Assembly (NCBI RefSeq): GCF_051307035.1
Contig: NZ_CP195536.1
Coordinates: 960,001-992,000, forward strand
Reading direction: 5' to 3'
Source of the DNA: Psychrobacter sp. DM4
GTDB lineage: Bacteria; Pseudomonadota; Gammaproteobacteria; Pseudomonadales; Moraxellaceae
Length of the DNA stretch: 32,000 nucleotides
Shown here one piece after another: positions 1 to 32,000 of this stretch. The notes beneath the pieces are model-generated. The model was not told where the DNA came from. It did no database searches and saw only the letters and a list, made by a program, of their open reading frames with translations. The position numbers and the translations under genes were made by a program. Position 1 is the stretch's first letter. Every line of letters starts with the position of its first letter.

Positions 1-1160
1 ATGCAGAAGGAAGCAATTTCATAAATTTTAAAATATGGTTTGAGAGTAATTATGAATTAGAAAGCTTTAAATATTTCGATGATTTTGAGGAGGTTTTTGA
101 AACTAAGAAACAGGAAGAGTATCTAGAATGGTGTGGTAATAATAGGCTCTTTATTAACGACTTAAACGATGTTTGTACATCTGAAGTTGTTTATCAAGAT
201 ATAATGACATTACCTTCAATTTCAGCTGAAATAAACATATCTTTAACTTTAGATGAAGAGCTTGTTTACCATGGCAATTTCGACGAAATCAAGAATGATT
301 ACTGCTACGCACGTTATCTAACATTTATTGCTCAAAATATGTCGAATGAAGAAGAGCATATATTTAATAAGACATATCCTCATGCTAACGATATATCTCA
401 CTCTATTACAAACATAAAAGCTAATCACTATAAAAGTGCTTTTAGAACTCTATATTCACTCTTTGATAAAATTGCATATTTTATTAATAGATTTTTTGAT
501 CTAAACAATATTGCAAAAGATCATAGAATTAGTTTTGATAGCCTTTTTAGACAGTTAAACAATAATAAAGGGTGGAAGCCGAACGACAAGCTCAGAGAAA
601 GTAATAACTATTTCATTCATGCATTATTCTATATTCTTAAAGACATTAAGGATGTAAAGGGAGTCACCCCTACAAGTCATTGGCTTGATCCCAATACGAA
701 AAAAATTTCAGAGATTAGAAACTCTATAGAACATCGTTCTTTAAAAATAGTCGATGATTTTGGAGACAAGTTAAACCAATTAGATAAGGTGTCCAAAGTA
801 TCTGAGCTGGAAAATATAAGAAGTGAAGTAATAGATTTAGAAAATAATATTGAAGTGTTAAGTGCTGAAATCACTGTGATAGGAAAAATAGAGAATAATG
901 CACTTAAGGAGCTTTTACAGAGCAAAATGCTAAACTTGAAAGATGATCTATTGGTTAAGAAATCAAAAGTTTATGAAAAGAATAAGCTTTCAAGTCATTC
1001 TTTGACTATTACAGAAAGTGACTTCAAAGAAAAGCTCATAACCTTGATGAAGCTTGTTCGTAACTCGATTATGTATATGTCATTGGCTATTCACTTAGAG
1101 GAAAGGAACAAGCTCAAGGATGATAGGCCTGTAATCAGTAGAGAGACACCTTTAAAATAG
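1..1160 (+). CDS. HEPN-domain protein (Rx4H motif, resembles the LA2681-like HEPN family), 5'-partial at the window edge, with a C-terminal coiled-coil segment
   Basis: Frame 3 is open from nt 3 to the stop at 1158-1160. Hand translation of 3-203 gives AEGSNFINFKIWFESNYELESFKYFDDFEEVFETKKQEEYLEWCGNNRLFINDLNDVCTSEVVYQDI with no stop. The first in-frame ATG (204) has no SD-like purine run upstream, so the gene probably starts left of the window. R-N-S-I-E-H (Rx4H) is encoded at 717-734, preceded by helical-looking 'AFRTLYSLFDKIAYFINRFF'. The heptad-like E/L/K/N-rich stretch 'LNQLDKVSKVSELENIRSEVIDLENNIEVLSAEI...KDDLLVKKSKVYEK' spans about nt 760-985. The family assignment is from memory of family consensus, not a search. 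Confidence 0.6.
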   Translation, partial: AEGSNFINFKIWFESNYELESFKYFDDFEEVFETKKQEEYLEWCGNNRLFINDLNDVCTSEVVYQDIMTLPSISAEINISLTLDEELVYHGNFDEIKNDYCYARYLTFIAQNMSNEEEHIFNKTYPHANDISHSITNIKANHYKSAFRTLYSLFDKIAYFINRFFDLNNIAKDHRISFDSLFRQLNNNKGWKPNDKLRESNNYFIHALFYILKDIKDVKGVTPTSHWLDPNTKKISEIRNSIEHRSLKIVDDFGDKLNQLDKVSKVSELENIRSEVIDLENNIEVLSAEITVIGKIENNALKELLQSKMLNLKDDLLVKKSKVYEKNKLSSHSLTITESDFKEKLITLMKLVRNSIMYMSLAIHLEERNKLKDDRPVISRETPLK

Positions 1161-1178
1161 CCATAAACATTCAAACAC

Positions 1179-1212
1179 AAAAAAACCTGCTAATAAGCAG
1201 GCTTTGATATTT
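1179..1212. terminator. Small hairpin terminator between the HEPN gene and the tRNA
   Basis: Stem CCTGCT (1186-1191) / AGCAGG (1196-1201) with loop AATA. An A-run (1179-1185) precedes it and T-rich 'ctttgatattt' follows, so it could work in either direction. Confidence 0.45.
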
Positions 1213-1236
1213 GGTCTAAGAAGTACTATCGAATAA

Positions 1237-1321
1237 TGGTGGGGCTGGAGAGACTCGAACTCTCACACCTTGCGGCGCCAGAACCTAAATCTGGTGCGTC
1301 TACCAATTCCGCCACAGCCCC
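1237..1321 (-). tRNA. tRNA-Leu, anticodon TAG (UAG), class II with long variable arm, encoded CCA
   Basis: The reverse complement folds by hand as a cloverleaf: acceptor GGGGCTG/CAGCCCC, D arm GCG-GAATTGGTAGA-CGC, anticodon stem CCAGA/TCTGG with loop TTTAGGT (anticodon TAG), variable arm CGCCGCAAGGTGT, T arm GAGAG-TTCGAGT-CTCTC, discriminator A, CCA. Confidence 0.93.
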
Positions 1322-1409
1322 ATTTTGGTCACTCTATCATTAAAAGCGTTTATATTCAAACGCTATCAAGACGAATAACTGATCCGGTAGTGCGTCTCAG
1401 TGGTTGGCT

Positions 1410-1437
1410 ATTATATAGAGTTTGACTGGTTTGGCAA
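1410..1437 (-). promoter_or_regulatory. Candidate sigma70 promoter for tRNA-Leu
   Basis: On the minus strand: TTGCCA (plus 1432-1437), a 16-nt spacer, then TATAAT (plus 1410-1415), about 88 nt upstream of the tRNA 5' end. A weaker alternative is TTGAAT (1354-1359) / TAGAGT (1331-1336). Motif match only. Confidence 0.3.
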
Positions 1438-1530
1438 CCCCTTTTGGTGATTATTTTTACTTTTTAGTAGTATTTCATTTTATATGAATAGTATTTAGCT
1501 GCTTTTAGATCGTTTTAGTTAGCGATACTG

Positions 1531-3186
1531 CTAGGACGGTATATCGAGTTGTCGTAATTTGCGAGTCAAAGTATTGCGGCCCCAGCCGAGCAAGTTGGCA
1601 GCCGCTATTTTTTTACCGCCCGTATGCTCAAGCGCTGCGGTTAGTAGGACACGCTCAAACTCAGGCATTGCAGTTTGCAAAATATCAGTCGCGCCTGATT
1701 GCAAAGCTTGCTGCGCCCAATCAGATAAGAGTAGTTGCCATTTATCAGGGTCATAAGAGTCAGACGCCGCCGCTATCGATGAAGGCTGACTGCTTTTTTG
1801 TGCATCGTCGCTAATGGACGTTTGAGCGAGCAGTTCAGGCGGCAAATCTTCACTCATAACGGTATCGCCTACTGTCATAACCGTGAGCCATAGGCAGACA
1901 TTCTCCAACTGACGGACATTACCACGCCACTCAAACCCTTGCATAATACGCATGGTGTCCGTGTGTAGCTGCTTTGGCTCTGTACTCATTTGCTCAGCTG
2001 CGCGCAGCATAAAGTAGTCCGCCAAGGCGTGAATATCATCGGTACGCGCGCGCAGTGGTGGTAGCGGCATACGGATGACATTGAGCCGATAGAATAGATC
2101 TTCACGAAACTTGCCTTGCTGAACTAAGTGCTCAAGGTTTTGATGCGTGGCGGCAATGATACGCACATCGACCTTGACGGGCTGCTGACCACCAACTCGA
2201 TAAAACTCCCCATTTGCTAACACTCGTAACAGCCTAGTTTGAGTGCTAAACGGCATATCACCGATTTCATCAAGGAATAGTGTGCCACCGTTCGCTTGTT
2301 CAAAGCGTCCTTGCCTACGCGTAGTCGCTCCTGTGAACGCGCCTTTTTCGTGTCCAAATAGCTCAGACTCAATCAAATCATGCGGGATTGCCGCCATATT
2401 TAGTGCGATAAAAGGCTGCTGCGCACGCGGCGAATGTTGATGTAGTGCCTCTGCAACAAGCTCTTTGCCCGTACCTGATTCTCCTGTAATGAGAACGGTA
2501 ATCGGGGAATGTGCCAGACGTCCGATAGCACGAAAGACTGTTTGCATCGCTTGCGACTGACCAATAATACCGCTGGGATTGGTGTTGGTGTCATTAGTAG
2601 CTTCAACTTGAGACAGTTTTTTTACTTGATGTTTAGGTTTTGCTTGAGCTGGCTTATCTTTTTTTACAAATGTCTTTTTTGTGTCATCTTCCATCACCGT
2701 TTTTTTGTCATCGTCAGTGGGCTGGGGGTCATTGCTGGTATTATTCGTTGGTTGATACTCGATAGCTTTATGAATCGTCGCGACGGCATCGTCCAAATCA
2801 AAAGGCTTGGGCAGATACTCAAACGCGCCTGCTTGATAGCTATTAACTGCCGAGGTAATGTCTGAATGCGCGGTCATAATGACAATAGGTATATCAGGGA
2901 AGTGCTGGTGCACCCAGTCGCTAAAAGATAAACCGTCCATCATCGGCATACGAATATCGGTCAAAATCACATCAGGTAAAGATCGCGATTCGCGCTGCTC
3001 TAAGATATCATTGAGGCGCGTCCATGCCGCTTGCGCTTGGGTAAAGCTAATGACGTTAAAGTTGGCATCGGTAAAGGTATCGGCAAGTATGAGGCGCAGT
3101 GCGGCGTCGTCATCGATCAGCCACAGAGTTGCGATAGTTTTTGCTATAGGTGACAAATTATGAGTATTTTTGCTAGGTTCAGTCAT
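1531..3186 (-). CDS. ntrC: Sigma54-dependent nitrogen regulation response regulator NtrC (receiver + AAA+ + HTH)
   Basis: Receiver domain (LIDDD...[10 protein letters not shown]...KPFD). The AAA+ core '[53 protein letters not shown]' is almost identical to enteric NtrC, including the GAFTGA loop. C-terminal Fis-type HTH '[20 protein letters not shown]'. It lies directly downstream of ntrB. Confidence 0.92.
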
Positions 3187-3217
3187 TTTATAGGCCTAAA
3201 GAGCGGATGGTTTATCA

Positions 3218-4543
3218 TTATTTTTGTATTGAATTTACTATATCGCTTGGTTGTTCAAAGGGCAGATATACCGTAAAACGCGTTTGACCGAGATTTAGAT
3301 AGGGTTCTGAGTGCTGCGCTAAGTTTTGGTCTGATGTAACCTCAATCATACCATGATGGCGATGCACGATATCTTGTACAATGGATAATCCAAGCCCTGT
3401 GCCCGTTGCGCGGCTAGTGACCATCGGAAAAAATATCTGTTCAATAAGTGAAGGGTCAATCCCTGAGCCATTGTCTGTGATAGCGACTTGTAGCACTTGT
3501 CTGTGCTGCTGATGACCGATAGTGTGCTGAAAGGCCACCCGCGTTTGAAGGTGTAGCCTAGCGGATTGAGTCTGCACATCATACTGCTTTTCACTCATGG
3601 CTTCGCAGGCATTATTAATAAGGTTTAAAAAAACTTGAATCAGCTGATCTTTGTCAGCGCAGAGTTCAGGCAATGACAAGTCATAATCACGTTCTACGTG
3701 TATCTTGGGGTACTGACTAAGTACAAGTGTTAGCACATGCTCAAGCGATTCGTGAATATTTAGAGTTCGCCAATCTGGCAGTTGATTGGATCCAAGCAAT
3801 TGACCGATAAGAGCAGTCAAACGATCGGTCTCTGAGATGATAATATCAGTATAACTACGCAGCTTTTGCGCTACTGTGCGAGTAGCAGATTCAGTAATAG
3901 TAAGGTCATTAGCCGTAGAGTGTCTATGTGACGAGCTGTCGTTTGCACTATCGTCGTATAATTTATTGAATTGCCGCTGTAGCAATTGCGCGGCGCCACG
4001 AATACCAGCTAATGGGTTTTTGACCTCATGAGCGACCGAGCGCAGCATTTGCCGCGCCACTTCGTACTGCTGCTGCTTGCGCTGATCTTTTGTGATACGA
4101 CTCTGACGATTCTTGCCCCACATCTCTACAATAAAAAATGGTTTTTGCTCATAAATGACAGGCGTAACACTATAGTCAACAGACAATACCGCACCATTGC
4201 TTAATGACGAGCTAATGATATGGTCATGATCGATAAAAGGCTGCTGGTAGTGCTGGGATTGCGCAAACCGCTCTTTTAAAGAGCACGTTTTGGTAGCTGT
4301 GTTCGTTATACCGAAATCGTCTGACCTATCTTGTATCTCATTTGACGCTAGCAGCGTGAGAATGGAGTGGTTTAATAGCCGTGCGCGGCTAATAGCCAGT
4401 AATTGCTCGGTTTGCGGATTGATCCATTGAACCACCAGCGCTTCATCGACCCATAGCACTGCGGTAAATAAGTGTTGGGAGATAAAGGCCGTTTGTGACT
4501 CATTAAGGCTTGGTGTATCAGTTGTTACAATAGAGTTGTCCAT
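3218..4543 (-). CDS. ntrB: Nitrogen regulation sensor histidine kinase NtrB (PAS + HisKA + HATPase)
   Basis: NtrB-type H-box 'HEVKNPLAGIRGAAQLL'. N box 'LNLINNACEA', G boxes 'DNGSGI' and 'GTGLGLSI'. Sits 31 nt upstream of ntrC. Confidence 0.88.
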   Translation of the reverse strand: MDNSIVTTDTPSLNESQTAFISQHLFTAVLWVDEALVVQWINPQTEQLLAISRARLLNHSILTLLASNEIQDRSDDFGITNTATKTCSLKERFAQSQHYQQPFIDHDHIISSSLSNGAVLSVDYSVTPVIYEQKPFFIVEMWGKNRQSRITKDQRKQQQYEVARQMLRSVAHEVKNPLAGIRGAAQLLQRQFNKLYDDSANDSSSHRHSTANDLTITESATRTVAQKLRSYTDIIISETDRLTALIGQLLGSNQLPDWRTLNIHESLEHVLTLVLSQYPKIHVERDYDLSLPELCADKDQLIQVFLNLINNACEAMSEKQYDVQTQSARLHLQTRVAFQHTIGHQQHRQVLQVAITDNGSGIDPSLIEQIFFPMVTSRATGTGLGLSIVQDIVHRHHGMIEVTSDQNLAQHSEPYLNLGQTRFTVYLPFEQPSDIVNSIQK

Positions 4544-4692
4544 AAAATCAGCATGTCATTAAGCAGTAAAGTGAATAAATAAGTTTTCAGTCGTAAAGAT
4601 TCTAATATTTAACCACAAATCAAAAGCTTGATGTCAAAACTGTGAGGTATATCAGGCTTTTAAACTGGTGATTTGACTAAAAAAAACGTACA

Positions 4693-6258
4693 ATGCGCAC
4701 AGTTATTTTATCTCAAGCAAGGTCAGCTATGTCCAAAATCTCAACCGAATCGATGACGACAAGTAGTAAACTGCCGACAGCGTTACAAGACACTGCCACC
4801 ATCTTCAATCCTGCTCAAGTACAAGCGCCGCAACAGCCTTATCATCATAAAGCCAATCACAACCAAAATCGTAGTATCGAGCAAAGTGCTGAGGCAAAAG
4901 TTAGTGCACCTGTGAACGCTGCGCCAAAGATCGGTTTCGTATCGCTTGGCTGCCCAAAGGCCTTGGTCGATAGCGAGCGTATTATTACAGAACTCACGCG
5001 TGATGGCTATCAAGTGGCAAGCGATTATGCGGGTGCTGACTTGGTTGTGGTTAATACTTGCGGCTTTATCGAGTCAGCGGTACAAGAGTCACTGGACGCG
5101 ATTGGCGAGGCAATTAGCAAAAACGGCAAAGTTATCGTCACTGGATGCTTGGGTAAGGAGGCGGACAAAATCCGTCAAATGCATCCCGCTGTGCTAGCGG
5201 TAACAGGTGCTCATGCCTATGATGAAGTGATTACCGCAGTTGGTCAGCATGTGCCCAAACCTAAGCGCGAAGCAGATGAGAACTACGATCCAAAGATAGA
5301 CCTAATCAACGAGGCGGGTATCAAATTAACCCCAAGCCACTATGCGTATCTAAAGATATCAGAGGGCTGTAATCATCGCTGCACGTTTTGCATTATTCCA
5401 AGTTTGCGCGGTGATCTGGTTTCGCGCCCCATTGATAGCGTCATGAATGAAGCGATGGCGCTTAAAAATGCTGGCGTCAAAGAGCTGCTCATTATCTCAC
5501 AAGACACCTCAGCTTATGGTCTTGATCTCAAATACAAGACTAGCTTTTGGAATGGTATGCCGCTCAAGTCCAAGTTTTATGACCTGTGCCAAGCGTTGAA
5601 CGATTTGGGCATTTGGGTACGATTGCATTACGTTTATCCTTATCCGCATGTCGATAAAGTCGTTGAGCTGATGGGCGAGGGCAAGCTTTTGCCTTATCTC
5701 GATATTCCGTTTCAACACGCCAGTCATAGTATATTAAAAGCCATGAAACGCCCCGCCCATAGCGAAAACACTTTGGCACGTATTCACAAATGGCGTGAGA
5801 TTTGCCCTGAGATTGTCATTCGATCGACCTTTGTCGTCGGTTTCCCAGGTGAGACTGAAGACGACTTTCAATGCTTGCTTGATTGGCTCACTGAGGCGCG
5901 TCTTGATCGCGTCGGCGCGTTTACGTATTCAGAAGTTGAAGGCGCTGTTGCCAACGACTTGCCTAATCACGTACCAGAAGATGTCAAGCAATCTCGCTAC
6001 GAGCGTCTGATGACGCTACAACAAGATATCTCAGCGCAAAAATTACAAGAAAAAATTGGTAGAACCTTAATGGTACTCGTCGATGAAATAGACTTTGAGG
6101 AAGGTGTCGCTATTTGTCGCAGTTATGCGGACGCACCTGAGATTGACGGTCATGTCTATGTTGATGATATTGATGCTACTGTCAAAGTGGGTCAGTTCTT
6201 AACGGTCACTATCGATGATGCTAGTGAATATGATTTGTTTGCCAGTTATCAAGGTTAA
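4693..6258 (+). CDS. rimO: Ribosomal protein S12 methylthiotransferase RimO (radical SAM, MTTase + TRAM)
   Basis: '[20 protein letters not shown]...[23 protein letters not shown]...[10 protein letters not shown]' and radical-SAM '[11 protein letters not shown]'. The conserved part starts at aa 78. The true start may be ATG 4729 (MSKIST..., preceded by 'caagg'). Confidence 0.9.
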
Positions 6259-6508
6259 ATTAACAAGGTATAAGATCTAGAGTGTCAAGATAGACAGCGC
6301 TTGAATACTCAATTACCTATAGGCTTGGCCTAAGCGATGGCTATCGATATATACGATGACAAACACCGATGAAAATTGCCCAAATGCGGGTAGTTTTTGC
6401 TACAATTAGCGCAATTTAGCGTTAGTATAATAGCCGATCTCAAAATCGGTGGAATATGCAAATGCTACATAATTTTACTAAACCACTTAACGATAACAAG
6501 GTGCTCCT

Positions 6509-7234
6509 ATGTCTGATAAAAACCCTCTTTATTCTCGTATTTTGCTAAAGTTATCAGGTGAGGCCTTGGCGGGTGGCAAAGACATGGGTATTGATACCGC
6601 AGTGCTCGATAAGATGAGCTTGTCCATCGCGCATTTGCGTGGACTTGGGGTACAAGTCGGTATCGTTGTTGGTGGTGGCAACTTATATCGCGGCGCTCAA
6701 CTACAAAAAGAGGGCTTGGTTGGTCGCGTCACCGGTGATCAGATGGGTATGCTTGCGACGGTCATGAATGGCCTTGCAATGCGTGATGCGCTTGAGCGCC
6801 GTAATATAAAAACACGCCTGATGTCAGCCTTGCCTATTGGTGAAGTAACCGAAAGCTATAGCAGCCGCAATGCGATCCGCTATCTCAAAAACGGCGAAGT
6901 TTGTATCTTTGTGGCAGGTACAGGCAATCCATTCTTTACCACTGACACTGCCGCTTGCTTGCGCGGAATTGAGATCGAAGCAGGTCTTATCCTAAAGGCA
7001 ACCAAAGTCGACGGCGTTTATGATAAAGACCCAAGCTTACATAATGATGCGGTCAAATACGACGGTCTGACCTTTGATGAAGTGCTAGAGCAAAAGCTTG
7101 GCGTCATGGATTTAACCGCGATTGCCCTCTGTCGTGAGCACAACGTGCCTCTACAAGTATTCGATATGACCAAGCCTAATGCCTTGCTCAATGTCGTTAT
7201 GGGTGAAAACGAAGGCACACGCGTCTACCACTAA
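6509..7234 (+). CDS. pyrH: UMP kinase
   Basis: '[10 protein letters not shown]...[10 protein letters not shown]...[12 protein letters not shown]...[12 protein letters not shown]', RBS 'aaggtg', and the conserved pyrH-frr order. Confidence 0.95.
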
Positions 7235-7358
7235 TCAATAAAACTAATGCATAATTGGTGCAAAGCGCTCATACATAGTGCTTATACCTTGTGTTTATAC
7301 CATACACTAAAACAGTTAGTACTCACTACAAGATATTATAGATAAAAAAGGATCTATT

Positions 7359-7913
7359 ATGATTAAAGAGATTAAGCAAGACGGTGACGCACGCATGGCA
7401 AAAACACTAGAGGCGCTTGAGAACACCTTTAGTAAAGTCCGTACTGGCCGCGCGCATGCTGGCATGTTGTCAGGTATCATGGTCAGCTACTACGGTGCGC
7501 CAACACCACTCAATCAAGTCGCTAGTGTCAATGTTGAGGACTCGCGTACATTACTTGTGCAGCCCTTTGATCGCACTATGGTACAAGCGGTGGACAAGGC
7601 TATTCGAGAAGCAGATTTGGGTCTGAACCCGATGACCGCTGATGTGATTCGCGTACCAATGCCAGCACTCACAGAAGAGACGCGCCGCGATATGCAAAAG
7701 CTAGCACGCGGTGAGGCTGAGAACAGCCGCGTCTCTATCCGTAATATTCGCCGTGATATGATGAATGACATCAAAGAATTAGCAAAAGAAAAAGAGATCT
7801 CAGAGGACGATGAGCGCCGCGCTAATGACGATATTCAAAAAATTACTGATAAATATATCGAGACTATTGATAGCCGTTTAAGTAAAAAAGAAAGCGACTT
7901 GATGGAAGTATAA
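7359..7913 (+). CDS. frr: Ribosome recycling factor
   Basis: 184 aa with '[14 protein letters not shown]...LNQVASV...[10 protein letters not shown]', RBS 'aagga'. Confidence 0.95.
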
Positions 7914-7930
7914 CCGCATTTTTATCCTTG

Positions 7931-7973
7931 ATAACAAACAGCCTATAGTGTGATGCTATAGGCTGTTTGTTAT
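7931..7973 (+). terminator. Long perfect hairpin after frr
   Basis: Perfect 18-bp inverted repeat ATAACAAACAGCCTATAG (7931-7948) / CTATAGGCTGTTTGTTAT (7956-7973) with loop TGTGATG. The T residues are partly inside the 3' arm and there is no long T-run. Confidence 0.6.
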
Positions 7974-8198
7974 ATAGCAATAACCGTCAAGCCGTATCTA
8001 CTCCTTGATATCGAGGACTGACCATACCTTTTATACTCGATATAAATTGAGTATAAAAAAGTACTTTTAAACGTCATAGTAAGATTTTTTAACGGGTAAC
8101 CCCATTTATGATAAGTTTGTGAAATACTAGCGCAAGGCTTTTGCTCCGATATAGAGCACGCTATGATAACCTGACTATCACAACAAGTAGACGACCTC

Positions 8199-8963
8199 AT
8201 GTCCACATTGAACAACACTCAAGCTCACGATCAGGCTCTTTTGCCGCGTCATATTGCGATCATAATGGATGGCAATAACCGCTATGGCGACCATCATAAG
8301 CTCGCTAAAGGCGAGGGGCACATCGCAGGCAAAGATGCTCTAGATCCTATCGTTGAATACTGCGTGAGCACAGGTATTGAAGTATTGACCGTTTTTGCTT
8401 TTTCGAGTGAAAACTGGCAAAGACCGCCCAATGAGGTGGCGCTATTGATGCGCTTACTGGCTCTGACTATCAACGAGCAGATGCCAAGAATGCAAAAGCA
8501 TCGTATTCGTCTGCGTTTTATTGGTGATCGCAGTCAGCTCAGTGATGAGTTACAAAATTTGATGACTGACGCGGAAACCAAAACCGCTGACTTTGAGGCG
8601 ATGACTTTGGTTATTGCCATCAGCTATGGCGGACAGTGGGACGTAGCACATGCCACAAAAATGCTTGCTAAGCAGGTGCTGGCAGGACAGTTACAAATTG
8701 AAGATATCAATAAGGAGCGCCTAGCTGAGCAGGTACAACTGGCTGACGCACCAGCGGTGGATATGCTCATTCGTACGGGCGGCGAGTATCGGCTATCCAA
8801 CTTTTTACTCTGGCAGTCAGCATATGCAGAGCTATTTTTTACCCAAACCTTGTGGCCAGATTTTACCTCACAAGAGCTTGAAACCATGATCAATGATTTC
8901 GCGCAGCGTCAGCGCCGCTTTGGCAAGACTAGTGAGCAAGTACAAGTGCAAGATCTATCTTGA
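8199..8963 (+). CDS. uppS: Ditrans,polycis-undecaprenyl-diphosphate synthase
   Basis: 'PRHIAIIMDGNNRY...VLTVFAFSSENWQRP...IRTGGEYRLSNFLLWQSAYAELFF'. Confidence 0.93.
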   Translation: MSTLNNTQAHDQALLPRHIAIIMDGNNRYGDHHKLAKGEGHIAGKDALDPIVEYCVSTGIEVLTVFAFSSENWQRPPNEVALLMRLLALTINEQMPRMQKHRIRLRFIGDRSQLSDELQNLMTDAETKTADFEAMTLVIAISYGGQWDVAHATKMLAKQVLAGQLQIEDINKERLAEQVQLADAPAVDMLIRTGGEYRLSNFLLWQSAYAELFFTQTLWPDFTSQELETMINDFAQRQRRFGKTSEQVQVQDLS

Positions 8964-9038
8964 GGGCTCTGGTATTTTAGAGACGGTTTTTACTGCTATA
9001 CTATGGACATTTTTTAACGTTTATAAGGTTCGATAACC

Positions 9039-9848
9039 ATGTGGCAACGGATTAAAACGGCAATTGTTCTTATTATTATCGTTGGTATTGCACTGTTTGC
9101 CAGTCAAGAGCCTTATCTGATTGCTCCATTGTTGGCTATTGGTGTGACTATCTCTGCTCATGAATGGACCAAATTGATGCCCAAGTGGCGTCAGCCTGCG
9201 GTCTTTGTATTCATGGTGTTGATGGTGACGCTAGTTTCGTTATTGTTCAAAGTCACTTGGATAGGCTGGTGGATTGCCTCATTAATCATATGGATCATGG
9301 CTCTATCATGGGTGAGACACTTTCCCACGCATACCAATTGGTATGGTGAGCAGCTGGCATTGATGGGCGTGGTTATCTTAACCTCCTCTATTACTGCGAT
9401 GTTCTATTTGTGGCAGCTATCGCCGTGGTGGCTACTCTATGTTTTCTTATTAGTATGGTGCGCAGACAGCGGCGCTTATTTTGTTGGGCGTAAGCTTGGC
9501 AAGCGTAAGATGGCGCCGAACGTCTCTCCTAATAAAAGCATGGAGGGGCTGGCAGGTGGACTGGTCACAGGACTGTTAGTGGTGCTAGCCATTAGCATCT
9601 TTAAATTGCAGTTGACGGGTTTAGCTCTGGTAGCCTTTGTCGCCTTATCAGCGGTCACTATATTAATCTCTGTACTCGGTGATTTGTTTGAGTCTATGCT
9701 CAAGCGCCGCGCGAAAGTCAAAGATTCAGGTACTATTTTGCCAGGTCATGGCGGGATACTAGACCGTATCGACTCGCTGTTGTCCGCAACGCCTCTATTT
9801 GCGCTTGGTTTTTGGGCGCTACAATATTCAGGCCTATTGATCGTCTAA
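9039..9848 (+). CDS. cdsA: Phosphatidate cytidylyltransferase (CDP-diglyceride synthase)
   Basis: Polytopic membrane protein with 'DSGAYFVGRKLGKRKMAPNVSPNKSMEG' and 'GHGGILDRIDS'. Conserved position after uppS. Confidence 0.9.
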   Translation: MWQRIKTAIVLIIIVGIALFASQEPYLIAPLLAIGVTISAHEWTKLMPKWRQPAVFVFMVLMVTLVSLLFKVTWIGWWIASLIIWIMALSWVRHFPTHTNWYGEQLALMGVVILTSSITAMFYLWQLSPWWLLYVFLLVWCADSGAYFVGRKLGKRKMAPNVSPNKSMEGLAGGLVTGLLVVLAISIFKLQLTGLALVAFVALSAVTILISVLGDLFESMLKRRAKVKDSGTILPGHGGILDRIDSLLSATPLFALGFWALQYSGLLIV

Positions 9849-9977
9849 AGCAGTATGTTTATCTAAATGACGGCTAAATGTCTTATTGCTTAATTGTAGC
9901 GACATTTTTCGATCTTTTGTTTATTGTAATTTATATCTAGCACTCTTTGCTTTCAATATTTATAGGTAGTGACAGTT

Positions 9978-11180
9978 ATGACGCAACGCATCGCTGTACT
10001 GGGCGCAACGGGTTCAATTGGGGATAGCACGCTCGCTATTTTGGCGGATCATCCGCAGGATTACACCGTTTATGCCTTATCAGGGTATCAGCGCTTGGAC
10101 AAATTATTTGCGCTTTGTCAGCAGTTCAAGCCCACGCGTGTCTGCGTGCCTACAAAGGATGTTGATAGTTTTGCTCAGCGTTTAAGCGCAGCGGGCTTGT
10201 CTATTGATGTGGTAGGCGGCAAAGCAGGTCTGATCGACATTGCCACTGACGTACAAACGGATACGGTTGTGGCCGCTATCGTTGGCGCAGCAGGATTGCC
10301 ATCTACTTTGGCCGCTGCGCGCGCAGGCAAACGTATTTTGCTAGCCAATAAAGAGGCGCTAGTGATGGCAGGCGAAGTGCTTATCCGCGCTGTCAAAACC
10401 CACAAGGCGACACTGCTACCGATCGACTCAGAGCACAATGCAATATTTCAATGCTTGCCTGCAAGTATTCAACAAGACCATGCACAAATTCATGATGTCA
10501 GTCATGGCGTGCGCAAATTATGGCTGACCGCATCAGGTGGGCCTTTTTTGAATCAAACTTTTGAGCAGATGCAGCGAGCAAGTGTGGCTCAAGCGGTCAA
10601 ACACCCTAATTGGTCTATGGGTCAAAAGATATCAGTGGATTCTGCGACAATGATGAACAAAGGGCTTGAGCTAATAGAAGCCTGTCATTTGTTTGATTTG
10701 CCAGAGGATAAAATAAACGTCGTTATGCATCCGCAAAGTATCATTCACTCAATGGTAGAATATAGCGACGGTAGCTATTTGGCGCAGCTCGGTAGTCCAG
10801 ATATGAAGACACCCATTGCTCATGCTCTAAGCTATCCCAATCGTATTGATAGTGGCTCGCAGCCTTTAGACTTATTTGCACTGAGCGCCTTAGAATTCAT
10901 TAAACCCGATTTACAAAAATTTGCATGTTTGCGTTTAGCAAGACAGGCGATGCAAGCAGGTACGCAGGCCACGATCGTACTCAATGCTGCTAACGAGATA
11001 GCGGTTGCTTCATTCTTAGACGGGCAGATTCGCCTGACAGATATTGCTGATATCAATGAGCGCACGCTAACCCAAGTGTCAGTATCTACGCTGGGCCGTG
11101 ACGCTGATATCGATGATATTTTGGCTATTGATACCTTAGCACGCCGTCATACTAAAATGATTGTCTCCAAAATGGCATAG
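9978..11180 (+). CDS. dxr: 1-deoxy-D-xylulose-5-phosphate reductoisomerase
   Basis: 'RIAVLGATGSIGDSTL...LANKEALV...DSEHNAIFQCL...TASGGPF...HPNWSMG'. The track start at 9969 is GTG. ATG 9978 (MTQRIAVLG) with 'aggt' upstream is preferred. Confidence 0.93.
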   Translation: MTQRIAVLGATGSIGDSTLAILADHPQDYTVYALSGYQRLDKLFALCQQFKPTRVCVPTKDVDSFAQRLSAAGLSIDVVGGKAGLIDIATDVQTDTVVAAIVGAAGLPSTLAAARAGKRILLANKEALVMAGEVLIRAVKTHKATLLPIDSEHNAIFQCLPASIQQDHAQIHDVSHGVRKLWLTASGGPFLNQTFEQMQRASVAQAVKHPNWSMGQKISVDSATMMNKGLELIEACHLFDLPEDKINVVMHPQSIIHSMVEYSDGSYLAQLGSPDMKTPIAHALSYPNRIDSGSQPLDLFALSALEFIKPDLQKFACLRLARQAMQAGTQATIVLNAANEIAVASFLDGQIRLTDIADINERTLTQVSVSTLGRDADIDDILAIDTLARRHTKMIVSKMA

Positions 11181-11218
11181 ATTCATCCTGATGCAGCACC
11201 GTTCAAGCGAGGCGATTT

Positions 11219-12586
11219 ATGACTTTTTTATTAACACTACTAGCCGCTATTTTTGTATTAGGTCCGCTTATTGCCTTGCATGAGTGGGGACATTATATCG
11301 TAGCAAGGCTTTGCGGCGTCAAAGTCTTAACCTACTCTATTGGTTTTGGTCCCAAAATCGCAGGTTGGACGAGCAAAAAGAGCGGTATTGATTATCGTAT
11401 CTCAGCGCTACCCCTAGGCGGCTACGTCAAGATGCTCGATGAGCGTGAAGGCGAGGTTTCCGCAGATGAGTTACATTTAGCGTTTAACCGTCAGCATCCA
11501 CTCAAAAAGATAGCCGTTGTCGCGGCAGGTTCTTTGATGAATTTTATCATTGCTATTGCTCTGTTTTGGGTGCTGTTCATGACGCCATCCGAGCAATTAG
11601 CCACCAAGATTGGACAAATACTACCCGATACTCCTGCAGCGATAGCGAACATGCCAGTCGGCGACAAGATTATCGCTATAGATGGTCATAAAGTGCAGAC
11701 ATGGGAGGGAATTAATTACCGCTTAGCGAACCGTATGGGTGAGACGCAAAACATCAGCATCACTCTGGAATCTGCTGAGCAAGCTACTCAAACCTATCTG
11801 GCACCTGTAACAGAGTTTATGCAAGGCGATGCTCAAGGTAAAGATGCCTTAACTAGCTTTGGCATGCTCCCTTGGCAACCACAAATTGCACCTGTCATTG
11901 GTGAGCTGTCAGCTGATGGCGCTGCAAGTTTGCAAGGTATGCAAGCTGGTGATCAAATTACCGCTATTAATGATACGCTCATAACCGATTGGATCAGTGC
12001 GACGCGAGTCATTAGAGATAACCCAGAAACACTGCTTAATTTTAGCGTATTGCGTGATGGCGACCCTGTGATGCTACAGATTATGCCTCAAGCCAAAAAA
12101 GACACTCTGGGCAATCGTTACGGACAGATTGGGGCTATGGTTGCACAGACTGACATTGTGATTCCAGATGCTTATAAGACTACCGTTGAGTATGGCGCAG
12201 GCGCCGCTTTGGTTCAATCGTTCAAAAAGACTGAGCAACTGGCCGTTATGACTGTCAGCTCAATGGGCAAGATGCTCTCAGGTATGATAGGGCTAGACAA
12301 CTTGTCAGGACCGATTACAATCGCCAAGGTTGCCAAACAGAGTTTTGATATCAGTTGGGAGATGGTACTATCTACCGCTGCATTGATTAGCCTGAGTCTA
12401 GCAGTGCTCAACTTACTGCCGATTCCAGTACTTGATGGTGGTCATATCGTTTATTATGTGATCGAGCTCATTCGCGGTAAGCCTTTGCCTGAAGGTGTAC
12501 AAATAGCAGGTTTGAATATCGGTTTACTCTTGCTGGCAGGTTTCATGGTGTTAGCTATTGGTAATGATATCAGCCGACTGTTTTAA
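11219..12586 (+). CDS. rseP: Sigma-E protease RseP (site-2 zinc metalloprotease, two PDZ domains)
   Basis: 'HEWGHY' HExxH motif near the N-terminus and C-terminal 'NLLPIPVLDGGH'. 455 aa. Conserved position before bamA. Confidence 0.9.
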   Translation: MTFLLTLLAAIFVLGPLIALHEWGHYIVARLCGVKVLTYSIGFGPKIAGWTSKKSGIDYRISALPLGGYVKMLDEREGEVSADELHLAFNRQHPLKKIAVVAAGSLMNFIIAIALFWVLFMTPSEQLATKIGQILPDTPAAIANMPVGDKIIAIDGHKVQTWEGINYRLANRMGETQNISITLESAEQATQTYLAPVTEFMQGDAQGKDALTSFGMLPWQPQIAPVIGELSADGAASLQGMQAGDQITAINDTLITDWISATRVIRDNPETLLNFSVLRDGDPVMLQIMPQAKKDTLGNRYGQIGAMVAQTDIVIPDAYKTTVEYGAGAALVQSFKKTEQLAVMTVSSMGKMLSGMIGLDNLSGPITIAKVAKQSFDISWEMVLSTAALISLSLAVLNLLPIPVLDGGHIVYYVIELIRGKPLPEGVQIAGLNIGLLLLAGFMVLAIGNDISRLF

Positions 12587-12849
12587 AGAGGCGTACTGTG
12601 CTTTGCAGAGTCAGACGCGATAGGTTAATGGCTAAGAGGTAGTAATACTTGATTTATAACGGTATGCTACTGACAGTCTAAGAGACTAGCTACTGTACTA
12701 ATCGTAATTTTTAGTTTATTTTGTGATACGTTTTATATAAAGTGTCCTTAGCGGCTCATCATGTACTTGTCTTACTAGTATTCGATAGCGCTTGACCATG
12801 TATAGTTTTACCTTAACTTAAGCAAGTTTTTTATTGACGGATAGTGTTT

Positions 12850-15285
12850 ATGCGTACGCCTTTATTGATGAGTGCGGCTGGGTTGCCGTTAGTTGTAGCG
12901 ATGATGAGTGTGCCTGTACAGGCTGCCACCTTTGTAGTGACCGATATCGGTTTTACAGGGTTACAGCGCTTGACCCCTGACAGCCTATATCCTGTACTGC
13001 CAATCGAAGTTGGCGATACCGTTACTGATAGCAGTCTTGCGGCAAGTATCAAGGCACTGTATGCCACTGATAATTTTGCCAATATTCAAAGCCGTGTCGA
13101 GGGCAATCAGCTGCGTTTTGACATGGTTGAGCGTCCTGTTATCGCCGAAGTCAACTTTGAAGGCAATAAGCTCATTCCTAAAGAGGGGCTAGAAGAAGGA
13201 CTTGCAAGCGCGGGTTTATCCGCTGGGGATGTACTTAAACAATCGACCTTGCAGGCGGTGGCAAACGAGCTACAGCAGCAGTATATCAGTCAAGGATATT
13301 ACAATAGCAATATTGAGGTGGATCAAACACTACTCGATGGCAACCGCGTCAAACTGGATGTGCGCTTTATTGAAGGTAAGCCTGCTAAAGTTGTCGATAT
13401 TAATATCATTGGCAACAGTCATTTTAGTGATGAGGATATCAAAGACGTCTTTGCGGTAAAAGAGTCCTCTTGGACGCGTCTATTGTCAAAATCCGATCGC
13501 TACGCCAAAGAGAAGCTGGCGGCAAGTTTGGAGAGTTTGAAAGCGCTATATCAGAACGATGGCTACGTACGCTTCAATGTCGACAATGCCATACTTAATA
13601 TCAGTGAAGACAAGAGCAGTGTCTTTATTGAAGTGAGCCTCAGTGAAGGTGAGCAGTATCAGTTTGGTGAAGTGAATTTTTTAGGCCAGCCTACTTTTGA
13701 GAATAATGAATTAAGAGAACTTGTCACTTTTGCCCCCAGTGAGCAGTACTCTCAAGCAAATCTCGATGAGACAACCGCTGCGCTAAAAAATCGCTACGGC
13801 AACGATGGCTATTACTTTGCACAAGTACGTCCTGTATCGCGCATCAATGATGAGACCAAAATTGTCGACGTCGATTATTACATCGATCCTGCGCGTCCCA
13901 TCTATGTTCGCCGTATTAACTTTGATGGAAATATTAAGACCCAAGACCAGGTGCTACGCCGCGAGATGCGACAGCTAGAGGGCGCATTGACCTCTAATCG
14001 TGATATTCAACTGTCACGTACGCGCCTGATGCGTACTGGGTTTTTTAAGAGCGTCAATGTCGATGTCAAACCAGTACCCAACCAGCCTGACCAGATCGAT
14101 ATCAACTATACTGTAGTTGAGCAGCCTTCTGGCAGCTCAACGATTGCCGCTGGTTATTCACAAAGTGGCGGTGTTACTTTTCAGTTAGATCTCACTCAAA
14201 ACAACTTTATGGGTACGGGTAACCGTGTCAAAGCAGCGTTATCGCGTTCAGAGACACGTGATTCATATAGCTTGGGTTATACCGATCCTTACTTTACCGA
14301 AAACGGGGTATCACAAGGCGTTAGCGCCTACTACCGCGAGACCAAGTTCGATGATCGCAACGTTAGCAACTATGTTACTGACTCTTATGGCGCTACGCTC
14401 AACTATAGCTATCCTGTTGATGAAACTAAGCGCGTGAGCGCAGGGTTAAATATCGATAACACCGATGTCCGTGGTGGTCGTAATTTAGGGGTCTCAAACG
14501 TAGATCGAATCATTGATGATGGCGGCTCTTTTGAGAACTTCACTGGTGAATTTGAAGGTCGTACCGGCTTTAAAAACGACTATACGACCTATAATTTGCT
14601 CCTTGGCTGGGACTACAGTACGCTTGACCGTCCCGTATTTCCAACCAAAGGCATGAGTCATACGGTTGATGCGACCATTGGTCTTGGTGATGTTAATTAT
14701 CAAAAGCTTATCTATCGCGGTAATGTCTACTATCCACTTTATAAAGACGTAGTAGCGCGTGGTTATACTAAGCTCGGTTACGGTAATGATCTTCCCTTTT
14801 ACGAGAACTTTTATGCGGGTGGTTATGGCTCCGTTCGAGGTTATGAGTCCTCAACTTTAGGTCCTAAATCACAAAGTTACGCTGATGCTATCAGTGATCA
14901 AGACATACGTAGCATCAGAGACGAAGAAGTTGGTGGTAACGCACTAGCGACGTTCGGGACTGAGCTAATCCTACCCTTACCATTCAAAGGCGATTGGGCG
15001 GATCAAGTTCGTCCTGTACTATTCGCTGAAGGCGGACAAGTATTCGATACGACCGGCAGAGAAGACACAAACTTCGTCGATCCAAACGGCAATGTCACAC
15101 TCAATCCTGATGGCAGTCCTGTAAAGCTACTGACACAAGATAATGGCTTACGTTTTAGTGCAGGAGCTGGTGTGACGTGGTATACGCCTATTGGTCCTAT
15201 ATCATTAAGCTACGCGGTGCCAATCGGTGACAAAGAAGGCGATGAGACTGAAAAAGTTCAGTTCCAGATCGGTAGTACCTTTTAA
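12850..15285 (+). CDS. bamA: Outer membrane protein assembly factor BamA (POTRA repeats + Omp85 barrel)
   Basis: Signal peptide '...VPVQAATF', POTRA-like repeats, 'VRRINFDGNIKTQDQVLRREM', and a C-terminal barrel ending 'FQIGSTF'. The track start is GTG 12844; ATG 12850 is an equally plausible start. Confidence 0.93.
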   Translation: MRTPLLMSAAGLPLVVAMMSVPVQAATFVVTDIGFTGLQRLTPDSLYPVLPIEVGDTVTDSSLAASIKALYATDNFANIQSRVEGNQLRFDMVERPVIAEVNFEGNKLIPKEGLEEGLASAGLSAGDVLKQSTLQAVANELQQQYISQGYYNSNIEVDQTLLDGNRVKLDVRFIEGKPAKVVDINIIGNSHFSDEDIKDVFAVKESSWTRLLSKSDRYAKEKLAASLESLKALYQNDGYVRFNVDNAILNISEDKSSVFIEVSLSEGEQYQFGEVNFLGQPTFENNELRELVTFAPSEQYSQANLDETTAALKNRYGNDGYYFAQVRPVSRINDETKIVDVDYYIDPARPIYVRRINFDGNIKTQDQVLRREMRQLEGALTSNRDIQLSRTRLMRTGFFKSVNVDVKPVPNQPDQIDINYTVVEQPSGSSTIAAGYSQSGGVTFQLDLTQNNFMGTGNRVKAALSRSETRDSYSLGYTDPYFTENGVSQGVSAYYRETKFDDRNVSNYVTDSYGATLNYSYPVDETKRVSAGLNIDNTDVRGGRNLGVSNVDRIIDDGGSFENFTGEFEGRTGFKNDYTTYNLLLGWDYSTLDRPVFPTKGMSHTVDATIGLGDVNYQKLIYRGNVYYPLYKDVVARGYTKLGYGNDLPFYENFYAGGYGSVRGYESSTLGPKSQSYADAISDQDIRSIRDEEVGGNALATFGTELILPLPFKGDWADQVRPVLFAEGGQVFDTTGREDTNFVDPNGNVTLNPDGSPVKLLTQDNGLRFSAGAGVTWYTPIGPISLSYAVPIGDKEGDETEKVQFQIGSTF

Positions 15286-15442
15286 GGACTAAGCATAGCT
15301 ATGTCCTTATCTACTACTAGTCGTGATTTACTACAGGTTTAACACCTCAAACCTTGTAGTAATGCGCTGTTATTCAATAAGTCGTCAGACTGATTTTAGA
15401 TTTGACGACTGTTTACTTATACCTACAATACTACGATCAATT

Positions 15443-16459
15443 ATGATAACGATTGAGCACCTTATTACTCAAATTGAGAGGCGTCAGCCAGTACTGAATA
15501 AGGCTGAGCTGAGTGCCAAGCAATTGCAGCTGAGCTTGACTGGTATAGGTAGTCTCGTCGATGCCAATGCAGCGCAGTTGAGCTTTTTGGCGGATCCCAG
15601 CTACATCTCCAGTTTGGCTCAAAGTCAGGCAGGCGCAGTCTTAGTGACCCAAAAGTATCAGCAGCAAGTACCAGTAGGCGTCGTTGCCATAGTCGTTGAC
15701 AATCCTTATTTGGCTTATGCTAATAGTAGTCAGCGGTTTGCATTTACGTCAAAGACTAGCCGTATTCATCCCACTGCTAGTATTGATGATAGTGCAATAC
15801 TAGGTGAGTCGGTTAGCATTGGACCTTTTTGCGTGATCGATGAACAAGTCGCTATCGGCGCGCGTAGTTGCTTAGATGCTCATGTTGTTATCGAGGCTTA
15901 TGCTACTATCGGTACCGACTGCATCCTTAACTCTCAGGTGGTGCTGAGTCATCACTGCGTTTTAGGTAATCATGTGCGTTTGCATGCTGGTGCAAGCATT
16001 GGTGCTGAGGGCTTTGGCTTTGCACCAACAGTAGACCCTAGTACAAGTGGCTGGGAGCGCATTGCGCAATTAGGTCGCGTTATTATCGGTGATCACGTCC
16101 GCATCGGTAGCAATACTTGCGTAGATCGCGGCGCTATCGATGATACGGTAATCGGTAATCATGTTATTATCGACAATCTGGTGCAGATCGCTCATAACGT
16201 ACGCATTGGCGATGGTAGTGCTATTGCGGCGCAAACGGGTATTGCTGGGAGCACTACCATTGGCAAACGATGTATCATAGGTGGCGCTGTCGGCATTACA
16301 GGTCACGTTGCTATCACTGACGACGTCACACTATCTGGCATGACGATGGTGACCAAATCAATAAAAACGCCCGGCCCTTATTCCTCAGGTACAGCTGCAA
16401 TGCCGACTGCTAAATGGCGCAAAGCTGCGGTTAGGTTTCGAAAATTAGGCTACGATTAA
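15443..16459 (+). CDS. lpxD: UDP-3-O-acylglucosamine N-acyltransferase
   Basis: Left-handed beta-helix hexapeptide repeats and 'NPYLAYA'. Alignment from memory to LpxD begins at 'MITIEHL' (ATG 15443). The 40 aa upstream in the track ORF (15323) have no LpxD-like content. Confidence 0.88.
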
Positions 16460-16519
16460 AAGAGCGTATAATGGTCATCCCGTTGTAAATAATCGCTGAG
16501 ATAGCAAGGAAAGCATATT

Positions 16520-17038
16520 ATGAGCACTACTGATTTTGAAACCCTCACTGATACTGATATCAGCAAATTAGCAGAGCAGGGACTCACCCTACCTTTGACT
16601 TATCATACGCTTAAGCATTACTTGCCGCATCGCTACCCTTTTATGCTGGTCGACAAGATTACAGCTTGCAAACCTGATGAATCCATCATAGGTATCAAGA
16701 ACGTTACGATCAATGAAGAGTTCTTTAATGGTCATTTTCCAGGTGAGCCCATTATGCCAGGTGTATTGATGGTAGAGTCAATGGCGCAGGTCTCAGGGGT
16801 ACTTGGATTTATTAGTGCAGGCTTAACCGCAGAAGATGGTTACTTATATCTGTTTGCAGGTGTTGATAAGGTTCGTTTCAAGCGCCGCGTAATTCCTGGT
16901 GATCAGCTAATTATTCGCGCTAAAACCGTCATGCAAAAACGCGGTATCTACAAGTTTGATTGTACCGTACACGTAGAGAATCAGCTGGCTGCTAGCGCCC
17001 AAATTATGATTGCCCGTCAAGAGCAACCTGACAAATAA
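16520..17038 (+). CDS. fabZ: 3-hydroxyacyl-ACP dehydratase FabZ
   Basis: 'LPHRYPFMLVDKI...NEEFFNGHFPGEPIMPGVLMVESMAQ', RBS 'aagga'. Confidence 0.94.
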   Translation: MSTTDFETLTDTDISKLAEQGLTLPLTYHTLKHYLPHRYPFMLVDKITACKPDESIIGIKNVTINEEFFNGHFPGEPIMPGVLMVESMAQVSGVLGFISAGLTAEDGYLYLFAGVDKVRFKRRVIPGDQLIIRAKTVMQKRGIYKFDCTVHVENQLAASAQIMIARQEQPDK

Positions 17039-17112
17039 CAATGTCAGAGGCATGCTAGCACCCTTACACCTAGATCATTTTTGTATAATTGAGACCTACA
17101 AAGGCCTGCACT

Positions 17113-17892
17113 ATGAGTCAGATTCACCCTACAGCAATCATCTCACCATCCGCTACGATTGATGACACCGCTGTCATAGGACCTTATTGCATAATAGGGG
17201 ACGAGGTGAGCATTGGCGCTCATACTACTTTGCATAGACATGTGGTGGTATCCAAACTGACTCGTATCGGACAACACAACCAGATCTATCAGTTTGCAAG
17301 TGTAGGAGAGGACTGTCAGGATCTAAAATATGACGGCGAACGTACTTGGCTTGAGATAGGAGACCATAATACTATCCGCGAAGCTTGTAGTTTGCATCGA
17401 GGAACCATGCAGGAGAAGGGTTTGACCAAGATTGGCAGTCATAATCTACTGATGGTAAACACTCATGTGGCGCATGATTGCATTATCGGTGATCACAATA
17501 TATTTGCTAATAACGTCGGTATCGCAGGGCATGTGATCATCGGTGATCATACTATTATTGGTGGTAATTCAGGTATACATCAGTTTTGCCGCGTAGACGA
17601 CTATAGCTTGATTGGCGGTGCCAGCTTAATTTTAAAAGATGTCGCTGCCTTTACTATGGTGTCTGGTAATCCTGCAAGTGCTCACGGTCTCAATGTTGAG
17701 GGCATGCGCCGTAAAAACTGGCCCAAAGAGACCATTGATGTACTGCGCCAAGCCTACCGCGTTATTTATAGATCGGGTCTTACCACCGTACAAGCGCTTG
17801 AAGTGCTCCATCAAGATATGCTACCGCAAGAGCCAAAGATTCAACTGCTCATTGATTCCCTACAACAAAGCCAGCGCGGCGTAGTACGCTAA
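17113..17892 (+). CDS. lpxA: Acyl-ACP--UDP-N-acetylglucosamine O-acyltransferase
   Basis: 'MSQIHPTAIISPSATIDD' plus hexapeptide repeats and 'GLNVEGMRRKN'. The track start at 17089 is TTG; ATG 17113 matches the usual LpxA N-terminus. Confidence 0.9.
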   Translation: MSQIHPTAIISPSATIDDTAVIGPYCIIGDEVSIGAHTTLHRHVVVSKLTRIGQHNQIYQFASVGEDCQDLKYDGERTWLEIGDHNTIREACSLHRGTMQEKGLTKIGSHNLLMVNTHVAHDCIIGDHNIFANNVGIAGHVIIGDHTIIGGNSGIHQFCRVDDYSLIGGASLILKDVAAFTMVSGNPASAHGLNVEGMRRKNWPKETIDVLRQAYRVIYRSGLTTVQALEVLHQDMLPQEPKIQLLIDSLQQSQRGVVR

Positions 17893-17910
17893 AGTAGACT
17901 TTCATTCTTT

Positions 17911-17946
17911 AAAAGCCATAACACTAAGTTATGGCTTTTTTGTGTT
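17911..17946 (+). terminator. Rho-independent terminator after lpxA
   Basis: Stem GCCATAAC (17915-17922) / GTTATGGC (17928-17935), extended by AAAA/TTTT, followed by TTTTTTGTGTTT. Confidence 0.8.
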
Positions 17947-18114
17947 TATCAGTTCTTGACTTTTTGTAACGATTAGCAGAAACTTCCTAGTCATATAGCG
18001 TTAGATTCTAGTAACTTATTTTAACCAATAACTGACTTGTCGTCTCTTTGAGTATTTACCCTTTACTAAGCTAAATAGCTCAAAGGGACTTGCAAACAAA
18101 TTTAGGAGTGCTTT

Positions 18115-19635
18115 ATGGCAGAGCCAAGAGAAAGCTGGTCCAGTCGAACTGGGTTTATTCTAGCCGCTGTCGGTTCAGCGGTCGGACTAGGTAATATATG
18201 GCGGTTCCCCTATGTAGCCTATGATAATGGGGGCGGGGCATTTATGGTACCCTACCTTATTGCGTTGTTGACCGCGGGTATTCCTCTATTATTTTTGGAC
18301 TATATTATCGGTCACAAATATCGCGCCGCTGCGCCTCGTGCCTACAAAAAAATGGTGCCCTCCGCTCAGTTTGTCGGATGGTGGCAGACGCTAGTCTCCT
18401 TTGTCATCGCTATTTATTACGCTGCTGTTATCGTTTGGGCAGGCAGCTACATGTTTTTCTCCTTTGGACAAAAATGGGGCGAGGATACCACAACTTTCTT
18501 TGTCAGTGATTTTGTCCAACATACAGGGGAGCTGACTTCAGTATTTGTACCGCAGATGTTTACAGGCCTTGTTATTGTTTGGGTACTTGCTATCTTGATT
18601 ATGTTTGGTGGTATTCGTAAGGGCGTTGAGCTTGCTAACAAAATCTGTATTCCACTGCTTATTGTCTTATTCGGTATCATGGTATTCAAAGCGTTGACCT
18701 TGCCAGGTGCGGTTATCGGTATCAATGCTTTCTTTGAGCCTAATTGGACAAAAATGCAAGATCCTAATGTGTGGCTGGCCGCTTACGGTCATGTGTTTTT
18801 CTCTTTATCAGTTGGTTTTGGTATCATGGTAACGTATGCCTCCTACCTCAAAAAGAATACGAACTTAACTGGCGCAGGTTTAGTCGTTGGTTTTGCGAAC
18901 TCATCGTTTGAGCTTATCGCTGGTATCGGTATCTTTGCTGCGATCGGTTTTATGGCGATGTCGACAGGTCAAGACGTTTCAGAAGTAGCTAGTGGCGGCG
19001 TCGGACTGGCGTTCTTTGTTTTCCCAAAAATCATCTCTACTATGGGTGCCAGCGGTGATTTTGTTGGTTTCTTATTCTTTGGCTCACTAGTAGTTGCTGG
19101 TATCAGCTCACTTATTAGTATCTTAGAAGTCCCAATCTCTGCGTTTCAAGACAAGTTTGATTGGTCACGTAAAAAAGCCGTGGCCTCAATCGTTGGCGTC
19201 TGTGCGATTATCTCGATCGCAGCTTTCTCTACGGGCAGCTCGCTAGTCTTGGTCGACGTTATTGATCATTTTGCCAACAACATCGGCATCGTCGCTGGTG
19301 GCCTCATGTCTATCGTTTGGGTGACTTGGTTTAATCGTAACAAGATTCCAGGCTTGCTTGCTCATATCAACCGCATCTCTAGCGTCAAGCTTGGCGGCGC
19401 TTGGGTATTTATGTTGACGGTCATTACACCTACGGTGCTAACAGTAGCTTTGGGTCTTAAGCTTATTAACTTAGTACAAGAGCCTTATGAGGGTTATTCT
19501 ACTTCTATTCTCTTGTTATTTGGTTGGGGCGTAGTGGTCTTCTTTGGTCTAGGTGCATTTATACTAACCCGTATGAAAGGCTTGCATGATGCTGAAGATG
19601 ATAAGTCACGCGCGCTTGACGATGCCCGTAGATAA
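18115..19635 (+). CDS. Sodium-dependent transporter, NSS/SNF family
   Basis: 'WSSRTGFILAAVGSAVGLGNIWRFPY' NSS signature, about 12 predicted TM segments, RBS 'aggag'. Substrate not determinable. Confidence 0.88.
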   Translation: MAEPRESWSSRTGFILAAVGSAVGLGNIWRFPYVAYDNGGGAFMVPYLIALLTAGIPLLFLDYIIGHKYRAAAPRAYKKMVPSAQFVGWWQTLVSFVIAIYYAAVIVWAGSYMFFSFGQKWGEDTTTFFVSDFVQHTGELTSVFVPQMFTGLVIVWVLAILIMFGGIRKGVELANKICIPLLIVLFGIMVFKALTLPGAVIGINAFFEPNWTKMQDPNVWLAAYGHVFFSLSVGFGIMVTYASYLKKNTNLTGAGLVVGFANSSFELIAGIGIFAAIGFMAMSTGQDVSEVASGGVGLAFFVFPKIISTMGASGDFVGFLFFGSLVVAGISSLISILEVPISAFQDKFDWSRKKAVASIVGVCAIISIAAFSTGSSLVLVDVIDHFANNIGIVAGGLMSIVWVTWFNRNKIPGLLAHINRISSVKLGGAWVFMLTVITPTVLTVALGLKLINLVQEPYEGYSTSILLLFGWGVVVFFGLGAFILTRMKGLHDAEDDKSRALDDARR

Positions 19636-19667
19636 CGGTTAGATAAACGATATAATAGGAATATATT

Positions 19668-19802
19668 ATGAGTACTTCAGCAATTATTTTTATGATTATC
19701 TCAATGCTATTGATATGGGGCGGATTAATTGCTGCTATCTTGCACTTGAGAAAACACCCTGACATTCCAATGAGTCAGCTACCAGACGATGATATCTACT
19801 AA
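19668..19802 (+). CDS. 44-aa single-TM protein, probable MetS-like NSS transporter small subunit (not in the ORF track)
   Basis: ATG 19668 lies 8 nt after 'aggaa' and 32 nt after the NSS stop. Translation is MSTSAIIFMIISMLLIWGGLIAAILHLRKHPDIPMSQLPDDDIY*. It has one hydrophobic helix with an 'IWGG' core and a basic then acidic tail. A terminator follows immediately. Confidence 0.6.
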   Translation: MSTSAIIFMIISMLLIWGGLIAAILHLRKHPDIPMSQLPDDDIY

Positions 19803-19830
19803 AGCTAAGCTTTTATCGGTATCATCAATA

Positions 19831-19866
19831 AAAATGCCAGTCAATGAGAGTTGACTGGCGTTTTTG
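19831..19866. terminator. Bidirectional terminator between the NSS operon (+) and tgt (-)
   Basis: Stem GCCAGTCAA (19836-19844) / TTGACTGGC (19851-19859), with an A-run upstream and GTTTTT downstream. Confidence 0.75.
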
Positions 19867-19927
19867 GCTTTGTAATATCTCAGGCTGATAAAGTAAAAGT
19901 GACTATATCTAGTCGCCATTATGATAG

Positions 19928-21121
<1,194 letters not shown>

Positions 21122-21335
21122 TCACCACTAACAATTAGTTTGGCTACAGATATCTATATAACAAACTGTAAATCTGCCACTACCCTAAAGACACAGACAT
21201 AAGTCTCATATTGTTGCTACAGTAGCCAAAGTAATAAAATCAACGATTATTACAATATCGCTCAAAATTATGATAACCCTTTTATTCACAATTTATCTTG
21301 TTATGTGCAAGTTATTTTAGTGCGGGAGACACAAC

Positions 21336-21968
21336 ATGAAATCTATCTTCTATCTGTCTCTTGGCAGTTTGTTATTCGCATCAGGAGCCGCTATGGCCGT
21401 CGAAGAGCCCGATTACACTGTAATAAGTCAATCAGATGAGTTTGAGCTACGTCGTTATGATTCACAAATTGTGGCACAGACGTTAGTATCGGGAGATCAG
21501 AAGGATGCGAGTAACAAAGGCTTTAAAGTACTCGCCGATTTCATTTTTGGTAATAACACGGCGCCAAGTGGGGAAAGCAGCAAGATTAGTATGACAGCAC
21601 CAGTCAAAATGCAGCCCTCGCAAGAGATTGCTATGACTGCTCCTGTAACTATTCAAAATAATGGGCAACAAACTGATGGCAAATGGCGCGTACGTTTTGT
21701 GATGCCAAGTCAGTACACTATGCAGACACTGCCAAAACCAAATAATCCAGCAGTTGAGATCATCGAAGTACCAATGCAAACTTATGGTGTCATCAAATTT
21801 TCAGGGTTTACTGGAAGCAATAAAGTAGATGATAAGACAGAAGAATTACGCACGTGGATACAGGGTCAAAATCTGACACCTACAGGTGATCCTGAGCTGG
21901 CGCGTTATGATACGCCGTGGACGTTACCGTTTTTACGCCGCAATGAGGTGATGATCCGCTATCAATAA
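21336..21968 (+). CDS. SOUL/HBP-family heme-binding-like protein, secreted
   Basis: Signal peptide 'MKSIFYLSLGSLLFASGAAMA'. 'VEEPDYTVI...FELRRYD' and the C-terminal 'ARYDTPWTLPFLRRNEVM' are typical of SOUL-family proteins. RBS 'gggaga'. Confidence 0.8.
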   Translation: MKSIFYLSLGSLLFASGAAMAVEEPDYTVISQSDEFELRRYDSQIVAQTLVSGDQKDASNKGFKVLADFIFGNNTAPSGESSKISMTAPVKMQPSQEIAMTAPVTIQNNGQQTDGKWRVRFVMPSQYTMQTLPKPNNPAVEIIEVPMQTYGVIKFSGFTGSNKVDDKTEELRTWIQGQNLTPTGDPELARYDTPWTLPFLRRNEVMIRYQ

Positions 21969-22001
21969 GCACATGCAATGTTGATTAAATAATACCCAAA
22001 T

Positions 22002-22030
22002 AAAAAGACAGCAATCGCTGTCTTTTCTTT
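22002..22030. terminator. Bidirectional terminator between the SOUL gene (+) and asd (-)
   Basis: AAAAGACAGC (22003-22012) / GCTGTCTTTT (22017-22026), loop AATC, with A/T runs on both sides. Confidence 0.75.
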
Positions 22031-22043
22031 GTTTAAACGTAGA

Positions 22044-23177
22044 TTAGTTATTTTGCTCACGAATGATACCCAGCATACGACGCAAGGGTTCTGCTGCGCC
22101 CCACAGTAGTTGATCGCCGACGGTAAAAGCGCCAAGATACTCAGGACCCATATTCAGCTTACGTAAGCGCCCTAATGCTACGGTTAGAGTACCAGTCACG
22201 GCAACTGGCGTTAAACGGTTGATCGTGGCCTCTTTATCATCTTCAACCACATCAAGCCACTGATTGCCGCTATTTTTTAGAGCGTTTTCGATCTCATCAA
22301 GAGGAATATCCTTTTTAAGCTTGATCGTTAAGCCTTGCGCGTGACAGCGCATGGCACCAATACGCACACACATACCATCGATAGGGACATTGCTATTAGC
22401 GTCATTGCCCAAGATTTTATTGGTTTCAACGCCGCCTTTCCATTCCTCTTTTGACTGCTTGTTATCCATTTGCACATCGATATAAGGAATCAGGCTACCT
22501 GCGAGCGGTACTCCGAAATACTGCTGAGGAAAGTCTGCTGAACGCTGCGTATCAGCGATCTTTTTATCGATATCTAAGATAGCACTAGCAGGATTGACAA
22601 GTTCACTCTCAACCGCATTGTGCAACACACCCATACCGCTGATCAGCTCGCGCATATTATTCGCGCCAGAGCCACTCGCTGCTTGATAAGTCATGGCGCT
22701 AACCCATTCAACCCAGCCTCTATTGAACAGCTCACCGATAGCCATTAGCATAAGGGAGACAGTACAGTTACCACCGATAAAGTCTTTGGTACCGTTAGCT
22801 AACGCGGTATCAATAACGCTACGATTGACCGGATCTAAAATGATGATACTGTTATCCTTCATGCGTAACGTACTCGCCGCATCAATCCAGTAGCCATTCC
22901 AGCCGCTATCACGCAGCGGCTGGTGAACCTTTTGTGTGTAGTCGCCACCTTGGCAGGTAATAATGACATCACAGCCAGTTAACGCCTCAATATCATGAGC
23001 ATCTTTTAGCTGATTGGTCTTAACACCCTCGAATTTTGGCGCGTCGCCACCAGCATTACTGGTTGAGAAGAATACGGGCGTCATACCATCAAAGTCGTTT
23101 TCTTCACGCATACGCTCTATCAGTACTGACCCAACCATACCGCGCCAGCCTACCAAACCCACTGTCAAATTTCTCAT
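22044..23177 (-). CDS. asd: Aspartate-semialdehyde dehydrogenase
   Basis: '[14 protein letters not shown]...[12 protein letters not shown]...' with the active-site Cys context. The preferred start is ATG at 23177 ([13 protein letters not shown]) with 'aggaa' 8 nt upstream. The track start at 23228 adds 17 non-homologous aa. Confidence 0.92.
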
Positions 23178-23563
23178 GAACCGTTTTCCTATTCTTTGAT
23201 TATCTGTAGCTATGCCAACCGATAACAATGCCGTTATTGCGCATAAAAATCAAGGTATTTCATAGTATTCCCTCAATTTTATAATAACTCGCCAGTATTA
23301 TTCCAAATTTATTGATTTGTTTGATATAGGTTGTTAATAAGCTGACGACTCAGTATTGACTTGAGGGATGCATACTGTTGTCTGGCTACGATTTTATATG
23401 TGTTATTTTTACGACATGCTAGGCTAAAAGGTAGGCGAGGGCGTCCTGAGATGCTAAAGTATGCTCTATTAAATGGCAGGTCACTACCAACGCTACTATA
23501 GTATGCTAGTAGCATCAGGGCGGTCTTTTATCACATTTTGGTTACTACGGGTTAATAAATTTT

Positions 23564-24703
23564 ATGGACTCCTCCTTCTTATATTATGGCGTACAAGTAC
23601 TGGCTGGATTCATCGCTTTTATTACGGCTTGGGGCTGGCTGCCACTAGACAACTGGTGGGTACGCGCCGTTGATTTTCCACGTATTCAAATTTTAGCTTT
23701 AGGTGTTATTGCTTGGATTGGGATGCTTATATTTTGGCCTGAATGGCAATTGGGTCAGTGGCTGCTATTTATTTCACTCAGTGGTACGCTCGCGTTTCAG
23801 CTAAGAATGGTGCTACCTTATACTAGAATATGGAAAAAAGAGGTACAAAAAGCCAAAGATAAACCCGATTTGCATCAAATCAAAATTATGGTGTCAAATG
23901 TATTAACGCCTAATGATGACACTCAAAAGCTAGTCGATCTGGTTGAACAAAAACAGCCTGATATCTTAATCACCCTTGAGTCAGATAAAAAATGGGAGCA
24001 GGCGCTTAGCGTTGTAGAAGAGGACTATCCCTATACGGTAAAGATACCTTTGGATAATCTTTACGGCATGCATCTGTATTCCAAGCTTGAACTTATTGAC
24101 CCTGAAGTTAAGTACCTGATGATCGATGATATACCCTCAATCCATACGCAGCTGCGCTTGCAAGAGGGACGCGTAATCTGGCTTTATTGCTTGCATCCTA
24201 TGCCACCAAGTCCAACTGAAGCGGACAAATCAACCACTCGTGATGCAGAGCTATTAATGGTTGGCAAACATATCAAAGAAAATGACCAAACAGCGATACT
24301 AGCAGGAGACTTGAACGACGTGGCTTGGTCCAAGACCACACGGCGTTTTCAGCGTATCTCAGGTCTATTAGATCCTCGTATCGGTCGACATTTTATCAAC
24401 ACCTTTCATGCCGACTATCCATTCTTACGCTGGGCACTTGATCATATCTTTCACAGTGCTTGCTTTACCGTTGTTGATATTCAGCGTATGCCATCTATCG
24501 GCTCTGACCATTTTCCTGTACTAACAACCTTACAATACGAGCCAGAAGAAGCGACCAAGCAAGAACAAAATGCTCCAACAAAAGACGCTGATGATATTGA
24601 AGAAGCTGACAACAAAATAGAGGAAGGCAAGGAAGATGGTAAGGAGATCTCAAAGGAGCATGCAAAAGATTCAAAAGCAGCGACATTAACAGCGGCACTT
24701 TAA
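23564..24703 (+). CDS. Endonuclease/exonuclease/phosphatase (EEP) family protein with an N-terminal membrane anchor
   Basis: About 90 aa of W/L/F-rich TM helices, then EEP motifs 'LAGDLNDVAWS' and 'GSDHFPV', then an E/K/D-rich tail of about 50 aa. Confidence 0.78.
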   Translation: MDSSFLYYGVQVLAGFIAFITAWGWLPLDNWWVRAVDFPRIQILALGVIAWIGMLIFWPEWQLGQWLLFISLSGTLAFQLRMVLPYTRIWKKEVQKAKDKPDLHQIKIMVSNVLTPNDDTQKLVDLVEQKQPDILITLESDKKWEQALSVVEEDYPYTVKIPLDNLYGMHLYSKLELIDPEVKYLMIDDIPSIHTQLRLQEGRVIWLYCLHPMPPSPTEADKSTTRDAELLMVGKHIKENDQTAILAGDLNDVAWSKTTRRFQRISGLLDPRIGRHFINTFHADYPFLRWALDHIFHSACFTVVDIQRMPSIGSDHFPVLTTLQYEPEEATKQEQNAPTKDADDIEEADNKIEEGKEDGKEISKEHAKDSKAATLTAAL

Positions 24704-24938
24704 GTGGTATAAGTAATCGTCAATATGTAAGTATATGCTTACACAAAATAGCGCATTTAACCGCTAGCTGCGCTGTTTAAACTCACCTAAAATAGCGTTA
24801 TCAACACAAGGATGAGCATGGATGCGGTGTTGAGGTAATAGCACTATGAGCAGGTCAGTCCGCTGTCTTATACGGTGTTATTCCTGACTCAGGATGGGTC
24901 ATCAAGGAAGCAAAACAATAATAATATGAAGTACTAAG

Positions 24939-24978
24939 GCCCCAAACCCAATTGCCCTAGGTTTGGGGCTTTTCTTTG
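24939..24978 (+). terminator. Rho-independent terminator 235 nt downstream of the EEP gene (orphan)
   Basis: GCCCCAAACC (24939-24948) / GGTTTGGGGC (24960-24969), followed by TTTTCTTTG. Confidence 0.75.
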
Positions 24979-25017
24979 TCTGTAATCTTAAATTTTAGTA
25001 GTCAACAATTTATAAAG

Positions 25018-25058
25018 CAAAAAAAGCACATGACTTATAATGAGTCATGTGCTTTTTT
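25018..25058. terminator. Bidirectional terminator, serves surA on the minus strand
   Basis: GCACATGACT (25026-25035) / AGTCATGTGC (25043-25052), flanked by an A-run (25019-25025) and a T-run (25053-25058). It lies 28 nt beyond the surA stop. Confidence 0.8.
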
Positions 25059-25085
25059 ATCAAGCATCAATTAAGACTCTTTAAA

Positions 25086-26474
25086 TCAGTCTATTACTTG
25101 AACGTATGATCCCGCGCGTAGCTCTTGTAGCCAGTCTTCGCGCGCTTGTGGCGCTAGACGCTGATACAGAGTCTGACGCGCCATAGTACGGCGATATTCA
25201 TCACTAGCATCATAGTTGCGCGTATCGATTACTTTAAGAATATGCCAACCAAATTGGGTTTTGAATGGAGTTGAGTAATCTCCAACCGTAGTATTTTTCA
25301 TAGTAGCTTCGAATGAACCTACAGTATCAGCCTCGTTAACCCAATCAAGATCGCCACCACGTCCAGCTGAACCAGGGTCATCAGAGTAAGTAGAAGCTAA
25401 AGCTGCAAAATCAGCCCCGCCTTGAAGCTGAGCGTACAAATCATTAATTTTTTGTTCTGCTAGAGCATCGGTTTGTAATTCGTCAACCTTAACCAAGATA
25501 TGACTCGTACGCCACTGCGGAACCATCATCGTGTCGCCTGATTTTTTGCTAGCCAACTTAATAATATCAATACCTTCAGGCGTCACGAGCGGCGCGCTAA
25601 CAGCACCTACCTCAAGCTTTGTAATTTCACTAGACAATTCAGTTGGCAATGAGGCGGCTTTGTGAAAGCCCATATCACCGCCTTGTATAGGAATAGGGTA
25701 AGTGCCTTGCGTGGCAGCAATAGCAGCGTCAATATCTGTATTTGGCTGTAACAAACGCGTGCGTAGATCTTCAGCTACCTTTAGAGCTTCATCTCGCTGC
25801 GCCTGTGACAAGCGGCTGTAATCGTCGATATAGGGAATACGAACATGGACAGTTTGGTATTCGCTTTGGTTTAAACGCTTAGCTTCAGGAGATGACAAAA
25901 AAGCATCAATATCTTGTTCGCTAATACGAACACGGTTGTTCACTTGACGCTGTTGTAGCGATTGTATCGCTGCATCTTCTATCAATTGTGCTCGTAATGC
26001 AGCATAACTACCGGCTTGACTGGCATCTAAACGCTGTTGCAATGCAGCTATACTACTAACGCCTTCAGCTTGAGCGATCTGACCTAGACGCTGATTGATT
26101 GCCGCATTGTCAGGCTTGATACCGACGCGATTGACTAATGAGAGTTGTAACTCACGTAGAATAAGAGCATTTAGCACCTCAGACTGCAATTGAGCAGAGC
26201 TCGCTATAGGTGTGCCTGCAGCTCTGGCTCGTGCTTGCGTTTGAGTAATAGCATCGATAAGATCGCTCTTTAAGATAGCATTGTCATTGACGATGGCAAT
26301 AATACCATCTGTACTGTTTGTCGACGTTAAGCGCTCGCTACTACCCTGAGTACTTGTGGTAGCTTGCGCTACAGGAGCTGTCACCGTAGCTGCTTGTGCG
26401 CTTAGACCCAGACTCATCATGCCCGTAGACAGTAGTACGGCGCAACTTATCTTATTTAAACAAAAAAATCTCAT
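25086..26474 (-). CDS. surA: Periplasmic chaperone/peptidyl-prolyl isomerase SurA
   Basis: Signal peptide 'MRFFCLNKISCAVLLSTGMMSLGLSAQA'. A SurA N-domain, two parvulin-like domains ('SHILVK...GGDLDWV...FGWHILKV') and the C-terminal 'REDWLQELR'. ATG 26474 has 'gaggaa' upstream, so the track start at 26528 is probably too long. Confidence 0.88.
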   Translation of the reverse strand: MRFFCLNKISCAVLLSTGMMSLGLSAQAATVTAPVAQATTSTQGSSERLTSTNSTDGIIAIVNDNAILKSDLIDAITQTQARARAAGTPIASSAQLQSEVLNALILRELQLSLVNRVGIKPDNAAINQRLGQIAQAEGVSSIAALQQRLDASQAGSYAALRAQLIEDAAIQSLQQRQVNNRVRISEQDIDAFLSSPEAKRLNQSEYQTVHVRIPYIDDYSRLSQAQRDEALKVAEDLRTRLLQPNTDIDAAIAATQGTYPIPIQGGDMGFHKAASLPTELSSEITKLEVGAVSAPLVTPEGIDIIKLASKKSGDTMMVPQWRTSHILVKVDELQTDALAEQKINDLYAQLQGGADFAALASTYSDDPGSAGRGGDLDWVNEADTVGSFEATMKNTTVGDYSTPFKTQFGWHILKVIDTRNYDASDEYRRTMARQTLYQRLAPQAREDWLQELRAGSYVQVID

Positions 26475-26635
26475 GATGTTCCTCATCAATGTCATTGTAT
26501 TGAATAGTAGTAAACTCACTACGCTCAAACCTTAAATTAAAAATGCTATTACAGCTTAAACTGTTATCTCAAATTAGTGGTGCTTGTGTGATAGGGTAGA
26601 ATCGTTTTTGATCTATTGTATGCAAATCTGAAACG

Positions 26636-29600
26636 CTAATCTTTCCATGCACTTTGTACGGGCTCAAAACCTAATACTTTGTCAGCGAGCAAACGGGTCA
26701 AGCGTCCGCTACTACTACCTAAGCCATTGAGCCTAACCTCTGCCATGATCGCTTCTGTAGGTTTGTCTGAGATGTTCAAGTCATTGTAATAACGACGACC
26801 ATAAACCGCAAAGCCGATACAGCAATCCTCGTAGTCGATACCGATCAACGAGTCGAGTACTTTTTCGCGGCGATAGTCATATTGTCCTTGTGCCAACACG
26901 CGCCATTTATCACTGACAGGAAATATTGCGGAGGCCGTAAACGCTGAAAGTGGCAGCTGATCTGTATTATCATCGCGCTGGCGCTTTACGTAGCCGATGT
27001 TAAATAAACTATTGTTTGAAGGCTGGAAACGCAGTTCAGTGGTGAAGTAGTTGAGGTCATAATTACTCGTCAGAGCACCGCTAACATCAACCCAAACATT
27101 ATTGTAAGGTTGCGTACTGGTGTTCCAGACAAGTCCTGAGGATGAAGCATTAAACAAAGAAGTCTCGTCGTCCAAAGTAACACGGCCATCGTCAATATAA
27201 AATTGCTCTGCAATGCTACCATCAAAACGTGTCACACCCGTTGCATCGATGTAACGATAGTTGACGCCTGGGGTAATGGCATGCAAATCTTGCAAACGGT
27301 CTTGACCCAAAAACCAGCTATCTGAAAATAGCTGCTCATAATTGATTGAGGCAATACGCGTGTTGAAGTTAGGAATATCGTTTTGATCCTCAAAAGGGGA
27401 GTAGGTGTATTTGAGTCTTGGGCTTAACAGCTGATAGCCGCCCATCGTATCGTCAAAAGCACCAAAAGGAGAGCCGGCTTGATAAAAATTCAAACCTGCA
27501 TCAATACTCACTTGCGGGACAAATACTGATTGACGTCCCTCCTCATCGCTTAGCTCGTTATCATCTAGACTATCCTCATCGTAAGAGGTATAAAGATGCT
27601 GTAAGCTAATTTTGGGTTTGATATAACCCCAAGGCTTTTGTACAGGATAAGCTGCACTCAACTTGTTATAAAGACGTACCCCACTTTTTTCGTCTTCAGA
27701 ACCGTCATCAATTGACTTTTTAAAATAGGCAGAGTCGTGAACCCCTGTGATATCAAAGTTCTCAGTCCATGGTAGTCTGTAGTTGAGCGATAATTGCGGC
27801 AGGCGTGAATAGGGCTTATCTTTGTCTTCTAACGCCTCACCATTATTATTAAAGGCATCCAAGGTTTGGAAAGTTTCAACCTTAAGCTCGCCATTGACAT
27901 AATCATTATAGTAATTTAAGCGTGCGCGGCGTGGTAAGTTCAAGGTATTGTCAGACAACCCCAAAGTGTCAAAATCGTTTAGATATTCCTCATCCGACAC
28001 ATAGCTATAAGTCGCATCGCCGCTTAAGCGAGGAATGTTAGTAGAGGACCAATAATGATCATAAAAAAAGCTAGTACGATCTTCATCATTGAACTCTTTA
28101 TCGTTGGGCAAATAAGAACCGTTAAAGATCCCCTCGCCATAGTTCTCGGTCAAGTAGCGAAACTCACCAGAGAGCATAGGGTTACGATTGGTATAAAGAT
28201 GAGTATTGATCGTAGCATCATAATTAGGTGATAAGTTCAGATAGTAAGGGACATCAATCTCAAGACCGCTCTCACTCTCAAAGCTAGCGCTTGGCAGTAA
28301 AAAACCGCTACTACGTCGACTATCGATAGGAAAATTAAAATAGGGTAGATAGAAAATGGGAATATCTGCTACTTTAAAAGTAGTGTTATAGGCCTCACCG
28401 CGGCCTGTTTCTGTGTCCAAATCAATAGTGCTCGCCTCCAATTGCCATTTGCGATCGGTGGGCGGGCAAGTCGAAAACATTACCTGATCAAGCTCATATT
28501 GAGTGTCGTTAGGTCGGTTGAGTTTTTTTGCATAACCATGTGCTTGTAGCGGCACACTGGCAAAGGCCACCCCATAAGCAGTAGCTTGAGAGGTATCCGT
28601 ACTATATGCTAGGCTATCAGCCACACCGATAAGCCCGCCACCAGTTGCTTCATCGGTTAACGTTCTTTTGTTAGTGGGTAGGCGCTTGATGGGCGCTTGG
28701 TTATTGCCCGCAGTGGTTGCCTGATCGGTGAATAAAACGTTACCTTGAGCACCTGCGATATTGTTATTTAAATCTAAGACGATTTTGTCAGCTTCTATAT
28801 GTTGCGTACCTTGATCGATAATCACATTGCCCGATAGCTCAGCATAATCGACACTGTCATAATAGCCATAATCAGACTCCGCATAGAGGGTAGCCTGAGC
28901 ATTTGCTACGTTTGAATCTTGATTGAGATCAGCATTACTCGCCCGTTTATAATTGGGACTACTGGTAGGATAGACCCACTGACCCTCGCAGCGTTGGCTA
29001 CTGTCTATGGCACTTGGTAATAGTTTTAGGTCAGTCCCCAACTGGCGTAGCGGCTGACGAGTGCTTTGCACAAGATCCTGCTCAATCCCTGTAGAGTCAT
29101 CTACCAAAGTACTATTAATAGAAGCGTTACTGAGCGTAGGTGGCAAGTTTATACTGGCTTGCGAGGTGCTGATGGTCTTATCAGGCGTCAGCTCATAAAA
29201 CTCGGCCAAGCGCATTAAGCTGTCTTGAATCGTCTCATCGCTGACATCTATAAGCGTATTATCAGGTACTGCGTCGGTCGATGAGGCATCGATAGATGAG
29301 CTTTGAGGTCGACTGACATCGTTGACTTTTAAAGACCCAGCAGTTTGGTTTTCATTATTATTTATCTGAGTGATTTCTAGGGTGTTAATATCAGAGACAT
29401 CGGTTAGTGTGCTGTCGTTGTCCGTGAGGTCATCAACAAAGCTGCCGTCTACAGCAGCGCTATTAACAACAAGAGTGTCATAGGTATCGGACCTCAAGCT
29501 ATTGTTGACACCAGAACGTGCAACGCTAGTATTATCCATGTTTGGCTGCGCGTCTGGAATATCAGCTGCGGTTGCAATCATGCTAGAGAGGCCTAGAGTA

Positions 29601-29653
29601 CCAAACAAGATCAGACGGATGCTTTGGTAAAGCGGAGAATATAACAAGGGCAC
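26636..29653 (-). CDS. lptD: LPS-assembly outer membrane protein LptD, with a long N-terminal extension
   Basis: OstA-like N-domain ('LSGNVIIDQGTQHIEADKIVLDLNN'), a large beta-barrel, and the conserved lptD-surA order. The GTG start at 29653 is uncertain by a few codons (TTG 29647 is an alternative). Confidence 0.88.
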   Translation of the reverse strand: MPLLYSPLYQSIRLILFGTLGLSSMIATAADIPDAQPNMDNTSVARSGVNNSLRSDTYDTLVVNSAAVDGSFVDDLTDNDSTLTDVSDINTLEITQINNNENQTAGSLKVNDVSRPQSSSIDASSTDAVPDNTLIDVSDETIQDSLMRLAEFYELTPDKTISTSQASINLPPTLSNASINSTLVDDSTGIEQDLVQSTRQPLRQLGTDLKLLPSAIDSSQRCEGQWVYPTSSPNYKRASNADLNQDSNVANAQATLYAESDYGYYDSVDYAELSGNVIIDQGTQHIEADKIVLDLNNNIAGAQGNVLFTDQATTAGNNQAPIKRLPTNKRTLTDEATGGGLIGVADSLAYSTDTSQATAYGVAFASVPLQAHGYAKKLNRPNDTQYELDQVMFSTCPPTDRKWQLEASTIDLDTETGRGEAYNTTFKVADIPIFYLPYFNFPIDSRRSSGFLLPSASFESESGLEIDVPYYLNLSPNYDATINTHLYTNRNPMLSGEFRYLTENYGEGIFNGSYLPNDKEFNDEDRTSFFYDHYWSSTNIPRLSGDATYSYVSDEEYLNDFDTLGLSDNTLNLPRRARLNYYNDYVNGELKVETFQTLDAFNNNGEALEDKDKPYSRLPQLSLNYRLPWTENFDITGVHDSAYFKKSIDDGSEDEKSGVRLYNKLSAAYPVQKPWGYIKPKISLQHLYTSYDEDSLDDNELSDEEGRQSVFVPQVSIDAGLNFYQAGSPFGAFDDTMGGYQLLSPRLKYTYSPFEDQNDIPNFNTRIASINYEQLFSDSWFLGQDRLQDLHAITPGVNYRYIDATGVTRFDGSIAEQFYIDDGRVTLDDETSLFNASSSGLVWNTSTQPYNNVWVDVSGALTSNYDLNYFTTELRFQPSNNSLFNIGYVKRQRDDNTDQLPLSAFTASAIFPVSDKWRVLAQGQYDYRREKVLDSLIGIDYEDCCIGFAVYGRRYYNDLNISDKPTEAIMAEVRLNGLGSSSGRLTRLLADKVLGFEPVQSAWKD

Positions 29654-30060
29654 ACCTATGATTGTCGAGCTTGACGAATGAATACAGCTATATAGTAAGA
29701 GTAAGGCAAATAAGCCTATTATGATAACCGTACTTTGCGGACTGTGCTATATAAAGTTTGCGAGTAGCAGATTATAATGCTGATAGGCAACATAGTCCCG
29801 CCCCTTTATAAATATCGGTAGTAATAGTGGTTTGCTGTGGTCAAAAAAAATCAAATCAGCTACACTGTTTAGCGAATTTTGTCAGGCACAAAACGCACCT
29901 CGGTATAGGTATACAAGTACTTCAATGCTAAATGTTACTAATGATAGAACACGTATCTGTCTATTTTAGCAAGTATCTGCCCTATTTATTAGTTTTAAAT
30001 ACCTAGGATAGCTGACGTCACTATTTTATTTATTCTCGAACAAAATCTTTAAGGCCTAAC

Positions 30061-31140
30061 ATGACTGACATCGCCGATCACCACCGCCAGCAGGAGCTCA
30101 ACGTTTGGCTTCAGCATACCTTTAATGACCAAGTTTTTATTTTAGATAGTCTCCCAGGAGATGCCAGCGCACGTCGTTATCATCGTATGCAACTGCTAGA
30201 GGATGACAGCGTCACCGCGCGTTATATTGTCATGGATTCAGCGGATGAGCAAGATACCATGCAGCAATTTATCACGGTTGCCAAGCTGATGACACCTGCC
30301 ATAAACGTTCCAACCTTGGTTGCACAAAATCTTGATAAAGGGTTTTTGATCTTGCAAGATTTTGGCGCTGTGGAGTTTGCGCACTTGTTGGTTGATGCCA
30401 CGCCTAAGCAAGTAAACCATTATTATCAGTCAGCAATGCAAACGCTCATCGACCTACAAAAAATCTCGGTTGAGACCGCAAAGCAGACGTATCAGCTGCC
30501 AAATTATGATGCGGCGATGCTAGAGCGTGAGATGGATTTATTCAGTGAGTGGTTCATCCCTTATATCGATGTGTCCCTTGATACCGCGCTTTGGGATACC
30601 CTAAAAACAGCCTTAGTTAATACAGTACTCTTGCAGCCGCAAGTGATTGTACACCGTGATTATCACAGTCGAAATTTGATGCAGGATCAAGCAGATCTGA
30701 GCCTCAATCATGTCGGTCTTGGCGTTATTGATTTTCAGGATGCGGTTATCGGCGCTTATAGCTATGATCTTGTCTCGCTAGTACGCGACGCTTATGTTGA
30801 CTGGTCAGAGCCGCAAGTATCTAACTGGATTGGTGAGTTTTGGCAATTACAACAGCAAGCGGGTTTAGTCACTGCCGCTAGTGCTGAGCAATTTGAGAGC
30901 GATGTCAACGTGATGGGCGTGCAGCGTCATCTAAAGGTGCTAGGTATCTTTATCCGTCTGTCCCAACGCGATGGCAAAGATCGTTATCTAGCGGACATCC
31001 CAAAGGTAATGCGCGATTTGCTCTTTGAGCTTGAGTGGCTAGCCGTTCATGTTAATGACGCCATAAAGCAATCTATAGTGCCGTTTAATAAATGGATGAC
31101 AGAAACGGTACTACCTGCTTATCAAATCAAGTTTGCTTAA
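30061..31140 (+). CDS. amgK: Aminoglycoside-phosphotransferase-fold kinase, probable N-acetylmuramate/N-acetylglucosamine kinase AmgK
   Basis: 'LPGDASARRYHRM', 'VHRDYHSRNLM' and 'IDFQDA' kinase motifs. Divergent from lptD and directly upstream of a MurU-like gene, the arrangement known from Pseudomonas. Confidence 0.72.
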   Translation: MTDIADHHRQQELNVWLQHTFNDQVFILDSLPGDASARRYHRMQLLEDDSVTARYIVMDSADEQDTMQQFITVAKLMTPAINVPTLVAQNLDKGFLILQDFGAVEFAHLLVDATPKQVNHYYQSAMQTLIDLQKISVETAKQTYQLPNYDAAMLEREMDLFSEWFIPYIDVSLDTALWDTLKTALVNTVLLQPQVIVHRDYHSRNLMQDQADLSLNHVGLGVIDFQDAVIGAYSYDLVSLVRDAYVDWSEPQVSNWIGEFWQLQQQAGLVTAASAEQFESDVNVMGVQRHLKVLGIFIRLSQRDGKDRYLADIPKVMRDLLFELEWLAVHVNDAIKQSIVPFNKWMTETVLPAYQIKFA

Positions 31141-31188
31141 CGATACCTCTAAATTTATTACGCCACTTTATTATACTAAGGAGCAGAT

Positions 31189-31917
31189 ATGCCAGCAATA
31201 ACGCAAGCGATGATTTTGGCAGCGGGCAAGGGCACACGCTTGCGGCCGCTGACTCTTGAGACTCCAAAACCGCTAGTAGAAGTAGGCGGACAACCTTTAA
31301 TTGTTTGGCACATAAAAGCGTTACAAGCTGCTGGTATCACTCACATTACTATCAACACCTCTTGGCTTGCAGATAAGCTGATGGAGACCTTGGATGACGG
31401 GTCGCAGTTCGGGGTCACGTTGCAGTGGTCAGTTGAAGCAGATGAGCCGCTTGAGACCGCTGGCGGTATCTTTCAGGCATTACAGACAGGCAAGCTAAAG
31501 GATGCGCCTTTTATCTTGGTCAACTCTGATGTGTGGACGATGTATGATTTTAGCCAGCTACAAGATTATAAGCTTGGTAATGATCAAAAAGCCCATTTAC
31601 TATTAATTGATAATCCTGAGCACAATGATAGTGGTGATTTCGCTATCAATAACGGTCTTGCCAGTGAGCAGCCGATAGGAGATGCGGACAAATACACTTT
31701 CGCAGGCATTAGTGTTATGTCGCCAAGAGTGGTGGATGGTCTAGTATCAGGACAACCGGCTGCCCTTGCGCCCCTTTTAAGACAAGCGATGTTGAAGTTT
31801 CAGGTAACCGCAGACATCATCAAAGACAATTGGATAGACGTCGGTACTCCTGAACGCTTAGAACAAGTCAATGAGTACATAGAGCATCATGATGTCAGCA
31901 AACATAGCGGTATCTAA
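31189..31917 (+). CDS. murU: Nucleotidyltransferase, probable N-acetylmuramate alpha-1-phosphate uridylyltransferase MurU
   Basis: 'AMILAAGKGTRLRPLTLETPKPLVEVGGQPLI' sugar-nucleotidyltransferase N-terminus, RBS 'aaggag', paired with the amgK-like gene. Confidence 0.78.
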   Translation: MPAITQAMILAAGKGTRLRPLTLETPKPLVEVGGQPLIVWHIKALQAAGITHITINTSWLADKLMETLDDGSQFGVTLQWSVEADEPLETAGGIFQALQTGKLKDAPFILVNSDVWTMYDFSQLQDYKLGNDQKAHLLLIDNPEHNDSGDFAINNGLASEQPIGDADKYTFAGISVMSPRVVDGLVSGQPAALAPLLRQAMLKFQVTADIIKDNWIDVGTPERLEQVNEYIEHHDVSKHSGI

Positions 31918-31955
31918 GCTATAAATAAGAGACACCAATAAATAAAAACAGTCAT

Positions 31956-31992
31956 AAAAAACGCAGCCTTAACTATCAAGGCTGCGTTTTTT
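31956..31992 (+). terminator. Rho-independent terminator after murU
   Basis: ACGCAGCCTT (31961-31970) / AAGGCTGCGT (31978-31987), with an A-run before and TTTTT after. Confidence 0.8.
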
Positions 31993-32000
31993 ATACTGCG

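Follow-up and report, generated by a model that had tools for sequence, protein, structure and literature searches.

The left edge of the analysed stretch of Psychrobacter sp. DM4 (32,000 nt in total, referred to here as the window) consists of AT-rich DNA that is probably the right two thirds of a ~1.8-kb islet with a single gene. This gene would encode a stand-alone RNase of the abortive-infection or toxin type, with a kinase gene as its neighbour deduced from related contigs, and we give this reading a probability of roughly 0.6. The islet, of which positions 1-1174 are the visible part, would occupy the short gap that separates a core Ser/Thr kinase gene, expected to lie off-window, from the terminator of tRNA-Leu(UAG). 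The gene is a new member of a HEPN family that was defined by computation in 2013, and it offers a compact single-gene candidate for phage defence, for which both a sensor domain and the catalytic residues (R430 and H435) are predicted. The case also indicates that an AT-rich block beside a tRNA gene is not always an integrase-borne island. The features of the islet and its core flank are as follows.

3..1160, plus strand: HEPN_LA2681 protein, C-terminal 385 codons and stop (open frame; Pfam PF18733; 100% identity to a RefSeq protein)
252..797, plus strand: HEPN_LA2681 domain core, residues 275-456 (best stretch of the Pfam match)
717..734, plus strand: predicted catalytic Rx4H motif, R430-N-S-I-E-H435 (alignment of homologues)
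756..995, plus strand: predicted antiparallel coiled-coil hairpin, residues 443-522, 80 residues (AlphaFold2 models)
1161..1174, no strand: right-hand junction of the insert (alignment of occupied and empty sites)
1182..1205, no strand: bidirectional intrinsic terminator hairpin, GCCTGC-TTATTA-GCAGG with a minus-strand T-run (terminator scan of both strands)
1237..1321, minus strand: tRNA-Leu(UAG), core gene, 100% conserved in Psychrobacter (ARAGORN; Rfam, 58.5 bits; alignment)
1410..1437, minus strand: promoter-like site upstream of the tRNA, TTGCCA-16-TATAAT, 11/12 matches (consensus scan only)
1531..3186, minus strand: sigma-54-dependent response regulator of the NtrC type, core flank (Pfam; RefSeq names)
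3218-4543: NtrB-type kinase, core flank, next after the NtrC-type gene (Pfam; RefSeq names)

Composition and right-hand junction

The G+C content of positions 1-1160 was 30.5% (0.305), compared with a mean of 0.446 (sd 0.017, minimum 0.408) for the remaining 1160-nt intervals of the window, which places the segment at z = -8.5. An earlier note on this DNA had called the segment foreign from G+C counts made by hand. Our recount of the five 60-nt lines starting at 1, 421, 1021, 1561 and 10021 (15, 15, 20, 34 and 30) agreed with all of them exactly, and the z-score bears out the foreign composition. The HEPN gene itself has a G+C content of 0.30 vs. 0.45, and its GC3 is 0.29 vs. 0.46 in ntrC. Other parts of the window consist of housekeeping genes. 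The note had also set a sharp break in composition beside the tRNA; the break is real, but it sits at ~1161-1174, between the stop of the open reading frame and the terminator hairpin, and not at the tRNA. ARAGORN and Rfam agree with its further statement that the tRNA lies on the minus strand, with its encoded CCA end toward the AT-rich DNA.

The right-hand junction was located by aligning DM4 with empty sites of other species. DM4 aligns with these sites from the tRNA through the hairpin to ACACAAAAAAA at ~1175, and homology to the empty sites resumes at ACACAAAAAAACCTGC, after the junction at 1161-1174. Since homology reaches ~60 nt 3' of the tRNA, past the terminator, the junction lies outside the tRNA gene. 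Measured against the empty site of L092, a close relative, homology restarted 2 nt past the stop codon of the HEPN gene, and in all only 2-14 nt 3' of that stop are non-core DNA. The terminator at 1182-1205 is core DNA, conserved in L001-L007, L081, L082 and L092, empty sites included; judged by its sequence, it is predicted to close the tRNA transcript and now that of the HEPN gene as well. The order ntrC-tRNA-Leu holds in seven Psychrobacter species, and the HEPN, NtrC and NtrB proteins of DM4 carry the accessions WP_435980287, 288 and 289. An integron gene cassette was also considered for the insert and rejected, given that no attC was found and that empty sites share the hairpin at 1182-1205, which serves as the terminator of the tRNA.

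Empty and occupied sites in Psychrobacter

Our comparison of the site comprised six empty loci, three loci with the HEPN gene (DM4, L081 and L082) and three with other inserts. Variable presence of the segment at the tRNA-Leu/ntrC junction, as anticipated in the earlier note, was confirmed by alignment: the HEPN gene is absent from 9/9 other loci, six of which are wholly empty. In the six species with an empty site (L001, L002, L003, L005, L007 and L008), the stop codon of a convergent Ser/Thr kinase gene is followed by 63-204 nt and then by the tRNA; the G+C content of these loci is normal and they have no HEPN gene. Beyond the kinase, these sites share a conserved DUF815 ATPase, an MBL-fold protein, a GST and an EamA transporter.

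An orthologous HEPN gene occupies the same slot on two metagenomic contigs. The L081 gene is 84% identical to that of DM4 at the amino acid level (85.6% in nucleotides), and the L082 protein is 71% identical. On both contigs the core kinase gene stops 55-56 nt upstream of the HEPN start, and the same terminator and tRNA flank follow downstream; the kinase of these contigs shares 50% identity with the kinase of DM8, with matching C-termini. Given the position of the kinase in L081 and L082, the insert would consist of one gene and measure ~1.8 kb (about 55 + 1731 + 2-14 nt). By comparison with these two contigs, the unseen left part of the DM4 islet would amount to ~630 nt, followed by the kinase gene. 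The DM4 kinase was not found by name in protein searches and C-terminal peptide comparison. The best match to DM4 among species-representative genomes was DM8 (83%), and contigs with a near-identical NtrC reach no further than the tRNA. Around the insert, we detected neither a target duplication nor terminal repeats above chance expectation.

The three remaining loci carry inserts of other kinds. Psychrobacter sp. NPDC078501 (L006) has a prophage at the same tRNA, with an adjacent tyrosine integrase, a CI/S24 repressor and a primase, and its homology with other species breaks ~13 nt after the CCA. P. urativorans (L091) and a relative (L092) have an IS3-type element between the terminator and the tRNA. 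The interval between the kinase and tRNA-Leu is a small insertion hotspot whose occupant varies with the lineage (the HEPN gene, an IS element, a prophage). The HEPN insert is of another type than the integrase-borne one in L006.

Comparison of the three Psychrobacter alleles of the HEPN gene yielded dN/dS values of 0.06-0.19, which indicate that the gene is under purifying selection. The dS values between alleles (0.6-2.8) form a strongly mosaic pattern over the length of the gene, a sign that HEPN alleles may have recombined.

The HEPN protein

An uninterrupted reading frame extends from base 3 up to a TAG codon (1158-1160) that lies 76 nt from the tRNA. The translated fragment agrees with residues 192-576 of WP_435980287.1 (576 aa, Psychrobacter sp. 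DM4) without a mismatch (100% identity), from which it follows that the first 191 codons (573 nt) are outside the window, in keeping with the truncation of the gene at its 5' end that had been proposed from the sequence. The full-length protein equals its homologues in length, and it already carries an LA2681-family HEPN name in RefSeq. The assignment of the cargo as a HEPN-type predicted RNase was upheld by a Pfam match to HEPN_LA2681: the PF18733 profile scored 132 bits on the fragment (cut-off 27; E = 2e-38) and 130 bits on the complete sequence. R430, N431, E434, H435, R436 and S437 were invariant across 72 aligned homologues.

An AlphaFold2 model built on the homologue alignment (pLDDT 85.5, pTM 0.84) shows a predicted three-part protein, composed of an all-helical, repeat-like N-terminus (residues 1-240), a HEPN part (~274-560) and a coiled coil (443-522) inside the latter. 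The coiled-coil hairpin is modelled as two helices (443-487 and 490-522; pLDDT mostly 80-95), placed between the helix that bears the motif and the last HEPN helix. For the model of residues 1-240, the top Foldseek matches in the PDB were TPR proteins (LGN and NASP), all of them weak (E >= 0.015), and no Pfam TPR match was found in the protein. The model of residues 269-576 had no match in the PDB at E <= 0.001 (its long coiled coil dominates the matches), and a sequence search of the PDB with the HEPN protein found no solved relative. As the model of the HEPN part has no significant match to solved structures, it is the Pfam profile and the motif that identify this part as HEPN.

The LA2681 family and relatives outside Psychrobacter

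LA2681 was listed as a HEPN family with the entry 'Rx4-6H conserved; fused to TPR' (Anantharaman et al. 2013, Table 1, PMC3710099). We found 858 relatives at E <= 1e-3 among all 50%-identity cluster representatives. Most of them are 500-545 aa long, and their best stretch matches residues ~70-445 of the query, which makes a helical domain joined to HEPN the norm of the family and agrees with the 'fused to TPR' entry (PMC3710099). The DM4 protein resembles the family (PF18733) in its strong profile match and its Rx4-6H motif, and it has a modelled helical N-terminal fusion whose likeness to TPR proteins is weak. It differs in that its ~576-aa subfamily has the 80-residue coiled coil, a hairpin apparently missing from most relatives of 500-545 aa, judging from their lengths and matched ranges. 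In the searchable literature, LA2681/PF18733 is found only in the 2013 survey by Anantharaman et al. and in the DefensePredictor supplement, with no experimentally characterised member. In the latter, a machine-learning model gives an LA2681-family protein of E. coli the label 'predicted novel defense gene' (log-odds 9.1), outside the validated systems (PMC13092281).

The closest relatives outside the genus come from Vibrio, Photobacterium, Shewanella and Enterobacterales. The genes of homologues with 50-62% identity stand alone, and no neighbour is conserved across nine contexts. With a single exception (L090, among ordinary housekeeping genes), the homologues with examined surroundings, which include those of Vibrio and Enterobacterales, lie in prophages, plasmids, mobile islands or a defence island. 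The Vibrio chagasii homologue shares its island with CBASS-type genes, AAA+HNH genes and an integrase, and a further Vibrio homologue is on an IncC plasmid beside helicase and methyltransferase genes. The Edwardsiella homologue is in a prophage, and the Klebsiella homologue is on an IncF plasmid. Of three settings in E. coli, one is at the edge of a conjugative-element-like region, another in a Rac-like prophage and the third in an integrase/MobQ island inserted at ssrA. The non-Psychrobacter genes examined have a G+C content of 0.32-0.36 in loci of 0.39-0.52, and the gene is present in 11/5426 complete E. coli genomes. Scans with the HEPN protein returned one distant locus in metagenomes (57% identity), one match in the phage collection (26%) and no match among viral contigs. 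The protein had no informative match in PHROGs and NCBIfam. Searches of PADLOC-DB v2 with the fragment, the full protein and two homologues gave no match at E <= 1.

Proposed function

We consider it somewhat better than an even chance that the LA2681 protein, with its TPR-like, HEPN and coiled-coil parts, acts on its own as an abortive-infection RNase and uses its helical domain to sense a phage protein. The N-terminal helical domain would hold the HEPN site inactive until a phage-derived trigger binds. HEPN domains pair in other HEPN RNases, and two HEPN domains may pair here too, possibly via the coiled coil. The composite site would then cleave cellular or phage RNA, and infection would stop. 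As to its transcription, the HEPN gene may be read through from the upstream kinase, because the 55-nt spacer between the two genes contains no promoter or terminator consensus. It lies ahead of the terminator that serves the kinase gene in empty sites and would end there. The gene would have arrived by a route other than tRNA-directed integrase recombination, and its spread among Psychrobacter lineages most likely took place by homologous recombination of the conserved flanks.

Alternative explanations

The earlier note read the segment as the edge of a larger genomic or defence island, borne by an integrase at the 3' end of tRNA-Leu, with more cargo, the integrase and a distal att site to the left of the window. 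Its foreign composition and the facing tRNA 3' end are what such an island would present; the same tRNA is used by the integrase-borne prophage of L006, an LA2681 gene of E. coli is the first cargo gene beside the integrase of the ssrA-inserted island, and the left flank of DM4 is known only by inference from relatives. The DM4 insert is also like tRNA-targeting islands and prophages in its closeness to the tRNA 3' end, deviant composition and variable presence, but it differs from them in showing neither an integrase nor an att repeat, in a junction past the terminator and in its probable size of ~1.8 kb with one gene. The proposed integrase/tRNA-att origin finds no support in the junction, where ~60 nt of core sequence including the terminator part the tRNA from the foreign DNA, as opposed to the break ~13 nt after the CCA in our positive control, L006. 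The direct repeat of the tRNA 3' portion that the note called for did not appear either: the 23-mer was found once in the window, leaving the tRNA 3' end without a second copy there, and the shorter 20-mer is absent from L081 and L082. No open reading frame lies between the tRNA and the HEPN gene. Nor did the multi-gene system expected to the left materialise on the two contigs that show that side, as the core kinase ends directly upstream of the HEPN gene in both, and the same arrangement is expected for DM4. We consider a larger island quite unlikely. It is less probable still that the gene is ancestral to Psychrobacter, serves in housekeeping RNA processing and was deleted in most species, as opposed to having been acquired horizontally. 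Its identical slot in three lineages, together with the allele dS of 0.6-2.8, points to an old residence in the genus, which such descent would explain. However, the gene is set apart by its low G+C and GC3, is missing at this site from each of the nine further Psychrobacter loci that we examined and is rare in E. coli, and its closest extra-genus relatives with examined surroundings sit on mobile elements.

Another explanation for the one-gene islet is that it is a selfish toxin or addiction element, or the remnant of one, that has no role in phage defence, is checked in cis and persists by recombination and linkage to mobile elements. HEPN domains are common toxins (PMC3710099), homologues on plasmids and prophages are next to other toxin genes (HigB with HTH in L084, a ptaRNA1 toxin in L093 and Hok in L094), and the lack of a PADLOC match is also in its favour. 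Against this, an antitoxin-like partner frame is conserved in no context (the Psychrobacter flanks measure only 55 and 76 nt), the chromosomal copy is under purifying selection at a fixed site in three lineages, and homologues are co-located with CBASS and restriction-like genes. We regard this explanation as unlikely. A HEPN-MNT or other two-gene toxin-antitoxin module was rejected, as there is no MNT or other partner and the flanks of 55-56 and 76 nt contain no open reading frame. It is also conceivable, with only the slightest probability, that the HEPN gene is co-transcribed with and controlled by the kinase, as the counterpart of a split kinase-HEPN (KEN) enzyme recruited three times at one and the same slot in Psychrobacter; if true, the pair would be a bacterial split analogue of RNase L/Ire1. 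The upstream kinase is a fast-evolving core gene. We rejected the view that a functional link to the kinase is what mainly explains the islet, considering that the kinase is core and has no HEPN gene beside it in most species, and that no homologue elsewhere has a kinase neighbour.

Likeness to known systems

A stand-alone abortive-infection RNase would place the DM4 protein beside AbiD/AbiF, AbiJ, AbiU2, ApeA and the CBS-HEPN protein DS-11 (DefensePredictor), with which it shares a single polypeptide that combines a putative sensor with HEPN. The HEPN family is also like these single-protein defences in having no partner, in its prophage and defence-island sites, in being AT-rich and in its patchy distribution. 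However, the DM4 protein matches none of their PADLOC models, and its predicted sensor is TPR-like, as opposed to AbiJ-NTD or CBS. By analogy, we infer that it would work like the AbiJ-, ApeA- and DS-11-type defences while standing outside those families. With the type VII toxin-antitoxin system HEPN/MNT (HepT-MntA), it has in common the logic of a HEPN RNase toxin (predicted for DM4); it differs from that system in being four times larger and in having a helical N-terminal domain of its own. The likeness to RNase L/Ire1, in which a kinase is fused to a KEN-type HEPN domain, consists in the co-oriented Ser/Thr kinase gene immediately upstream in Psychrobacter, where kinase and HEPN are separate genes, and the adjacency of the two is most likely accidental.

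Divergence of the HEPN alleles and the shared terminator

Along the HEPN gene (window 3-1157), synonymous divergence (dS) from the orthologous alleles of the metagenomic contigs L081 and L082 was strongly mosaic. Between DM4 and L081, dS reached 1.10 across residues 192-442 and was 0.17 across residues 443-522. Because dS varies in this mosaic manner along the gene, the sequences suggest that HEPN alleles have recombined with one another.

The hairpin at window 1182-1205 scored as an intrinsic terminator on the plus and minus strands alike. On the minus strand it serves the tRNA, and on the plus strand the HEPN gene or, at empty sites, the kinase gene.

Other occupants of the tRNA-Leu site

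In Psychrobacter sp. NPDC078501 (L006), the 3' end of tRNA-Leu(UAG) is occupied by a genuine integrase-borne prophage, and alignment with other species is lost ~13 nt past the CCA of the tRNA.

Prophage genes in L006 (prophage at 11905-20100)
12145-13293, minus strand: tyrosine integrase
further genes within the prophage: CI/S24 repressor, primase

An IS3-type transposase orfA lies between terminator and tRNA in P. urativorans CP012678 (L091, 5029-8552) and in a relative (L092, 2476-2940). The P. urativorans locus carries the 53-nt terminator region twice (5077-5129 and 8024-8076), the copies bracketing ~2.9 kb that includes the gene for a 528-aa beta-helix protein, and its tRNA-to-miaB interval is without ntrBC. 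The tRNA-Leu(UAG) itself is tandemly duplicated in Psychrobacter sp. bablab_jr014 (L008; copies at 11914-11998 and 12113-12197).

Core genes around the site

The Ser/Thr kinase adjoining tRNA-Leu (12003-12965 in the empty locus L001, with orthologues; off-window in DM4) is the most divergent gene of the neighbourhood. Identity of the kinase was 48-53% across four species, with 36% for L008, compared with 77-82% for DUF815, 65-83% for GST and 66-72% for NtrC, and its G+C was a little under the locus average. Among the core genes clustered with the kinase and DUF815, the one for the MBL-fold protein had a precomputed Pfam match to Anti-Pycsar_Apyc1 (PF23023; L091 1848-2972).

Rfam found no RNA families besides tRNA, and the remainder of the window consists of housekeeping genes.

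Genes at window 1531-32000
housekeeping genes: ntrC/ntrB, MiaB-like radical-SAM protein, pyrH, frr, bamA, SNF transporter, tgt, SOUL protein, asd, EEP nuclease/phosphatase, surA, lptD, APH-type kinase, nucleotidyltransferase

Follow-up and report, generated by a model that had tools for sequence, protein, structure and literature searches.

HEPN RNases are recurring effectors of bacterial immunity, as exemplified by Cas13, Csm6, PrrC, the Abi proteins, and HepS, and the HEPN superfamily is characterized by metal-independent endoRNase activity that arises from a composite active site formed in the dimer. The means by which stand-alone HEPN proteins are silenced and triggered have, to our knowledge, been established in only a handful of cases. 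HepS, a solo HEPN protein encoded by the Gifsy-1 prophage, is a proven abortive-infection RNase that is held as an autoinhibited tetramer (PMC13043305). [quoted passage not shown] Tha, a tail-activated HEPN protein from Staphylococcus aureus prophages, is likewise a proven abortive-infection RNase and is activated by a structural phage protein (PMC11087260). The classical effectors AbiD, AbiF, AbiJ, AbiU2, AbiV, ApeA, and PrrC/RloC carry HEPN domains with an Rx4-6H motif and are located on mobile DNA near restriction-modification or defense genes (PMC3710099).

The protein described here belongs to the LA2681 family. In a literature search, the family was mentioned in the main text of a single paper, the 2013 HEPN survey (PMC3710099), which lists its active site as conserved and its HEPN domain as fused to, or in an operon with, TPR (Table 1 of that survey). 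For HEPN domains in general, the same survey assigns the Rx4-6H motif to the end of helix 3, notes an acidic residue in helix 2, and reports that the variable insert usually lies between helices 2 and 3 (PMC3710099). The search returned no paper with TPR-HEPN terms and no experimental characterization of any LA2681 family member with respect to RNase activity, toxicity, or phage protection, in agreement with the preliminary description of this DNA, according to which the family had no experimentally defined role. In the supplement of the DefensePredictor study (PMC13092281), which presents a machine-learning screen, an E. coli LA2681 protein of 335 aa (WP_244588239.1) is listed as a “predicted novel defense gene” with a log-odds score of 9.1; the term LA2681 is absent from the table of cloned proteins of that study. 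It is already known, then, that the LA2681 family exists as a named family and is suspected of a role in conflict.

The gene considered here lies at the edge of the window, a stretch of 32,000 nt from Psychrobacter sp. DM4. Translation of the window showed that plus-strand frame 3 runs uninterrupted from nt 3 to a TAG stop codon at nt 1158-1160. Over the full query length, the 385 residues encoded match the C-terminal two-thirds of P0001, a Psychrobacter sp. DM4 protein of 576 aa, with 100% identity. The feature at nt 3-1160 is, on the basis of this translation and identity, a partial coding sequence comprising the last 385 codons and the stop of a 576-aa TPR-HEPN protein of the LA2681 family, the start codon of which is located about 570 nt upstream of the window. 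The 318-aa ORF beginning with an ATG at nt 204, from which residues had previously been numbered, is an artifact of the window edge, and the residues formerly denoted R172 and H177 are therefore R430 and H435 in the full-length numbering used below. All of the peptides quoted in the preliminary description, namely RNSIEH (nt 717-734), YKSAFRTLYSLFDKIAYFINRFF, EYLEWCGNNRLFINDLNDV, and KLITLMKLVRNSIMYMSLAIHLEE, are present in frame 3. The protein features described below are all on the plus strand.

The first 1000 nt of the window have a GC content of 29.6%, whereas each of the remaining 1-kb bins has a value of 41-48%. The region of the HEPN gene, at 29.6% compared with about 44% elsewhere, is 14 points under the genome average. 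The boundary between this low-GC island and the core chromosome is marked by a tRNA-Leu gene with the anticodon TAG at nt 1237-1321. This gene is on the minus strand, and so its 3′ end points at the HEPN gene. A GC-rich hairpin with T-runs on both strands is located at nt 1182-1205, between the convergent HEPN and tRNA-Leu genes, and is likely to be a bidirectional terminator for both. Past the tRNA-Leu gene, the chromosome is core and carries an NtrC/NtrB-like pair, a radical-SAM methylthiotransferase gene, pyrH, frr, and uppS and, further, cdsA, dxr, rseP, and bamA. Given the low GC content, the tRNA-Leu gene, and the core genes beyond it, the HEPN gene is the last gene carried by a foreign island whose limit is the 3′ end of tRNA-Leu; the initial placement of the gene next to a tRNA gene in foreign DNA was therefore correct.

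Membership of the LA2681 HEPN family, which had been proposed from resemblance together with a suggested HMM check, was established by running that check. The Pfam model HEPN_LA2681 (PF18733) matched the window fragment with 132 bits (E 2.3e-38) and the full-length protein with 130 bits, compared with a gathering threshold of 27 bits. The main match covers residues 275-456 (nt 252-797; profile positions 5-172 of 204), and a second stretch matching the same model covers the last helix, HEPN helix 4. A secondary Pfam match to HEPN_Cthe2314 (PF18730; residues 333-482), with 33 bits against a cut-off of 27.1, supports the predicted placement in the HEPN clan. Homology to the LA2681 family extends over residues ∼70-445 and the last helix, and the name given by NCBI to the 100%-identical protein matches the family assignment. 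An exhaustive search for the family yielded 858 clusters (50% identity) at E ≤ 1e-3 and 577 at E ≤ 1e-10. Other resources had little to offer. An NCBIfam scan of the HEPN protein gave no informative match, no model in PADLOC v2.0 matches the protein or covers the LA2681 family, and PHROGs contained neither a match to the protein nor a model of the family. A profile search of all PDB sequences returned coiled-coil noise only (such as GCN4 and ClpC) and no HEPN protein, and tblastn against 50,697 phage records produced a single distant, weak match.

HEPN helix 3, as delimited by an AlphaFold2 (AF2) model and by conservation, comprises residues 421-434 (nt 690-734) and ends in the Rx4H motif R430-N-S-I-E-H435, which is the RNSIEH sequence at nt 717-734. 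In an alignment of 40 homologues of 45-87% identity, R430, N431, E434, H435, R436, and S437 were invariant. Among 133 family representatives drawn from the exhaustive search, D346, R430, and H435 were conserved in 100% of cases, with lower values for R544 (97%), E434 (95%), Y549 (91%), and N431 (90%). The arginine and histidine of the motif are thus invariant in both sets, in keeping with the conservation among homologues that had been expected of them. To judge from the Pfam match and these alignments, RNSIEH is no chance occurrence of Rx4H, and the putative catalytic set of this LA2681 HEPN protein is intact. The invariant acidic residue D346 (nt 465-467) is situated in HEPN helix 2 (residues 328-355, nt 411-494; YKSAFRTLYSLFDKIAYFINRFF), whereas the family-wide residues R544 (nt 1059-1061) and Y549 (nt 1074-1076) are in HEPN helix 4, the last helix (residues 529-559, nt 1014-1106). 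Both helices were assigned from the AF2 model and from family conservation. The possibility that the last helix (VRNSIMYMSL) is a duplicate of the catalytic helix (IRNSIEHRSL) was considered and rejected; only R544 and Y549 of the last helix are conserved family-wide, and the “NS” that it contains is clade-specific.

The AF2 model was built on the 40-sequence alignment and had a mean pLDDT of 80.6 and a pTM of 0.78. [quoted passage not shown] Residues 1-260 are modeled as an all-helical solenoid. The end of this N-terminal domain, residues 192-260, is encoded in the window at nt 3-209, and its description as TPR-like is drawn from the AF2 model, weak Foldseek matches, and conservation. The best matches obtained with Foldseek for residues 1-260 in the PDB were the TPR proteins LGN, Rap, NprR, and NASP, all of them weak (E 3e-3, TM 0.27-0.45). 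Pfam TPR models are sub-threshold in typical LA2681 members and absent from the 576-aa protein. Residues Y231, W234, L240, N243, N246, D247, and D257 of the domain are conserved family-wide. As a separate observation, the N-terminal domain is rather conserved, which is atypical for a fast-evolving sensor and counts against the abortive-infection reading favored below.

An E/L/K/N-rich, heptad-like stretch follows the catalytic motif and had been taken to form a coiled coil between the motif helix and the last helix. Both its character and its position were borne out, but it is not one long helix. The AF2 model contains two helices, residues 453-487 and 490-522, with pLDDT values of 84-93 and a 2-residue turn between them, and the stretch is accordingly predicted with confidence to form an intramolecular antiparallel hairpin of ∼70-80 aa. 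The hairpin occupies residues 443-522 (nt 756-995; defined from AF2, heptads, and alignments), between HEPN helices 3 and 4, and is inserted at the tip of a two-stranded element eight residues past the catalytic His. At its base is the β-strand LKIV (residues 438-441, nt 741-752), which is conserved family-wide and is predicted by AF2 to pair with a second strand, LTIT (residues 525-528, nt 1002-1013). In both arms, hydrophobic positions recur at 3-4-3-4 heptad intervals throughout the alignment of 40 homologues; a heptad test on the single sequence was marginal for arm 1 (p ∼ 0.05) and not significant for arm 2, the pattern being clear at the level of the alignment only. Because it emerges beside the active site, the hairpin is probably a gate, an oligomerization arm, or a docking arm and not a component of the catalytic core; in the preliminary description, the coiled coil was taken as a possible means of obligate dimerization or partner docking.

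The hairpin is also poorly conserved in sequence, with a mean majority-residue agreement per alignment column of 0.43 compared with 0.78-0.81 in the flanks. Within the clade, its length changes by 3, 8, or 17 residues, and nested indels surround the predicted turn. The distance from the catalytic Arg to the C terminus is 143-149 residues in this clade, 99-139 in intermediates, and, for the majority of the family, mostly 80-96. When the C-terminal regions were aligned, graded inserts of ∼0, 10, 35, 55, 70, and 80 residues were seen at one common point, and the strands that flank this point, together with the last helix, stay conserved across insert sizes. In the 133-sequence alignment, residues 451-510 are gapped in 80-90% of sequences, and about 85% of the family representatives have a loop of 10-20 aa in place of the hairpin. 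Typical LA2681 members are matched by Pfam contiguously over profile positions 4-204 with 240-256 bits, whereas the hairpin protein yields a match of 130 bits that is interrupted near profile position 172. On the evidence of these alignments, the predicted hairpin is specific to one divergent clade, which is mostly gammaproteobacterial and also includes Desulfovibrionales, Snodgrassella, and a Fimivivens MAG. The coiled coil was also considered as a hallmark of the LA2681 family as a whole, and this was rejected given its absence from about 85% of representatives.

Clustering of ORFs of at least 70 aa across 28 genome loci of homologues revealed no conserved neighbor, and integrases, present at 5 of the 28, were the sole recurrent class. 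Similarly, among small ORFs (25-150 aa) located up to 700 nt away from the gene in each direction at 34 loci, none was conserved beyond 4 loci that share an ICE backbone. The HEPN gene is thus stand-alone, with no conserved partner gene at these loci, and the lack of a conserved neighbor at the 34 loci indicates that it works alone. A type II toxin-antitoxin pair of the HEPN-MNT-like kind was tried as an explanation and rejected, there being no conserved adjacent ORF in the sets of 28 and 34 loci. The proposal in the preliminary description that the protein is a candidate effector of a defense or toxin module is thus supported with one refinement: the contexts are those of mobile DNA and defense, but the gene stands by itself, with neither a large nor a small conserved neighboring ORF.

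Those contexts are diverse. In Edwardsiella piscicida, the homologue is encoded between Rha and RecT in a prophage, and HigBA and GmrSD are close by. The Pseudomonas silvicola homologue is on an ICE (TrbL, NikA-like), where it adjoins a 1275-aa PD-Lambda-4_A protein and GmrSD is again present. In Serratia liquefaciens, the gene adjoins a CBASS cyclase with Cap15 in a P2-like prophage, at the junction of the portal gene and gpA, the position of old and tin on the P2 map. P2 prophages carry hot spots of defense cargo (PMC9122126). The Proteus mirabilis homologue is located in the interval between the lysis genes and antiterminator Q of a lambdoid prophage and adjoins a SEFIR/TIR protein and a DUF2971 protein, and that of Vibrio chagasii is on an island with CBASS, an AAA_15/HNH pair, VspR, and an integrase. 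When PADLOC was applied to four genes on each side at 20 loci, strong matches were obtained to PD-Lambda-4_A (at two loci), Upx, TmtA, Drt8, SduA, PifA, and components of MADS. Pfam searches of flanking genes identified integrases, transposases, NikA-like proteins, and, at island borders, ordinary genes; at the Photobacterium locus, the visible side carries mainly housekeeping genes. The distribution of homologues is thus patchy and takes in prophages, ICEs, tRNA/tmRNA islands, and plasmids, with known defense genes as frequent neighbors, an association that is purely descriptive. The neighborhoods are not, as a rule, of the housekeeping kind that in the preliminary description would have spoken against its interpretation.

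As a member of a named family that is found in prophage and defense-island hot spots, the LA2681 protein is therefore a promising, though unproven, candidate for an anti-phage suicide switch consisting of one gene. The reading that is favored here, to which a probability of roughly 0.6 is assigned, is that of a stand-alone, mobile-element-borne, predicted HEPN RNase acting as a one-protein abortive-infection (anti-phage) toxin. Besides the family match, the invariant motif, the solitary state, and the mobile context, this reading draws on the DefensePredictor score and on the precedents HepS and Tha; against it stand the absence of a family model in PADLOC v2 and PHROGs, the one weak match in 50,697 phage records, and the Photobacterium locus.

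Further loci bear out the mobile context. The gene is present in 11 of 5426 complete E. coli genomes, where one copy is disrupted and lies beside Hok/Gef in a Rac-like prophage, another directly follows the ssrA-integrase in a mobilizable island, and another is at the edge of an ICE, adjoining the ptaRNA1 toxin. Pantoea has the same tmRNA-integrase-HEPN order as E. coli and, at another locus, a copy that abuts tRNA-Asn. The Klebsiella homologue is on an IncF plasmid and adjoins IS1, an HNH endonuclease, and a GNAT/DUF1778 TA pair. Pseudogenized copies of the LA2681 HEPN gene also exist among the loci. Positions at ICE and island edges, adjoining type I toxins (Hok/Gef and ptaRNA1) and TA pairs, would suit an addiction or stabilization toxin whose main task is to keep the island, prophage, or ICE in the cell and not to stop phages, and whose antidote is something other than a neighboring gene product, such as a small RNA or intramolecular inhibition exerted by its TPR-like domain; HEPN domains are, moreover, common as TA toxins (PMC3710099). 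This explanation is nevertheless unlikely. No adjacent ORF of any size is conserved at the 34 loci, the gene moves as single-gene cargo among unrelated elements (P2-like and lambdoid prophages, ICEs, and plasmids), and the genes with which it is co-located are bona fide defense genes and not maintenance genes.

Many copies are in prophages, where they lie close to lysis or late genes or occupy the P2 portal-gpA junction, as might be expected of a weapon or regulator that serves the mobile element itself, whether by shut-off of host RNA at prophage induction or in competition with satellites or other elements. Equally many copies, however, are on ICEs, plasmids, and small integrative islands without phage genes, and the P2 junction and the accessory-gene sites of lambdoid prophages are classic positions for defense cargo (PMC9122126). 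Service to the element is accordingly judged to be rather improbable, although such a role overlaps with defense and sequence alone hardly separates the two. That the protein instead processes RNA as a housekeeping enzyme, or is a helical scaffold without catalytic activity that lies beside a tRNA gene by chance, is scarcely credible, since the proximity of a tRNA gene and a core gene cluster and the occurrence of HEPN domains in RNA-processing enzymes such as Las1 (PMC3710099) are set against a GC content 14 points under the genome average, presence in only 11 of 5426 E. coli genomes, pseudogenized copies, mobile-element neighborhoods, and invariant catalytic residues.

If the protein is a one-protein abortive-infection toxin, as favored here, it would be made constitutively and kept autoinhibited until the TPR-like domain, the hairpin, or both sensed a phage-derived cue. 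The Rx4H helices of two protomers would then come together in a composite active site, as is the case for other HEPN RNases, and cleavage of tRNA, mRNA, or rRNA would stop translation and so abort the infection. A bolder version of this scheme, possible but doubtful when its three parts are taken jointly, would make the hairpin a new regulatory arm, a fast-evolving antenna that clamps the protomers in an inactive state or binds a phage protein and that on displacement activates the RNase; the LA2681 family would be a widespread, unrecognized one-protein defense system with a mode of activation unlike that of HepS, Tha, PrrC, or Cas13; and the N-terminal domain, through its invariant polar surface, would provide a platform for the RNA substrate.

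The new elements are the consistent location in hot spots and the coiled-coil expansion that separates helix 3 from helix 4. The protein is a reasonable candidate for experiment but is not surprising and does not represent a new kind of system. With 858 clusters at 50% identity, the LA2681 family is large, and it is spread over phyla on mobile elements; the clade provides a natural handle on structure and function, in which one catalytic core occurs with and without a hairpin near the active site. Should the family prove to protect against phages, it would contribute a compact system of one gene and a regulatory geometry not seen before in HEPN nucleases; should it have no defensive role, its strong association with hot spots itself needs explanation.

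Comparison with described proteins places the query closest to the typical LA2681 members, which likewise far exceed the family threshold and have the Rx4H motif and a putative N-terminal TPR-like domain. The query clade differs from them in its lower Pfam score (130 versus 240-256 bits) and in having a hairpin of 70-80 aa where they have a 10-20-aa loop. The match to the Cthe_2314-like HEPN family (PF18730) is much weaker than that to LA2681, and this family is listed with no known associations (PMC3710099). An Rx4-6H HEPN domain and a location on mobile DNA near defense genes are common to the LA2681 protein and the classical Abi, ApeA, PrrC, and RloC proteins, but no PADLOC model of the classical HEPN Abi proteins or anticodon nucleases matches it. 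In PrrC and RloC, the HEPN domain is paired with an ABC ATPase sensor, and the long coiled coil of RloC is in the ATPase, not in the HEPN domain. Tha resembles the LA2681 homologues in being a prophage-encoded HEPN protein that is activated by a structural phage protein and acts by abortive infection but, as judged from published descriptions, is of another HEPN family and another host phylum. HepS has no detectable sequence relationship to the LA2681 protein, as no HEPN protein was retrieved when the profile was run against all PDB chains. It is described as a single HEPN domain, and TPR and coiled-coil elements, both predicted in the LA2681 protein, are never mentioned in PMC13043305; its trigger, J, and its tRNA targets are not transferable to the LA2681 protein. 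HepS is nevertheless a prophage-encoded single HEPN protein that has a canonical Rx4-6H site and no partner gene and is autoinhibited until a phage protein is sensed, and by this analogy it is the best functional counterpart for the mechanism proposed.

Conservation scored over 133 representatives of the LA2681 family extends well into the N-terminal TPR-like domain of P0001, the full-length 576-residue protein. Across the family, invariant or near-invariant polar residues were found in this domain at R85, N111, G120-R121, D158, H161, and Y231 and also at W234, N243, N246, D247, and D257, and HEPN helix 1 carries the likewise conserved K288 and R295. The region considered spans residues 85-295 of P0001, of which the window encodes residues 192-295 (nt 3-314). 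This degree of conservation exceeds the needs of a repeat scaffold and suggests that the TPR-like domain bears a second functional surface, which may bind RNA or a ligand or may form an interface with the HEPN domain.

In the clade of the query, the VRNSIMYMSL segment of the last helix (1053-1082) echoes the catalytic helix, IRNSIEHRSL (714-743). That the last helix arose as an internal duplication of the catalytic helix is nevertheless unlikely, because only its Arg and Tyr are conserved family-wide.

The GC content of the window is 29.6% in positions 1-1236 as compared with about 44% in 1237-32000, and this abrupt change coincides with the 3′ end of tRNA-Leu. The window past tRNA-Leu is a conserved core cluster throughout (1237-32000), comprising ntrC/ntrB-like genes, a radical-SAM MTTase gene, pyrH, frr, uppS, cdsA, dxr, rseP, and bamA. 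One end of the island is covered by the window; the opposite end, any integrase, and any att repeat fall outside it. Between the HEPN gene stop and the tRNA-Leu 3′ end lies a GC-rich 10-bp hairpin with T-runs on both strands (1182-1205), which looks like a bidirectional terminator shared by the two genes. A near-consensus (11/12) σ70 promoter-like site, TTGCCA-16-TATAAT, is present on the minus strand at 1410-1437, ∼90 nt upstream of tRNA-Leu. Within the core, an NtrC-like σ54 activator is encoded on the minus strand (1531-3186); its receiver-to-AAA+ linker (about residues 145-205) is unusually long, charged, and of low complexity, with abundant D, K, T, N, and Q.

Several homologues of the HEPN gene are disrupted. 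The copy in E. coli NWU_3 (locus L043, 9007-10746) is annotated as two ORFs with an adjoining pseudo-integrase, that of Snodgrassella (L018, 9977-11706) is frameshifted, and that of Vibrio crassostreae (L026/L027) is split across two contigs. Such disruption is consistent with an accessory gene that is either costly or dispensable.

Sequence on both flanks of the HEPN gene is common to loci from Marichromatium, Halomonas, Larsenimonas, and E. coli 504838 (L013, L014, L015, and L045), and ICE-type genes (NikA-like and TrbL/TrbJ) are annotated at the E. coli 504838 locus and at a related Pseudomonas locus. Taken together, the shared flanks and the ICE-type annotation suggest that one ICE family ferries the HEPN cargo among distant hosts. 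In a Serratia P2-like prophage (L032, 8001-12651), the LA2681 gene adjoins a CBASS operon encoding a DncV-like cyclase and Cap15, both lying between the portal gene and gpA; here, two systems have been loaded into one hot spot.
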